A DNA stretch of 64,000 nucleotides from Candidatus Krumholzibacteriia bacterium (GTDB lineage: Bacteria > Krumholzibacteriota > Krumholzibacteriia > Krumholzibacteriales > Krumholzibacteriaceae), in contig CAWIIQ010000001.1 in NCBI GenBank assembly GCA_963836185.1, positions 1,312,001-1,376,000 of the forward strand. Direction: 5' to 3'. Positions 1 to 64,000 of this stretch are shown one piece after another. Position numbers and translations under genes: made by a program. The notes beneath the pieces are model-generated. The model worked only from the letters and a program-made list of their open reading frames with translations. It did no database searches and was not told the origin of the DNA. Within the stretch, counting starts at the first letter, position 1. Each line of letters starts with the position of its first letter.

Positions 1-1350
1 CTTTCCTCTCATCTCCTCATCGCTGAATATCCTCATCTCGATCTCCTGACCATACTGGCCATGGCAGGTTCCGGTGATACGGCCGGGGTCAGGCTGCTCT
101 ACGCCTCGATGCTCGCCGTTCAGCCGGCGACAGTGATGATAGGCAAGATGGCCGATTTCCATAACATCAAGCGGGTGATGGACAGGATACACAACAGAAA
201 GAAAGCGCACGCTCCACTCAGCGATGCGGAAGAATGGTTCAGTAAAAAAGTCATGCTGCTGTCCATGGCGCAGAAGCTGCCCGATACCTCTGAATACGAT
301 GCCGAGAAGCCATGGCACTCGTGGAGCGAAGGAGTACGCAGGGCGCTGTCCGAAGCCGACGACAGGTGGGACGAGGCAGTCACCGAGAGGGCCAAGGCCG
401 AGGTAGAGGCTCTCGACATGAAGATAAGAAATATCGTTGCTTCTCTCGATCCGGACAGACGCGGCGCTGTCGCGATCTATCTCGGATCAATGTGTGAAGA
501 GAACAAGTTCAAGATGCAGGCGCTCGGTGAATCGATAGGCGATGGACGGTCGGACCCGCTGATACTCAGGCGCGGGCTGGAAAATATCTGGGAGAATACG
601 ATCACATCACTGCGTCAGAGCAGAGCGGGGAACCTGCTCGCCGACATGTTCGACGCCCAGGCACAGAAGACACACACGCTGCCGCAGCTCAAGGCGGGCG
701 CTTCGCTGCTGAGGTCCCTTAACATGCATCCTGAGATCAGAGGTGTCACCGGCAGTATCGACCTGCTCAGCTGTCTTTACCAGTTTATAACGAGCGCGGG
801 GGACGGTATTCTCGAGGTGATGGTGCCGAAAGGTACAAGACTCGACGCTATCCGGGATTCTTCGGGATTTACGTTCGAGGACGAGGTCCTTACGATAGAT
901 CTCGTGAGGATCTCACGTGGAACATTCGTAGACGATGATGGAATGCCGATCAATGTCGACTGGACGCTCGCTACGCTCGACAAGCAACTGAGCTACAAGA
1001 GCCTGGTACTTTCCTATATGGACAACGACAGCTTCCTGGTCGAACTGCTGAACAACCCCAAGGCCAGTTCCAAGCCTGGTGTCGTGGACCTTATCTCGAC
1101 GAGATGCCGGTCACTCAGGGTCCTCACTCTCATAGCGACCCGAAGGGATCTCTTTACAGGTTTTGCGAACAAGAACGTTCCTCTCAATCTTCTGATGAGT
1201 CCCTGCAAGATACCGCTGACTTCGCTTAGAAAGTTCGTCCATGTCAGGTATGTCGATAAGATGACCCTGGCGAAGCTCACCGGCCGCGGGGGCAATATCC
1301 GCGAGGAAGTCAGGCGGGAGATCACCCGATACCTCGAATCGTCCCATTGA
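1..1350 (+). CDS. Hypothetical protein, probably 5'-truncated by the window edge; helical C-terminal region
   Basis: Frame 1 is open from base 1 through the 429-aa ORF 61..1350; no family motif recognised. Confidence 0.6.
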   Translation, partial: LSSHLLIAEYPHLDLLTILAMAGSGDTAGVRLLYASMLAVQPATVMIGKMADFHNIKRVMDRIHNRKKAHAPLSDAEEWFSKKVMLLSMAQKLPDTSEYDAEKPWHSWSEGVRRALSEADDRWDEAVTERAKAEVEALDMKIRNIVASLDPDRRGAVAIYLGSMCEENKFKMQALGESIGDGRSDPLILRRGLENIWENTITSLRQSRAGNLLADMFDAQAQKTHTLPQLKAGASLLRSLNMHPEIRGVTGSIDLLSCLYQFITSAGDGILEVMVPKGTRLDAIRDSSGFTFEDEVLTIDLVRISRGTFVDDDGMPINVDWTLATLDKQLSYKSLVLSYMDNDSFLVELLNNPKASSKPGVVDLISTRCRSLRVLTLIATRRDLFTGFANKNVPLNLLMSPCKIPLTSLRKFVHVRYVDKMTLAKLTGRGGNIREEVRREITRYLESSH

Positions 1351-1356
1351 TCGACG

Positions 1357-2538
1357 CTATCTCCTGAATCTTTTCCGTATTTCTCCCCAGGAGCTTTTCC
1401 GCGTCCCTACCGTACCGCACTCGGCGCGGTAAGCCCCGATATGGCTGCAGAAGATCCCGTCAGAAGCATTCAACCACAGGCAGGGTGAATCTGCCTGAAG
1501 ATACCAGTTCCCTGAGCCGGGGAGGCCGCAGAACTGAGGGTCGATGATATGATTGTTGCCCGAATCGGTTCCGCCTTCCGGTATGGAATCGCCGCCTGCG
1601 TTCTTCCAGAATACACAGGTTTCTACATCTATCGCGGAGCTTTCCAGCAAGCTGAGCGCGCTGCCCAGGTGACTGAACGAAATGATTGAGCACTCGAGCC
1701 TGATGCTGGATCCATCCTGCAGATGAATGCCTCCGCCGTCGGGCGCGTCGTTTTCGGACAAGGTGCATTGTCTGATAGTAGCGGGTTTATCCTCGCTGAC
1801 GCTGATCCCACCTCCGCGGTTATCGGATCTGTTAGCGCATATGATCGATCTCTCGATCCTGAAGTCGTAGTTATGCGCCAGCAGTCCCCCTCCTCGATCT
1901 TCGGCAATGTTGTCCCGGATCACACAGTTTCTTAGTGTCCCAGTAGTGGAGCTGTTTACCAGGCAGATCCCACCGCCGTAGTAAGCGCTGTTATTGTGGA
2001 ATACGCAGTCCTCTATCACAGGGGCGCTGACTCCGCCATACCACAGGCCGCCGCCCTGCTGGGCCGAGTTGGCGGTGAAGACACAGTTTTTTATGACGGG
2101 AGAGGACAGGTGCCCGATCAGACCGCCGCCGGCATCGTAATTGTCCGGCGCGACGCCATTCACGAAGGTGAAGCCGTCTATAACGATATCGTTGTAACCC
2201 TGGATGAACATGATCCTTCCCTGATATTGCGCGTCGAGTACAGTCACATCGGGGCCGTTGGAGCTTCGAAGTGTGAATCCGCTGACATCACGCCCGAAAA
2301 AGATCATTCCATAATCATCGGTATGGCCCTGGCTCGACCATGTATATGTCCCGGGGGCGACGAGGATCTCATCGCCGGCCCCTGACGAGTCTATGGCAGC
2401 CTGTATCGTCGGCGCATCGCCGGTCCCAGCCGCGTTGACGTTCCAGGTACGGGCCATGGATGCATACGAGAGTGAAAGAACGAGGAGGGACGTAAGGGAA
2501 ATAAGGGAGAGCGCTCCTGCGGTGGTATTTATTCTCAT
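1357..2538 (-). CDS. Secreted right-handed parallel beta-helix repeat protein with C-terminal SWGEIRKRFR motif
   Basis: Signal peptide; 'APTIQAAID..GDEILVAPGTY' start; repeated 'NCVFxxNxAxxGGG' units; SD GGAGG upstream on the minus strand. Confidence 0.85.
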   Translation of the reverse strand: MRINTTAGALSLISLTSLLVLSLSYASMARTWNVNAAGTGDAPTIQAAIDSSGAGDEILVAPGTYTWSSQGHTDDYGMIFFGRDVSGFTLRSSNGPDVTVLDAQYQGRIMFIQGYNDIVIDGFTFVNGVAPDNYDAGGGLIGHLSSPVIKNCVFTANSAQQGGGLWYGGVSAPVIEDCVFHNNSAYYGGGICLVNSSTTGTLRNCVIRDNIAEDRGGGLLAHNYDFRIERSIICANRSDNRGGGISVSEDKPATIRQCTLSENDAPDGGGIHLQDGSSIRLECSIISFSHLGSALSLLESSAIDVETCVFWKNAGGDSIPEGGTDSGNNHIIDPQFCGLPGSGNWYLQADSPCLWLNASDGIFCSHIGAYRAECGTVGTRKSSWGEIRKRFRR

Positions 2539-2561
2539 CTGGCCTCCTTGCCTATAGCTTA

Positions 2562-2584
2562 TTGATTGTAATGGTTATAATCAA
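2562..2584. promoter_or_regulatory. Imperfect palindrome (operator-like) in a divergent promoter region
   Basis: TTGATTGTAA-tgg-TTATAATCAA (10-bp arms, 1 mismatch); TTGACA at about 2630 downstream. Confidence 0.4.
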
Positions 2585-2725
2585 GGGGTGTTCCTTGACG
2601 GGAAATGTATATTTATTGTCCTGCTGATGTTGACAAACGGAACCATGATACCTAATATCCGTATGTTATATCAGGAGCAATGGCGTATTCACGAAGATGG
2701 GGACCGATTCCATACAGGAGGAGTA

Positions 2726-3877
2726 ATGCTTGCTGAAAGAATGAGCAGGTTGGGGACCGAGACAGCGTTCGAGGTTCTGGCCCGTGCGAAGGCGATGGAA
2801 GCACAGGGACGCGATGTCGTTCATCTCGAGATCGGCGAGCCCGATTTCGATACCCCCGCGAATATTCGGGAAGCTGCAAAGAAGGCGATAGATGAAGGGT
2901 TCACGCATTACGGTCCATCCGCGGGCATGCTGAATGTCAGAGAGGCTTTTGCCGAGTTCCTTACGAAGGATCGCGGAATCGAGGTCAAGCCCGAAAACAT
3001 CGTCGTTACACCCGGCGCGAAGCCGATACTCTTCTTCACGATCCTCGCCCTGGTAGACAAGGGTGACGAGGTCGTCTATCCCAACCCGGGATTTCCGATC
3101 TACGAGTCAGTCATCAACTTCGTTGGTGCGAAGCCGGTTCCTGTTCCGCTGAGGGAGGAGAAAGCGTTCTCCTTCGATCTCGACGAGATGCGCTCCCTTG
3201 TCAATGACAAGACAAAGCTGATCATCATCAATTCTCCCCAGAATCCTACAGGCGGAGTCCTTACTTCAGAGGATATGAAGGGAATCGCCGAACTCGCGGA
3301 GAAGCATGACGCATACATCCTCAGCGATGAGGTCTACAGCAAGATGGTATACGAGGGCAAGCATGTCAGCATTTACGATTATCCCGAGGTGCGCGACAGA
3401 GTGATCCTCCTCGAGGGCCACTCGAAGACGTATGCCATGACAGGCTGGAGACTCGGTTATGCCTCGATGAATCCCGAACTGGCGGCGCAGATCTCGAAGA
3501 TCCAGACGAACAGCAACTCGTGCACGGCTGCTTTTACACAGATCGCAGGTGTAGAGGCTCTCACTGGCCCGCAGGACGAGTCTCTCAAGATGATGGCCGA
3601 GTTCAAGGCGAGAAGGGACCTGATCGTCGACGGTCTTAACGACCTTCCCGGGTTCTCATGCCTGAGTCCTAAGGGTGCTTTCTACGTATTTCCGAACATC
3701 ACGGGAACGGGCCGCAAATCGAAGGAACTCGAGGAGTTCCTGCTCGAGGAAGCCGGAGTGGCCGGCCTGAGCGGTACGAGTTTCGGCAAGTATGGCGAGG
3801 GATACCTGAGATTCTCGTACGCCAACTCGCAGGAAAACCTGAGGAAAGCCCTGGATATGATCAGGAAGGTCCTCTAA
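2726..3877 (+). CDS. PLP-dependent class I/II aminotransferase (aspartate aminotransferase-like)
   Basis: GEPDF, NSPQNPTG, SDEVY and SKTYAMTGWRLG (PLP lysine) motifs; SD GGAGGAG before ATG 2726. Confidence 0.93.
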   Translation: MLAERMSRLGTETAFEVLARAKAMEAQGRDVVHLEIGEPDFDTPANIREAAKKAIDEGFTHYGPSAGMLNVREAFAEFLTKDRGIEVKPENIVVTPGAKPILFFTILALVDKGDEVVYPNPGFPIYESVINFVGAKPVPVPLREEKAFSFDLDEMRSLVNDKTKLIIINSPQNPTGGVLTSEDMKGIAELAEKHDAYILSDEVYSKMVYEGKHVSIYDYPEVRDRVILLEGHSKTYAMTGWRLGYASMNPELAAQISKIQTNSNSCTAAFTQIAGVEALTGPQDESLKMMAEFKARRDLIVDGLNDLPGFSCLSPKGAFYVFPNITGTGRKSKELEEFLLEEAGVAGLSGTSFGKYGEGYLRFSYANSQENLRKALDMIRKVL

Positions 3878-3951
3878 GATAAGCAGATGATAACATCGAG
3901 TACCCCTGGCGGAGATATCTTCGCCGGGGGTATCGTTTCCGGAGGTAATCC

Positions 3952-4905
3952 TTGGCTGGTGAAATAGATGTGGTGGCCCTCGGAGGGAACGCGATAATCC
4001 CTTCCGGCGGAACGGGGACGATAGAAGAACAGAGAGAAGTCACGATACGCTCGATGGAGCATGTGGCCGACCTTATCCAGTCGGGCAGAAAAGTGATAAT
4101 CACTCATGGGAACGGACCGATAGTCGGGAACATACTCGAGAGGAACGAGGCGGCCAAGGACAGGATACCTCCGATGCCGCTCGACATCTGCGGGGCCGAC
4201 TCCCAGGGCGGGATCGGATACATGATCCAGCAGATCCTCGGCAATGTCCTCAGGAGCCGCAAGATCGACAAGCCCGTCGTCTCGATCGTATCTCAGGTGG
4301 TCGTCTCGGAAGAAGACGATGCCTTTCAGGACCCGACCAAGCCCATAGGCCCATACTATTCCCAGGACGAATCGAAAGAGCTGGAGAAGTCGAAGGGCTG
4401 GATCATGAAGGAAGACGCGGGAGGCAGGGGATACCGTCGCGTTGTGCCGAGCCCGACGCCGAAGGACATCGTCGAAGCCGATGTCATCTCGCATCTGCTC
4501 TCCAGGGGCGCTGTTGTCATCGCGGTAGGCGGCGGCGGGATACCGGTCGTGTTCAGGGACGGAAGGCTCGAGGGTGTCGAGGCCGTCATAGACAAGGACA
4601 GGGCAGCGTCCGCGCTCGCGACAGGTATCGGTGCTGAGAATCTGATAATCCTCACAAATGTCGAACAGGTATATACCGATTTTGGCAAACCGGAACAGCT
4701 GGGGCTCGGCAGGATCGAGGTCTCCGAGATACGGAAGATGTACGAGGCCTACGAGTTCCCCGCGGGCAGCATGGGGCCGAAGATCAGGGCCGCCATCGAT
4801 TTCGTGGAGGCAGGTGGACAGTCGGCGATCATCACCCATTCTGCCACCCTCAGGGAAGCTGTGGAGGGGAAAGTCGGCACCCATATAGTTCCGGACGGAA
4901 CCTGA
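3952..4905 (+). CDS. arcC: Carbamate kinase
   Basis: VALGGNAI, THGNGP, DPTKPIGP, RRVVPSP, GGGGIPV, EAVIDKD and GSMGPK motifs; SD GGAGG before TTG start. Confidence 0.95.
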   Translation: MAGEIDVVALGGNAIIPSGGTGTIEEQREVTIRSMEHVADLIQSGRKVIITHGNGPIVGNILERNEAAKDRIPPMPLDICGADSQGGIGYMIQQILGNVLRSRKIDKPVVSIVSQVVVSEEDDAFQDPTKPIGPYYSQDESKELEKSKGWIMKEDAGGRGYRRVVPSPTPKDIVEADVISHLLSRGAVVIAVGGGGIPVVFRDGRLEGVEAVIDKDRAASALATGIGAENLIILTNVEQVYTDFGKPEQLGLGRIEVSEIRKMYEAYEFPAGSMGPKIRAAIDFVEAGGQSAIITHSATLREAVEGKVGTHIVPDGT

Positions 4906-4917
4906 TCCCGGCTTCAG

Positions 4918-6180
4918 GTGATAATGGACCCGATCATACTTCCTTATGGAGATTCGAAGATCCCGGTTCCCTTTACGGGAGAGATCTCCGCATGCGCGTT
5001 TCCCGAGCCCCTTCCTGATATATCAAGTTCGGTAGAACAGGCGCTCGATGAGCCCGCGGGGTGCGGGCCTCTCTCGGATCTGATACCCGGCTCGGAAAGG
5101 GTCGCCGTACTCGTTTCAGATCTTACCAGGGGAAGGACAGCAGCGGCAATACTTGTTCCCGCCTTGGAATATCTCGAGAGGAATGGAGCGGGGCCTGAAC
5201 GCACCACCATATATATTGCAAGCGGTATGCACCGCGGCCAGTCCGCAGCCGAGATAGAAGACCAGCTTGGAGCTTCGGTCGCCGGCAGGTACAGGATCGT
5301 CCAGCATGATGCCCGCGACAGATCATCCCTTGTCGAGGCCGGCACGACATCGTCCGGAACCCGGTGCCTCTTTAACAGGGATGTCGCACGGTCAGGTCTT
5401 GTTGTAGGCGCCGGCGCTGTGTCGTTCCATTACTTCGCAGGTTACGGCGGCGGTAGAAAACTTATACTGCCTGGGATCTCGGGTGAAGAGACGATCATGG
5501 CCAATCACAGGCTGTCATTGAGGGCGGATCCCGCTGAAGGGCTGTCGCATGGCTGTAAGCCGGGTCTTCTCGACGGAAATCCCGTACATGAGGATATGAT
5601 CGAAGGGGCATCGCTGATGGCCGCGCCGGTATTCATGGTATGCGCGGTAGTCGGGGCGGGAGGGGAGCCGGCCTTTGTCAGCGCCGGCGATATGGACCTT
5701 TCGCATCGCATCGCCGCGGCAAAGCTGCGGAAGGCATACGCCCTTTCTCCCGGCAGACGCAGGAGGGTAGTCGTCGCTTCGGCAGGAGGATCGCCCGGGG
5801 ACATCAACCTGCTGCAGGCCCACAAAGCGATCAGACATGCCTCGCTCGCCGTGGCTGACGGAGGTCTTCTGCTTATGGCGGCCGCCTGCAGTGAGGGTGT
5901 CGGTTCGGATTCGCTCGAGGAGGATTTCTCGGGAGGAAGGGAAAGTGTTTTGTCGAGGGTATCAGAAAGATATACGTTGAACTCCCAGGCATCGATGTCG
6001 ATTCACGAGATCACGGGGAGAATAGAAGTCAGGCTTCTCTCTGAATTTCCCGATGGCGCCCTCGAGAAGTTCGGTTTCGGTTCCTGGAATGCCGAGGATA
6101 CGCTTTCTCTGCTCAAGGGGATCCCGGAAAGAGAGATACTTGCCGTTCCGCATGCCGCTTCATTTCTGCCTGTCGATTAA
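4918..6180 (+). CDS. LarA-family nickel-pincer-dependent racemase/epimerase
   Basis: SDLTR, ASGMHR, QHDA, FHYFAGYGGGRKLILPG, NPVHEDM, DINLLQAHK and CSEGVG motifs. Confidence 0.88.
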   Translation: MIMDPIILPYGDSKIPVPFTGEISACAFPEPLPDISSSVEQALDEPAGCGPLSDLIPGSERVAVLVSDLTRGRTAAAILVPALEYLERNGAGPERTTIYIASGMHRGQSAAEIEDQLGASVAGRYRIVQHDARDRSSLVEAGTTSSGTRCLFNRDVARSGLVVGAGAVSFHYFAGYGGGRKLILPGISGEETIMANHRLSLRADPAEGLSHGCKPGLLDGNPVHEDMIEGASLMAAPVFMVCAVVGAGGEPAFVSAGDMDLSHRIAAAKLRKAYALSPGRRRRVVVASAGGSPGDINLLQAHKAIRHASLAVADGGLLLMAAACSEGVGSDSLEEDFSGGRESVLSRVSERYTLNSQASMSIHEITGRIEVRLLSEFPDGALEKFGFGSWNAEDTLSLLKGIPEREILAVPHAASFLPVD

Positions 6181-6264
6181 ACGGAAATCTCTTCACAGTG
6201 ACCGCTGCAGTGTGTAATATATCACTCGTACTGTAAGGTATTCAAAAGTGTCCGGGAGGTAGAG

Positions 6265-7479
6265 ATGTCCGATAAGAAAAGCAGCCTTTCGCGAAGGGAT
6301 TTCATGACGGCAACCGCAGCCGGTATCGTCGGAGCGGGACTGGCCTCGCTTCCGGGCGGGAAGGCAGCGGCTGGGGAGGAGAAGAAGGCTGGCGGAAAAC
6401 TGATCACGAGAAAGCTCGGAAGGACCGGCCTCGAGCTCCCGATCGTAAGCATGGGAGCCCTCAATATCGACAGCCCAGGTATCCTCAAGGCCGCGTACGA
6501 CAAGGGCGTGCGGCACATCGATACCGCTTCGGGTTATCATTCGGGCCGTAACGAGGAGATCGTCGGCGAGATAATCAAGAAAGAAGGAATCAGGAAAGAT
6601 ATAGTCCTCGGCACGAAGATCTTCGTACCGAACCAGAGGAAGGGACTCGATCCCGACAAGGTCCCCGCCAGGATGATGAAATACACCGACGACAGCCTCG
6701 AGCGGCTGCAGATGGATTATGTAGACATCATGTACATACATGTCGTCAAGAGCGCCGACGAGATCAACGACGAGGCGATGATCGAGGGTATGAGGCAGAT
6801 CAAGAAGTCCGGCAAGGCGAGGTTCGTCGGGGTATCGACCCACGAGAACATGGCCGAGGTCCTCAATGCCGTAGTGGCAGGCGGTTTCTACGATGTCGTT
6901 CTTCATACGATAAACTTCACGCTCGCCGATGACGAGGAATTCATCAAGGCTGTTAAGAACGCCCACGCGAAGGGTGTAGGCCTGATCGCGATGAAGACCC
7001 AGGCAGGCGGCAAGCTGATAAAGGACGACGAGGAAGCGCTGAAGACTTACTCAGAGGGAACGATCGCCGCGGCAGCGCTGAAGTGGGCTCTTTCTCACGA
7101 AGAGATCACTACGGCGATACCGAGCTTCAAGACCTTCGAGATCATGGAGCAGGATGTCGCCATAGGGATGGACCTTGCTCTAAGCGCTGACGAAAAGAAG
7201 TTCCTTTCCGAGAAGCTCGATACGCTCAAGACCGGGATGGGGTTCTGTCGACAGTGCCATATATGCAGCAGCACCTGTCCCCGGGGAACGGACGTCGCCT
7301 CACTGATGAGGACACACATGTACGCTGCCCGGTATTCCGATTTCCGCATGGCCCGGACGACGATCGACCAGACCGCAGGTATCTCGGGCTGTGTCGAGTG
7401 TGGATCGTGCAGCGCGAGATGCGCGCACGGCGTGGATATCGCCAGGAATATCGAGGATCTGAAGCTGATCTACGCCTAG
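6265..7479 (+). CDS. Tat-signal aldo/keto reductase with C-terminal 2[4Fe-4S] domain (paralog 1)
   Basis: SRRDFM Tat motif; RKLGRTG, IDTASGY, TKI and YIH; CRQCHICSSTCP...CVECGSCSARC. Confidence 0.9.
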   Translation: MSDKKSSLSRRDFMTATAAGIVGAGLASLPGGKAAAGEEKKAGGKLITRKLGRTGLELPIVSMGALNIDSPGILKAAYDKGVRHIDTASGYHSGRNEEIVGEIIKKEGIRKDIVLGTKIFVPNQRKGLDPDKVPARMMKYTDDSLERLQMDYVDIMYIHVVKSADEINDEAMIEGMRQIKKSGKARFVGVSTHENMAEVLNAVVAGGFYDVVLHTINFTLADDEEFIKAVKNAHAKGVGLIAMKTQAGGKLIKDDEEALKTYSEGTIAAAALKWALSHEEITTAIPSFKTFEIMEQDVAIGMDLALSADEKKFLSEKLDTLKTGMGFCRQCHICSSTCPRGTDVASLMRTHMYAARYSDFRMARTTIDQTAGISGCVECGSCSARCAHGVDIARNIEDLKLIYA

Positions 7480-7500
7480 AGGAACCCGAAGAATGTGATC

Positions 7501-7537
7501 ACAGACGGCCGGTGTCCAGCCCTGGCCGTCTGTTTCT
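7501..7537. terminator. Hairpin between convergent genes (probable bidirectional terminator)
   Basis: ACAGACGGCC...GGCCGTCTGT stem followed by TTCT. Confidence 0.55.
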
Positions 7538-8312
7538 ATATATTCATCCTGAGGGAGAGGCAGGAGAGTCCGCCGTCCATCTTCTGGAACTCAGTCATGT
7601 CTACTTCTACGATCTCCAGCCCTTTTTTTTTGAGCTTCTCCCGGGTTACAGGGAATCCGGCGGGAAAGAGTATCCGGCCGTTGATCTCTATACTGTTCGC
7701 GCAATACTCTTCCCCTTCGGCGACAGTGATTGTATCGAGCCCGGTGAACTCATCTCTGCCCGCCATAGATCCGTCGGCAAGCAAGGTGCCGTTTCCCATG
7801 TAGCTGACGCCCGATTTCAGGTGGAGGCCGCAGGCGACAGGAACAGTCCCGCACTTGAATCCGTCCTTCTCAAAGATCTCACTGAGCTGTCTGGCGCCTG
7901 CTTCATCGGTCCTGTCCGAAAGACCGATGAGGATCCGGTCATCGATCTCGAGAACGTCACCTCCGTCTATCCTCCCCGGTGGTTCGATCCTGTCGACCTC
8001 GAAGTAACGGGAAAGGACCGGTTCGATAAGGGCGGCCTCGCCGAGGCGTGAAGGATGCCCGGGTCTCGTGATCACGGCGCGGCTGCCTGCGATCACGGCC
8101 GGGTCCTCGATAAATGTGGAGTCGGGGTAATCTTCGATGGCATCGAGAAGTATGACTTCTATTCCGCAAGAGCGCAGCGCCTCGCAGTAAGCCGCGTGCT
8201 GCTGTACGGCCAGATCCATATCGGGGCTGCCGAGGCCGGCTCCGGTGAGCCCCTGGCCGAGCGACATGGCCGGCCGCCTCGCTACAGCTTTCGTAAATAC
8301 TCCACTTTTCAA
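7536..8312 (-). CDS. Dimethylarginine dimethylaminohydrolase (DDAH)/amidinotransferase-family protein
   Basis: PDSTFIEDPAV, SRLGE, DGGDVL, LHLKSG and MDGGLSCLS (Asp/His/Cys catalytic residues); SD GGAGG before TTG. Confidence 0.9.
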   Translation of the reverse strand: MKSGVFTKAVARRPAMSLGQGLTGAGLGSPDMDLAVQQHAAYCEALRSCGIEVILLDAIEDYPDSTFIEDPAVIAGSRAVITRPGHPSRLGEAALIEPVLSRYFEVDRIEPPGRIDGGDVLEIDDRILIGLSDRTDEAGARQLSEIFEKDGFKCGTVPVACGLHLKSGVSYMGNGTLLADGSMAGRDEFTGLDTITVAEGEEYCANSIEINGRILFPAGFPVTREKLKKKGLEIVEVDMTEFQKMDGGLSCLSLRMNI

Positions 8313-8412
8313 GAGTTACCTCCGTCAGTATTTTGCGTAAACTTAGTTACGATTATGATGTATACTCAAATACAGGGTAGTTTCAAGTACTCATTAGGCC
8401 AGGGAGGCGATC

Positions 8413-9627
8413 ATGGAAAGGAAGAAGGGCGGCCTGACCAGGCGGGGATTCATAACGGCAGCGGCGGGAGGACTCGTCGGAGCCGGAATCGCGGGGCTTA
8501 CTCATGCCGGCCCGGCCAGCGACAATAAGGAAGAGAAGAAAGGGAAGATCATCACTCGCAAACTCGGCAGGACGGGGATCGAGATCCCCGTCGTGAGCAT
8601 GGGCGTGATGAACGCGAATAATCCCGAGGTCGTCAGAGCGTCTTATGATCTGGGCGTCAGGCATTTCGACACCGCCGCCTATTACCAGGGCGGCAAGAAT
8701 GAGCGTATGGTCGGCGAGGTCATCAAAGAGCTAGGCGTAAGGGACGATGTCATCATCGCGACAAAGATATACACGCCGAACATGAGGGTGGGAGATACCG
8801 CTGATGAGACGCGCAAGAAGATACGCGTGCAGGTAGACGAATGCCTCAACAGACTTCAGATGAATCATGTCGATATCCTGTATGTACATGTCGTCGATTC
8901 CGCGGATTTCGCCATGAACGAAGCGGTCCACGAAGCGATGGAAGAGGCGCGCAAGAGCGGCAGGACGAGGTTCACAGGTCTATCAACGCACAAGAATATG
9001 AGCGAAGTGATCAATGCGGTCACTGAATCGGGATGGTACGACGTTGTACTGACCGCGATAAACATGACGCTGGCCGATGACAGCAAGCTGCTCGACTCGA
9101 TTGAGAAGGCGGCCGCGAAGGGAGTGGGGATCGTCGCGATGAAGACACAGGTCGGCGGCAGGCGTTTCCAGCTGCCGGAAGGGATCGCCGACTACGACAG
9201 CACGACGATAAACCAGGCCGCCCTCAAGTGGGTGATGAGAAACGAGAACATCACCACGTCGATTCCGGGGTATACGACATTCGAGCATATGAAGGAAGAT
9301 TTTGATATTGCATATGATCTCGAGTACAGCGAGAAGGAAAAATGTCTCCTCGGAGATTGCAAGCTCAAGGTCGGGATGGGATACTGCAGGCAGTGCGATC
9401 TCTGCCTCGGCGACTGTCCGGCCGGGGTCGATGTCCCGACTCTTATGAGGACGCATATGTACGCGTCGCAGTACGCCAATTTCCATCATGCCAGGGCGAC
9501 TCTTGATGAGATAGAGAATGGCAGGGGCCTCGACGGGTGCTCGGGCTGCGGCGCCTGCACCGTCCGGTGCCCGCATTCGGTCGATGTCGCGGCGAAGATA
9601 GAGGAACTCAAGCTCATCTACGCGTGA
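8413..9627 (+). CDS. Tat-signal aldo/keto reductase with C-terminal 2[4Fe-4S] domain (paralog 2)
   Basis: TRRGFI Tat motif; FDTAAYY; CRQCDLCLGDCP...CSGCGACTVRC; colinear with 6265..7479, both 404 aa and ending LKLIYA. Confidence 0.9.
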   Translation: MERKKGGLTRRGFITAAAGGLVGAGIAGLTHAGPASDNKEEKKGKIITRKLGRTGIEIPVVSMGVMNANNPEVVRASYDLGVRHFDTAAYYQGGKNERMVGEVIKELGVRDDVIIATKIYTPNMRVGDTADETRKKIRVQVDECLNRLQMNHVDILYVHVVDSADFAMNEAVHEAMEEARKSGRTRFTGLSTHKNMSEVINAVTESGWYDVVLTAINMTLADDSKLLDSIEKAAAKGVGIVAMKTQVGGRRFQLPEGIADYDSTTINQAALKWVMRNENITTSIPGYTTFEHMKEDFDIAYDLEYSEKEKCLLGDCKLKVGMGYCRQCDLCLGDCPAGVDVPTLMRTHMYASQYANFHHARATLDEIENGRGLDGCSGCGACTVRCPHSVDVAAKIEELKLIYA

Positions 9628-9727
9628 CGCCCGGGCAGATTTATGATAACTTCCTTTTCCGGCGCACCTCGCCGCGCCGGATCCAGTAAGCAACTGTGTA
9701 TCCGTATGAGATAAGGAGAATGCAGGG

Positions 9728-10996
9728 ATGAAGGTTCTTGTTGTAGGCGGCGGTGGCAGAGAACATACGATAGCCTGGAAGCTGTCGAAATCCCCCCATG
9801 TGGATCAGATATACGCGGCTCCCGGAAACGCGGGAATCGCCGAGATCGGTGAATGTGTTTCCATAGACGCGGCTGACAAAAAGGCGCTGCTCGAATTCGC
9901 TCGGGAGAATAAAGTGGATCTCACCGTCGTGGGGCCCGAGGCTCCTCTGGTCTCGGGAATAGTCGATCTCTTTAACGGCGAGGGCCTGCGTATATTCGGA
10001 TTCGACAGCAAGGGAGCACTTCTCGAGGGCAGCAAGGTCTGGGCGAAGCAGTTCATGGAGAGATACGATGTGCCAACGGGCGGCTTCGCGGTATTCGATA
10101 ATCACTGCGCGGCGCAGAACGCCATTGAAGCGGGAAAACCTCCATTCGTGATCAAGGCTGACGGCCTCGCCGCCGGCAAGGGTGTGCTGATATGCCAGAC
10201 CCTGGAGGAAGCCCGTGACGCGGTCGAGACGGTGATGAAGAAGAAGGAGTTCGGCACAGCCGGAGACAGGATAATATTCGAGGAGTTTCTCGAAGGAACG
10301 GAACTTTCGGTCATAGCCGTATTCGATGGAAAAGATTACAGGCTTCTCGTTCCATCGCAGGATCACAAGAGAGCCTTCGACGGAGATATGGGGCCTAACA
10401 CAGGCGGTATGGGGGCATACGCGCCGGTCCCGGTCCTCGGTCACGCTCTTGAGGAGAAGATAAGGATAGAGATTATAGAGCGTACGCTCAGCGGGATACA
10501 GTCAGAGAGGATCAAGGGAGCTGGTGTGGTCTATTTCGGTCTGATGCTGACACCCACCGGTCCAAGGGTCCTGGAGTACAACTGCAGGTTCGGCGATCCG
10601 GAGACCCAGGTGATCCTTCCACTTCTGAAGACGGACCTGTTCGAGGTCCTCTTCGAGGCGACGGAAAGCAATCTGGAGAGTGTCGATTTCGAGAACAGCG
10701 ATGAGGCATGCGCCTGTGTCGTGATCGCATCCGGAGGGTACCCCGGGAAATACGACAAGGGTAAAGAGATATCGGGTATCGCGGAGGCTGAGGAGGCGGG
10801 ATGTGCCGTCTTCCATGCGGGGACGAAGCTCGATGATGGCAGGATCGTGACTTCGGGAGGACGCGTTCTCGGTGTGACCGCGATCGCGCCTACGCTCAAA
10901 GGGGCCATCGACAAGGCTTATGCAGGCGTTGACAAGATTTCTTTTGAGGGATGTTTCTCCAGGCGCGACATTGCCTGGAGGGCGCTGAAGGAATAG
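9728..10996 (+). CDS. purD: Phosphoribosylamine--glycine ligase
   Basis: GGGGREH, APGNAG, VVGPEAPL, KADGLAAGKGV, QDHKR, GPNTGGMG and EYNCRFGDPE motifs. Confidence 0.97.
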   Translation: MKVLVVGGGGREHTIAWKLSKSPHVDQIYAAPGNAGIAEIGECVSIDAADKKALLEFARENKVDLTVVGPEAPLVSGIVDLFNGEGLRIFGFDSKGALLEGSKVWAKQFMERYDVPTGGFAVFDNHCAAQNAIEAGKPPFVIKADGLAAGKGVLICQTLEEARDAVETVMKKKEFGTAGDRIIFEEFLEGTELSVIAVFDGKDYRLLVPSQDHKRAFDGDMGPNTGGMGAYAPVPVLGHALEEKIRIEIIERTLSGIQSERIKGAGVVYFGLMLTPTGPRVLEYNCRFGDPETQVILPLLKTDLFEVLFEATESNLESVDFENSDEACACVVIASGGYPGKYDKGKEISGIAEAEEAGCAVFHAGTKLDDGRIVTSGGRVLGVTAIAPTLKGAIDKAYAGVDKISFEGCFSRRDIAWRALKE

Positions 10997-11021
10997 TCGG
11001 AACAATCGAAAGGAGAATGAC

Positions 11022-11489
11022 GTGGGCGGAGAACTTCAGGTCGCCGTCATAATGGGGAGCGAATCGGACAGGGAGACGATGGAAGTATGTCTCGCTCAAC
11101 TCGAGAAACTCGGCGTGAAGAGCGAGCTCAAGGTGTCTTCCGCGCACAGGATGCCCGAAGCGACGAAGGCTTACATCGAAGAATCGATCGAGAGGGGAGC
11201 GAAGGTCTTCATCGCCGGCGCCGGCATGTCGGCCGCACTGCCCGGTTTCGTGGCATCGGTAACGACCAGGCCCGTGATCGGAGTTCCGATACCTTCCGGT
11301 CTGCCTGACGGTATGGATGCGCTACTATCGATGGTACAGATGCCTCCCGGGATACCTGTCGCCACGGTCGCCGTGGGGAAGGCCGGCGCGAAGAACGCCG
11401 CCGTGCTCGCGACAGAGATCCTCTCACTCGTCGATGACAGGTTCTCAAAAGAACTCGACAAGATGCGTGACCAATGGAAAAGCCGGTAA
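11022..11489 (+). CDS. purE: N5-carboxyaminoimidazole ribonucleotide mutase
   Basis: MGSESD, SAHR, IAGAGMSAALPG and SMVQMPPGIPVATV motifs. Confidence 0.96.
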   Translation: MGGELQVAVIMGSESDRETMEVCLAQLEKLGVKSELKVSSAHRMPEATKAYIEESIERGAKVFIAGAGMSAALPGFVASVTTRPVIGVPIPSGLPDGMDALLSMVQMPPGIPVATVAVGKAGAKNAAVLATEILSLVDDRFSKELDKMRDQWKSR

Positions 11490-12095
11490 AAGGGTATCTC
11501 GAGGGCCGAAACATCGACAAGGTCGCGGCGATACTGAGGTCGGGCGGCCTGGCGGTGCTTCCGACTGACACGATATACGGATTTCACTGCGTATATTCGA
11601 GCAGGCCTACCATCGAGAGGATAAGAAGGCTCAAGGGGCGTTCGAAGTCCGCGGGATTCATATTGCTCGCTTCATCACTTGAAATGGCCGACATGCTCGT
11701 CAGGAAGATGGCCGGCAGGGGCGAGGGATATCCTCGACACTCTCTGGCCCGCTCCCGTGACCGTGATACTTCCCGCTTCAGGGAAGATCCCGGCGGCGCT
11801 TAGGCCGGACGGGAGGGTGGCGGTCAGGATCCCGGCGATGGATCCCCTTATCTCACTGATCGAGAAGACAGGTGAACCGCTCGTCTCGACGAGCGTCAAC
11901 AGGTCGGGGCAGAACCCCTTGAACAGGATCGGGGAGATCCTGCGAGTCTTCCCCGGTCTGGAAGCATATATATCGAGAAGAGGGCCCGGCAGCCGGATTC
12001 CTTCGACCCTGATAGATCTTTCCGGCAGAGAGCCGCGCATCCTCAGGACTGGAAAGTGCGCGCGCAAGGCGGCCTCGGCCTTCGGCATGGAATAA
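11474..12095 (+). CDS. tsaC: Threonylcarbamoyl-AMP synthase (YrdC/Sua5 short form), frameshifted near 11702
   Basis: PTDTIYG and RLKGR in 11474..11803; WPAPVTVIL, AVRIP, STSVNRSG and PSTLID in the next frame; one extra base joins them. Confidence 0.85.
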
Positions 12096-12112
12096 CCGCG
12101 AGGTGGTACCTG

Positions 12113-12562
12113 ATGAAGAGATCGATCACTTTAATAATCATCCTTGCCGCGATTCTGATCGGCTGTGAGGCCGGCGGCAGAATGAGCAGCGAATACGAGA
12201 CTTCGACGATGGAGGAGATCGGCTCGGCGATGAAGGAACAGGTCGAAAGCTGGAATTCGGGCGAGTTGGCCGGATTCATGAAGTACTACTGGCACTCGGA
12301 GGAGATGACCTTTCACGGAGGCAAGCGAAGGCTGCAGGGCTGGGATACGCTGAACTCGATGTATATTGAGACTTACTCGGGAGAGCAGAGGGGGATCCTC
12401 GAATTCTCAGGCCTCGAGATCACAGTCCTTTCACCCGAATCGGCGTATGTACTCGGCGACTGGAAGGTCGAGCTTCCCGATACCGTCAAACAGGGAAAGT
12501 TTACACTTATCTGGAGAAAGATGGACGTGGGCTGGCGGATCGTGCACGACCACTCATCCTGA
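12113..12562 (+). CDS. NTF2-like (DUF4440/SnoaL-type) lipoprotein
   Basis: Lipobox LIGC; 'SWNSGELAGFMKYY', 'GKFTLIWRK..GWRIVHDHSS'. Confidence 0.8.
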   Translation: MKRSITLIIILAAILIGCEAGGRMSSEYETSTMEEIGSAMKEQVESWNSGELAGFMKYYWHSEEMTFHGGKRRLQGWDTLNSMYIETYSGEQRGILEFSGLEITVLSPESAYVLGDWKVELPDTVKQGKFTLIWRKMDVGWRIVHDHSS

Positions 12563-12575
12563 AAGGGATCACATC

Positions 12576-13676
12576 ATGAGATCGCCTGTGAGAGCATTCC
12601 GGCTGTATTTTATCCTTCTGGCTGCTGTTGTATCGATGGCGGCGTCATGTACGTCGACAGCCCCGGACAGACCGAAGAACGTGATCCTTCTTATAGGCGA
12701 CGGGATGGGAGTCGCCCATCTGACCTACGGCAACCTTGCGGGTGACAGCCTGAACGCAGAGCGGATGCCTGTAGGAGGCCTGGTCAAGACATTCCCGGTC
12801 GGTGCACTCATCACCGATTCCGCGGCGTCAGGAACCGCGATGGCGACCGGACACAAGACGCGGAACGGGATGATCTCAATATCGCCCGAAGGGGATACTC
12901 TGATGACAGTCTTCGAGTATGCCGAAGAAAATGGGATGTCGACCGGCCTTGTGGCGACCAGCTCAATAACGCACGCCACGCCGGCGGTTTTCACTTCGCA
13001 TGTCACAGACCGCGGGATGGAGGCGGAGATAGCACGCCAAATGACCGCAAGCGGCCTGGATCTGATCATCGGCGGTGGGTGGGCCTATTTCGTGCACGCC
13101 GGCATAGAGGGGAGCAGGCGGACGGACGATCTCGACCTGATCGGTGCGCTGAGAGAGAGGATGCCTGTCGTAAGATCGGTTGAAGAGTTGAAGGCTCTCG
13201 ACGGTGCGACAATGGCGGCGGCATTTCTCGCTCCGCACGAGTGTCCCGTGGCAACGGAGAGGCTGTACTCGCTGGCGGATCTGACTTCGAAAGCGATCGA
13301 GATACTGTCGGCTGGCGGCAACGGATTTATTCTCATGGTAGAGGGATCACAGATCGACTGGGCTGCCCATGACAATGATTTCAAAGGGATCTACAACGAG
13401 ATGAAAGATTTCGACGGGGCTGTAGGCGCCGCCCTGGACTTTGCGGAGAAAGACGGCAATACGCTGGTGATCATGACCGCCGATCATGAGACCGGTGGGA
13501 TGGCTCTTCACGATACGCCGGAGCACTCGAGCATGACGGTAAGTCCAAGGTTCACGACGGACGGTCATACGATGGAGATGGTGCCGATCTTCGCCTTCGG
13601 TCCGGGAGCGGGTCCGTTCGGCGGGATCTGTGACAATACCTTCATCGGTTCTACACTTATCGAATATGTAAAATAG
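12576..13676 (+). CDS. Alkaline phosphatase (PhoA-type), probable lipoprotein
   Basis: KNVILLIGDGMG, TDSAASGTA (catalytic Ser), THATPA, MVEGSQIDWAAH and TADHETGG motifs. Confidence 0.93.
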   Translation: MRSPVRAFRLYFILLAAVVSMAASCTSTAPDRPKNVILLIGDGMGVAHLTYGNLAGDSLNAERMPVGGLVKTFPVGALITDSAASGTAMATGHKTRNGMISISPEGDTLMTVFEYAEENGMSTGLVATSSITHATPAVFTSHVTDRGMEAEIARQMTASGLDLIIGGGWAYFVHAGIEGSRRTDDLDLIGALRERMPVVRSVEELKALDGATMAAAFLAPHECPVATERLYSLADLTSKAIEILSAGGNGFILMVEGSQIDWAAHDNDFKGIYNEMKDFDGAVGAALDFAEKDGNTLVIMTADHETGGMALHDTPEHSSMTVSPRFTTDGHTMEMVPIFAFGPGAGPFGGICDNTFIGSTLIEYVK

Positions 13677-13726
13677 AAGGCGATTGGAAGAGGATGTCCA
13701 CCGGTCCCGATTTTTTATATAAAGAA

Positions 13727-13784
13727 GTATGAAATACTTGACATTGTGACTGAATATATATACAATATGTATGAAAACGATTAC
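13727..13784 (+). promoter_or_regulatory. Sigma70-type promoter flanked by a repeated operator-like motif
   Basis: TTGACA(13738)-17 nt-TACAAT(13761); GTATGAAAtacttgAC and GTATGAAAacgattAC overlap the -35 and +1 regions. Confidence 0.65.
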
Positions 13785-13803
13785 TGACCTGAAGGAGGAT
13801 CAA

Positions 13804-14259
13804 ATGATGACGCAGTCGACTTACAGGGCGAGAGGGAAGATAATCATATGGAGCATCGTGCTTGTCGTGTTCATGGCCCTTTTCTTCAGCGGGAGCGGGC
13901 CCGGGGGTTTCGCCCGGGACAAGGGGAGGATCGTCGCCATCGCGGTCCTGTTTGCCGCAGGTTACGGCGCCTTCTTCGCGATGATGGGTCTTTCCAGGAA
14001 AAAGAAGGGCGACACCCTTGTCAGGGACGAGAGAGATGAACGGATCGAGGGCAGGGCCGGAGGGATCACTCTGACAATAGTACTCGTATATGTCTATTTC
14101 CTCGGGATAGCGCTGTGGGCCGTCTTCCAGGATGACGGCAGCGTTCCGGCAGGATGGATGTGGTTTCTCGCGTATTCGACCGTTTTCATCGGTACGATCT
14201 CACACGGGATATTCACGCTTCTGATGGCGGCCGGGAGGCTGAACGATGGCGAAGGCTGA
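13804..14259 (+). CDS. Four-TM membrane protein, DUF2178-like
   Basis: '[12 protein letters not shown]' motif between hydrophobic helices; SD AAGGAGG. Confidence 0.7.
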
Positions 14260-14476
14260 GATAAAGAACAGCGTAAGGCGGCTTCGGTTCGATAACGGCG
14301 AGATGACACAGCAGGAGCTCGCCGACAGGGCCGGATGCACAAGGCAGACGATCGTCGCCCTCGAGCAGGGAAAGTATGTGCCGTCGCTCTCCCTCGCCTT
14401 CAGGATCGCCGGGGTCTTCGGCCTGAAGATCGAGGATGTCTTCGAGTATAGAAAAGGGAAAAAAAGTGCTGAATGA
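14246..14476 (+). CDS. XRE-family HTH transcriptional regulator
   Basis: [32 protein letters not shown]. Confidence 0.92.
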
Positions 14477-14536
14477 AGCGGCAAAATGTAGTGTACTCGT
14501 AAAGACAGCAGTACTGATCAGGGAAAGGAAAGCTCT

Positions 14537-15989
14537 ATGAAATCAAGATCTATGAAGATCGTACGGATAGCAGCAGCATCGATGTTCGTTGTAATCATCT
14601 TTTCTCTCGCTGCACCCGCGGCCGAGCCAGGTGATATTGTCGGCGACTGGGCCGGGGTCCTCAGGTTCTCGGGAATGGAGATGAGGATCGTCTTTCATTT
14701 TACACTGGGAGAGGCCGGGACGCTGGCCGCCACGATGGACAGTCCCGACCAGGGAGCGGCCGGGATCCCGACGAGCGGAGTCTCGTTCGATGGTGACAGT
14801 CTTGCCGTCGAGGTCGCCGTCTCCCAGGGCGGTTATTACGCGAAATATTATCCCGACAGCCTCTATTTATGACGGCGAATGGAGGCAGGCCGGACTTCGT
14901 GCTTCCGCTGAGGCTCGAGAAGAGCCGGAGAGATAACTCCTCCGGCGAGGCCGCAGGAGCCGGAGTCGTCCGCTCCCGTATGCCGAAGAGGAAGTCACTT
15001 TCGAGAATACAGGGGCCGGGATAAGGCTGGCCGGAACACTGACGATTCCCGAAGGGGAAGGGCCCTTCCCCGCGGTAGTGCTGGTCACTGGGTCAGGCCC
15101 GCAGGACAGGGATGAGACGGTAATGGGGCATAAGCCGTTCCTCGTGCTGTCGGATCATCTGACGAGGAACGGGATAGCTGTGTTGAGGTATGACGACCGG
15201 GGAGTGGGAAGTTCAGAGGGTGACCACGGCGCAGCCACTACGGCTGATTTCGCGACCGACGCGGGCGCGGCGTTTGAATATCTCGCCGCGAGAAAGGAGA
15301 CAGATCCCGCTCTCACCGGAATAGCCGGCCACAGCGAGGGAGGGATAGTCGCCTCGATGGTAGCAGCCGACTCCGATGATATTGGTTTCATAGTCCTGCT
15401 TGCGGGACCCGGGGTGCCGGGATCGCAGATACTCCTTACCCAGAATGTCAAACTTCTTAAACTTCAGGGCGCATCCGACGAGGTGTGCGAAAAATTGACC
15501 GGGCAGCTCAGACGGGAGTACAGCATCCTCGAGAAGGACGGGGATGACGAGGAGATAAAGAAGGAGATCATTACCGTATCGACCGGATTGCTGGAGGAGT
15601 ATACTCCCGAAGAGAGAGAGACGTACGGGTTCACTGAGGCTGTTGTGAGACAGAGGGCTGATATCATGGTTACTCCGTGGTTCAGGTTCTTTGTAAGGTA
15701 CGATCCTTCAACGGCCATTCGCAGGGTCGAATGCCCCGTGCTCGCTGTAATAGGGGAGAAGGATATACAGGTCGATGCCGGGGAAAACCTTCCCGCCATC
15801 GAGAAGGCCCTGAAGGATGGGGAAAACAGTGATTACCTAGTCAGGGAGATGCCGGGATTGAATCATCTGTTCCAGACGGCCGATACAGGGAGCATATCTG
15901 AATATGCCAATATCGAGGAGACGATGTCACCGGCTGCGCTTGACATGATAAGCGGCTGGATACTGTCGCTGAAGCCAGGAGGAAAGTGA
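14537..15989 (+). CDS. Secreted alpha/beta hydrolase with N-terminal beta domain; several frameshifts at about 14865-14970
   Basis: Signal peptide, 'GDWAG', 'MDSPDQGA'; then 'RPQEP..PYAEEEVTF..LAGTLTIP', GSGPQDRDE, GHSEGG (nucleophile), KDIQV and GLNHLFQ. Confidence 0.82.
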
Positions 15990-16666
15990 TGAGTGAGATG
16001 TCCGGACAGAGAGATATGGCCCTTCCGGAGCCTACCGTAGGTGGGAGTTACGGTTACGGGCTGGAAACGTTGAAGAAGTATTTTCTCGAGGTCCTTCTGA
16101 TCACACTTGTGGTATTTGTGCTTGTCTCGCCTTATTACATCGCGAGGGAAGCGGCTGATGAATGGGACTCGGGTTTCTCGCTGATCATTCAGCTCTTCGC
16201 GCTGGGCTTCTGGCTGCTGATCCTCGGACCGGTCGAATGGGGAGCGAATGTCGCTATGCTCAAAGCTGTGCGTGGAGAGAAGCTGGAATTCCTCGAGATA
16301 TTCGCATTCCAGAAGAACTATCTCAATGTCGTACTAGCTCATCTGCTCGTTACGGTGATCATCGGGATAGGATTCCTCTTTCTGATCGTCCCGGGAGTCA
16401 TATTTGCCTGCAGGCTAGCTTTCGTTTCCTACCTCGTGATCGACAGGAAGATGGAAGCGACCGAGGCGATAAGGGAGAGCTGGAGGATGACCGGCGGGCA
16501 CAGTATGACGATATTCCTGATGGCCCTGCTCGCATTCCCGCTGGCGATTGCCGGATTGCTCCTTCTCGGTGTCGGGATCGTCATCGCTGTGATGTGGATA
16601 GATCTTGCCTTCGCGGTGATATATTCTTCCGTGGCGGCGAGGGACATGCCCGCAGAACAGGCCTAG
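15989..16666 (+). CDS. Membrane protein, DUF975/GDPD membrane-domain-like
   Basis: Multiple TM helices; 'LIVPGVIFA..LAFVSYLVID', 'AIRESWRMTGGH'; TGATG overlap with the upstream gene. Confidence 0.75.
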   Translation: MSEMSGQRDMALPEPTVGGSYGYGLETLKKYFLEVLLITLVVFVLVSPYYIAREAADEWDSGFSLIIQLFALGFWLLILGPVEWGANVAMLKAVRGEKLEFLEIFAFQKNYLNVVLAHLLVTVIIGIGFLFLIVPGVIFACRLAFVSYLVIDRKMEATEAIRESWRMTGGHSMTIFLMALLAFPLAIAGLLLLGVGIVIAVMWIDLAFAVIYSSVAARDMPAEQA

Positions 16667-16672
16667 GCCGGC

Positions 16673-18167
16673 ATGTATAGTGCCAGGCAGAGGATCGGGC
16701 TCGCTCTCGGTCCGGCGATATTCATCCTTGTTCTCGTAATGCCTCTGCCGGAGGGGATGAGTCCCGCGGCGAGAAAAGTCGCCGCGGCAGCCGCCCTGAT
16801 GGCGATCTGGTGGATCACCGAGGCCGCTCCGCTGGCAGCCACCGCTCTTCTGCCCCTTGCGCTTTTTCCCGCGATGGGAATCATGAAAGCCTCCGAGGCG
16901 GCCGCTCCTTATGCGAACCACCTGATATTCCTCTTTCTCGGCGGATTCTTCATCGCGGTGACGATGGAGAAGTGGAACCTGCACAAACGTATCGCTCTTT
17001 TCACGATCAGGCTCGTCGGTACGGGGACCGACCGGATAATCCTCGGCTTCATGGTGGCGACAGCCTTCCTCTCGATGTGGATCAGCAACACTGCTACCGC
17101 GATGATGATGGTACCGATAGGCATGGCCGTTATAAAGCAGGTCACCTCGAGTAATTCGTACGGCGCTGAGGATTGTATCGACGGGCCTCACCCCCCGCCC
17201 GGATTCGGTTCGGCCCTGATGCTTTCGGTCGCCTATTCCGCATCGATAGGGGGAGTGGCCACCCTGATAGGGACTCCGCCCAATGTTATCTTCGCGGGAT
17301 TTATCGAGAGCACATTCGGCAGGCCGGTCAGCTTTCTCTCCTGGATGGCGGTGGGCCTGCCGCTTGCCGTCGTGATGCTCCTGTTTACATGGTTCTACCT
17401 GACAAGGTGCGCTTTCCATCTCGGCTCCGGGGAACTTCCGGGCGGGATGGCCTGCATCGAAGAAGAGTCGCGAGGACTCGGGCCGGTGTCATCGGCAGAG
17501 AAGAAGATACTGGCCGTATTCTTCCTCGTCGCCTCAGCGTGGATACTGCGCGGATTCTTTTCTACAGGCGATGATCGCTGATTCGACGATCGCGATAATC
17601 GGTGCGCTGCTGCTCTTCCTTATCCCCGCTGATATGAAAACGGGCGAATTTCTTCTCGACTGGAAAACGGCATCGAAGGTCCCATGGGACGTGATTATTC
17701 TCTTCGGTGGAGGATTGTCCCTTGCAGCGGGATTCAGGATGTCGGGTCTCGACGAATGGATAGGGGGGAGTATAACGGTCCTGCACGGAGTGAACTACAC
17801 GGTGCTGATATCGGCTGTGGCCCTGCTGACGATCTTTCTCACCGAAGTGACGTCGAACACAGCGACATCGGCGATGCTTATACCTATTATATCAGGAGTG
17901 GCGATCTCGATGTCGATACATCCGTACGGTCCGGTAGTAGCTGTATGCATCGCCGCATCGTACGCATTCATGCTTCCTGTCGCGACACCTCCAAACGCCG
18001 TGGTCTTCGGGAGCAGGCAGGTGACGATCACGCAGATGGTCAGGGCGGGCCTTGTCCTGAACATATTCGGATGGCTGCTGATAACCCTTGTTGTGGCCCT
18101 GCTTCTTCCGCTGCTGTGGGGTATAGATCCGGGCGCGCTTCCTTCGTGGATCGATCCGCAGGGTTGA
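16673..18167 (+). CDS. SLC13/DASS-family Na+:dicarboxylate/sulfate symporter, frameshifted near 17570
   Basis: WWITEA, SMWISNTAT, GGVATLIGTPPN; second part PWDVIILFGGG, TEVTSNTAT and FMLPVATPPNAVVF. Confidence 0.88.
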
Positions 18168-18194
18168 GAGCACTGAAAAAAAATACAAATATAA

Positions 18195-18258
18195 TGTAAA
18201 GCGGGCTTGACAAAAGATGAAGGACGGCTATATTTAGTAATGTAAAGCAAGCTTGACA
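18195..18258 (+). promoter_or_regulatory. Sigma70 promoter with two copies of an 18-bp palindromic operator
   Basis: TGTAAAGCggGCTTGACA (18195-18212) and TGTAAAGCaaGCTTGACA (18241-18258); TTGACA 18207 then TATATT 18229. Confidence 0.75.
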
Positions 18259-18289
18259 AATGCCGGGAGGAGAGAAAGGAGCTGGAACT

Positions 18290-18487
18290 ATGACCAGAAA
18301 GGAAAAGATGCTTCTTCCCGCGGGGATGGGGTGCCTCTTCGCAGGATTTATGGTCAAGAGGTTCAGCGGAGAGAGTTACCCGATGATAGCCCTGCAGATC
18401 GCGATGTTCGGGTGTTCGATATTTCTGAACATCAGGCACATACTGAAGCTTCGGTCCGACAGGGCGCGGAATACCGGGGGCCGATAA
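18290..18487 (+). CDS. Small two-TM membrane protein
   Basis: SD AAAGGAG before ATG 18290; two hydrophobic stretches; directly upstream of the XRE gene. Confidence 0.55.
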   Translation: MTRKEKMLLPAGMGCLFAGFMVKRFSGESYPMIALQIAMFGCSIFLNIRHILKLRSDRARNTGGR

Positions 18488-18488
18488 A

Positions 18489-18698
18489 ATGGAAGAGAAG
18501 GTAGCAAACAGGATAAGGGAGTTCAGGAAAAAAGCCGGTCTCACCCAGGAGGATCTGGCGAAAGAGATGAAGGTGTCGCGTCAGACTATAATTTCGATCG
18601 AAAAGGGAAAATACATACCGAGTCTTCAGCTGGCACTGAAGATCTCCGGGTATTTCGGATGCTCGACCGACGAGATGTTCGTTATCAAGGAGGAGTAG
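18489..18698 (+). CDS. XRE-family HTH transcriptional regulator
   Basis: LTQEDLAKEMKVSRQTIISIEKGKYIPSLQLA. Confidence 0.92.
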   Translation: MEEKVANRIREFRKKAGLTQEDLAKEMKVSRQTIISIEKGKYIPSLQLALKISGYFGCSTDEMFVIKEE

Positions 18699-18701
18699 AG
18701 G

Positions 18702-18896
18702 ATGGATGAGAGGTTTATGATACACCAGATGAAATCGATGAAGTTAGCCACGAGAGTGGGAGCGGGGCTCATCGGTGCGCTGCTGCTTTACAGGCTGTAC
18801 GTGGATGGATATTTTGATTGGCAGCTCTTTTCATGCGTCGCGATAATGGCAGTCGTCAAGGTAACGTCGCTGATCTATCTTCGCAGAACGAACTGA
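18702..18896 (+). CDS. Small membrane protein (MDER.. start, DUF2178-like half)
   Basis: SD GGAGGAG; two TM helices; 'MDERF' start. Confidence 0.6.
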   Translation: MDERFMIHQMKSMKLATRVGAGLIGALLLYRLYVDGYFDWQLFSCVAIMAVVKVTSLIYLRRTN

Positions 18897-18978
18897 TGCG
18901 GTTTGTGCATGGAATCATCACAATATATATTGATATGGTAACGGTGAGACCCCGCGCCGATACCTCCGAAAGGGCCTG

Positions 18979-20427
18979 ATGAGATATATACTGCCTGCTT
19001 TGCTCACAGCCGCTGTGGTCCTCTTCTCGGCGGGATGCTCTGATGAGGATCCTGTTTTACATCAATCTGATCCGCCTGTCATAGTCGACCAGGATCTGTG
19101 GTACGTCGACTCGGCAGCGTCGGGGGCGAGGACAGGATCATCCTGGGACAATGCATTTACCCACGTCAAGGAAGCGCTCGACAACGCTTCAGAAGGCGAT
19201 GTGATTTGGGTCGCAGCCGGGACATACGGCTGTCCCGAGCCCGGAGATTCCTCGATCCCTGTTGTGATGATGAAGCAGTACGTCGATATCTACGGAGGAT
19301 TCTCTACCGCTGATACCACCCTTTCCCAGAGGGACCCGGAAGTGAACCGGACGGTCCTCGATGGTGAGAACAGGGCGTGGCATGTCGTCATAGGGGCGGA
19401 TCACGCGAAGCTCGATGGCTTCACCATCCAGTCGGGACATGCGCATGGTATTTACCCGGACAACTGCGGCGGAGGCATGTTCAACGAAGGCGTCTCACCT
19501 GAGGTCATGAACTGCATCTTCACATCGAACGAATCAGGATTCCTCGGTGCGGGGATGGCGAACTTTAATGCCTCTCCCTGTGTGGAGAACTGTATCTTCA
19601 GGATAAACAGCGCGTTTAATAACGGGGCCGGTGTCTATAACGACGGACGGGACGGTTTCGATAGCAGGCCGCAATTCGAATCATGCGTCTTCGGACCTGG
19701 CAACAGCTGCCGTTTCGGCGCCGGGATGTTCAACAGCTGGTGCGAGGTGGAATTAAACGATTGCCTTTTCTACGATAACCTGGCAAATCATAACGGCGGC
19801 GGTCTGTACAACACGAGCTCGAAGGTGCTTGTGAAGAACTGTGTGTTCCGTGAGAACCGCGCGGGTTACGGGGGCGGGATCTACATGAACGGCATCGCCG
19901 CAGAAGATTCCACAAAACTGATGAACTGCCTCATAGAGACGAACACGGCATATGCCAGCGGAGGGGGAGTCTATCTGCTGAAGTCATCCGCGGTCCTTAT
20001 CAACTGCACGATCGTCGAAAATGTCGCTATATATGGGGGAGGGATAAGCTGCTGGGGAAGTGAGGCGGAGTTCACCAATTCCATAGTCTGGGGCAACGTG
20101 GCCCATTACAGCTGGCCGGCTATCGAGATCGGCACTGAAGAAATACCGGAGATAGGATACTGCGACATCGACCAGGCCGGGTACGGGCTGTCGGGCAGCG
20201 GACTGGCCGACGCCGAGGGGAACATCAGTCTCGCTCCGCTGTTTACGTCAGGGCCTCTGGGCGGCTGGTATCTCTCACACATCGTTGCCGGAGAGGCGGA
20301 GGACAGCCCGTGCATCGATGCCGGGAGGCATACTGCCATCAGCGCCTGGCTTATGGAGTACACGACGAGGACGGACGGCGCACCAGACTCAGGCCCCGTC
20401 GATATCGGTTTCCATCACGCACCCTGA
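18979..20427 (+). CDS. Right-handed parallel beta-helix repeat lipoprotein
   Basis: Lipobox SAGC; 'WYVD..ASG..TGSSWDNAF', 'IWVAAGTY', 'IYGGF'; repeated NCxFxxNxAxxGGG; 'SPCIDAG'. Confidence 0.85.
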   Translation: MRYILPALLTAAVVLFSAGCSDEDPVLHQSDPPVIVDQDLWYVDSAASGARTGSSWDNAFTHVKEALDNASEGDVIWVAAGTYGCPEPGDSSIPVVMMKQYVDIYGGFSTADTTLSQRDPEVNRTVLDGENRAWHVVIGADHAKLDGFTIQSGHAHGIYPDNCGGGMFNEGVSPEVMNCIFTSNESGFLGAGMANFNASPCVENCIFRINSAFNNGAGVYNDGRDGFDSRPQFESCVFGPGNSCRFGAGMFNSWCEVELNDCLFYDNLANHNGGGLYNTSSKVLVKNCVFRENRAGYGGGIYMNGIAAEDSTKLMNCLIETNTAYASGGGVYLLKSSAVLINCTIVENVAIYGGGISCWGSEAEFTNSIVWGNVAHYSWPAIEIGTEEIPEIGYCDIDQAGYGLSGSGLADAEGNISLAPLFTSGPLGGWYLSHIVAGEAEDSPCIDAGRHTAISAWLMEYTTRTDGAPDSGPVDIGFHHAP

Positions 20428-20489
20428 TATAGTAGAATAGCTCCAGGAAACACCCCTGAATTTAAATCCCCCTGGAACTGGAGGTTTCG

Positions 20490-21479
20490 ATGAAGATCTC
20501 TGGAAGAAATTTCCTTATTCTTGCCGTGTTGTCGCTGCTGCTCGGGCTTGTTTCAAGCGGCTGCTCGGAAGACGAATCCGAGTGCCCCGTCTGCCCGGGG
20601 ACACCCTCACCGACACTGGATAATCTATGGCCGGATGACGATGGCAATTCGTGGACGTATGACCAGATGAAGCGGCGATGGGAGACGACTCCGTGGACGC
20701 TCTACGAGGATCCGGGTGATGTTCCAGACGCTCCGACTCTCGATTATGTCGAGGTGCGCCTGGGCGATCTTGGTACCGGGACCAACGCCGATACGATGTC
20801 CTTTATATTCAGGCTCGAATTCGACGGGATCTGTGTCTCGGATTCAGGAGCGATTGGCCAGTGTCTCGACGAGACGCTCTTCGATGAATGGGACGATGAC
20901 ATCACGATGGTCTCGTTCGATCAGGCCCTGCTCAGCAGGCTTCTGGTCTCGAGGCCGGATCTTGAGCACGAGATAAGGAGCATCGGCGGAGTGAACCGGG
21001 TCCCCGCGGAAGTGGAAGCCGTTCAGATTGCCAGGGCATCACTGATCCTTCACGGCGGTATCTGGGAGAAGACGGATGATCATATCGGTACATACGGGGA
21101 TATAGACACACTCCTTGCCTGGAAATACCTCGAATCTGACATCTCCGTGGGACACGAGTTCACATTTCAGCTTCTTCCATCCCTGTCCGGCGAAATCTAC
21201 CTGCACTGCAGGGTCCTCAGCAGCGGAACTGTCGAGACTGAGTACGGGACATACAAGAACGCTGTCAAATGCCTGTATCTCATCGACCACGGGATAGGGG
21301 AGATGCAGCCACCCTCCGGGCCGAGGTTTTTCAGGGTCTACGACTACGGGACGATCACGTACGCTCCAGGTATCGGCCCGATATCAAGCTATGAGCGTAT
21401 GTTGATAGATACGACGGTTCCGGACGGTCCGGGGTACGGGGATATCCATATGGAACTGATCGGCTCGGGTAGCGATTGA
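20490..21479 (+). CDS. Hypothetical lipoprotein
   Basis: Lipobox SSGC followed by CPVCP; 'GNSWTY', 'TVETEYGTY', 'YAPGIG'. Confidence 0.75.
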   Translation: MKISGRNFLILAVLSLLLGLVSSGCSEDESECPVCPGTPSPTLDNLWPDDDGNSWTYDQMKRRWETTPWTLYEDPGDVPDAPTLDYVEVRLGDLGTGTNADTMSFIFRLEFDGICVSDSGAIGQCLDETLFDEWDDDITMVSFDQALLSRLLVSRPDLEHEIRSIGGVNRVPAEVEAVQIARASLILHGGIWEKTDDHIGTYGDIDTLLAWKYLESDISVGHEFTFQLLPSLSGEIYLHCRVLSSGTVETEYGTYKNAVKCLYLIDHGIGEMQPPSGPRFFRVYDYGTITYAPGIGPISSYERMLIDTTVPDGPGYGDIHMELIGSGSD

Positions 21480-21513
21480 GTGTAAAGATGAGAAAAATTT
21501 AACATTTTTTCGT

Positions 21514-21545
21514 CACTGCGGGAACAAGCGTTCCCGCAGTGCGTA
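21514..21545 (+). promoter_or_regulatory. Perfect 12-bp inverted repeat coinciding with an ECF-sigma-like promoter
   Basis: CACTGCGGGAAC-aagc-GTTCCCGCAGTG; GGAAC(21521)-16 nt-CGTA(21542). Confidence 0.4.
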
Positions 21546-21622
21546 CATATAGGCATAGAGAGACGGTCCGACCCCACCGGGCCAGAGATCATGACCCCGC
21601 TTAACAGAGGAGGGAGCGCTCC

Positions 21623-23677
21623 ATGAGGAACGGGATATTTTCACGGACCATGTTCATCGTCCTGATGGCCATACTCTTTTCCGCGGCCGCTGCGGCAGGA
21701 GAGATCCACGAAAAGGCTCAGGAAGGCGATCTGGCAAGGGTAAAGGGACTTATAGACGCCGATCCGTCCATGCTCGAATCGAAGGACGCCGCCGGATCGA
21801 CGCCTCTTATAGCGGCATGCGCCGGCGGGCAGCTCGAGGTCGCTAAGTTCCTCGTGGGGAAGGGAGCCGACATCAATGCCGGCGACAATGAGGACAGCAG
21901 GGCTATACATCTCGCCGGTGTAAGTGGCAGCGTGGAATTACTCGGGTATCTGCTCGGCCTCGGTATAGAGGTGGACACGAGGGATGAGAACGGGATGACA
22001 GCCCTGTTGTTCGCCGGATACAGGGGGCAGGCGGAGGCCGTTGATTATCTCATCTCAAAGGGAGCGGATGTCAACGTCACGACGAACGGCGGAGGTACCA
22101 TGGTTCATGCCGCTTCGTACGCCGGTAACGTCGATATGCTCGAAAGGCTCTTCGCTGGAGGGGCAAAAGCCGATCTCCCGCCTGACCAGTACAATAATAC
22201 ACCGCTGGCGGGCGCCGCGATGAGATGCCGCGACGACGCGGTCAAGCTGCTGATCAAGAACGGCGCTTCTCTCGAGCCCGGATTCGAGGGAGCCAATCCT
22301 CCGCTGATCGCCGCAACATGGAGGGGCTGCAACAGCGTCATCGAGATACTGGTAAGCAGCGGCGCCGATGTCGATGTTCTGGATGACGGCGGGGGCACTG
22401 CGCTCCTGGTGGCCGCCTCGGCGGGCCAGGCCGAGACGGCCAGGCTGCTGGTCGGCCATGGAGCTGACGTGGATCACCCTGACAGCAGGGGATGGACCCC
22501 GCTTATCTGGGCGGCACGCTCCGACAGTTCCGAAATAACCAGGCTGCTCCTCTCGAAAGGGGCCTCGCCGGATGCGGCGAATAACAATGGAGTGACGCCT
22601 CTGATCATGGCTGCAAGGGAAGGGCAGGCCGAGTCGGCCGAGCTTCTGATAACTGCCGGAGCGGATATCGACGCACGCCAGGAAGAGCGTGGCTGGACAG
22701 CTCTGCATATGGCTTCAGCCTGCGGATATACCGATATAGCGGAAGAGCTGATCGAGGCGGGAGCGGATGTCGACGTGAAGGATAACGCCGGCCTGACGCC
22801 GGTATACTACGCCTCGATGTATGGAAACAAGTCGGCGGCCGGCTGTCTTAAGGCCCATGGATGTAAATCCGTAAAATGTGAAAATAATGAAGCTTGCTGC
22901 AAACAGTTGACAAAGAAGATGAAAGATGGAGAGGCGTACGTCTGGTACCTCGGGCACAGTGGATGGGCGATAAGGACGAAGGATAATCTCCTTCTCTTCG
23001 ATTGCTGGGAGAACGGTAGAAAGCCGGACGAACCATGCATATCGAACGGGTATATAGTCCCCGAAGAGGTCGCAGGGCTGAATGTCACCGTATTCGTCAG
23101 CCACGTCCACGGAGATCACTATTCAAAGCACATACTCGAATGGCGAGGCAAGGTCGATGGGATCGACTACGTGATGGGATTCCCCTGTGAAGATTTCGAT
23201 GATTACATATTCGCGGGGCCGAGGGAAAGCCTCGAGCATGAAGGGATGAAAATAGCCACGATCGAGTCGAACGACAGTGGAGTAGGATTCTTCGTCGAGG
23301 TTGACGGCGTGCGTATCTTCCACGCAGGCGACCACGCGAACAGGATGAGGGACTTCTCCGGCCCGTACAGCGCGGAGATCGATTATCTCTCCAGCAGCTT
23401 CGAGAAGGTAGACCTGGCCTTTCTTCCCGTATCGGGATGCGGCTTCGGCGATCAGGAGGCTGTGAAGAAGGGAGTCTTCTACGCGCTGAAGAAACTCGAT
23501 CCCGCAGTCTTCTTTCCAATGCATAACGGCAAATGGCCTTCACGCTACGCCGAGTATAAAAAGGAAGCGGCCGAGATGGGATTCAAGGCTGAGACGGTCT
23601 GCGCCGAAGGGCCGGGAGACAGGTTTCATTTCAGCCGCATGGATGACGGAACGCCTGTAGTCTCGCTGCAGGACTGA
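21623..23677 (+). CDS. Secreted ankyrin-repeat protein fused to a metallo-beta-lactamase-fold hydrolase
   Basis: Signal peptide; about 11-12 'GxTPL/TAL..AA..G..LL..GADV' repeats; 'WYLGHSG', SHVHGDH, 'FHAGD' and 'PMH'. Confidence 0.9.
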   Translation: MRNGIFSRTMFIVLMAILFSAAAAAGEIHEKAQEGDLARVKGLIDADPSMLESKDAAGSTPLIAACAGGQLEVAKFLVGKGADINAGDNEDSRAIHLAGVSGSVELLGYLLGLGIEVDTRDENGMTALLFAGYRGQAEAVDYLISKGADVNVTTNGGGTMVHAASYAGNVDMLERLFAGGAKADLPPDQYNNTPLAGAAMRCRDDAVKLLIKNGASLEPGFEGANPPLIAATWRGCNSVIEILVSSGADVDVLDDGGGTALLVAASAGQAETARLLVGHGADVDHPDSRGWTPLIWAARSDSSEITRLLLSKGASPDAANNNGVTPLIMAAREGQAESAELLITAGADIDARQEERGWTALHMASACGYTDIAEELIEAGADVDVKDNAGLTPVYYASMYGNKSAAGCLKAHGCKSVKCENNEACCKQLTKKMKDGEAYVWYLGHSGWAIRTKDNLLLFDCWENGRKPDEPCISNGYIVPEEVAGLNVTVFVSHVHGDHYSKHILEWRGKVDGIDYVMGFPCEDFDDYIFAGPRESLEHEGMKIATIESNDSGVGFFVEVDGVRIFHAGDHANRMRDFSGPYSAEIDYLSSSFEKVDLAFLPVSGCGFGDQEAVKKGVFYALKKLDPAVFFPMHNGKWPSRYAEYKKEAAEMGFKAETVCAEGPGDRFHFSRMDDGTPVVSLQD

Positions 23678-23708
23678 CGATTCGAAGACTCTACACAGAC
23701 GAACTTGG

Positions 23709-23733
23709 AGGGGCGGAGCGATCCGCCCCTTTT
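23709..23733 (+). terminator. Intrinsic terminator
   Basis: AGGGGCGGA-gcga-TCCGCCCCT followed by TTT. Confidence 0.7.
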
Positions 23734-23802
23734 CCAGTTATAGCGGGCAGGTTCCCAATCTGGTATAATGTGTAAGGGTAGTAATCTTACAAGGAGAGTC
23801 AT

Positions 23803-26334
23803 ATGAATTCCGTCAGAGTCACGGCCATTCTCACAGTCGTATTTTCCATTATGACGCTGATGCCGTCTGGAGCATCCGCACAGAGCGATCCGGCTATCGA
23901 ATACCTGCAGAGAGAGATAGATTCGAAAGGATACAACTGGACCGCGAAGAGAACATGGCTGACTGACCTGCCGGAAGAGGACCGCCTGAAGATGATCGGC
24001 GTCAATCTGCCCGAAGAGATGATCAAGAAGTTCGCGACCCTTCAAAAGAGGTTCGACGATGGTACACTCAGCATGCCGATGATGCCTGCTGCTCCGTCGA
24101 ACTGGGACTGGCGCGATCTCGGAGGCGTATCGGCTGTAACAAACCAGGGAGGGTGCGGGAGCTGCGCTATCTTTGCCGGTACGGCGGCCCTCGAATCGGT
24201 CGTCATGATCAACGAGGGGATCGAATACGACCTGGCCGAGCAGCAGATTCTCTCATGCAGGACCTGGGGATACGGATGCGAAGGAGCCTGGTACTCCTGG
24301 GGGTGGGACTACGTCCGCAGCAATGGCGCTGTGCTCGAGCCGTGCATGCCATACCAGGCGAACGACTCGATCCCCTGTGCCGACGATCCGTGCGATATCT
24401 ACGTCACCAACGGAGGGTGGGTCGATATCCCCAACGATGTCGAATCCATAAAGCAGCAGGTGATGATATCCCCGGTAGCGACGACATTCACCGTATATGG
24501 CGATTTCTATTCGTATGGCGGCGGGTGCTACGAGCACGCGGATACCGATCAGATCAACCACGCCGTTCTCATAGTCGGATGGGATGATGATCTCTGTGGA
24601 GGCGAGGGGGCCTGGCTCTGCAAGAACAGCTGGGGCGAAGGCTGGGGACTCGACGGCTTCTTCTGGATAAAGTACGGGACATGCAGAATCGGATACGCCA
24701 CTCAGCGGGTCCTCTACAACTCGGGGCTCGATGTATGGTACTCCGGCCATGAGATACTCGACGCTGGCGGTGACAGCGACGGCAGGGCAGATCCTGGCGA
24801 AAGTGTGGATATGCCTGTCACTCTCTGGTGCGATATTCTGTCGCCCGACAGGACAAGTGTCTCCGCGACTCTGTCGACTGCCGGCGGTCTTGTCGTGGTG
24901 ACACAGTCGACTGTGATGTACGGCGCGGTTCCGGCCGGATCCTCTTCATCGGGGACCGGTTACTTTGAATTCGACGTCGACCAGTTCGCCGTTCCCGGCG
25001 CCAGGATCGAATTTGTACTCGAGATAACAGCCGACGGCGGGTACTCGCACAATGATACCTTCGAGGTCAGTGTGGGAGATTGCCCTGTCCTCCTTGTCGA
25101 TGACGATGACGGCGCCCAGCTCGAACAGTTTTTCGAGACCTCGCTGCAGAATGACGGATATATTTACGAGGTCTGGGACGAGACAGCCAGCGGTTATATC
25201 GACGTGGCCGATTTATCGGGATACACAGCCGTCATCTGGCTTACAGGGGTCGGAGGCGATATCGAACCGCAGAATATAACGGCGATCGAGGGACTGCTGG
25301 ACGGTGGCGGCGCCCTGCTCATGACGGGACAGGATGTCGGCTGGCAGCTGAATGCGTACGGGGTCCCTGAGGATATAGTTTTCTATCACGATTATCTTCA
25401 TGCCGACTATATACATGACGACTCGGGGTTCCGGTCGCTCGCCGGAATACCCGGGGACGCTGTCGGCGATGGGCTGGCTTTCGATATAGGCGGAGGCGAT
25501 GGAAGCGGCACCCAGGATTATCCCAGTGAGATTGAGCCGCGAAGCAGCGCTCTCCCGGTACTCGAATATTCTCCCGGAGCGGAAGGTGCGCTGAGGTACG
25601 ACATCGGTCACAGGCTTGTATACCTTGCCTTCGGCTTCGAGGCTGTCAATACCCAGGCGGACAGGGATACCCTGATGTCGAGATGCCTCGAATGGCTAGC
25701 CGGCGGGACATGGCCCGACACCGCGCCGCCGATAGTCACGACCCTTTCCCCTGACGGGGGGGAAGAGTACTCGACTGGAGAGAATGTCACGATCTCGTGG
25801 ACAGCGGACGATAATGCCGGCGTCACAAGTATAGATATACTGCTGTCGATCGACGGAGGCATGACCTGGGATGAGACGATAGTGGAAGGGACCGTGAACG
25901 CCGGCGCCTATACCTGGGTCGCGTCCGACGGGGCGTCGAGTGAATGCAGGATACGCGTTATCGCCCGCGACGCCGCGGGGCTTGCCGCGTACGACGATTC
26001 CGATGCCGATTTCTCAAAGGGCTCTGCGACCGGTGGTCCCGACTCGCCCGATATAAGGGACTACTACCTCGCCCAGAATGTTCCTAACCCGTTCAATCCG
26101 GTCACGACGGTCCGGTTCGGGCTGCCTGTATCCTCGTCAGTATCCCTTCGTATTTATGATGCAGCCGGGAGGCTTGTCAGGGTACTGATCGAAGATCACC
26201 TTGAAGCGGGACACCACGAGACGGTCTGGGACGGCCTTGACAGGGTGGGCAGGCCAGTTGCCAGCGGAGTGTATTTCTGCCGCCTCGCGACAAATGCTTT
26301 CGCCGAAGAGAAAAAGATGATACTTTTAAGATGA
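23803..26334 (+). CDS. Secreted C1A (papain-like) cysteine peptidase with accessory domains and FlgD-Ig-type C-terminal domain
   Basis: WDWR, NQGGCGSC, INHAVLIVGW and KNSWG motifs; C-terminal 'LAQNVPNPFNP..IYDAAGRLV..WDG..ASGVYF..KKMILLR'. Confidence 0.92.
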   Translation: MNSVRVTAILTVVFSIMTLMPSGASAQSDPAIEYLQREIDSKGYNWTAKRTWLTDLPEEDRLKMIGVNLPEEMIKKFATLQKRFDDGTLSMPMMPAAPSNWDWRDLGGVSAVTNQGGCGSCAIFAGTAALESVVMINEGIEYDLAEQQILSCRTWGYGCEGAWYSWGWDYVRSNGAVLEPCMPYQANDSIPCADDPCDIYVTNGGWVDIPNDVESIKQQVMISPVATTFTVYGDFYSYGGGCYEHADTDQINHAVLIVGWDDDLCGGEGAWLCKNSWGEGWGLDGFFWIKYGTCRIGYATQRVLYNSGLDVWYSGHEILDAGGDSDGRADPGESVDMPVTLWCDILSPDRTSVSATLSTAGGLVVVTQSTVMYGAVPAGSSSSGTGYFEFDVDQFAVPGARIEFVLEITADGGYSHNDTFEVSVGDCPVLLVDDDDGAQLEQFFETSLQNDGYIYEVWDETASGYIDVADLSGYTAVIWLTGVGGDIEPQNITAIEGLLDGGGALLMTGQDVGWQLNAYGVPEDIVFYHDYLHADYIHDDSGFRSLAGIPGDAVGDGLAFDIGGGDGSGTQDYPSEIEPRSSALPVLEYSPGAEGALRYDIGHRLVYLAFGFEAVNTQADRDTLMSRCLEWLAGGTWPDTAPPIVTTLSPDGGEEYSTGENVTISWTADDNAGVTSIDILLSIDGGMTWDETIVEGTVNAGAYTWVASDGASSECRIRVIARDAAGLAAYDDSDADFSKGSATGGPDSPDIRDYYLAQNVPNPFNPVTTVRFGLPVSSSVSLRIYDAAGRLVRVLIEDHLEAGHHETVWDGLDRVGRPVASGVYFCRLATNAFAEEKKMILLR

Positions 26335-26387
26335 CAGTCGTGGCCCCCTGCTGACTACCCCTGACAGATACGAGGAGGGGTTGTATC

Positions 26388-27077
26388 ATGCGGGACCTAT
26401 CAGGACCTTCGGTCGTGGTACGGACAGGGATCACTGCTGCGCTGCTTTTCACTGTGTTTTCATCGCAGGGCTGCCTGACCTATTCTTCCTATCAATCAGC
26501 GCGAATCGTCGAGCGCGGATACCCGCACGCCGTTGTCGGCATCACCAGAAGCGTTTCTCCCGGCACGGAAAAGTCTGACCGGGAAGTAAGCTGGTGGACC
26601 ATCGACGGGGATATGCGCTTCGGAATCGCGAGACGGATCGATGGGGCGGTCCGTGTCTCGGTGTTTCAGAATTTTGTTGAAGGCTTGGGTGGAGGTCAGA
26701 TCTCCGTGGACCTGCGCGGAGGAATAATCGAGGATCATATCGTGATAGTCATGCCGGCCACGGTGACCCTTGGTGATTTCTACTTTTACACGCTTCGGAT
26801 CCAGCCGGGATTCGTCGGTACGATCCCCCTTGGCAAGCAGCTGGAACTCAACGGTTCTGTCAGGGCCCATGTCTATCTCAGGGTGATGGAACTGTACGGA
26901 ATCGATTATACTCTGGGGCTGGGCATAACGACCCGGTCAGGTGAATGGACGATCCGACCCGAAGTCGGGTGGCTCCAGCTGGCAGGGCTTAACTCCGATT
27001 CAGCCTGTCTCCAGTACGGAGTAGGGATCGAGCACAACTTTATCACGGCGCCGACAGGATGTGAGGAGCTCCGTTAA
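26388..27077 (+). CDS. Hypothetical lipoprotein, beta-strand-rich (possible outer-membrane barrel)
   Basis: Lipobox SQGC, 'YQSARIV' and alternating beta-strand pattern; SD GAGGAGG. Confidence 0.65.
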   Translation: MRDLSGPSVVVRTGITAALLFTVFSSQGCLTYSSYQSARIVERGYPHAVVGITRSVSPGTEKSDREVSWWTIDGDMRFGIARRIDGAVRVSVFQNFVEGLGGGQISVDLRGGIIEDHIVIVMPATVTLGDFYFYTLRIQPGFVGTIPLGKQLELNGSVRAHVYLRVMELYGIDYTLGLGITTRSGEWTIRPEVGWLQLAGLNSDSACLQYGVGIEHNFITAPTGCEELR

Positions 27078-27123
27078 TTGATTGAAACTATCCCCTGACA
27101 TCTGTAGAATGGCCCGTAACAGG

Positions 27124-27150
27124 TGAAACCGCTTTACGGCTGTTGACGTA
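27124..27150 (+). promoter_or_regulatory. ECF-sigma-like promoter
   Basis: TGAAAC-17 nt-CGTA about 50 nt upstream of the 27199 gene. Confidence 0.4.
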
Positions 27151-27198
27151 GAAGAGAGGTGCGTCGGGGCCGGGGTACGTACTTTTGGAGGTCAGTCT

Positions 27199-27657
27199 AT
27201 GCGCCGGGGATACTTCTGTATGACTCTTCTCGCAGTTTTCGTGATCACAGCCGGAGCCACCGCTCCGCTGCATGCCGGGGACGATGAGGCAGCGGTCAGG
27301 GAGACGATCATCAACGCTTACGTCAAGGGCATCCATATCGATCGGGATATCCCGGCGATAAGGAAGGGATTCCATCCCTCGTTTCTGATGTTCATCAGGA
27401 AAGGCGAGGAAGTAAATACTTTGTCATTAGACGACTGGGTGGAGGGGATCGAGCACAGCAAACAAAAGGACCCTGAAGGTCCGTCGTGGAAGGTGACCAG
27501 TGATATCCCGATGGTCAGCATATCGGGGGATGCCGCGGTCGCCAAGGTCATGATATACAGGGACGAGAAACTGATCTACAGCGACTATATGTCACTGTAC
27601 AAGTTCGATGACGGGTGGAAGATCGTAGGCAAGATCTATTACAGCCACAAGGATTAA
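27199..27657 (+). CDS. Secreted NTF2-family protein (lumazine-binding-2-like)
   Basis: Signal peptide; 'YVKGI..D...RKGFHP', 'GDAAVAKV', 'DYMSLYKFDDGWKIVGKIY'. Confidence 0.82.
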   Translation: MRRGYFCMTLLAVFVITAGATAPLHAGDDEAAVRETIINAYVKGIHIDRDIPAIRKGFHPSFLMFIRKGEEVNTLSLDDWVEGIEHSKQKDPEGPSWKVTSDIPMVSISGDAAVAKVMIYRDEKLIYSDYMSLYKFDDGWKIVGKIYYSHKD

Positions 27658-27694
27658 GAACATCAGACGATCATTCTGTTTTTTAATCGCCGCC

Positions 27695-29227
27695 ATGATG
27701 CTGCTGCCGCTTTCGATCCCGGCTTCCGGGTCGGATAGTGCCGACGGCCTGGAGAGGGAACGCGAGGAGATAAAGCCGAAGGAGCTTACCGCCAGGGTCG
27801 ATCTGCCCTCCAGGGAGGTCCACTATGGTGGACTGATGATCGCGGCGGGCGATACGGTCTCCGGGCCCGTCATCGTGATCAAGGGTTCGCTCGACATCCA
27901 GGACGGTGGGGTCCTGACGGGAGATGCCTGGGTGATAAACGGCGATATGATCCTTACAGGTACCGCCGCCATCGTGGGAAAAGTCAACCTGGTAAACGGC
28001 TCCGACTATCTGTCGCACAAAGCGGGCATAGCTGGAGGCATCGTTTACTATCACAGCGAGTGCCGGCTGGACGACAAGAAATACGAGGATTCCGGAGAGG
28101 TCTCGTTCGTAAAGAAGGAAGATCCCAGAGTGGTCAGGACGAAGTTCGCCCACAAGCCCGGCAGGCCTTCGAGGGTCGACTACGAGATCGCCCGTCCAGG
28201 ATTCAAGCGCGAGAACGACAAGGCCAGGAAGCCGTACACGAAGGCATTCGGATATCTGCACGTACCGATCTGGAAGGATTCCGGTGGATTCCTCGGTTTC
28301 GACACGGGTATATCCTTTCCTCTCGCGGGCGACGATCTGAGGCTTGAAGTCAACGGGTTCAAGAGGACAGAGTCGAACGATACCTGGCAGACAGGGCGTC
28401 TCGAGAACGGTTTTATCGTCATGATGACGGCTGATGACTATCTTGACTACTGGGAACGAAGGGGAGGCGAGGCGGGGTTGAAATGGATCCTCTCAGAGCA
28501 TACGACTCTGGCTGGATTCGTATCATACCAGGAGGATGTATCCCTTGAGGCGATGAAGATCCCTTCGCTGCTGCGGGGCACTGACCGCTACCGGGAAAAT
28601 CCCGCTATAGATGACGGGGAGAGGCTCGCTGCGGCACTGCGATTCTGCTACGACGGCCGCGAGGACGAGGGGTGGCGCAGAAGCGCCTGGCGTTTCGACT
28701 TCTGGTTCGAGAAAGGATTCAGGACCGGCGCGGCTGATTTCTCTTACGAGGCTTTTGATATCGACCTGTCGAGGTACCAGTACATCGGCCGCCGTTCACA
28801 GGTGGGGCTGAGGGGCAAGGTCTTCTCGGCATTCAGCCCTGTACCGGGACAGTTGAGACGTACACTGACCGGATATGGTGGTGTCAGAGGGGCGAGAGAC
28901 ATACCGTTCCCAAATGAGAAGGGGGACCGGCTCGCGCTATTTTCGATCGAGGCCAGGACCAGGCTCCCCGATGTATGGGGGATAAGGTGGTTGTTTACAT
29001 CCTGGGACCTGCTGGTGTTCTCGGATATAGGACTCCTCGCCGATGCTGAAAACAAGGAATCACCCTTCGGTTTCTTCGAAACACCTTTCGAGGAGTGGAG
29101 GAAGACGGCAGGGCTGGGATTTTCAGGCCAGTCTTTTCTGCCGTACGTAGGATTCTATATCGCCCAGGATCTCGACAGGGACAAGTTCGAGCCGAGGGCG
29201 ATACTGAGATTCGAGCAATCGTTTTGA
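27695..29227 (+). CDS. Outer-membrane protein: N-terminal bactofilin-like beta-solenoid plus BamA/TamA-like barrel
   Basis: 'GDTVSGPVIVIKGSLDI..G..GDAWVINGD' repeats; 'GYGGVRG' resembles the Omp85 VRG loop; 'FSDIG'; terminal Phe; the start may lie further upstream. Confidence 0.7.
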   Translation: MMLLPLSIPASGSDSADGLEREREEIKPKELTARVDLPSREVHYGGLMIAAGDTVSGPVIVIKGSLDIQDGGVLTGDAWVINGDMILTGTAAIVGKVNLVNGSDYLSHKAGIAGGIVYYHSECRLDDKKYEDSGEVSFVKKEDPRVVRTKFAHKPGRPSRVDYEIARPGFKRENDKARKPYTKAFGYLHVPIWKDSGGFLGFDTGISFPLAGDDLRLEVNGFKRTESNDTWQTGRLENGFIVMMTADDYLDYWERRGGEAGLKWILSEHTTLAGFVSYQEDVSLEAMKIPSLLRGTDRYRENPAIDDGERLAAALRFCYDGREDEGWRRSAWRFDFWFEKGFRTGAADFSYEAFDIDLSRYQYIGRRSQVGLRGKVFSAFSPVPGQLRRTLTGYGGVRGARDIPFPNEKGDRLALFSIEARTRLPDVWGIRWLFTSWDLLVFSDIGLLADAENKESPFGFFETPFEEWRKTAGLGFSGQSFLPYVGFYIAQDLDRDKFEPRAILRFEQSF

Positions 29228-29258
29228 CCGTATAAATAATAGCAAAAGGTATCAGGTG

Positions 29259-30191
29259 ATGAGTGACAAGAAGATGGCGATGTTGAGGGTCGAGAAGCTC
29301 GAGAAGCGGTTCGGCCGGGTACACGCCCTCAAAGGTGTGGATATCGTTCTGGACAAGCCGGGCGTCTATGGATTCCTTGGCCCTAACGGAGCGGGAAAGA
29401 CCACGACCTTCAAGGTGATCGGCGGACTACTCAGGCCCACAGGTGGAACAGTGCTGATCGATGGTATCGATGTCAGGACCGATACGGCGAAGGCCGTTTC
29501 GAAGCTCGGCATCCTCTTCGATCAGCCCGCCTACTATCCTTTCCTTTCAGGGCGGGAGAATCTTTCCGTTTTCAACAGGTGGATGGGCCTCGATGATACG
29601 GAGCATGCCGACCGGCTCCTCGAAATGGTAGGTCTCGGTGGCGCCGGCAGCAGGAAAGCCGGGGGATATTCATGGGGAATGAAGAGGAGGCTGGGAATCG
29701 CCGCGGCGCTGCTTGGTGATCCGGCGATACTGCTCCTCGATGAGCCGACTAACGGGCTCGACCCGGCGGGGATCGCGGACATGAGAAAACTGCTGCCCCG
29801 CCTCGCTTGGGAAGAGAAGAGGACTGTCCTGCTTTCATCTCACAGGATGGAGGAGGTAACACAGATCTGCGATCATGTCACCATCATCAACAGGGGGGAG
29901 ATCGCGGCGGCCGGTACTCCGGCGGAACTATCCACCGGGATTCCATGGATAGAGATAGAACTGCCTGACGCTGACAGGGCCGTGAGATTACTCGAGGAAT
30001 CGGGAATGGCCGATGAGATAAAGCGCAGGAGCGCGTCTGTCGTGGAAATCATGGCGTCTGGAAAGACCGCTTCGTCGATAAATACCTTCCTCGTCGAAAA
30101 GGGCTTCGAAATCACCGGTATCCGCGAAAAAAGAGAATCACTGGAGGATATATTCTTCCGGCTGACGGGAGGGGGCGATGATGACAGGTGA
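29259..30191 (+). CDS. ABC transporter ATP-binding protein (BcrA/CcmA-like exporter)
   Basis: GPNGAGKTT, YSWGMKRRL, LLDEPTNGLDP and SSH motifs. Confidence 0.93.
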   Translation: MSDKKMAMLRVEKLEKRFGRVHALKGVDIVLDKPGVYGFLGPNGAGKTTTFKVIGGLLRPTGGTVLIDGIDVRTDTAKAVSKLGILFDQPAYYPFLSGRENLSVFNRWMGLDDTEHADRLLEMVGLGGAGSRKAGGYSWGMKRRLGIAAALLGDPAILLLDEPTNGLDPAGIADMRKLLPRLAWEEKRTVLLSSHRMEEVTQICDHVTIINRGEIAAAGTPAELSTGIPWIEIELPDADRAVRLLEESGMADEIKRRSASVVEIMASGKTASSINTFLVEKGFEITGIREKRESLEDIFFRLTGGGDDDR

Positions 30192-30990
30192 GATAAAAAA
30201 GGTGCTTCTCGCCGAAAAGGTCAAGCTTCGCAGGAAGAGGACGACATGGTTCGTACCCTCCGCAGTCGCTGTCATGGCACTGCTCGTTTTCATGGCGATC
30301 GCCTATGCCGCGTCGAGGGACTGGGCAGGTATTCCAAGCGGGTTCTATCTCGCTTCTTCGGCATCCGGATGGATGATAAATGTCACGGGGCTGCTCGCGA
30401 TGATAATCACATGTTTCCAGATATCGGGGGAGTTCGCCCTGGGTACGGTAAAACCGGCGTGGGTCAGAGGGCTGTCGAGACATGGATGGCTCTCGGGAAA
30501 GGTTGTTTCGGCCGCGATGGCTGTTACAGTCCTCTTCCTTATCATAATCGCGGTTTCGCTGGTAAGCGCCGGCGCCAGGTATGGATATACCGACCTGAAA
30601 GAGAAAGATTTTATAGTTCATACAGCATCCGCCCTGTGGAAGGGATATTTGGTCAGCGCGGCGCTGACGCTCTTTTCCCTCTGGGCCGTGGTTACGGTCA
30701 CGTCGATGCTGTCTGCCTGTTTCAACAGGCCCGGTTCGGCGATTGCAGTCGTTGTGCTGGTCGCCGTTGCTCTGACGGTAGTGGCTGTGTTCAAACCGGC
30801 GAGGCCGTTTCTTCTCACCTCTGCGATCAGCATGCCCTTTGAGCAGATGACGTCGATGTCGAAGGGGCTGCCGCTGCCGCTTGAATGGGGAGATCTCATA
30901 TGGAGGACCATCGCCTGCGCGGGAAGCTGGCTTGTACTGTCCTGCGCCGCAGGACACGCGATCATTGCGAGAAAGGAGATTACCTTCTAG
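30178..30990 (+). CDS. ABC-2-type exporter permease
   Basis: About 6 TM; 'AEKVKLRRK', 'GEFALGT', 'SGK'; overlaps the ATPase gene. Confidence 0.82.
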   Translation: MMTGEIKKVLLAEKVKLRRKRTTWFVPSAVAVMALLVFMAIAYAASRDWAGIPSGFYLASSASGWMINVTGLLAMIITCFQISGEFALGTVKPAWVRGLSRHGWLSGKVVSAAMAVTVLFLIIIAVSLVSAGARYGYTDLKEKDFIVHTASALWKGYLVSAALTLFSLWAVVTVTSMLSACFNRPGSAIAVVVLVAVALTVVAVFKPARPFLLTSAISMPFEQMTSMSKGLPLPLEWGDLIWRTIACAGSWLVLSCAAGHAIIARKEITF

Positions 30991-30999
30991 AAGGTCATC

Positions 31000-32535
31000 A
31001 TGAAGCATACAACACGAATAGTGAGTTCGATGGTGATTGCGGTCCTTGTCACTGCGGCCATACCATGTGTCGTCTTCGCCGAAGAGGAAGTCTTCAAACG
31101 ATCGACCCTGAGCGTTGCCGACAAGCTTTTGTATCTTGAGGCAGAGGACCTCAATCTCGACGGCCTGAAGGATATCCTCATAATACACCGTAAAGGACTG
31201 CAGCCGCTGGAGACGAAGTGGGTTTCGATATTCTGGCAGATGGAAGACGGCGGATTCTCTACTGCGGCTGATCAGTCGTGGGAGATCGATTCGCTGGCTA
31301 TCTCGATAGATATCGGTGATGTGGTGGGGGACGGGCGCAAGGAACTATGCATCCTTACGCCCACCGGAGTGGGCTATTATCCCATTGATGGCAATGTCTA
31401 CGAGATGACTCTCCGAGTGCTTCTCGAGACTGACGACCTGGCCGGACTGTTTCCATCTAAGAGGACCGTCCCGGTGATCGATTTTGTCAAGGACTGGAAC
31501 GGCGACGGCCGCGATGAGGTCGCCGTATTCAAGTTCAACGGTCTGTCGATCTTTCATCCCGACTCTTCCGGGGCATATTCGATAGAGAACGCGCTGGAAA
31601 TGGAACTGAGGACGGCCATAGGCAGGGTCGTGTCTGAAGGAGAAATGAATCAGACTCCCGGTCTTTATATGGCCTATTCATTCCCCTCGATGAAACTTCT
31701 CGATTTCGACGGGGACGGGTTTGACGATCTGTGTGCCACCAGGCAGGGGTGGGTAAGGGTCTACAGGCGAAATCCGGACGGCTTTTTCGAAGCAAAACCT
31801 GTGATAGATCATTACTTCGATGTGCTCACTCAGAAAGAGAAGATCGAGGGGATAGCGAATGTCCAGACTCTCGTATACGACCTGAACAATGACGGTATGG
31901 GCGACGCTATCGTGACAAAGCAGACGGCTAAAGGGCTCTCCAATTTCAGGGGAGTGATCAATATCTTCAACGGCAGTCCTGAGGGATTCTCTGAAACTCC
32001 GGAGCAGGTCATCATATCGGAAGGGACGGCTTCAGCGCTGTCATTGATCAGGGACGTGAACGGAGACGAGCGTCTTGATCTCATCCTTCCTTCGATAAAG
32101 ATCAGCATAAGCGCTATCATTCGTTTTCTCGTCACAAGATCGATCCCGATCAACTTCAATATCTTCCTTCTTCAGGAGGACAGCAGGTTCTCCGAGCGTC
32201 CCGATTTTACCAAGGAAGTAAAATTCAAGATCGATTTCTCGGGCGACTCTGATACACAGGCGATGGATCTCGACGGTGACTACAACGGGGACAAGCGCAA
32301 GGATTTCGTCTTCGGGACAGGTGAGACCGAGCTGTCGATATATCTCGGTGAATCGGGCCACAAGGACAGGCTCTTTTCCAAGAAACCTGTAGCCAAGGTC
32401 GAGGCCGAGGCGTACGGCGAGATGGAGGCCCTGGACCTGAACAATGACGGATACTCGGACATCACCATCTACTACCCCAACAGCAAGGACAAGAAAGGGA
32501 TGGTCCAGATCCTCATGAACCTCGGCAGAATCTGA
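31000..32535 (+). CDS. Secreted FG-GAP/VCBS repeat beta-propeller protein
   Basis: Repeated DxNxDGxxD motifs (DLNLDGLKD, DWNGDGRDE, DFDGDGFDD, DLNNDGMGD, DVNGDERLD, DYNGDKRKD, DLNNDGYSD). Confidence 0.88.
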   Translation: MKHTTRIVSSMVIAVLVTAAIPCVVFAEEEVFKRSTLSVADKLLYLEAEDLNLDGLKDILIIHRKGLQPLETKWVSIFWQMEDGGFSTAADQSWEIDSLAISIDIGDVVGDGRKELCILTPTGVGYYPIDGNVYEMTLRVLLETDDLAGLFPSKRTVPVIDFVKDWNGDGRDEVAVFKFNGLSIFHPDSSGAYSIENALEMELRTAIGRVVSEGEMNQTPGLYMAYSFPSMKLLDFDGDGFDDLCATRQGWVRVYRRNPDGFFEAKPVIDHYFDVLTQKEKIEGIANVQTLVYDLNNDGMGDAIVTKQTAKGLSNFRGVINIFNGSPEGFSETPEQVIISEGTASALSLIRDVNGDERLDLILPSIKISISAIIRFLVTRSIPINFNIFLLQEDSRFSERPDFTKEVKFKIDFSGDSDTQAMDLDGDYNGDKRKDFVFGTGETELSIYLGESGHKDRLFSKKPVAKVEAEAYGEMEALDLNNDGYSDITIYYPNSKDKKGMVQILMNLGRI

Positions 32536-32552
32536 CAAGGGAGGTTCGAGAA

Positions 32553-33872
32553 ATGATCGATGAGAATGAATCCCTGAGACCCTGCCCGGCGGAGGGGAGA
32601 GAGAGGCTGGCATCGATCGACACTCTCAGGGGGGTGGCGGTCCTTGGTATCCTCGGGATGAACATATACGCATACTCGCTTCCATACATGGCATACGATA
32701 ATCCCACCGTCATGGGAGGATTCACGGGGCCTGACCGTCTCGCCTGGTGGATCACATACATGTTCTTCAGTTTCAAGATTATGCCGGTCTTCTCGATGCT
32801 TTTCGGCGCTGGACTCATGCTGATGTACGACAGGTACGCTTCGAAGGGGATCTCCTTCGGGAGGTTCTGGTACAGGCGCATCCTGCTGCTGATGATGTTC
32901 GGGGCGGTGCATGGCTATCTTCTCTGGACAGGAGACATCCTCTTTCTATACTCGATATGCGGCCTGTTTCTCTATCTCTTCAGAAGGAAGACCGTCAGGA
33001 AACTCTTCATAGCCGCATCCATCTTCTACATCATCGGATTTCTTCCAAACATGGCGGGCGGGTACTACTTCGGTATGATACGGGACGACGTGCTTCCGGA
33101 GGTTGAAAGGAAGACCGCGGCAGGCGAGAAATTGACTGCTGTCGAACAGGCCCAGAAGCAGACGTGGGATGAGACGATAAAGCATTTCAATCCGTCAGAT
33201 GAAGATGTCGAAAAGGACGTCGAGGTCTTCAGGAACGGATATCCCGGGATGGTCACGTATCGCGCTCCTCTATATCTGGCTATGACTACTTATCTGCTCG
33301 TCTTCGGATCGTTCTGGCCGGCTATGGGACTGATGCTGTTCGGTATGGCCTTCGCGAAACTCGGTGTCTTCTCCGCGTCGCGATCGAAAAGGTTCTACCT
33401 TATACTTGCCGTCATCGGCTATGGCGCCGGCCTGCCCCTTGCCTACCTGTCAGCCAGTGGTGCTATCGCTGATGATTTCTCTTTTGTCGAGAGCATGTCT
33501 ACTCGCGGGCCGCTGAACATGCTTGGAGGACCACTCGTAGCCCTCGGCCACGTCGGTATCGTCATGTTTGCCTGCAGGGCATGTCTGCTGTCCGGAATGA
33601 GAAGGATGTTGTCGGAGGCAGGGAGGATGGCCTTGAGCAACTACATAGGACAGACTTTGATCTGCACGACGATATTCTACGGATACGGCCTGGGGCTGTA
33701 CGCCTCATACGGCAGAGCGACCCTGATGCTCCTCGTCCTGGCTGTCTGGATCGTCGAACTGATTGTGAGCCTGATCTGGTTGAGAAGGTTCAGATTCGGC
33801 CCCCTGGAATGGCTGTGGCGGACATTGACTTACGGGCGACCGCAGCCGATGCGGAAACATCCCTCTGAATGA
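32553..33872 (+). CDS. DUF418/YeiB-family membrane protein
   Basis: RLASIDTLRGVAVLGIL, FSMLFGAG, GDILFLY, GRMALSNY and FGPLEWLWR motifs. Confidence 0.92.
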   Translation: MIDENESLRPCPAEGRERLASIDTLRGVAVLGILGMNIYAYSLPYMAYDNPTVMGGFTGPDRLAWWITYMFFSFKIMPVFSMLFGAGLMLMYDRYASKGISFGRFWYRRILLLMMFGAVHGYLLWTGDILFLYSICGLFLYLFRRKTVRKLFIAASIFYIIGFLPNMAGGYYFGMIRDDVLPEVERKTAAGEKLTAVEQAQKQTWDETIKHFNPSDEDVEKDVEVFRNGYPGMVTYRAPLYLAMTTYLLVFGSFWPAMGLMLFGMAFAKLGVFSASRSKRFYLILAVIGYGAGLPLAYLSASGAIADDFSFVESMSTRGPLNMLGGPLVALGHVGIVMFACRACLLSGMRRMLSEAGRMALSNYIGQTLICTTIFYGYGLGLYASYGRATLMLLVLAVWIVELIVSLIWLRRFRFGPLEWLWRTLTYGRPQPMRKHPSE

Positions 33873-33925
33873 ACTGGCATATCAGCTGAAGTTTGATATA
33901 TTTAACATATAACAGGGGGTTAGAA

Positions 33926-34786
33926 ATGAAGGTCAGGTACATACTTGTCGCCCCTCTTGCCGCCGTCCTTGTCTTGAGTCTCGCCTGCAGTGATGAGAAT
34001 GTCGACCCTCTAGGACAGGGTCCGCCGCGGGACGTTATCCTTCCCGATCTATCCGAGAACATAATCATCGCCTACGAGCAGACAGTCTTTATCGAGTCTG
34101 AAGGGATCTCCGTTACGTTCAGGGAATTCTCGGAAAGCCGCTGCCCGAAGGGTGCGGTATGTGTCTGGGAGGGGGAGGGTCTCGTCGAATTGATATTTGA
34201 GAACGCCCGGGGAGATATTGTGAGCGCTCTGCCCGTTATAAGACCAGGCAGGGATCCGGAGAGGTATACCTGGCTCAAGGCGTACGTCATGGATTACCGC
34301 GTCACGTTGCTCGAACTGGAGCCGTATCCGGAGGTGGACACTCAGTCCAGTCCGGAGGAATATACGGCCCTCCTGAAGATCGAGAGGATCCCCGACCCGA
34401 GCGGATGTGATCATGTGATGTTTACCCAGGGCGATCCGACAGCGATGTGCAGGGACGAGCTGGCAATACTGGGAGGTTCGATCGACGGGATCATACTCAA
34501 GGTCTATGTCAACTATGGAGGAGGCTGTGGAGATCACGATTTTATCCTCCTCGGCAGGCCGAATTTCATGGAATCTTACCCGGTGCAGATCGACCTCTAT
34601 GTGCATCACAGCAATATCGACGATTATTGTGACGCGATCGTCAGCGATACTCTCTGTTTCGATGTGCGCAGAGTCGCCGAGTTGTACGAGGGTGTCTACC
34701 AGTCCTGCGACGATATACTGATCAATGTTCTGGACTGCAACCTGAACGATCCGGATGAGAAGTTCCAGGTGATGCTGAGGCCCTAG
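33926..34786 (+). CDS. Hypothetical two-domain lipoprotein
   Basis: Lipobox SLAC; 'ESRCPKGAVCVWEG' domain; 'YGGGC..HDF..FMESYPVQ..D.CDA' domain. Confidence 0.75.
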   Translation: MKVRYILVAPLAAVLVLSLACSDENVDPLGQGPPRDVILPDLSENIIIAYEQTVFIESEGISVTFREFSESRCPKGAVCVWEGEGLVELIFENARGDIVSALPVIRPGRDPERYTWLKAYVMDYRVTLLELEPYPEVDTQSSPEEYTALLKIERIPDPSGCDHVMFTQGDPTAMCRDELAILGGSIDGIILKVYVNYGGGCGDHDFILLGRPNFMESYPVQIDLYVHHSNIDDYCDAIVSDTLCFDVRRVAELYEGVYQSCDDILINVLDCNLNDPDEKFQVMLRP

Positions 34787-34796
34787 GGAGAAACGC

Positions 34797-35657
34797 TCAG
34801 TCCTCGAATCCCTCGAAGCTGCGGCCGGCGTAGGCGTCGCACTTCGAGCACAGTTCGATCTTCTCGCGCTCGCCCCTTGCCAGATATTCCGCGAATTCAA
34901 GTCTTTGAGCGCCGTTCCAGATATCGAGGACGCTGTCATCGTTGACGTTGCCGATCACGGCTCTTCCTGCGATGTCCCAGCAGCATAGTACGGCGCGGCC
35001 GTCGGTGTAGAAGAACATCTCTTCACGCATCTTGATGCATGGTTTGCGGACCATCTCTACGCCTTCTGTCCAGGGCCAGTTGTACAGCGGAACGATGAGG
35101 GCTCTGTCGACACGTTCACTCCAGTATTCGATGTAGTCACGCTGCTCATGGCGGTTGGATGCCATGTCGATCATCCTGACCTCGGTCTCGATCGTCTTTT
35201 CCGACTCCCCTGCCATGCGGGCGAACCTCTCGATGTTCGTGACGACGCGGTCATAGTCAAGCCCCACGCGGTCCTTCTCATATGACTCTGCGGAGAAGGC
35301 GTCGATACTGAACCTTACTATGTCGATTCCAGCATCGATCAGTGCGGCGGCATTCTTCTCGGTGAGAGCGTTTCCATTCGTGTTGATCTCAGCATGAGCT
35401 GTAATGTCCTGTTTGATGTATGCAACGATTTCGGGAAGCCTCGTGTCAATAAGGGCCTCGTTCTGCAGGAACGGCCTGTAGGTGATGCCGAGGCCGCGGG
35501 TGTCGTCGATGATCTTCTTCCACGTCGCGTCAGGCATTCTTCGCGGCGTCCTGTCTATGTCTCTCTGGGGGCAGAAGGGGCACTGCGCGTCGCAGCCGAT
35601 CATCGATTCTATCTGTATGAATCTCGGTTTCTTCGGGAATCCTTGTTTATCGGTCAC
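34797..35657 (-). CDS. Radical SAM protein with SPASM/twitch domain
   Basis: CDAQCPFC (CxxxCxxC); INTNG; C-terminal 'PC..DGRAVLCCWD..IGN..CSKC'. Confidence 0.9.
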   Translation of the reverse strand: MTDKQGFPKKPRFIQIESMIGCDAQCPFCPQRDIDRTPRRMPDATWKKIIDDTRGLGITYRPFLQNEALIDTRLPEIVAYIKQDITAHAEINTNGNALTEKNAAALIDAGIDIVRFSIDAFSAESYEKDRVGLDYDRVVTNIERFARMAGESEKTIETEVRMIDMASNRHEQRDYIEYWSERVDRALIVPLYNWPWTEGVEMVRKPCIKMREEMFFYTDGRAVLCCWDIAGRAVIGNVNDDSVLDIWNGAQRLEFAEYLARGEREKIELCSKCDAYAGRSFEGFED

Positions 35658-35658
35658 T

Positions 35659-36972
35659 TCATGCCTTTCCGCTGTCGATATGTTTCTCTATCAGTTCCAG
35701 GCAACGCGGTGCCGCGCCGCATCTTTTTCTTATGAATTCCGATGCCGTCCTGCCAAGTGACTCCAGAAGCGCCCGGTCTTTCAGCAGGGCTTCGGTTTCC
35801 CTCGCGAATTCCTCGTCCGAGTGGACGACTTTACCGGAGCCGAGCCGGACCAGCATACCAGCTTCCCATGAATTGTCAATCTTCGGCCCGAAAAATACGG
35901 GCAATTCCAGGACGGCGGGTTCCATCACATTGTGTACGCCTGTCGTCCAGCTTCCGCCTACATACGCGATGTCGCCGGCCCTGTAAAGTTCGGCGAGGTA
36001 TCCGATCCCGTCGGCGATTATCACAGGAGTATCGGCGTCCCATTTCTCGATGCCGGAGAGGCGAGCCGAGCGCAATCCGTTTTTCCCGAGCGCTGTCTCG
36101 ATAGCGCTGAGCCTCGATGCGGTCGGTTCGTGCGGCGCTACTATCATCGCCGTGTTCGGCTGTGTGCCGAGGACCCTGGCGAATCCGGGGATGACTATAT
36201 CCTCGTCCTTCGGCCAGGTGCTGCCGGCGATTATCATCGGGCGTGAGTCTTCGAGGACCACCCTGGAGATCTTCACTGTCGAGTTGTCGATGCGCTGGCA
36301 GACCTGATCAAACCTCGTATCGCCGGCAGTGATGATCTCGGTTATTTTCCCGAGGTGATTCGAGAAGCGCTCCGCATCCTCGTCTGATATTGCCGCTATA
36401 GCATCAAGTGTCGAATAGATCGATCCATAGAATCTTTTAGCCGGGCCGGAAAGCCTCTTTGAGGAGGGAGAGAGGGTGCCGGAGATGAGTATCTGGGGGA
36501 TCCCTCTCGATCCGGCCTCGAATATGAGGTTAGGCCATAGATCGAATTTCACGTATACGATCATATCGGGCTTCAGCGTGTCGAGGCAGAAGCGCATGTT
36601 TGAGACTGTATCGATAGGCAGGTAGTCGACGAATACAAGGGATGTGTTTTTTACCGACCTGTCATGCTTTCTGAAATAGTCTATCCCCGAAGGTGAGAAG
36701 AATGTAAGCACGATCTGAGTGGAACCACCGTGCTTTTCGGCGAGAAGATCCATGACTGGTCTGGCCTGAAGGAACTCTCCGACAGACGAGACATGGAACC
36801 AGATCGTTCTTTTGCCGGGATCGAGAGCATCAGCGCTCTTGCTCCATCTCTCCCTAAGGTCTTTTCGTCCCCCGATTCCATCGGCGATCTTGGCGTTGAA
36901 CTTCGCCGAGACCTTTGCCCCGACCGCGGCGACAGGAAGGAGGAGGTTATATAATCCTCGTGCGAGACTCAT
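35659..36972 (-). CDS. waaA: 3-deoxy-D-manno-octulosonic acid (Kdo) transferase
   Basis: IWFHVSSVGE, YLPID, DLWPN, GDTRFD, AGSTW, APHEP, GYLAELY and HNVMEPA motifs. Confidence 0.92.
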   Translation of the reverse strand: MSLARGLYNLLLPVAAVGAKVSAKFNAKIADGIGGRKDLRERWSKSADALDPGKRTIWFHVSSVGEFLQARPVMDLLAEKHGGSTQIVLTFFSPSGIDYFRKHDRSVKNTSLVFVDYLPIDTVSNMRFCLDTLKPDMIVYVKFDLWPNLIFEAGSRGIPQILISGTLSPSSKRLSGPAKRFYGSIYSTLDAIAAISDEDAERFSNHLGKITEIITAGDTRFDQVCQRIDNSTVKISRVVLEDSRPMIIAGSTWPKDEDIVIPGFARVLGTQPNTAMIVAPHEPTASRLSAIETALGKNGLRSARLSGIEKWDADTPVIIADGIGYLAELYRAGDIAYVGGSWTTGVHNVMEPAVLELPVFFGPKIDNSWEAGMLVRLGSGKVVHSDEEFARETEALLKDRALLESLGRTASEFIRKRCGAAPRCLELIEKHIDSGKA

Positions 36973-38003
36973 CCTTCTCCTCCAGTCGATCCGAGGACCT
37001 GGTCGATGGCGGACACGACTTCGTCTGTATCGATCGTGTCGAGACAGTCCCGGTTTTCGATATGGCAGGGCCTGGCGCCATTACGTGAACATGGCCGGCA
37101 TTCAAGATCCTTTTCCAATACGATACTTGCGTCGAGAAGAGGATAATAGCCGAATTGTCTGACTGTGGGACCGAAAAGCGCGACGACAGGAGTGCCTACC
37201 GCCTCAGCCATATGCAGGGGAGCTGAGTCATTGGAAACCAGTACCGATGCCTTTTTCAGCGCTGATGCGGTCTCCATAAGTGAGAGTCTGCCGCAGGCGT
37301 TGACGGAACCATCGGAGGATGCTGCGATCCGGCAGATATCCTTCTCGGACGCCGCGCCGATGATCAGGACACCGCACCCGAGTCTGTCAGCCAGGCTGGA
37401 GAATCTTTCGGCGGGCCATCTCTTAGTCTCCCATCTTGCGCCTGGAGCAAGTGCGACGACCTGGTGTCCGGTCAATCCGTTCTCCCTGAAAAGCCTGTCA
37501 ACCGCGGCTTCCGCTTCGGGAGGAGGATCAAGCCTCGTGGAGACATCAGGGATCTCTTCTCCGAGCGCCCCGATCAGGCCCAGGTACCTGTCCTTCATCG
37601 ATACGGTATCTCTGTACAGATCCTTCCCCGCCCTTATAAGGGACAGTTTTCGGACCTGGTCTTTACCCAGCTGGACTTTCCTGCCTGCCCTGAGTGTCCG
37701 GTAGAGGAAGTTGCTGCGGATCACGTTATGCGCATCGATGATGATATCGAATCTTTCAGCGGCAAGCCGCTTCCTCAAGCCAAGAAGTTCACCGATCCCC
37801 GCGCTGATGGGAAGAGAGTGTATCCTGGCGATATTACCGTTACTTTCGAATATCTCATCGTACTGTTCTTTAGTCGCCAGATGGAGCTCGTAACCGGGGT
37901 ATGTGACGGCGATTGCCTCTACGAGAGCCGAGAGGAGGACGAGGTCTCCAAGTGAGCTGAACCTGATCAGGAGTATCCTGGGACGATTTTCATTCATAAG
38001 CAT
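36969..38003 (-). CDS. Glycosyltransferase family 9 (LPS heptosyltransferase, WaaF/WaaC-like)
   Basis: IRFSSLGD, APGARWETKRWP, SNDSAPLHMAEAVGTPVVALFGPT and CRPCS motifs. Confidence 0.9.
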   Translation of the reverse strand: MLMNENRPRILLIRFSSLGDLVLLSALVEAIAVTYPGYELHLATKEQYDEIFESNGNIARIHSLPISAGIGELLGLRKRLAAERFDIIIDAHNVIRSNFLYRTLRAGRKVQLGKDQVRKLSLIRAGKDLYRDTVSMKDRYLGLIGALGEEIPDVSTRLDPPPEAEAAVDRLFRENGLTGHQVVALAPGARWETKRWPAERFSSLADRLGCGVLIIGAASEKDICRIAASSDGSVNACGRLSLMETASALKKASVLVSNDSAPLHMAEAVGTPVVALFGPTVRQFGYYPLLDASIVLEKDLECRPCSRNGARPCHIENRDCLDTIDTDEVVSAIDQVLGSTGGEG

Positions 38004-38315
38004 CTGGCCTGTATGGAGTTTGCTCATGGGAATATACAGCAAGGGGCCAGGCAAGTCCAGACGCAATGCACTCCGAATTCCGGTAATCCGAAAAATTTGT
38101 TAAATGAGCAAAATGGATGTTGAAAAAGCAGCACAATTATTACATTATTCATATTGAAAACGTAATTGCTCGTTTTTTATTTATTATAAAGTTTGTAATT
38201 TGCACTTTAATTGATTGCGCATTGGTCACAGTGATGCTGGATGATGATTGATGGATGGGCGATCGATTGTCGCAGGAAGTAATCCACAAAATAGAGGGAA
38301 CGGGGGATTCACTAT

Positions 38316-38876
38316 ATGGAAACCAGGAACGAGATAGGTTCCCGCATCAAGCAGTTCCGGCTCGCAAAGGGCCTGACACTGAAGGACATAGAGCTCAAGG
38401 CCAAGGTCTCGGCCACCCATGTCTCTGAGATAGAGAGGGGAATGACCTCTCCGACTGTAGGCGCGCTGGCCAAGATCGCCAGGGCTATGGGAACCGATGT
38501 GGCCTATTTCGTCGAAAAGAAGAACCTCTCGAACATCTCGGTAGTCCGCAGGGACGAGCGCAGGACGATGCAGTTCAAGGATTGGGGGGCTACTTACCTT
38601 TCTCTGACACAGGATCTTCCGCATCCGAGGATCTCCTTCCTCGAGGTCATTCTCGAACCCGGTATCGCAAGGCCGGAAGAGACCAGCACGCACGATGGCG
38701 AGGAATTCGCTCTGGTGACCAAGGGAGTAATGGAAATCATCATCGGAGAAGAGAAATATATTCTCAAGGAAGGCGACAGCATCCATTACAAATCTAACAA
38801 ACCACATGCCATGAGGAACATCGGCGATGCCAGATGTCGCGCCATCTGGGTGACCCTGCCGCCGTTCAGCCTGTAA
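38316..38876 (+). CDS. XRE-HTH plus cupin transcriptional regulator (paralog 1)
   Basis: HTH 'SATHVSEIERGMTSPTVGAL'; cupin 'HDGEE..GDSIHY..PH'. Confidence 0.92.
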   Translation: METRNEIGSRIKQFRLAKGLTLKDIELKAKVSATHVSEIERGMTSPTVGALAKIARAMGTDVAYFVEKKNLSNISVVRRDERRTMQFKDWGATYLSLTQDLPHPRISFLEVILEPGIARPEETSTHDGEEFALVTKGVMEIIIGEEKYILKEGDSIHYKSNKPHAMRNIGDARCRAIWVTLPPFSL

Positions 38877-38897
38877 CCGGAAACAGCTGGAGAAATA

Positions 38898-39467
38898 ATG
38901 GACATGATCACCAAGGAAGAAATCGGCAGACGGATCAAAAAGATCAGGGAGCAGCAGCACCTTACGCTCAAGAACGTAGAGGCGAAAGCCGGGATATCGG
39001 CGACTCATATATCAGAGATCGAGAGGGGCAAGACCTCTCCTACCATCGGCGCGCTGATCCGCATCGCCGATGCTCTGGGAAAAGATCCAGCTTACTTTAT
39101 CGAGGACCAGGAACTCAGCGACGTCTCCTTCATCGCCCTCGAGGACCGGGTCAAGAAGAAGCTCGAGAAGGCAGCAGGAGAGATCGAGGTGCTGACCAAC
39201 TCGATACCGAGCGGCAAGATCAACTCGCAGTTGATAACGCTCGCTCCGAGTCCCGCGGAAGAGATAACGATGCATGCCCATGACGCGGATGAGGCCGTAC
39301 TGGTGCTTTCGGGCGGGGTCAGGTTCAGGGTGGAGGACAAGGAGTACGAGTTGAGTGAGGGAGACAGCATCTACTATGTCGCCAGCCAGGAGCACGGCTA
39401 CGCCAACGCTTCGGACAGCGAGGAAGCGAAGATGATATGGTTTGCCTCCGAGCGAGGTGTCGACTAG
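38898..39467 (+). CDS. XRE-HTH plus cupin transcriptional regulator (paralog 2)
   Basis: HTH 'SATHISEIERGKTSPTIGAL'; cupin 'HAHDADE..GDSIYY..EH'. Confidence 0.92.
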   Translation: MDMITKEEIGRRIKKIREQQHLTLKNVEAKAGISATHISEIERGKTSPTIGALIRIADALGKDPAYFIEDQELSDVSFIALEDRVKKKLEKAAGEIEVLTNSIPSGKINSQLITLAPSPAEEITMHAHDADEAVLVLSGGVRFRVEDKEYELSEGDSIYYVASQEHGYANASDSEEAKMIWFASERGVD

Positions 39468-39532
39468 GCGGTCAGGAATCAACCGAGGGAAGAGGTTTTC
39501 CAGCGCCTGAAAGCGTCTAACAGTAATTATCG

Positions 39533-39563
39533 CCGCCGGTTTCATGGAAATCGGCGGTTTTTT
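39533..39563 (+). terminator. Intrinsic terminator
   Basis: CCGCCGGTTTC-atg-GAAATCGGCGG followed by TTTTTT. Confidence 0.7.
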
Positions 39564-39633
39564 ATTGCTCGATTTATATTGACACATCATTTTTAACGAA
39601 ATTATAGTCTGAACCTGTAAGGAGGGAGTTGAA

Positions 39634-40017
39634 TTGGATAACGACAACAATAACACCGACTATGCTCGCGATACCTTTCTGTTCCAACACCTTGTCGTGA
39701 TGTTTCAGACCCTCGCACTTCAACAGATGGGAAAGCTCACCAGCCCCATAACGGGTAAAGTGGAAAGAGATTTGCATCAGGCGAAGATTACCGTCGATAT
39801 GCTGGGCATGATCCAGAAAAGGACCGAGGGGAATCTCGAAGAAAACGAGAAGAAGATCCTCGATACGGTCATGATGGAACTCCAGATGAATTACATCGAC
39901 GAGACCGCCAGGGCGGAGAAAGAAGAAGAGGGACCGGCGGTAGAGGAGAATGAAAACGAGATCGAAGAGGATCCTGACAAGGGTGGAACGGAGGAAGAGC
40001 CTGCTGGCGACGCCTGA
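39634..40017 (+). CDS. DUF1844-family protein with acidic tail
   Basis: 'ALQQMG..SP.TGK.ERDL.QAK..VDML..IQKRTEGNL..E..IL...ELQMNY'. Confidence 0.85.
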   Translation: MDNDNNNTDYARDTFLFQHLVVMFQTLALQQMGKLTSPITGKVERDLHQAKITVDMLGMIQKRTEGNLEENEKKILDTVMMELQMNYIDETARAEKEEEGPAVEENENEIEEDPDKGGTEEEPAGDA

Positions 40018-40056
40018 CCTGCCCCGGGATCCGTCGATGAGCCGAGGAGGTAAAGG

Positions 40057-41943
40057 ATGAGAAGGTATGCGCGACTAGTCGTTGCATCCGTGCTTCTCAC
40101 CACGCTCTTGTCAGTGGGCGCTGCCGCTCACGTTTCGTGGGATGGCACGGCCGGTATGCTCAGGGTCTATGACGCTGGCACAGTTGGAAAAGGAAAACTG
40201 GTCTTTTCGATGGGCACATCGTACATGCGGTGGCCCGACGAGGTCCTGCTGCAGTGTCCCGGCAGCTTCTACGACCAGGCCGGCGGAACTGACCCCAGGA
40301 CGGTAACGTACAATTTCTTCACATCCAGGGCGGGACTGACTCTCGGACTCAGCGACCATGTTGAGATCGCGGCCAACCTCGATATCCGTAACTGGATAAT
40401 GCAGGTTCCTGAAGAGTTCCAGACGGATGAATTCGAGACCTATTATCGCGGCGGGCTCGGTGACACGTGGCTGCTGCTCAAGCTCGCTCCTCCTATTCCG
40501 ACCAAGTACTTCAAGTTCGGAATCCTCGGTACGGCGAGTTTTCCTACGGGAAACAAGGAGAGAAGGTTTACGACCGATTCGATCGATTTCCGGCTCGACG
40601 GTCTGTTTACCTTCGACCTTACACATACCGACGCCTTCGTTCCGACGAAACTTCACTTTAACGTGGGGTACGTGTTCAACAGGAACGAGGAGTTCGGTTA
40701 CGGGATAACCAATACGAGCAATCCGAATCTGAGCGGATTCTACCCTCCGGCATATCCGGCTACCCCGGAGGGAGAGAGCGACAGCTACAACGACCTGTTC
40801 AAGTTCGGAAGTGGTATCGAGTTCATGCTCGAACACACGAAGCTGTTCGTCGAGTTCAGATGGGACCAGTTCACCAGCTACGAAGGACTGTCTGACAGCT
40901 GTGGAATACAGAACGTCAACAAGAGCATGTATACACTTACGCCGGGAATCTCGGTGGAATCGAAGAACGGCGTAGGCCTGCTGCTCGGATTCGATATCAA
41001 TCTCAACTCGCAGGAAAATCAGTCGATCATGAATCCGCCTGACTGGATGGCGTATTTCGCGCTGACCTTCGGCGGCTACGTGATGCCTCAGGACGCGGAC
41101 AAGGACGGTATCGAGGATAAGGTTGACAAGTGTCCAGACGATCCGGAAGATTTCGACGGGTACGAGGACGAGGACGGGTGCCCCGAGCTTGATAATGACG
41201 GGGACGGCATCAATGACGACATGGACGAATGCCCCGATCTGGCCGAGGATTTCGACGGATACCAGGATGATGACGGGTGCCCCGATCTTGATAACGACGG
41301 TGACGGCATACCCGACGTGGACGACAGGTGCCCCATGGAGCCCGAGGACTTCGACGGATTCGAGGACAGCGACGGCTGCCCCGATATACTCCAGGATACG
41401 GACGAGGACGGTGTCCCCGATGACACCGACAAATGTCCTCTCAAGCCTGAAGATATCGACGGGTTCCAGGATGAGGATGGCTGTCCAGATCTCGACAACG
41501 ATCTCGACGGGATCCTCGATACAGAGGACCAGTGCCCGAACGAGCCCGAGACTTTCAACGGATACATGGATGAGGATGGATGTCCCGACGAGAGGCCGAT
41601 CGAGCAGAAGTTCATTCTTCGCGGGATAAACTTCGAGAGCGGCTCAGCGTCCCTGACGCCTGACAGCTACTCGGTGCTCGACCAGGTGGTCAAATCCCTG
41701 ATGGCGTATCCCGAGGTGAAAGTAGAGGTGCGCGGATACACCGACAGCGTGGGTGGATGGGAATCGAACCTCACTCTTTCCCAGCGCAGGGCCGATTCCG
41801 TCAAAAAGTACCTGACCAACTCGGGTATCGAGAGCGAGAGGCTCCTTTCGAAGGGTTACGGCGAAGCCGATCCCATAGCCTCGAACAAGACTGCCGGCGG
41901 CAGGGCGGAGAACAGGAGGATCGAGTTCCACCGCATGAACTAG
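40057..41943 (+). CDS. OmpA-family protein with N-terminal barrel and thrombospondin type 3 repeats
   Basis: Signal peptide; DxDxDG..D.CP repeats; OmpA domain 'INFESGS..GYTDSVG..NLTLSQRRA..GYGE..NRRIEF'. Confidence 0.93.
   Translation: MRRYARLVVASVLLTTLLSVGAAAHVSWDGTAGMLRVYDAGTVGKGKLVFSMGTSYMRWPDEVLLQCPGSFYDQAGGTDPRTVTYNFFTSRAGLTLGLSDHVEIAANLDIRNWIMQVPEEFQTDEFETYYRGGLGDTWLLLKLAPPIPTKYFKFGILGTASFPTGNKERRFTTDSIDFRLDGLFTFDLTHTDAFVPTKLHFNVGYVFNRNEEFGYGITNTSNPNLSGFYPPAYPATPEGESDSYNDLFKFGSGIEFMLEHTKLFVEFRWDQFTSYEGLSDSCGIQNVNKSMYTLTPGISVESKNGVGLLLGFDINLNSQENQSIMNPPDWMAYFALTFGGYVMPQDADKDGIEDKVDKCPDDPEDFDGYEDEDGCPELDNDGDGINDDMDECPDLAEDFDGYQDDDGCPDLDNDGDGIPDVDDRCPMEPEDFDGFEDSDGCPDILQDTDEDGVPDDTDKCPLKPEDIDGFQDEDGCPDLDNDLDGILDTEDQCPNEPETFNGYMDEDGCPDERPIEQKFILRGINFESGSASLTPDSYSVLDQVVKSLMAYPEVKVEVRGYTDSVGGWESNLTLSQRRADSVKKYLTNSGIESERLLSKGYGEADPIASNKTAGGRAENRRIEFHRMN
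41092..41589 (+). repeat. Five ~99-bp coding repeat units (TSP3 calcium-binding repeats)
   Basis: D.D.DG..D..D.CP...ED.DG..D.DGCP(D/E) repeated 5 times. Confidence 0.85.
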
Positions 41944-41965
41944 CCGGATCTGACGCAGAAGTGAC

Positions 41966-42003
41966 AAAGGTCCGCGGGGCTCAGGCTCCGCGGACCTTTT
42001 TTT
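41966..42003. terminator. Intrinsic terminator between convergent ompA and mazG
   Basis: AAAGGTCCGCGG...CCGCGGACCTTTTTTT. Confidence 0.8.
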
Positions 42004-42022
42004 CTCTGTTGCCGGAACAAGG

Positions 42023-42829
42023 TCATTGAGATTTCTTGCTCTCCTGCCAGAGCGCCTCCATCTCTTCGAGGGTCATCGCGCCGAGATTCCTGCCCATGGC
42101 AGCAGCCTTCGATTCCATGATGCCGAAGCGTTTAACGAACTTGTCCGTCGTCCTCTCGAGTGAGCTCTCGCAATCGACGTTGAGGGCTCTGGCCAGGTTG
42201 ACTACGGTGAACAGGATATCGCCGACCTCTTCGCGGACGTGCTTGCGGTCGCCGCTCTCCACGGCCTCGCGCAGCTCGTCGATCTCTTCATGCATCTTGT
42301 CGATGACGCCTTCGTGTCCGGTCCAGTCGAATCCCTCTCCTGCCGCTTTCTTTTGCATAGCGAAGGCTCTGCGAAGCGGAGGCAGCCCAGGCGACACCGA
42401 AGAGAGCAGGCTTTCGCCGCCTTTGTCGGATCTCTCCGCCTTCTTGATCCTTTCCCACTCGGCGAGACTTTCCTTTTCGCAGCCTGCGCTCGTTTCCCCG
42501 AACACGTGAGGATGGCGCCTCACAATTTTCTCGTGTACGGCCGCTGTGATCCCGGACAGCGTTGACTTTCTTTTCTCGAGCATAAGCTCGTGGATGAACA
42601 CGATAAGAAAGATGACGTCGCCGAGTTCCTCCTCGAGATGGTCAGCGTCGCCGGATCTCTCCGCCTGCAGCAGTTCATATGCCTCGTCTATCATATACGA
42701 GATCATCTCATCGAGGCTTCGCTCCCTGTCCCACGGGCAGCCGCCGGGGGACCTCAGGGTACGCAGGGTCTTCCTCAATGAGGCTATCTCGGCTGAAAAC
42801 CGGTCATCATCGATAATTTTGTCTTTCAT
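42023..42829 (-). CDS. mazG: Nucleoside triphosphate pyrophosphohydrolase MazG
   Basis: LRSPGGCPWD, EAYEL, EELGD, RRHPHVFG, GFDW and EVGDILF motifs. Confidence 0.95.
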   Translation of the reverse strand: MKDKIIDDDRFSAEIASLRKTLRTLRSPGGCPWDRERSLDEMISYMIDEAYELLQAERSGDADHLEEELGDVIFLIVFIHELMLEKRKSTLSGITAAVHEKIVRRHPHVFGETSAGCEKESLAEWERIKKAERSDKGGESLLSSVSPGLPPLRRAFAMQKKAAGEGFDWTGHEGVIDKMHEEIDELREAVESGDRKHVREEVGDILFTVVNLARALNVDCESSLERTTDKFVKRFGIMESKAAAMGRNLGAMTLEEMEALWQESKKSQ

Positions 42830-42920
42830 AGTATTAAAATGATATCCGATATTGAACGGCGGCGCAATTCCTGATAAAGTAAGAGATTACTTTAATGGCC
42901 CGTTTATGGAGGCGGACCCG

Positions 42921-45704
42921 ATGCAGAAACTCGTTATCCGGGGCGCGCGTGAACACAACCTCAGGGACATAGATCTCGAGCTTCCGCACAGGAAGATAAT
43001 CGCTGTTACCGGGGTTTCCGGGTCGGGTAAGTCATCCCTTGCATTCGACACGATATTCGCAGAGGGCCAGCGGAGGTATATCGAGTCGCTCTCCACATAT
43101 GCCAGGCAGTTCATCGAGAAGCTGAGCCGGCCGGACCTTGACATCATCGAGGGGATCAGCCCCACCATCGCGATAAAGCAGAAGAATACCGTAACGACGG
43201 CGAGATCTACGGTCGGCACCGCTACTGAGATCTACGACTACCTTCGCCTGATGTACGCGAGGGCGGGAAGGACCCACTGTCCCGACTGCGGTGTCGAAGT
43301 GAGGTCGTGGACGCCAACAGATGTCGCAAACGAGACCCTGAGTCTTTTCGAGGGAAAGCGGGTATACCTGCTCATACCGGGAGACGGTAACGGCAGCGAT
43401 GACTGGGAGACGAGAAAGAGCTATCTTCTGGCCCGCGGGTATACAAGGGTGGTTGCTGGAGAAGTGACGGCGAGGGTCGAGGAGTTCGATCCGAACGGTT
43501 CTGATACCTCGAGAATCGATATTCTCATAGACAGAGTAAAGGTCTCTGGATCGTCCCGTTCCAGGATAGCAGAGGGGGCTGAGACTGCTTACAGTGAGCA
43601 CGAGGGAATAGTAGACATACTGGAACCAGAGAGCGGTGAGAGGGTTCGTTTCAGCCTCGCTCCTTCCTGCGGCAGTTGCGGCCGGGTATTCGCTCAGCCG
43701 ACCCCTCATCTGTTTTCTTTCAACAGCCCGTACGGCGCATGTCCCGAATGCAAGGGATTCGGGGACCGCATGGAGTTTGCCGAGGAGATGATAATTCCGG
43801 ACGGCAGGAAAACGCTCAAGGAGAGGGCTGTCGATCCATGGGCGAGGGAGAGGTTCGAGTATTTTCACACGAAGATGATCAAGTTCTGCAGAAAGAAGAA
43901 GATACCTCTCGATATTCCCTGGAAGGATCTGCCGGAAGAGACGAGACATCTCCTGCTCGATGGCGAAGGAGATTACAGGGGAGTGATTCCCTTCCTCGAG
44001 AAGATGAAGGAGAAGAGTTACAAGAAGGGGCACAGGTTCTTTACCCGTAGGTATATGGGATACACGACCTGCCGTTCATGCAGGGGGTCGCGGCTCAGGG
44101 AGGAAGCGCGTTTCGTCTTTGTCGGGGGACTAGCGATAAGCGATCTCGCGGCTATGCCGCCGCGGGAGATAATGAAAGTCCTTGGAAACGCGGAGTTCAC
44201 GAAGAGGGAGAAGGCGATCGCCAGGGACATCCTCTCTGAGCTCGAATCGAGGCTGGGATTTCTTGTCGATGTCGGTCTCGGATACCTTACGCTCGACAGG
44301 CTGACCCGCACTCTTTCGGGAGGTGAAGCCCAGCGGATCAATCTCGCCAATTCACTCGGAGCTAATCTCGTCGATACCCTGTATGTGCTGGACGAACCTT
44401 CAGTGGGACTGCATGCCGCTGATAATAGCAGACTCATCGATGTGATGCGGCGGCTCAGGGACCTTGGGAACACCGTCATCGTTGTCGAACACGACCCCGA
44501 GATCATAAGGTCCGCGGATCACCTGCTCGACCTCGGCCCGGGGCCGGGTCGGGACGGGGGGCTGGTACTGTATAACGGACCTGTATCGGAGGCTGCCGCT
44601 GCTCCCTCGCTTACGCAGGAAGGTGAATCCGCGACACTAAAGTGGGTATTCGGCAATGACGGACGGGTCGAACTCAAGGACAGGGTACGCGAGCCTTCCG
44701 GTTCCATAGTCCTCGAGGGGGTATCGGAACACAACATGAAGGAGGCGAACGTCACTTTCCCGCTTGGAAATCTCGTGTGCGTAACGGGAGTCTCCGGGTC
44801 GGGGAAGAGCACATTGGTCGTAGATGTTCTCTACAGGCTTCTGGGCAGAAAACGGGCTCTCGGGGGGCATCCTGGGATCTCTGGATGGAAGCTCGACGGA
44901 AAACTCGACCGGGTTCTCCTTATAGACCAGTCGCCGATCGGCGCGACCCCCAGATCGAATCCGGTCACCTATATAAAGGGGTTCTCCTTTATCAGGGAGC
45001 TGTTTGCCATGCAGCGGAAATCCCTTGTCAGGGGGTACAAGGCGGGCAGGTTCAGCTTCAACAAGGCCGGGGGAAGATGCTCCAGGTGTGACGGGATGGG
45101 GTACAGGCGAGTCGAGATGCATTTCATGGCAGATGTCTTCGTGCCGTGCGATGAATGCGATGGAAAGAGATACAACCTCGACACCCTCGAGATACTGTAC
45201 AGGGGGAAATCGATATCGGACGTACTCGAGATGACCGTCGATGAGGCGATACTCTTTTTCGACGAGGTCCCGCTGCTGGGCGAGAAACTCTGGGTGCTTT
45301 CGAAGACAGGTCTGGGCTACCTGCGCCTGGGGCAGCCGTCGAATACCCTTTCCGGCGGAGAGGCGCAGAGGATCAAGATAGCTCGTGAACTTGCCGAATC
45401 AGGGGGACAGAACAATCTCTACATCATGGACGAGCCTACTACCGGTCTTCATGTGAGCGATGTCGACAGGCTGCTTTCCATACTCGACGACCTGGTAGAC
45501 GCGGGGCATTCGGTCATCACGATCGAGCACAATATGGATATGATAGCGAGATCCGACCACGTCATCGACCTCGGCCCGGGCGGCGGAGTCGACGGAGGGC
45601 GAGTTATAGCTTGTGGCGATCCTCATGCGATCGTAAAATCGAAAAAGTCCGTAACGGGCAGATATCTGGGTGATTACCTTTCGAAGTACGGGCGGGAGGC
45701 TTAG
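42921..45704 (+). CDS. uvrA: Excinuclease ABC subunit A
   Basis: GAREHNL; two GVSGSGKS Walker A; two LSGGEAQRI; zinc-binding CxxC pairs; FSFNSPYGAC; SD GGAGG. Confidence 0.95.
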   Translation: MQKLVIRGAREHNLRDIDLELPHRKIIAVTGVSGSGKSSLAFDTIFAEGQRRYIESLSTYARQFIEKLSRPDLDIIEGISPTIAIKQKNTVTTARSTVGTATEIYDYLRLMYARAGRTHCPDCGVEVRSWTPTDVANETLSLFEGKRVYLLIPGDGNGSDDWETRKSYLLARGYTRVVAGEVTARVEEFDPNGSDTSRIDILIDRVKVSGSSRSRIAEGAETAYSEHEGIVDILEPESGERVRFSLAPSCGSCGRVFAQPTPHLFSFNSPYGACPECKGFGDRMEFAEEMIIPDGRKTLKERAVDPWARERFEYFHTKMIKFCRKKKIPLDIPWKDLPEETRHLLLDGEGDYRGVIPFLEKMKEKSYKKGHRFFTRRYMGYTTCRSCRGSRLREEARFVFVGGLAISDLAAMPPREIMKVLGNAEFTKREKAIARDILSELESRLGFLVDVGLGYLTLDRLTRTLSGGEAQRINLANSLGANLVDTLYVLDEPSVGLHAADNSRLIDVMRRLRDLGNTVIVVEHDPEIIRSADHLLDLGPGPGRDGGLVLYNGPVSEAAAAPSLTQEGESATLKWVFGNDGRVELKDRVREPSGSIVLEGVSEHNMKEANVTFPLGNLVCVTGVSGSGKSTLVVDVLYRLLGRKRALGGHPGISGWKLDGKLDRVLLIDQSPIGATPRSNPVTYIKGFSFIRELFAMQRKSLVRGYKAGRFSFNKAGGRCSRCDGMGYRRVEMHFMADVFVPCDECDGKRYNLDTLEILYRGKSISDVLEMTVDEAILFFDEVPLLGEKLWVLSKTGLGYLRLGQPSNTLSGGEAQRIKIARELAESGGQNNLYIMDEPTTGLHVSDVDRLLSILDDLVDAGHSVITIEHNMDMIARSDHVIDLGPGGGVDGGRVIACGDPHAIVKSKKSVTGRYLGDYLSKYGREA

Positions 45705-46689
45705 ATGAAGATCCTCGTAACAGGCGGAGCGGGATATATCGGCAGTGTGGTGACTGAGTTCCTGATCGATTCGGGTCACGAGGTCGTCATCATCGACAAC
45801 CTTTCGACCGGACACAGGGGGGCGCTTAATTCCGGAGCCGAATTTCATGAGGGCGATCTGCTCGACACAGGCTTCGTCGAAAAAGTGCTCACGGGGGGGG
45901 TGGAAGCCGTCTGTCATTTCGCCGCGTTTTCACAGGTAGGCGAATCTGTAGCTGATCCCCTGAAATATTATTCGAATAATGTCACAGGCGCCATATCTCT
46001 TCTCACCGCGATGAGGAATTCAGGTACGAGACATTTCCTCTTCTCGTCTACCGCCGCGGTCTACGGCGAACCGGAGGATGTGCCCATCACGGAGGATTCG
46101 GCGCTGATGCCCGTAAACGCCTATGGAAACACGAAGCTCGCTATCGAGAGGATGCTCGGCGACTGCGCGAAAGGGTGGGAACTGAGATCGCTCTCACTGA
46201 GGTATTTCAATGCCGCCGGCGCTTCGAAGGACCATGGAGAGGACCATCGCCCCGAGACCCATCTGATCCCCCTGCTGCTCGATGCCGCCATGGGAAGGCG
46301 GGGAGAACTTGTCGTATACGGTGATGATTATCCCACAAGAGACGGCACATGTATCAGGGATTATATACATGTCAAGGATCTGGCGACCGCTCATGTCCTG
46401 GGGCTCGAGAAACTTCTCGAAGGATATTTCAGGTGCGCTCAACCTCGGCAACGGGACGGGATTCTCAGTCCTCGAGGTTATGGAGGCCGCATCCAGGGTG
46501 ACAGGTCTCGAGGTGCCGCACCGTATCGGCGGCCGGAGGCAGGGAGATCCGGCAACACTGGTCGCCTCTTCCTCGAGGGCCGAGGAAGTTCTCGGATGGA
46601 AGAGGGAGTATCCCGAAGTCGACCGGATAATCGACGATGCTTATCAATGGAGAAAGTCTTTCCCTGAGGGGTATCCGGCCTCTTCATAA
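45705..46689 (+). CDS. galE: UDP-glucose 4-epimerase, frameshifted near 46425
   Basis: GGAGYIGS, HFAA, SSTAAVYG, YGNTK, LRYFNAAG and RDYIHV; tail 'NLGNGTGFSV..RRQGDP' lies in the next frame. Confidence 0.9.
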
Positions 46690-46889
46690 ACAGTTGAAAA
46701 GATTACGGCTTATGGCCGGAATTCTACCAGCCTCTCATGCCCGTGCATCGCAGGTCCGGGAGGCCGCGGACATATCTTCAGATCGCGACAGGGCCGGCGA
46801 CACCATAACTCATTAAATAACAACCGTATAGGAGCCCCACCTCGAGGCCGGTGAAACTCTTGCTGTCCTGGTCATGTATCGGCATCCCA

Positions 46890-46904
46890 TGGCATATCAA
46901 TTGC
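46890..46904 (+). promoter_or_regulatory. Sigma54 (-24/-12) promoter
   Basis: TGGCATATCAATTGC = GG-N10-GC, about 40 nt upstream of ATG 46946; weak IHF-like site at 46806-46818. Confidence 0.65.
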
Positions 46905-46945
46905 CCTCTCAAGAAGTGAGACAGTGCGCTTTTTGAGAGGGAGAT

Positions 46946-49446
46946 ATGAGGACAGAGCAGATTACAGACCTTTTCAAAGCGGTCAGGGACAGGGGTCCGT
47001 CTACCGTTCGTTCTCTTGTTCAGGCGATCGACGGTCCACTGGGCAGGATGCTCGGAACGGCCGCGTGCGCCCTCGAGGTGTATCGCCCCGGGGCTCTGTA
47101 TCTCTCGCGGAGGATCGCCGGAATAGACGATAACGGGCTTGCCGCCCTGTTCGGGATCCGGCCGGGAAAGGTAGAGGACTGGACGGTCATCGATCCTGAC
47201 GGAGAGCGCCGCATAGGCCCCGCCTCTGGAATATCAGTCGCCAGCCTGCCCTTCTATTTTGAGGGTTCGGAAGCTGGAAGGCTCTACCTTCTCACTGGGC
47301 CGGGAGAACATGCTCCACTTGGAGAGGACTCGGCGGAGCTTCTCTCAGAAGCGATATCCACGATGATCCATCCGTGCATGATCAGGAGAAGCAGCGAGGG
47401 GAACTCGACCGGCGAGTCGCTCAGGGCCGAACTGTTGGAAGCGACAGGAGACGACGGACTGATGCGCGGACTGCTCGGCGGGATGACGGAGCATTCAGGC
47501 GCCGAATTCTGCGCTTACCTCTCAGGCAGAGGTGGAGGCACGCTTCACCTTATGGCACAGGGGAAAGAATATTCCGTGATGTTCTCCGAGATCAGGGAAA
47601 AGTTGAAGACCTCGCTTCGCATGTTCACCAACGGCGATGCTGGTGAATGGATAGAAAGAGAAAAAGTATATTACGCGGCCAACGGAAGCGGCGCTTCTCT
47701 TCCCGCGGGAGGAACCGGGATAGAGAGTTACTTCCTCGTACCGGTCACATCGGGAGCGAGAGTTGAGGGAGTCCTGTTCTTCGGCAGCGTGCGGAGGGAC
47801 GCTTTTGTAAGGGAGACGATATCCCGTTTCCGCGTTCTGGCAGGGGACAGTTCTCCGGCCGGGACAAACGACTGCGATGACGATACTGCTGGAGGGATGC
47901 TTGAACAGCTTCTCCTCTCGATACCGTACGGCGCGGCGATCGTCGATTCGGAAGGTACGATCAGCAGGGCAAACGAAGCGCTGCATGCGCATCTTCGGCG
48001 GCGGTGCGTTCGATCGCATCGAGGAGATAGGCGAACGCTCGGCTTTCGACATCAGGACAGCCTGGGACGAGTTTTCCAGGTTCGGACGGAACATCAATGA
48101 CAGGCAGATAGATTCATCCGCCGGTGACGGCAGGAGCATCTCCCTTTCGATGATCCGGATGGAAAGCATCGCCGGTGAGGCCAGATCGGTCATCGTCGTC
48201 AGGGATACGACAGAATTCACCGGGATGGAGCAGAAAAGGGAAGAGGCGATGGCTGTGGTCGCCCATGAGATCAGAACTCCGATGACAGCGTTGAAGAACT
48301 CACTGAGCATCCTCAGCGATGCGGGAGCCGCCGGACATAATGTCATGGAAGATATCGACGGGCCGGGAAGGCGCTTCTTCGAGACAGCTCTGCGTACTGT
48401 CGACAGGCTCTCCGTACTTGTAGACGGGTTGCTCGACGCCTCGATGGTCAGGCGCAGCGGCAGCGATCCGAAGATCGAGAGGGTCGATGTGCAGGTCATT
48501 CCTGGAGGACTCATCACTCCTTTTCTCGAACTCGATGACAAAGAAGGAAATCACTTTTGGAATAGATGTAAACGTGAAGGCGAGGGATGCCTTCATAGAC
48601 CGGGGGATGATGGAGCAGGTGATACAGAATCTCCTGTCGAACTGCCTGAAGCATGTACCGGTGGGAGGGGAGGTCGGGATCAGCGTGAAGACGATGGACA
48701 AGGCGCCCGAATGGATCTCCGGCGTTCTTCCGCTCGAATATTCTGAGAAGCCGGGATACATGGTAATTACGATATCGGATTCCGGGCCGGGCATACCCGA
48801 CGAGGTCGCCCGCTCGATAAATGTCCCGTTTACCGCGGCACCCGCTTCGATAAAGCCTGCAAGTGGGATCGGTCTATATATCGCGGCGCGGCTGGTAAAA
48901 CTTCATGGAGGCAGGCTGATCATAGAGACCGGGGAGAACGGATCGACGATCGATATCTACCTGCCTTCCGACATACAGACGAGTGAGATGATGAGAGGGA
49001 TCATATCGATCCAGTCATCTGTCGAGTCGCTCGTATCGATAGGAGCCTCTCCGATCCTGTACGTGCTGACGAGAGACAATGGGCCGTGCTGGCTCGATGT
49101 CGCCGGAACGATGCGCAACAGGCCGGTGGTCAACCCGACACCCTCCGAAACGGGAAGATCGGGGATCTGTTTCTGGCCCATGGGCGAGAGGCTGGCATTT
49201 GTCATGACCGCAGAGAGAAAGTACAGGGAAAGTCCCATGTCACTCTTCGAGAACGGCATGGGCGGACTGAGGATATTGGAATGGAATCCCGGGGAAACCC
49301 CGGATGCCGGCTGGGCTGTCTGCCCGGACGACGGGAGGGACTACGCGTCCCTGCTGGAAGCTGCTCTGGAAAGAATGGAAGTTGGAGCGGGAGAACCGCT
49401 CCGGAAAGGAGAGAAGGAATGGACCGCTACAGGATCCTTATCGTAG
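46946..49446 (+). CDS. Sensor histidine kinase (GAF-like/PAS/HisKA/HATPase plus degenerate GGDEF-like tail), frameshifts near 47980 and 48491
   Basis: 'LLSIPYGAAIVD..RAN' PAS; AHEIRTPM; NLLSNCLKH, DSGPGI and GIGLYIA; three frames joined by two +1 insertions. Confidence 0.82.
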
Positions 49447-49826
49447 AGGATGATGAGGATATCGTCGAAACGGTCAAGTATGCCCTCGAGCTGAGAGGTT
49501 TCGAGGTCGACGTGGCATATGACGGGCTTCATGCACTTCGCAAGGCGAGGAAGAACGAGTACGACCTGATGCTTCTCGACATCATGCTCCCGGGCAAGAA
49601 TGGATACGAAGTATCCAGGATGCTCAAGCAGGACATGGAAGAAGGAAAGCTATCCCCGTTCAAGATCCTTGTCCTGACGGCGAGGAAAGTCGACACTCCC
49701 GAGCGAGAAGATTTTCTCGCGACCTGGTCGAATGCCGATGAATACATGTACAAGCCGTTCGAGCTCGACGATCTTATCAACAGGATCAATATGCATCTGG
49801 CCGCGGAAACGGTCGAAGTTAACTGA
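49419..49826 (+). CDS. Single-domain response regulator
   Basis: ILIVEDD, LLDIMLPG, LTA and KPF motifs. Confidence 0.92.
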   Translation: MDRYRILIVEDDEDIVETVKYALELRGFEVDVAYDGLHALRKARKNEYDLMLLDIMLPGKNGYEVSRMLKQDMEEGKLSPFKILVLTARKVDTPEREDFLATWSNADEYMYKPFELDDLINRINMHLAAETVEVN

Positions 49827-49895
49827 GAGAACCCCGGAGGTGAGGCAGGCGGAGCGGCGGTATGCGCTGCCGGAACCGGAATGCCTGGAGACTCG

Positions 49896-50588
49896 ATGGC
49901 CAGCGAAACGGCAATAAGTATTGGCGGCGGGTGCGAATATATGGCGAGCCTTATAGACAGCTCGCCAGTGCCCATGATAGCGCTCGATACGAGCCTGCGG
50001 ATAATCATGTTCAACAGGGCGGCCCGTGATCTGACCGGGTTCGAAACTGAGGATGTGATGGGCTGCAGGATAAGTTCGCTCGTAGGATTCGCCGATACTC
50101 GCCGTATCATCAGGGATATGCGAGGCCGCAGCAAGTCATCAGTCGATCATATGGCGAGGTTCGGGAAGTGTGGTGGCGGGGAGGTGCCCGTGAGCCTGAA
50201 AGTGAGTCCGGTTACAGGCAAGGGAGGAGAGCTCGCCGGAGCTATAATACTTGCCACTGATATGACCGAACTGCGTGAACTCCAGTCAAAGATGCTGGAG
50301 GCGGAGAGGGTAACGGCGATAACCGAGACGGCGATAAGCGTAAATCACGAGATCAACAATCCGCTCTGCTCGATACTCGGCTACACCCAGTTGATACTGA
50401 TGGACCGGGAATCGCTCGATCCGGACGTCGTCAGAAAGCTTGAGAGCATCGAGAAACAGATAGTGCGGATACAGGAGATCGCCGACAGGCTTGGGCGCAT
50501 CAACAGGCCCGTTCTCAAGGAATATGTGGGGGGAAGCAGAATGCTCGACATGGAACATTCCTGCGTCGAGGAAGCGGACGACGAATAA
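49896..50588 (+). CDS. PAS plus HisKA phosphoacceptor protein lacking an HATPase domain
   Basis: 'FNRAARDLTGF' PAS; 'VNHEINNPL' H-box; ends about 60 aa later with 'EYVGGSRMLD'. Confidence 0.82.
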   Translation: MASETAISIGGGCEYMASLIDSSPVPMIALDTSLRIIMFNRAARDLTGFETEDVMGCRISSLVGFADTRRIIRDMRGRSKSSVDHMARFGKCGGGEVPVSLKVSPVTGKGGELAGAIILATDMTELRELQSKMLEAERVTAITETAISVNHEINNPLCSILGYTQLILMDRESLDPDVVRKLESIEKQIVRIQEIADRLGRINRPVLKEYVGGSRMLDMEHSCVEEADDE

Positions 50589-50630
50589 ATCGTTGACAAA
50601 AGCCCATAAATTAATAAGATTACCGTCCGT

Positions 50631-50706
50631 GGGAAGGTAGCTCAGTCGGTAGAGCAACGGATTGAAAATCCGTGTGTCGGGGGTTCAATTCCCTCCCTTC
50701 CCACCA
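50631..50706 (+). tRNA. tRNA-Phe (GAA)
   Basis: 76-nt cloverleaf GGGAAGG/CCTTCCC; anticodon arm ACGGA-TTGAAAA-TCCGT; GTTCAA; encoded CCA; TTGACA(50593)/TAAGAT promoter. Confidence 0.96.
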
Positions 50707-50717
50707 CCGATATACAG

Positions 50718-50741
50718 CCGGATCATCGATCCGGTTTTTTT
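50718..50741 (+). terminator. Intrinsic terminator after tRNA-Phe
   Basis: CCGGATC-atc-GATCCGG followed by TTTTTTT. Confidence 0.75.
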
Positions 50742-50758
50742 GTGGAATACTTCGCCTG

Positions 50759-50803
50759 TATAAAGAAAGAGGCCGGACAGGGCGCCCGGCCTCTTTCTTT
50801 ATA
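50759..50803. terminator. 18-bp perfect inverted repeat, probable terminator for the 50839..51402 gene
   Basis: TATAAAGAAAGAGGCCGG...CCGGCCTCTTTCTTTATA. Confidence 0.7.
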
Positions 50804-50838
50804 GCCGCTGGAGATATCAGCGGTCTCGGGAAGAATCG

Positions 50839-51402
50839 CTATCTGTTATACATTTCCTTGATAGCTCCCCAGCTAGTCTCCTCCGTCGCCGTACCGGCGC
50901 ATTCGGGGCTGCCGGGAGGGTAGTTCACGAAAATGCTCGTGTAGGTATAGGCAGCCTCGACCGGATACCCGGGAAGGCAGTTTGCAACACCGATCCTGCC
51001 CGTTTCAGCATGGTCCATGAGCCATATGGCCGTCTGACCGGGACCGGTCGCCATGATGCTGTAAACATCGAGCAGGACCCAGTCGGTGCGGCAGAGATAG
51101 AGGCTGTAGGAAATGCCGTCGAAAATGTCCCCCATGCTCAGACTGACGTACGGTCCGGGGGCTCTTCCTGTAAGGAAATAGGTCGGGGCAAAGTCTGAGA
51201 TACTGAATTCTGCACCCCTTAATCCGTTATCACTTGGCAGGCAGAAGACCCAGACGTTGAACTGGAACGGGATGTCGGTCGACTCGAGGCACCAGGAAGT
51301 CCGGGCTTCATCGGCGAAAAGACCGATGTAACCGTATTCGTATGCGGCTGCGGGTGTCGCCAGCATCGCTGCCAGGACGACGATCAGTAACAACGATCGC
51401 AT
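50839..51402 (-). CDS. Secreted hypothetical protein with C-terminal TSWGAIKEMY motif
   Basis: Signal peptide (PAAA); 'GYIGLFAD'; SD AAGGAGG; C-terminal 'ATEETSWGAIKEMYNR'. Confidence 0.82.
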   Translation of the reverse strand: MRSLLLIVVLAAMLATPAAAYEYGYIGLFADEARTSWCLESTDIPFQFNVWVFCLPSDNGLRGAEFSISDFAPTYFLTGRAPGPYVSLSMGDIFDGISYSLYLCRTDWVLLDVYSIMATGPGQTAIWLMDHAETGRIGVANCLPGYPVEAAYTYTSIFVNYPPGSPECAGTATEETSWGAIKEMYNR

Positions 51403-51514
51403 AGTCCCCTCCTTCGAGGTTGTTGGTGAATATCCAAGCGGCGATATATTATCATATTATGGACACCTCTTCAACTTAATTCCAGAACGGTTCCAAATCC
51501 GGCCGGAGGATGAA

Positions 51515-51550
51515 TTACTGTTGACAGTAAATAAATACTGGGCTTATCTT
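51515..51550 (+). promoter_or_regulatory. Palindromic operator overlapping the -35 of the carboxyltransferase operon
   Basis: TTACTGT-tg-ACAGTAA contains TTGACA (51521); TATCTT at 51545. Confidence 0.55.
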
Positions 51551-51579
51551 TGATAGTCACCAGGGACGGAAGGGCAAAT

Positions 51580-51777
51580 GTGGACGCAAAGACTATGGCC
51601 GCGATTGTCGCGGCTGTTCAAGCCTATATAGAACAGGAAGATACGGTGCCGGTCAGGGAGAAAGGGCACGTCCTGAGCCCGTGGAAGATGGGCGCGCGCA
51701 AGGAACAGCTTGGAAGACGCTCTCTCGCGGCCAGGGCAAATCCGCTCAAGACCCGGTTGAACCGGTTCTCCCTGTGA
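51580..51777 (+). CDS. Small accessory subunit of a biotin-dependent (de)carboxylase (epsilon/OadG-like)
   Basis: 'AAIVAAVQAY...SPWKMGAR' pattern immediately upstream of the carboxyltransferase. Confidence 0.55.
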   Translation: MDAKTMAAIVAAVQAYIEQEDTVPVREKGHVLSPWKMGARKEQLGRRSLAARANPLKTRLNRFSL

Positions 51778-51813
51778 TGATGGCTGCCTGAAAGAAAGGC
51801 TCACACAAACGAT

Positions 51814-53764
51814 ATGCCTGCCAGCGAAAAGATACTCAAGGGAATCGGACCAGTAAAGATCACGGATACGACTTTCCGCGATGGTCATCAGTCCACTCTC
51901 GCTACGAGGTTCCGTACCGGAGACATGCTTCCCATAGCCGAGAAGATGGATGCTGTCGGCTTCCATTCGATGGAAGTCTGGGGAGGAGCGACATTCGATG
52001 TCGCCACACGTTTCCTCAATGAGGACCCATGGGATCGACTTGTCGAGCTTAAAAAGAGGATAAAAAACACACCACTGCAGATGCTGCTGCGAGGCCAGAA
52101 TCTTGTCGGGTACAGAAACTACGCCGATGATGTCGTCGAGGCGTTTGTTTTCGAGGCGGCTGAAGCCGGAATAGACATATTCAGGGTGTTCGATGCGCTG
52201 AACGATGGACGTAATTTCGAAGCGTCGTTCGAAGCGATAAAGAAATCAGGCAAGGAGATTCAGGCAACACTCTCTTATTCCCTCACAGGGAACAGGCTCG
52301 GGGGCGAGGTGTTCGACCTGAAATACTATGTGGAGAAGGCGAAGATATTCAAGGATATGGGCGCCTCCTCGATCTGCATCAAGGATATGGCCGGGCTGAT
52401 GAATCCCTATGACGCTTACGATCTCGTAGGTTCCCTCAAGGCCGATGTCGGTATTCCGGTCCAGCTGCACTGCCACTATACCAGCGGCATGGCATCGATG
52501 ACATATCTCAAGGCTGTCGAAGCAGGTGTGGATGTGCTCGATTGCGCCCTGGCGCCGTTCGGCCTGAGGTCATCCGAGCCGGCGGTGGAACCGATCGTCG
52601 CCGCGCTCCAGGGAACAGGCAGGGACACCGGCCTCGATCTCGATCTGCTCTTCGAGCTGGGTGCGTATGTCGAGAAGGTCGCGCCAAAGTACAGGCGGTT
52701 CCTTAACCAGACGAGGATGGCTGTGATCGATACCGGTGTCCTGGAGCACCAGATCCCCGGTGGAATGCTCACAAACCTGGTCAGCCAGCTCAGGGAGGCG
52801 GAAGCGCTCGACAGGATAGACGAGGTATACAAGGAACTGCCCAGAACCCGCAAAGAACTGGGATTTCCTCCTCTGGTGACGCCGACAAGCCAGATCGTCG
52901 GTATACAGGCCGTACAGAACGTTCTCTTCGGGCGATACAAGATGATCAGCGGCCAGGTCAAGGATTACGCGTATGGTCTCTACGGGACTCCTCCGAGGCC
53001 GATGGATCCGAAGATACAGAAGCTCGCTCTCAAGGGATATCCCCGCGGCGAGAAACCGATAACGTGCCGTGCCGCTGACATGCTCGAACCTGAGATGGAG
53101 AAGGCGCGGGAAGGAGTGTAAAGGGCCTCGCGAAAAACGAGAGGGATGTCCTGATCTACGCGCTTTACCCGACTACGGGGACCAGGTTCCTGCGCTGGAA
53201 ATACGGGCTCGAGGAGCCGCCCGCGGAAGTGAAGCCTGTTACGCTCGAGGATGTGGCAAGGGAAGAGGAGCTTGTCGAGAAACTGCGCAGCGGTAATGTT
53301 TCCGTGTCAACGGGCAGGGGAGGAATACCGGATAAGGGCGCAGCGCTCAGGGCTTTCAATGTTTTCGTCGGAGATGAATATTACAATGTCGAGGTGGAGG
53401 AGGTCGGTGGAAAGACGCGGGCACGCGCCGCGGGAAACACAGCCCCGATAGTGATGAAGGACGGCGGCCGAAGGAAGAAGAAGGAAAAAAGGAATAAAGA
53501 TCAATGCCGAGAAGGCCAGCGCTTGCGCCGACACCGGGGATGGATCGGAGTTTACACTGACGGCTCCCATGCCAGGCATGGTCATAAGCTACGAAGTGAA
53601 GCGAAGGCGACAGTGTCGGAGAGGGAGATGTCCTCGTCGTTCTTGAGGCGATGAAGATGCAGAACAGCCTCACTGCAGGTGTCGCGGGAACTATCAAGTC
53701 GATAAAGGTCTCGCCCGGAATGTCGGTCGAAAAGAACCAGGTACTTCTGACGATCTCCAACTGA
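51814..53764 (+). CDS. pycB: Pyruvate/oxaloacetate carboxyltransferase with biotinyl domain (PycB/OadA-like), frameshifts near 53118, 53480 and 53602
   Basis: DTTFRDGHQS, EVWGGATFD, MLLRGQN, IKDMAG, HCH, HQIPGGM and LVTPTSQIVG; biotin motif EAMKMQN at about 53645 in a later frame. Confidence 0.85.
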
Positions 53765-53791
53765 ACGGAAAGTCGAAAAGGAGTCCAAGCC

Positions 53792-55887
53792 ATAGCAGCT
53801 TCAGGATCAACGCACCGTCTCAAATCTCATCCCATACTGCCGATAAGTGAACGAAAAGAGATCTCCTTTTCGTTCAACGGGGAAGAGATGAAAGCCCTGG
53901 AGGGCGAGGCTATCACCTCCGCTCTCTACGCTAACGGTATAAAGGTCTTCGGACATCATCCGCGTGACGGGGCGCCCCAGGGAATATTCTGTGTAAACGG
54001 CCAGTGCAGCCAGTGCATGGTCCTCGTTGACGGCGTCCCTGTGAAGGGATGCATGGTCGAGGTCCGTGAAGGGATGAAAGTGGCGAGCTGCGAGGGAGTT
54101 CCCGAGCTCCCGTATAGAGACGGCCTGCCTGAGTTCTCCAGAATTGATACGATCTCGACCGAGGTCCTCGTGATCGGGGGCGGCCCGGCGGGAATAAACG
54201 CCGCCATCGAGCTGGGGATGCTCGGTATCGAGACCTTGCTCGTTGACGACAAGAACGAGCTGGGGGGAAAGCTCACTCTTCAGACGCACCCCTTCTTTGG
54301 TTCGAGGGCAGACTGCTACGCGGGGATCCGCGGCATAGATATCGCGCACATAATGACGACAGAGCTCGCAAAGTTCGATTCAGTGAAGGTGATAACCGGC
54401 ACGACTGCGGTCGGGGCTTTCCTTGACGGCAAAGTCGGGATGTACGGTCCCGATGGATACTTCCTCGTCGAGCCAAAGGTCGTTCTCGTAGCGTGTGGCG
54501 CGCGCGAGAGGGGCCTCGCATTTCCCGGTTGCGACCTGCCCGGTGTATATGGCGCGGGAGCGTTCCAGACGCTGCTCAACCGCGACCTGATCATGCCGAC
54601 AGAGCGTCTCTTCATCGTCGGCGGCGGCAATGTGGGCCTGATTGCCGGGTACCACGCCATCCAGGCGGGGATAAAGGTACTCGGTCTCGTCGAGGCTCTG
54701 TCATAGATGCGGAGGATACAAAGTGCACGCCGACAAGCTGACGCGCCTGGGTGTTCCGATCTACACCTCACATACTGTCATATCCGCCGAGGGAGACGGA
54801 AAACTCGAGCGGATCACGACGGCCGCGCTGGACGAATCTTACAAACCGGTCGAGGGGATCAGCCAGTACCTGGGAAGTCGATACGCTTCTTGTCGCGGTC
54901 GGTCTCTCCCCGATAGATGAACTTTACTACAAGATGATGGAATTCGGTATTGAGTGCTATACCTGCGGCGATTCAGCTGAGATAGCCGAGGCTTCGGCGG
55001 CGATATTCAGTGGAAAGATCACGGGAAGAGAGATCGCCCGTGCGCTCGGACGTGACGTCGAGATCCCCGATGACTGGGCGGCGAAGCAGGATGTGCTCCG
55101 GAGCAAACCGGGCGCTGTTGTTGACTGGGAACCTGTCGCGGGGGATGGCAGGGCTTATCCTGTGATCAGGTGCGTCGAGGAGATCCCGTGCAATCCGTGC
55201 GTTGACTCCTGTTCGCATTGCTCGATAAAGATCCCTGGCGATCCGATTATGGGACTGCCTGAATTTTCCGGCGAATGCACAGGTTGCCTTAAATGCGTTG
55301 CGGCGTGCCCGGCCCTTGCGATCACCCTGGTCCGCCCGGATGCGGGAGAGGAAGAAGGCACTTCCATCGTTGTCGTGCCCTATGAACTCGAATTATCCGG
55401 TATCGAGAAAGGGAGCGAGGTCCATACTGTCGATTTCGACGGGAACCCGGTAGGTACGGGGAAAGTCGTAAGGGTGAACAAGGCGCCCGGAGACGCAAAG
55501 AGGATGCTTGTCTCGATAGAAATCCCGGCGCAGCAGGCGGTCGATGTAGCGGCCCTGCTCGAACTGGAAGCCGAGAAGGGCGATATGGGCGGCGGCATCG
55601 CCGATTCGATATCTGACGATACGATAGTCTGCAGGTGCGAGAGGATAACTGCCGGAGAGATACGCGGTGAGATCAGGGCGGGTGTGCTTGATATGAACAT
55701 CCTTAAAGCCACGGTGAGGACGGGAATGGGAGCATGCGGTGGAAAGACCTGCACAGAACTGATCCTCCGGCTCTACCGCGAAGAAGGGATCGACCTCGAG
55801 GACGTGACTCTTCCGACAGAGAGGCCGTTTGTAGCCGAAGTGCCGCTCTCGGCGTTCGCCGGTGTCAAGGGGGGTGACGGGAAGTGA
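53792..55887 (+). CDS. Multi-domain FAD/FeS oxidoreductase (2Fe-2S, FAD Rossmann, 4Fe-4S, BFD-like), sarcosine-oxidase-alpha/proline-dehydrogenase-alpha-like; frameshifts near 54704 and 54868
   Basis: HPILP; FCVNGQCSQC; GGGPAG; GGGNVG; CNPCVDSC..CTGCLKCVAACP; CRCE..GMGACGGKTC. Confidence 0.85.
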
Positions 55888-57054
55888 GTCTTGAGAAGTA
55901 CGATGCTATTGTGATCGGCGCTGGAAGCGTCGGCTGCCCGACAGCCTACTTTCTCACTCTGGAGGGACTCAAGGTCCTTGTCCTGGACAGCGAGCATTCC
56001 GCGGGCCAGGGACAGAACAAGGCAGCCATCGGAGGGGTAAGGGCTACCCATTCAGACCCTGCCAAAATAGCGATCTGCCTGGAGAGCCTCGAAGATCTTC
56101 TCCACCTGGAAGGAAAAGCACGGAACTGATATAGGATGGATAGAGGGCGGATACTGTTTCCCGGTCTACCGTGAGATCGACGAAGAAAAACTCAAGTCGC
56201 TTCTTCCCGTACAGAAGAGTTTCGGTCTGCATATAGACTGGGTCGGACCTGAGAAGATCATACAACTCGTTCCCGGCATCAATCCAGTCGGCCTTAGAGG
56301 CGGCACTTTCTCGCCGCACGACGGCCAGGTATCGCCGCTTAAGGCCGCAGCCGCTTTCTGGAAGGAGAGCAGGGACAGGGGGGCCGAATTCCGTTTCGGA
56401 GAACCGGTCACAGGCCTGTTGAGGAATGGAAGCAGGGTCGAAGGCGTTGAGACGAACAAGGGAAAGTACTATGCCGACGTAGTCGTTAACGCAGCCGGTG
56501 GTCAAGCCGCTGATATAGGAAGGATGTCGGGAATCGACATCCCCGTCGTTCCGGACAGTCATGAGGCCGGGATATCCGCGCCTATGGAGAGGTTCTTCGA
56601 CCCGCTCATCGTCGACATCAGGCCCGGACCTGAAGGAAGGACGGCCAACTTTTACTTCGGGCAGAACGACCGCGGCCAGGTGATCTACTGCTATACGCCT
56701 ATAACACCGATCGTCGGCACGGACAGAGCGGTCACATCGGAGTTCATGCCGGTAATTTCCCGCAGGCTGATCGATCTTATTCCCCGCCTGAAGAACATGC
56801 TCATAAGGCGTGTCTGGAGGGGGCTGTACCCGATGACTCCGGACGGGATCATCATCCTCGACAAGGTGCAGGATGCGGGAGGAGTCTACCTCGCAGTGGG
56901 AATGTGCGGGCAGGGATTCATGCTGGGGCCGGGGGTGGGACTGAACATGGCGAAGTTCATTGTCCGCGGCAAGCCTATCATCGATTCTGATATCTTCTCA
57001 TCGATCGGTTTCTACCGTGACTTCCACGCGAAGAGAGCCGAAGCGCTCAAGTGA
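55884..57054 (+). CDS. DAO-family FAD oxidoreductase (sarcosine oxidase beta/proline dehydrogenase beta-like), frameshift near 56091
   Basis: IGAGSVG, GGVRATHS, DGQVSP, VVNAAG, WRGLYPMTPDG and GMCGQGFMLGP motifs. Confidence 0.85.
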
Positions 57055-57075
57055 TCCAAGCCTTGCGATAATCTG

Positions 57076-57109
57076 AAAAAGAAGGCCGGGGATCACTCCC
57101 CGGCCTTTT
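57076..57109. terminator. Bidirectional intrinsic terminator
   Basis: AAAAAG-AAGGCCGGGGA-tcac-TCCCCGGCCTT-TT. Confidence 0.78.
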
Positions 57110-57137
57110 AATTACTGACTCTTCCAGGCAGCTGGCA

Positions 57138-60100
57138 CTACCTCAGAAGAACCATCTTCTTCATGTTCTCATAGTTGTCGCCGGCGTTGATCTTGTAGAA
57201 GTAAACACCGGAAGCAACATTGGCCCCGAGATTGTTAGCGCCATCCCAGGTAAGTTCATGAGAACCAGCATCCATGACACCATTCTGCAGAGTCTTGACC
57301 AGCTGTCCAGCCACGTTGTAGATCTTCAGGCTTACGTGACCCTTGGAGGGCAGCGCAAACTGGATCCGCGTCGACGGGTTGAACGGGTTGGGGAAGTTCT
57401 GCGCGAGGCTGTAGGCCTTCGGGAGCTCGGTGTCGGTGTAATCGCCCGACGTCGCGTTCTCGAAGAACTCATAGGTTTTCCCGAGGAACGTGTTCCTTGC
57501 GGGAGCGCCTGCTACAGCGTCTCTGATCTGCATGAAGCTGTGTCCGACCCAGACAGTCCTGAGCGGGTAACCGGCACTGTTCACCTGTGAAGGTGTGTGG
57601 ATACCGGCGTAGTACGGCGCGGCTGCATAGTCAGGATACTGCAGTGCATAAGCGCCGGGGCCCGTTGTCTGAAGAACGTCGAAGTCGTTGATGATCGGGC
57701 AGCCGCCGAAGGCATAGTAGGTCATGCCTGCGTACGGTCCACCCGCAACACCGGTGATCAGAGGAGTTATCGTACCGCCGGCCGTACGGCCACCGGTAAG
57801 CTCGTAATAACTCGAGTTCTCAAGCGCGACACCACAGGTCGTGGAAACGAGCTCGAGAGCGATCGCCTGATCCGAATGGGAAAGGTCATAAGCGATCTGG
57901 TCGCCCATTACAAGGAGTCCGACCTTGTGGTCCGACTGATTCAGCCAATCTACGAGAAGCTGAGCGTCGTTCGACTTGTCGGAATTCTCCAGGGTTCCCT
58001 CAGAGATCGTATACGAGTTGAGATCTCCGGAATCAAAGATGACCTTCTCATAGGCCTGGCAGAAGATCGACTGAGGACCAGCTGCCGAAACGTATGCGCC
58101 TACACCGTTGCTGACACCGGAGGCCGGTGCGTTGGTGTCGTACCTGTCGGGCATAGCGTCAACCGAAGCTGAAACGGACGCGAATGCCGGATCATAGTAC
58201 GTCTGCACTGTTCCCACGAATGTGCCGCGACCATGGAAATCGTCGCAGTACAGGACGCCGGGAACTGTCCTCAGGGTAGGCAGGCAGGTAAACTCATACC
58301 TGTTTCCATCGACTTCCTCGGCCGAAGCCGGAAGAGTCGACGAATAGCCCAGGAGGTCATACGCTTTGAAGTAGTACTCGACCATGTAACCGCGCGTGAA
58401 GAGCGAGTCATTGAGGTCGATCGCGTAGGTCTCGGGTGTGATGGCACCGCTCGCGTTCTGAGCAGGCTCACACAGCAACACGGTCCAGTCACCGTCATCA
58501 CTGATGTAACGTCCATCCGAACCCTCGAGTATCATACCTGCGATGTCAGGCTTTCCGTCGGGGCCGAGGAAATGAACGTTGCAGTGGAAGTAGACTCTCT
58601 CTTCACCGGTCGCCAGGGTATCCAGGCCACCGGCAAGAGGGGCCGCGCACTTGACTGCAGCCGAGTCGCCCGGATCGATACGATCGGGCTCCGCGTCGGG
58701 GGCGATATCGACCGCCGCGTCGGCGCGACAGATCTCTTCCATAGGATCTACGCTGAACTCGAGTTCCTGGGGGAAGGTGTCCTGGAAAAGCTCCAGGCCA
58801 CGGAAACTCCAGGACGGACCTACAGTCGCGTAGCGGTAGAGACGTACATTGTCGAGCCACGGTGAAGGTGTATGGGCAGCACAGTCGTTGCCGCCTTCCC
58901 ACCAGACATCGCACATGTCAGTGACACCAACGGTCAGCTGTACAGGCTCAGAACCGACGAGGTCAGAGATGTCGAATCCGTTCTGGATGTAATCCTTGTC
59001 GGCGCCGTAGTAGACGTAGTTACGATCTCTCCACTGCCCCGGGCAGTTAGTAGCTTCATCTATGCTTCTAACCGACCAGGTGTAGTATACGAGGTTCTCC
59101 GACGGAAGGTCACGGTAGGTGACGAATCTCATGACGGCACCGCCGAGCGTGGCAAGGTCGCCAGCGTCGATGGGCATATCCTGATTTACGTCACAAGCCG
59201 ATGAATACCTTCTCATGTCGATGATAGGCGATATGACCGACTCGTCCTGACAGGGGGCGGAGATCCCGCCGGGGCCCGTGCAGAACGGAGTGTCGAACAT
59301 ACCGGGATAATCGGAACTGGGATAGGATGAACCGTTGAAGAAGATCAACTGAGCGCCGAAGTTGTCGGCACAGGGATCTTTGTCAACAAGGTTGTTCCTG
59401 AGGTCGGCGTAGGCGCCGAAAGCGTCTTCGACCGCACAGTTCCAGATACCAAGCTCGCCCTTGCTTCCAACGGCATAGCCTTCGAAATCCTCGTAATCGA
59501 GAAGTCCGGTGGCATCGGTGACCGAGATCTCATCGATGATGCAGGCACCATCGGTGTCCCAGAGACCGTCCTGGTCGGACCAGGCACCGTCAGCGGTAAA
59601 GTGGTAACGAAGCTTGGTGGCAGCCTGGGTAAGGAGAAGCTGATACGATGCGTCGAGTGTGTCAACGCCATCGAATACATCGATCTCGACCCAGTTCTCG
59701 TCACCAGCGTCGTACTCTACGTACGTGAAGTCAAAATCAGGCTCTGAATCGATGAGAGCCTTGAATGACCACGTAAGGATGCCAGTAAAGGGAATGACAT
59801 CCGTGTAGCACAACTGGTTCCAGCCGTTGCCGTAACCAGGTGCATTGATCCATGAGCAAAGGTAGAAATCGGTGCCCCCACGGGTACCGCACCACAGTGA
59901 CTTGGATCCTTCGATGGGAGCGAGACGCCCGAAGGCACCGCCGCCGAGCCCAGCGAAATCGTCAACGTGGAAAAACGTATCTACCTGAGCAGTTTTGTCC
60001 AGACTCGTCCAGCCCTGCCATGACATCGGCTCGAAGTCGTACCAGATTATACAGAAGGTATCAACTGCGGCCGAAGCCATCAGTGTCTGAGCACCCTGGT

Positions 60101-60239
60101 CGATGAGAGCAGGGTTTTCGTCATCCGTAACGGCTTTCATTACCTGAAGGCCGCTTCTGTCGATATCGCGCGCCGACACGGATCCGACGAACAGGGCAAG
60201 GAAACACAAGCCCAGTAAAATAACCACAGGGGTTTTCAT
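57138..60239 (-). CDS. Large (~1030 aa) acidic secreted protein with FlgD-Ig-type C-terminal domain
   Basis: Signal peptide; beta-sandwich-like domains; 'LAQNFPNPFNP..IYNVAGQLV..WDG..ASGVYF..KKMVLLR'; ATG 60239 is 9 nt from the AGGAG SD (alternative start 60245). Confidence 0.88.
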   Translation of the reverse strand: MKTPVVILLGLCFLALFVGSVSARDIDRSGLQVMKAVTDDENPALIDQGAQTLMASAAVDTFCIIWYDFEPMSWQGWTSLDKTAQVDTFFHVDDFAGLGGGAFGRLAPIEGSKSLWCGTRGGTDFYLCSWINAPGYGNGWNQLCYTDVIPFTGILTWSFKALIDSEPDFDFTYVEYDAGDENWVEIDVFDGVDTLDASYQLLLTQAATKLRYHFTADGAWSDQDGLWDTDGACIIDEISVTDATGLLDYEDFEGYAVGSKGELGIWNCAVEDAFGAYADLRNNLVDKDPCADNFGAQLIFFNGSSYPSSDYPGMFDTPFCTGPGGISAPCQDESVISPIIDMRRYSSACDVNQDMPIDAGDLATLGGAVMRFVTYRDLPSENLVYYTWSVRSIDEATNCPGQWRDRNYVYYGADKDYIQNGFDISDLVGSEPVQLTVGVTDMCDVWWEGGNDCAAHTPSPWLDNVRLYRYATVGPSWSFRGLELFQDTFPQELEFSVDPMEEICRADAAVDIAPDAEPDRIDPGDSAAVKCAAPLAGGLDTLATGEERVYFHCNVHFLGPDGKPDIAGMILEGSDGRYISDDGDWTVLLCEPAQNASGAITPETYAIDLNDSLFTRGYMVEYYFKAYDLLGYSSTLPASAEEVDGNRYEFTCLPTLRTVPGVLYCDDFHGRGTFVGTVQTYYDPAFASVSASVDAMPDRYDTNAPASGVSNGVGAYVSAAGPQSIFCQAYEKVIFDSGDLNSYTISEGTLENSDKSNDAQLLVDWLNQSDHKVGLLVMGDQIAYDLSHSDQAIALELVSTTCGVALENSSYYELTGGRTAGGTITPLITGVAGGPYAGMTYYAFGGCPIINDFDVLQTTGPGAYALQYPDYAAAPYYAGIHTPSQVNSAGYPLRTVWVGHSFMQIRDAVAGAPARNTFLGKTYEFFENATSGDYTDTELPKAYSLAQNFPNPFNPSTRIQFALPSKGHVSLKIYNVAGQLVKTLQNGVMDAGSHELTWDGANNLGANVASGVYFYKINAGDNYENMKKMVLLR

Positions 60240-60248
60240 AATCATTTT

Positions 60249-60395
60249 CTCCTAAATAGTGGTCGGCTATTCAGAGTTACAGGAAGACAATAACAGCGGA
60301 TTTTTACCCTCCCTACAGCGGTCGGCTGGACAGAGTTACACTCAGGCCCGGTTCAGAGCATAAGCTTCCTCCAGATTCTGGTCGGCGGGTTAACA
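60249..60395 (-). repeat. Three ~60-nt-period leader repeats, TGT(T)AAC..GCCGACC..GGAG
   Basis: Units at 60368-60395, 60308-60340 and 60249-60281; GGTCGGC on the + strand at 60261, 60320 and 60380. Confidence 0.8.
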
Positions 60396-60598
60396 CGCGA
60401 TAGGGCACGTCAAATTCGGTGGGTACTTGTATACTAGCACAAAACGGCCATGATTCCAATCACTAAATCCATGGAAACGCGCGGAATGCCGCACGGAAAT
60501 CATCATTAATATTACTTGCCGGCAAGGTCTCTCAAAGAAGGCACAAAAAAGACTTGAAAAGGGTAGGTGGTATAATATATTCACTTTACTCATGGGGA

Positions 60599-60674
60599 GC
60601 TGGTGTAGCTCAGCTGGTAGAGCAACGCACTCGTAATGCGTAGGTCATCGGTTCAACTCCGATCACCAGCTCCA
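60599..60674 (+). tRNA. tRNA-Thr (CGT)
   Basis: 76-nt cloverleaf GCTGGTG/CACCAGC; anticodon arm ACGCA-CTCGTAA-TGCGT; GGTTCAA; encoded CCA. Confidence 0.96.
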
Positions 60675-60714
60675 TTTTCTTTTCCTCACTCACATCTTCC
60701 CTGGAGGTCTCAGT

Positions 60715-62667
60715 ATGAAAAGACTGATCCCCGTTCTTCTGGTTCTAGTTCTCCTGGTCCCGATGATCGTTTCCGCCGAGGAAAAGGTCGAGAGGCGGGA
60801 GGAAGGGAATCTAGTAATAGAGGGTATTCCTGATATCCCGCAGGGTCTGAAGGACCGGATGTTCCAGTACCAGAATACACGGGGTGCAGGTGTAAGGGGC
60901 TGGGCCGCGGATGGATCCGGTATATACATAGGAACGAGGTTCGGCGAGACATCGCAGATACATTTTGTCAAGAAGCCGGGCGGCGCGCGAAACCAGATAA
61001 CATTCTTCAATGAGCCTGTAGGCGGAGCGTCAGTCTGCTCAGATCTCTCAAAGAACGGTTTTCTTTTCGGCAAGGATGTCGGAGGGGGAGAGTTCTACCA
61101 GATATTCTGGTTCGACGTTCCAACGGCCAAGTATACGATGCTCACAGATGGCAAGTCGCGTAATGGAGGTTTCAGCTGGTCGAATAGCGGTGACAGGTTC
61201 GTCTACTACACGACAAAGCGCAATGGCCGGGACTGGGACCTTTACTCATCGACGATCGAGAAGCCCGAAGAGGCAAAGCCGGTCCTGGAAGAAGGCGGCG
61301 TCTGGTTCCCGATGGACTGGTCTCCCGACGACTCGAAGCTACTGGTGGGGCGTTACGTGTCGGCGAATGAGTCGTACGGCTATGTCCTCGATATGAGCTC
61401 CGGCGCCCTGGAGCAGATGAACCCTTCAGAGAAGCAGATCGCTTACGGAGGCTCGATCTGGTCGGCCGATGGAAAGGGTGTATTCTTTTCGTCAGATGAG
61501 GACACGGAGTTCCAGCACCTCAGGTATTACGATCTCGATAAGAAAAAGCAGAAGATCCTCACGGAGAAGATCCAGTGGGATGTCGAGGGGATGTCGATCA
61601 GTCACGATCGCGGTACCCTTGCCTTTACAACAAATGAGGACGGGATAACGAAGCTCTACCTGATGGACACAAAGAAGATGAAGTTCAAGCCTGTAGAGGG
61701 TTTCCCCGTCGGCAGTATCGGCGGGCTCGCATTCAGTCCCGACGACTCGAAGATCGCGTTGTCGGTGAGCAGTCCAAGCTCGACGGGTGACGTCTACGTC
61801 CTCGACCTGGCGGACATGTCTATCGAGCGATGGACGTACAGTGAGATCGGCGGGCTCGACAGCGATTCGTTCGCCAAACCGAAGCTCTTCCACTACGAGA
61901 CGTTCGACAAAGTCGACGGCAAGCAGCGTGAGATCCCCGCGTTTATATTCAAGCCGACGAAGGGTGAGGGACCTTATCCCGTTCTGATCAGCATCCACGG
62001 CGGCCCCGAGGGACAGTTCACTCCCTACTTCTCGGCTACCTATAATTATATGATCAACGATCTCGGCATTGCTGTTATCGCCCCCAACGTCCGCGGCTCT
62101 TCCGGCTACGGCAAGAGTTACCTCCAGCTCGATAACTGGGAGAAGAGGGAAGACTCCGTATTCGATATCGGCGCCCTTCTTGACTGGATCGAGAAGCAGC
62201 CCGATCTCGACAAGTCGCGCATCTGCGTCTACGGCGGATCGTATGGCGGCTACATGGTCTACGCCGCGATGACCCACTACAACGACAGGCTCAAGTGCGG
62301 GATCGACGTCGTCGGTATCAGCAACTTCGTCACCTTCCTCGAGAACACGAAGGAGTACCGCCGCGATCTCAGGAGAGTCGAGTACGGCGACGAACGTATC
62401 CCCGAGATGAGGGAACTTCTCGAGAAGATCTCTCCGACTACGAACGCGCACAAGATCACGAAGCCGATGTTCATCGTCCAGGGTTTCAACGACCCAAGGG
62501 TTCCCGCCAGCGAGGCGGAGCAGATGCTCGCCGCCATCCGTAGCAACGGGGGCGAAGCGTGGTACCTGCTCGCGATGGATGAGGGTCACGGGTTCAGGAA
62601 GAAGAGTAACCGGGACTACATGATGTATTCGATGATGATGTTCCTCGAGAAATACCTGCTCGACTAG
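60715..62667 (+). CDS. S9-family peptidase (acylaminoacyl/dipeptidyl aminopeptidase) with beta-propeller
   Basis: Signal peptide; WSPD repeats; IHGGPE, PNVRGSSGYG, GGSYGG, NDPRVP and DEGHGF motifs. Confidence 0.95.
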   Translation: MKRLIPVLLVLVLLVPMIVSAEEKVERREEGNLVIEGIPDIPQGLKDRMFQYQNTRGAGVRGWAADGSGIYIGTRFGETSQIHFVKKPGGARNQITFFNEPVGGASVCSDLSKNGFLFGKDVGGGEFYQIFWFDVPTAKYTMLTDGKSRNGGFSWSNSGDRFVYYTTKRNGRDWDLYSSTIEKPEEAKPVLEEGGVWFPMDWSPDDSKLLVGRYVSANESYGYVLDMSSGALEQMNPSEKQIAYGGSIWSADGKGVFFSSDEDTEFQHLRYYDLDKKKQKILTEKIQWDVEGMSISHDRGTLAFTTNEDGITKLYLMDTKKMKFKPVEGFPVGSIGGLAFSPDDSKIALSVSSPSSTGDVYVLDLADMSIERWTYSEIGGLDSDSFAKPKLFHYETFDKVDGKQREIPAFIFKPTKGEGPYPVLISIHGGPEGQFTPYFSATYNYMINDLGIAVIAPNVRGSSGYGKSYLQLDNWEKREDSVFDIGALLDWIEKQPDLDKSRICVYGGSYGGYMVYAAMTHYNDRLKCGIDVVGISNFVTFLENTKEYRRDLRRVEYGDERIPEMRELLEKISPTTNAHKITKPMFIVQGFNDPRVPASEAEQMLAAIRSNGGEAWYLLAMDEGHGFRKKSNRDYMMYSMMMFLEKYLLD

Positions 62668-62701
62668 GCGTTATGGGTAATATAGACAGCTTCCCTGAAT
62701 G

Positions 62702-62731
62702 ACGGGGCCGGTCCGGTTGGGCCGGCCCCGT
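62702..62731 (+). terminator. GC-rich hairpin after the S9 peptidase
   Basis: ACGGGGCCGG...CCGGCCCCGT; weak U-tract. Confidence 0.5.
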
Positions 62732-62771
62732 AAATTATTCCAAAAAAAAGTGGTTATAGCCGAAAAAGGGC

Positions 62772-62800
62772 TTGATACTATTTTTACTATCTCTTATATT
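62772..62800 (+). promoter_or_regulatory. Sigma70-type promoter of the kor operon
   Basis: TTGATA-17 nt-TATATT. Confidence 0.55.
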
Positions 62801-62884
62801 CTAATCCGCTTGCGGGAACGTGGCCGCAGCAATAATGTAAATCATTGTGTAACAATGTGATAGCCGGAACCGGAGAGGTTACAG

Positions 62885-63094
62885 ATGGCCGGGGAACAGT
62901 CGGCTTCAAAGAAGCCGGCGGTCATCACGGTGAACACTAGATGGTGTAAGGGCTGCGAGATCTGTGTCGCGTTCTGCCCCAAGGATTGCCTTGAGATGGT
63001 AGGCGGCAAGTGTGTAGCGGCCCGGCCGGACGACTGCATCAGGTGCATGCTCTGTGAGCTGCGCTGCCCGGATTTCGCTATTACGGTGGAATGA
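62885..63094 (+). CDS. korD: 2[4Fe-4S] ferredoxin, delta subunit of 2-oxoacid:ferredoxin oxidoreductase
   Basis: WCKGCEICVAFCP and CIRCMLCELRCPDFAI; upstream of the alpha subunit. Confidence 0.88.
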   Translation: MAGEQSASKKPAVITVNTRWCKGCEICVAFCPKDCLEMVGGKCVAARPDDCIRCMLCELRCPDFAITVE

Positions 63095-63126
63095 GGACTC
63101 CTCTTCGGAGGGCCTCCTTTTTTTTT
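63093..63126 (+). terminator. Intra-operon terminator-like hairpin
   Basis: GAGG-ACTCCTC-ttcg-GAGGG-CCTC then C and a 9-T run. Confidence 0.6.
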
Positions 63127-63185
63127 GCACCGGCGAACCGAGCGGAGAGGCCTATGGCTCCGCATATGCCAGGGGGAGAGACGTC

Positions 63186-64000
63186 TTGAGCAATGACCAT
63201 CCCGGCAAGGTCAGGATGATGCAGGGTAACCAGGCCTGCGCCGAAGGGGCCGTAGCAGCAGGCTGCCGTTTCTTCGCCGGTTATCCGATCACGCCCTCGT
63301 CGGAGATAGCAGAGAACCTGTCCGTGATGCTTCCTCGACTCGGGGGAAAGTTCATCCAGATGGAGGACGAGATCGGCGCAATGGGCGCGACGATTGGAGC
63401 CGCGCTGACCGGCATGAAATCGATGACGGCTACCTCCGGACCAGGATTCAGCCTCAAGCAGGAAAACATAGGCTACGCCAGCATGGCCGAGGTGCCGTGC
63501 GTCATCGTCAACGTGATGCGCGGCGGGCCGAGCACAGGCATGCCGACTCTCCCTGCGCAGATGGATGTCCAGCAGGCCAGGTGGGGCTCCCACGGTGACC
63601 GCGAGGTCATCGCCCTGACGGCCAAATCGGCACAGGAGACATACGAACAGACGATCCGTGCATTCAACCTCGCGGAAAAATATATGACACCGGTCATCCT
63701 TCTTATCGATGAGATCACCGGTCACACGACCGAGAAGGTCGTCATCCCCGACGCCTCCGAGATAGAGATAGTCGACAGGGTGAAACCGGATGGTGACCAG
63801 AAGAACTACCTCCCGTACAAGATCACCGATGACTGCATACCCGTCCTGGCTCCGTTCGGAACAGGGTACAGGTACCACGTGACGGGCCTCTGCCATAACG
63901 AGACGGGATTCCCGACAAACAATTCAGAAGAGATCTCGTGCCTTATAGAGAGGCTGTCGAGAAAGATAACGAACAACGTGGATGATATAATCATAAACAA
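63186..64000 (+). CDS. korA: 2-oxoacid:acceptor oxidoreductase alpha subunit (3'-truncated by the window edge)
   Basis: Missing from the ORF track; TTG 63186 reads MSNDHPGKVRMMQGNQACAEGA..FAGYPITPSSE..QMEDE..ATSGPG..MRGGPSTG and stays open to the window end. Confidence 0.9.
   Translation, partial: MSNDHPGKVRMMQGNQACAEGAVAAGCRFFAGYPITPSSEIAENLSVMLPRLGGKFIQMEDEIGAMGATIGAALTGMKSMTATSGPGFSLKQENIGYASMAEVPCVIVNVMRGGPSTGMPTLPAQMDVQQARWGSHGDREVIALTAKSAQETYEQTIRAFNLAEKYMTPVILLIDEITGHTTEKVVIPDASEIEIVDRVKPDGDQKNYLPYKITDDCIPVLAPFGTGYRYHVTGLCHNETGFPTNNSEEISCLIERLSRKITNNVDDIIIN

Follow-up and report, generated by a model that had tools for sequence, protein, structure and literature searches.

The leader of a predicted secreted-protein gene of Candidatus Krumholzibacteriia carries three tandem copies of a short core, each coupled to a Shine-Dalgarno (SD) sequence, and this three-unit element is real and under selection. 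The units are read here, tentatively and at a little short of an even chance, as a tandem series of sites at which a small RNA would act in trans, with the third site lying at the true ribosome-binding site of the gene; the candidate partner is a structured RNA located behind a peptidase M49 gene, hereafter the M49-linked RNA. This reading draws on what was observed of the repeat, the conservation of its cores, the occurrence of the core in a second type of leader (type B), the conservation of the RNA and its covarying helix, its exact complement to the core, and the spacing of its anti-SD sequence. The comparative evidence is mixed: counting against the reading are the lack of a compensatory pair change, two further predicted targets that proved not to be conserved, and distant relatives that keep the core but yielded no partner RNA. 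In what follows, the window is the whole stretch of DNA that was analysed (64,000 nucleotides), G000 is its host genome, which is 92.5% complete, and G004 is a genome of the same genus and the other carrier of the three-unit (type A) leader. The coordinates of the features are collected in Table 1.

Table 1. Position and nature of the features described in the text (unprefixed positions are those of the window).
Feature	Position	Strand	Description
Predicted sigma70-type promoter	60431..60459	-	-35 at 60459-60454, 17-nt spacer, extended -10 at 60436-60431
Unit 1	60368..60386	-	GCCGACCA core, 6 nt, GGAGG (upstream SD)
Mini-ORF Met-Leu-stop	60353..60361	-	6 nt past the unit-1 SD
Unit 2	60308..60340	-	TGTAACTC prefix, GCCGACCG core, GGAGG as an SD without start codon
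Pyrimidine-rich stretch	60277..60288	-	Predicted able to pair with the upstream SDs, mainly SD 1
Unit 3	60249..60281	-	Predicted hairpin loop holding the GCCGACCA core, followed by the real SD of the gene
Secreted-protein gene (predicted)	57138..60239	-	~1030 aa; likely start at 60239
Terminator-like GC-rich hairpin and T-run	57076..57106	-	Past the gene end
tRNA-Thr(CGT)	60599..60671	+	Divergent; locus marker
Type B leader	G000:C1:1257975-1258240	+	~260-320 nt structured 5' leader; also L002, L014, L015, L140 and others
M49-linked structured RNA	G000:C3:144645-144732	+	~88 nt, behind the peptidase M49 gene; loci L377-L406

The three-unit leader and its gene

On the minus strand, the cores, of the form GCCGACCR followed by GGAG, occupy positions 60386-60368, 60326-60308 and 60267-60249, and GGAG starts 7, 7 and 8 nt past CCGACC in units 1, 2 and 3, respectively. 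The period of 60 and then 59 nt and the GGAG at the end of every unit are present as a preliminary description had given them, and its remark that the spacers are dissimilar is borne out, since whole 60-nt units match at just 23-30 of 60 bases. In unit 3 the GGAG (60252-60249) is the real SD of the gene, and the core spans about -28 to -21 relative to the start codon. Nowhere else in the 3.5-Mb genome do three copies of GCCGACCR lie within 200 nt; among its 2818 leaders, three copies are present in one and a single copy in 25.

Besides the host, only G004 was found to carry the type A leader among 201 genomes of the phylum (BLAST E 2e-16; next best 0.019), and a search for the triple-core pattern over 52 genomes had G000 and G004 as its only real hits, the other matches looking, by eye, like coding sequence or chance. 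These are the only two full type A leaders known; DNA contigs of two further studies, which differ from it at 3 and 7 positions, cover it in part. Between G000 and G004 the cores are identical at 34 of 36 positions and the remaining leader at 87 of 156 (Fisher p 3e-6, for a core set taken from the repeat itself and including the real SD). Core and SD are identical in units 1 and 2, as are 12 of 12 bases of the pyrimidine-rich stretch; in unit 3 of G004 the core begins ATCGACC, a weakened form, and the stem is gone. A relic of a tandem duplication of a ~60-nt ribosome-binding region, functionless today, would explain the regular period and the carriage of the element by just two of 201 genomes, and two genomes (G001 and G009) in which the tRNA-Thr(CGT) gene adjoins family genes do have other leaders at the locus. 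Such a relic is nevertheless very unlikely, given that the cores have stayed near-identical across the copies and two species despite diverged spacers and that the core is common to type B. The mini-ORF Met-Leu-stop also survives in G004, through two synonymous changes (an outcome that 2 in 36 double transitions, or 6 in 324 double changes, would give by chance), which in this post hoc test is only suggestive of conservation beyond chance.

The units are likely to be transcribed. The G004 ortholog retains both hexamers of the predicted sigma70-type promoter, the distance between them and the TG extension, and if this promoter is used the transcript would start near 60424-60426. It scores 8/12, under the threshold of the scanner, whose own candidate (60535-60508) is likewise upstream of the repeats, so that the units would lie within the transcript either way. 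Four RNA runs from one study gave no contig over 60224-60574, a result that cannot show absence, as contigs do not, and that comes from organisms which may lack the locus, so it is given no weight. Searched against Rfam, the window returned two tRNAs only, and the leader no family at the gathering threshold (best E 2.7), in agreement with the earlier statement that no known riboswitch was recognised.

The preliminary description proposed a cis-regulatory RNA module made of hairpins that bury the SDs. Conserved cores, a promoter-like site upstream and the lack of an Rfam match speak for the module, but not for its hairpin structure. The expected closing pairs of units 1, 2 and 3 are 0.0, 5.4 and 8.8 in the host and 0.0, 3.6 and 0.8 in G004; stems are thus possible in units 2 and 3 of the host, and unit 1, which had been noted to fold poorly, is without a local hairpin in both genomes, but shuffled sequences fold as well (whole host leader, z +0.67; single host units, z -0.27 to -0.62), and unit 3 of G004 folds worse than its shuffles (z +1.54). 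The CAG/CTG versus TAG/CTA difference, taken at first for a compensatory change, compares two copies within one genome and is lost in the ortholog, and a conserved, covarying hairpin architecture is not supported, unit 3 having 0.8 pairs in G004 against 8.8 in the host, a comparison of two sequences only. Because the hairpins are not conserved, this structural model is weak; because the cores are conserved while the hairpins are not, the selected feature is a sequence, the core plus the SD. The same results bear on a self-contained switch, akin to a riboswitch or a thermometer, whose hairpins would themselves bury the SDs: units 2 and 3 can fold in the host, the SDs are predicted to be mostly paired in the host and G004 alike, and a conserved CUUCCU stretch can pair with them. 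With folding no better than that of shuffles, the unit-3 stem lost in G004 and Rfam without a match, little credence is left for it.

The downstream product had been called a giant secreted protein; secretion is indeed predicted, the N-terminus being hydrophobic and the protein ending in a sorting domain of FlgD_ig/T9SS type, but at ~1030 aa the protein is large rather than giant. A structure model built from 109 sequences (pLDDT 84) consists of beta-sandwich domains and one alpha/beta domain, and comparison with the PDB gave no structure that matches the whole protein (TMq at most 0.19); a single-sequence fold (pLDDT 31) was of no use. The protein may act at the surface or as an adhesin. Its named relatives belong to Candidatus Krumholzibacteriota, and the G004 ortholog begins MKTPV, with equal 9-nt SD spacing. 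Many homologues come from contigs of about 3.3-3.5 kb, which is as long as leader and gene together and is what assembly from a one-gene transcript would be expected to give, and such one-gene-long contigs suggest that genes of the surface-protein family are transcribed singly. Two more conserved long leader types, C and D, are present on other paralog clusters of the family (G000:C3 near 70500-70900, minus strand; L091-L095, L136; L068, L120, L124, L135).

The type B leader and the M49-linked RNA

A second copy of the gene in the host is 99.0% identical over 3086 bases and has different flanks. The two copies (window 57138-60239 and G000:C1:1258236-1261339) share 99% identity between about codon 8 and the stop codon and have unrelated leaders; near-identity of this kind suggests recent duplication or gene conversion. 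The second copy also carries two single-base insertions, possibly assembly errors. Its leader, of type B, was recognised by rule in 36 of 166 distinct family leaders, with five more by eye, and a pattern search located it in 31 of 42 genomes from the family; G004, too, has both types. Type B has a conserved, covarying secondary structure that ends in an SD-burying hairpin; its 16 two-sided cells were reached in 0 of 500 shuffles, and its five pairs with two-sided changes in 86 of 500. GCCGACC, present in 25 of 32 type B leaders and unpaired between two helices in the consensus fold, is the best-kept unpaired stretch of the leader (chance of one copy per 185 nt, 0.014), and an invariant CGACA stands in a predicted loop. 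An upstream SD, itself in a hairpin loop, lies 93-146 nt before the start and in 25 of 32 leaders has no start codon at 3-10 nt. Rfam searches of type B leaders gave no match, and the leader is a candidate for a new RNA family in its own right. In the four RNA runs, gene-body contigs run on into the type B start.

The preliminary description had suggested an antisense RNA as one possible reader of the repeats, and a concrete candidate for it was found. When intergenic GGTCGGC sites were ranked by summed duplex energy with the units and the type B site, four of the 47 rows were the antisense of the three units or of the type B site and were set aside; among the 43 others, the first (G000:C3:144674) belongs to the M49-linked RNA. 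The stretch that this RNA occupies is free of ORFs and is bounded on one side by the stop codon of a peptidase M49 gene with a signal peptide and on the other by two hairpins that resemble terminators. In each of the 44 loci read across the order the RNA follows the M49 gene, and it is retained where the downstream gene differs or converges. A model, whose training set was drawn from the same genomes as were searched, detects a single copy in 36 of 40 genomes within the order and in one of 110 others. Two-sided changes are seen at 8 of 10 pairs of the closing helix (0 of 500 shuffles), and in 34 of 37 cases the plus strand gives the more stable fold. A CCUCC-like anti-SD, then 5-13 nt (about 8), then GGUCGGC make up a collinear complement of one unit. 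GGUCGGC (the seed) is the most conserved stretch of the RNA and is predicted in or near the apical loop, with its first four bases mostly unpaired in only 19 of 37 RNAs; the anti-SD is predicted to be paired inside the RNA. No Rfam family matched. An identity as SRP or 6S RNA was rejected, both being found elsewhere in the genome above the cut-off, and so was pairing between the 5' and 3' ends of the M49 mRNA, as M49 leaders are without a conserved site. A CCCCTG-like stretch that could pair with the G-run of the RNA is present downstream of it in 11 of 44 loci and upstream in 9 of 44.

These loci also bear on an explanation at the DNA level, by which the units, lying downstream of the main promoter, serve as a direct-repeat operator or as alternative promoters. 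Direct repeats immediately past a promoter-like site, and the same double-stranded motif at the 3' locus of the M49 gene, would be in its favour. However, the motif is embedded in covarying RNA structure both in type B and at the M49 locus, the copies are each coupled to an SD on one strand, and the gap from the TGTAAC prefix to the core is 10 nt, shorter than the 16-17 nt of ECF promoters. It is the least probable of the explanations weighed here.

Predicted pairing between the RNA and the leaders

The distance from anti-SD to seed in the M49-linked RNA agrees with the 7-8 nt spacer of the units, and the seed can pair over 7-8 bp with each of the three host units. Net of opening costs, the predicted binding of the seed to units 1, 2 and 3 amounts to -8.9, -9.0 and -9.6 kcal/mol in the host and to -8.5, -7.8 and -4.1 kcal/mol in G004; once the helix of the RNA has to be opened, the full two-part duplex is no better than the seed alone (net -5.1 to +8.6). 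Both RNA and type B leader are present in 30 genomes, and in all 25 of these outside genus g2 the seed and the type B site pair at 7 of 7 positions. Changes in g19 are one-sided, with pairing kept by G-U pairs. In genus g2, seed and site are both changed in 5 of 5 genomes with both parts (the changed forms are present in 13 of 13 RNAs and 12 of 12 leaders), and this represents one shared event of joint loss, leaving 4 of 7 pairs, not restored pairing. The leader of G011, from another genus, has a change like that of g2. No compensatory change, that is, no two-sided rescue between seed and site, was seen in the 30 genomes, and the anti-SD shows no covariation with the type B upstream SD (p 0.65).

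A two-part match alone is not rare, since by raw duplex energy with the M49-linked RNA unit 3 comes only 92nd among 2817 start regions and the seed is accompanied by CCTCC at 21 of 1079 genomic GGTCGGC sites. CCGAC(C/A) stands directly ahead of an SD in 8 distinct leaders of 114 other family leaders, as against 12 of 1182 genes in G000, a count of related rows that includes the window and reduces to about five independent lineages (p about 0.004, assuming 100 lineages). The model of the M49-linked RNA, applied to the leader region, gave just E 0.88, at the antisense of unit 3. The order-wide pattern of core, SD and ATG gave 23 matches against 12 in controls, with no new family leader among them. 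Apart from this, a distant family member of 1684 aa (M10 peptidase with Ig-like domains; G000:C1:195694, plus strand, L375) has one core-spacer-GGAGG unit at its ribosome-binding site, and ranks 2 of 2817 for predicted pairing with the M49-linked RNA.

Wider sets of targets were considered and rejected. In the host, the site is over-represented ahead of signal-peptide genes (7 of 344 compared with 2 of 838; p 0.003; motif ranked 5 of 608), but the first such gene that was followed has it in 7 of 7 g1 genomes and in at most 1 of 38 others (with coding overlap), and the second in 2 of 6 g1 genomes and 1-2 of 41 others. A general regulon of FlgD-domain or secreted genes fell as well, there being no positional excess genome-wide, and the motif that the preliminary description would have sought near FlgD-domain genes showed no enrichment near start codons across the genome. 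Pairing of the core with the pre-16S trailer was also discarded, since the host has GGUCGG 16 nt past the anti-SD but its congener G006 and others do not. In the same trailer (the 16S-23S spacer on G000:C1), and in many genomes of the phylum, an SD-like stretch is able to fold back onto the anti-SD. A conserved stand-alone element of ~230 nt occurs in other families of the phylum (L254-L268); it has 13 nt that are perfectly complementary to the 16S 3' end, a GTG-started ORF of ~14 codons and a terminator-like end; four loci gave no Rfam match at E 0.1, and the element is possibly a small-peptide gene or a new RNA.

The cores might instead be sites for an RNA-binding protein that reads YCGAC, three per leader in type A and two or three in types B and C, with the complement in the M49-linked RNA being coincidental or secondary. 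Such a protein would account for the second, invariant CGACA in the predicted loop of type B, for the one to four YCGAC-like sites of type C leaders, and for unit 3 of G004, which turns to TCGACC, the loop form of type B. It would also suit the distant families f6 and f9, whose type B leaders keep GCCGACC and in which the partner RNA was not found in six genomes (75-95% complete) by M49 neighbourhood (three orthologs), pattern or model; nor was it found in five genomes of the order that lack the M49 contig. Against this, there is no candidate protein, CsrA and Hfq not having been found in the 92.5%-complete host genome, and the exact complement in the most conserved stretch of the RNA and the joint g2 change are left unexplained. 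A protein reader is considered unlikely.

Proposed mechanism, known systems and significance

If the units are target sites, the M49-linked RNA would be released as a small RNA, bind the leader and repress the gene. Its seed would nucleate on an exposed core; at unit 3 the seed duplex would crowd the ribosome-binding site, and the anti-SD of the RNA may then take the SD. The outcome would be reduced translation or stability of the surface-protein mRNA, exposed to RNase E/G or RNase Y, both of which are present in the host genome. Units 1 and 2 could sharpen the response through cooperativity or recruit one of these nucleases, or alternatively could soak up the M49-linked RNA and so couple the type A copy to its type B paralog. 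The sign of regulation is judged from the position of the site, and opening of the unit-3 stem could activate instead. Taken further, the pair could belong to an order-wide circuit that dispenses with Hfq, in which a small RNA cut from a secreted-peptidase mRNA uses one seed on two unlike leaders, remodelling type B and both blocking type A and employing it as a sponge, with the cell picking between two expression modes of one protein; the odds are clearly against this larger scheme.

The upstream SDs might also park 30S subunits, in the manner of a STAB-SD or through the mini-ORF, stabilising the mRNA or feeding the real start, and this could coexist with the small-RNA model. The conserved mini-ORF and the upstream SD without start codon that type B keeps in 25 of 32 leaders would fit, and precedents are given in reports on STAB-SD (PMC12970973) and on ribosome protection (PMC5737220). 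Parking does not explain a GCCGACCR core at a set distance from every SD, and a search of the host for RNase J, which is the nuclease that is blocked in the hbs case, gave nothing above the cut-off, although RNase E/G and RNase Y are present. As a full account of the units it is distinctly unlikely.

The small-RNA reading can be set beside systems known from other bacteria. In Campylobacter jejuni, CJnc230/FlmE is a small RNA of ~98 nt located downstream of a protein gene in all species having it, with a conserved anti-SD motif that suggests trans action on mRNAs (PMC11187230). The M49-linked RNA likewise sits behind a protein gene and carries an anti-SD; unlike in CJnc230/FlmE, whose anti-SD is single-stranded between two stem-loops, that anti-SD is predicted to be paired, the best-kept part is a second, GC-rich seed, and the predicted target has its site thrice (PMC11187230). 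Listeria LhrC pairs through C-rich anti-SD motifs, independently of Hfq, with the ribosome-binding site or a far-upstream site in the leaders of surface-protein mRNAs, and its several sites are thought to amplify the response; the motif is there repeated in the small RNA, whereas here the mRNA leader carries the repeat (PMC8079631). The STAB-SD of Bacillus thuringiensis cry3Aa (PMC12970973) resembles unit 2 and type B in being a leader SD without a start codon, but each SD described here has a core at a fixed upstream distance, and RNase J was not found in the host. Target leaders of CsrA/RsmA (PMC13443453) similarly hold several GGA-containing sites, the last at the SD; in these GGA lies in hairpin loops, whereas here the predicted loop is CCGACC and GGA falls in the stem, and csrA was not found. 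No sequence kinship with CJnc230/FlmE is expected, the M49-linked RNA matches no Rfam family, and by sequence the system would belong to none of CJnc230/FlmE, LhrC and STAB-SD. Among the matches listed in the literature on Krumholzibacteriota, none treats regulatory RNA by title or abstract opening, and no title describes a GCCGACC leader or small RNA, although supplementary motif catalogues could hold these RNAs.

If the small-RNA reading is true, a small RNA and its target would have been predicted from sequence alone in a phylum for which no regulatory RNA work was found, together with two RNA families absent from Rfam, the M49-linked RNA and the type B leader. The design would be unusual, with a target site tiled three times in one leader and each copy tied to an SD, and it would give a hint of the way in which FCB-type bacteria that lack Hfq and CsrA might regulate a family of large surface proteins.
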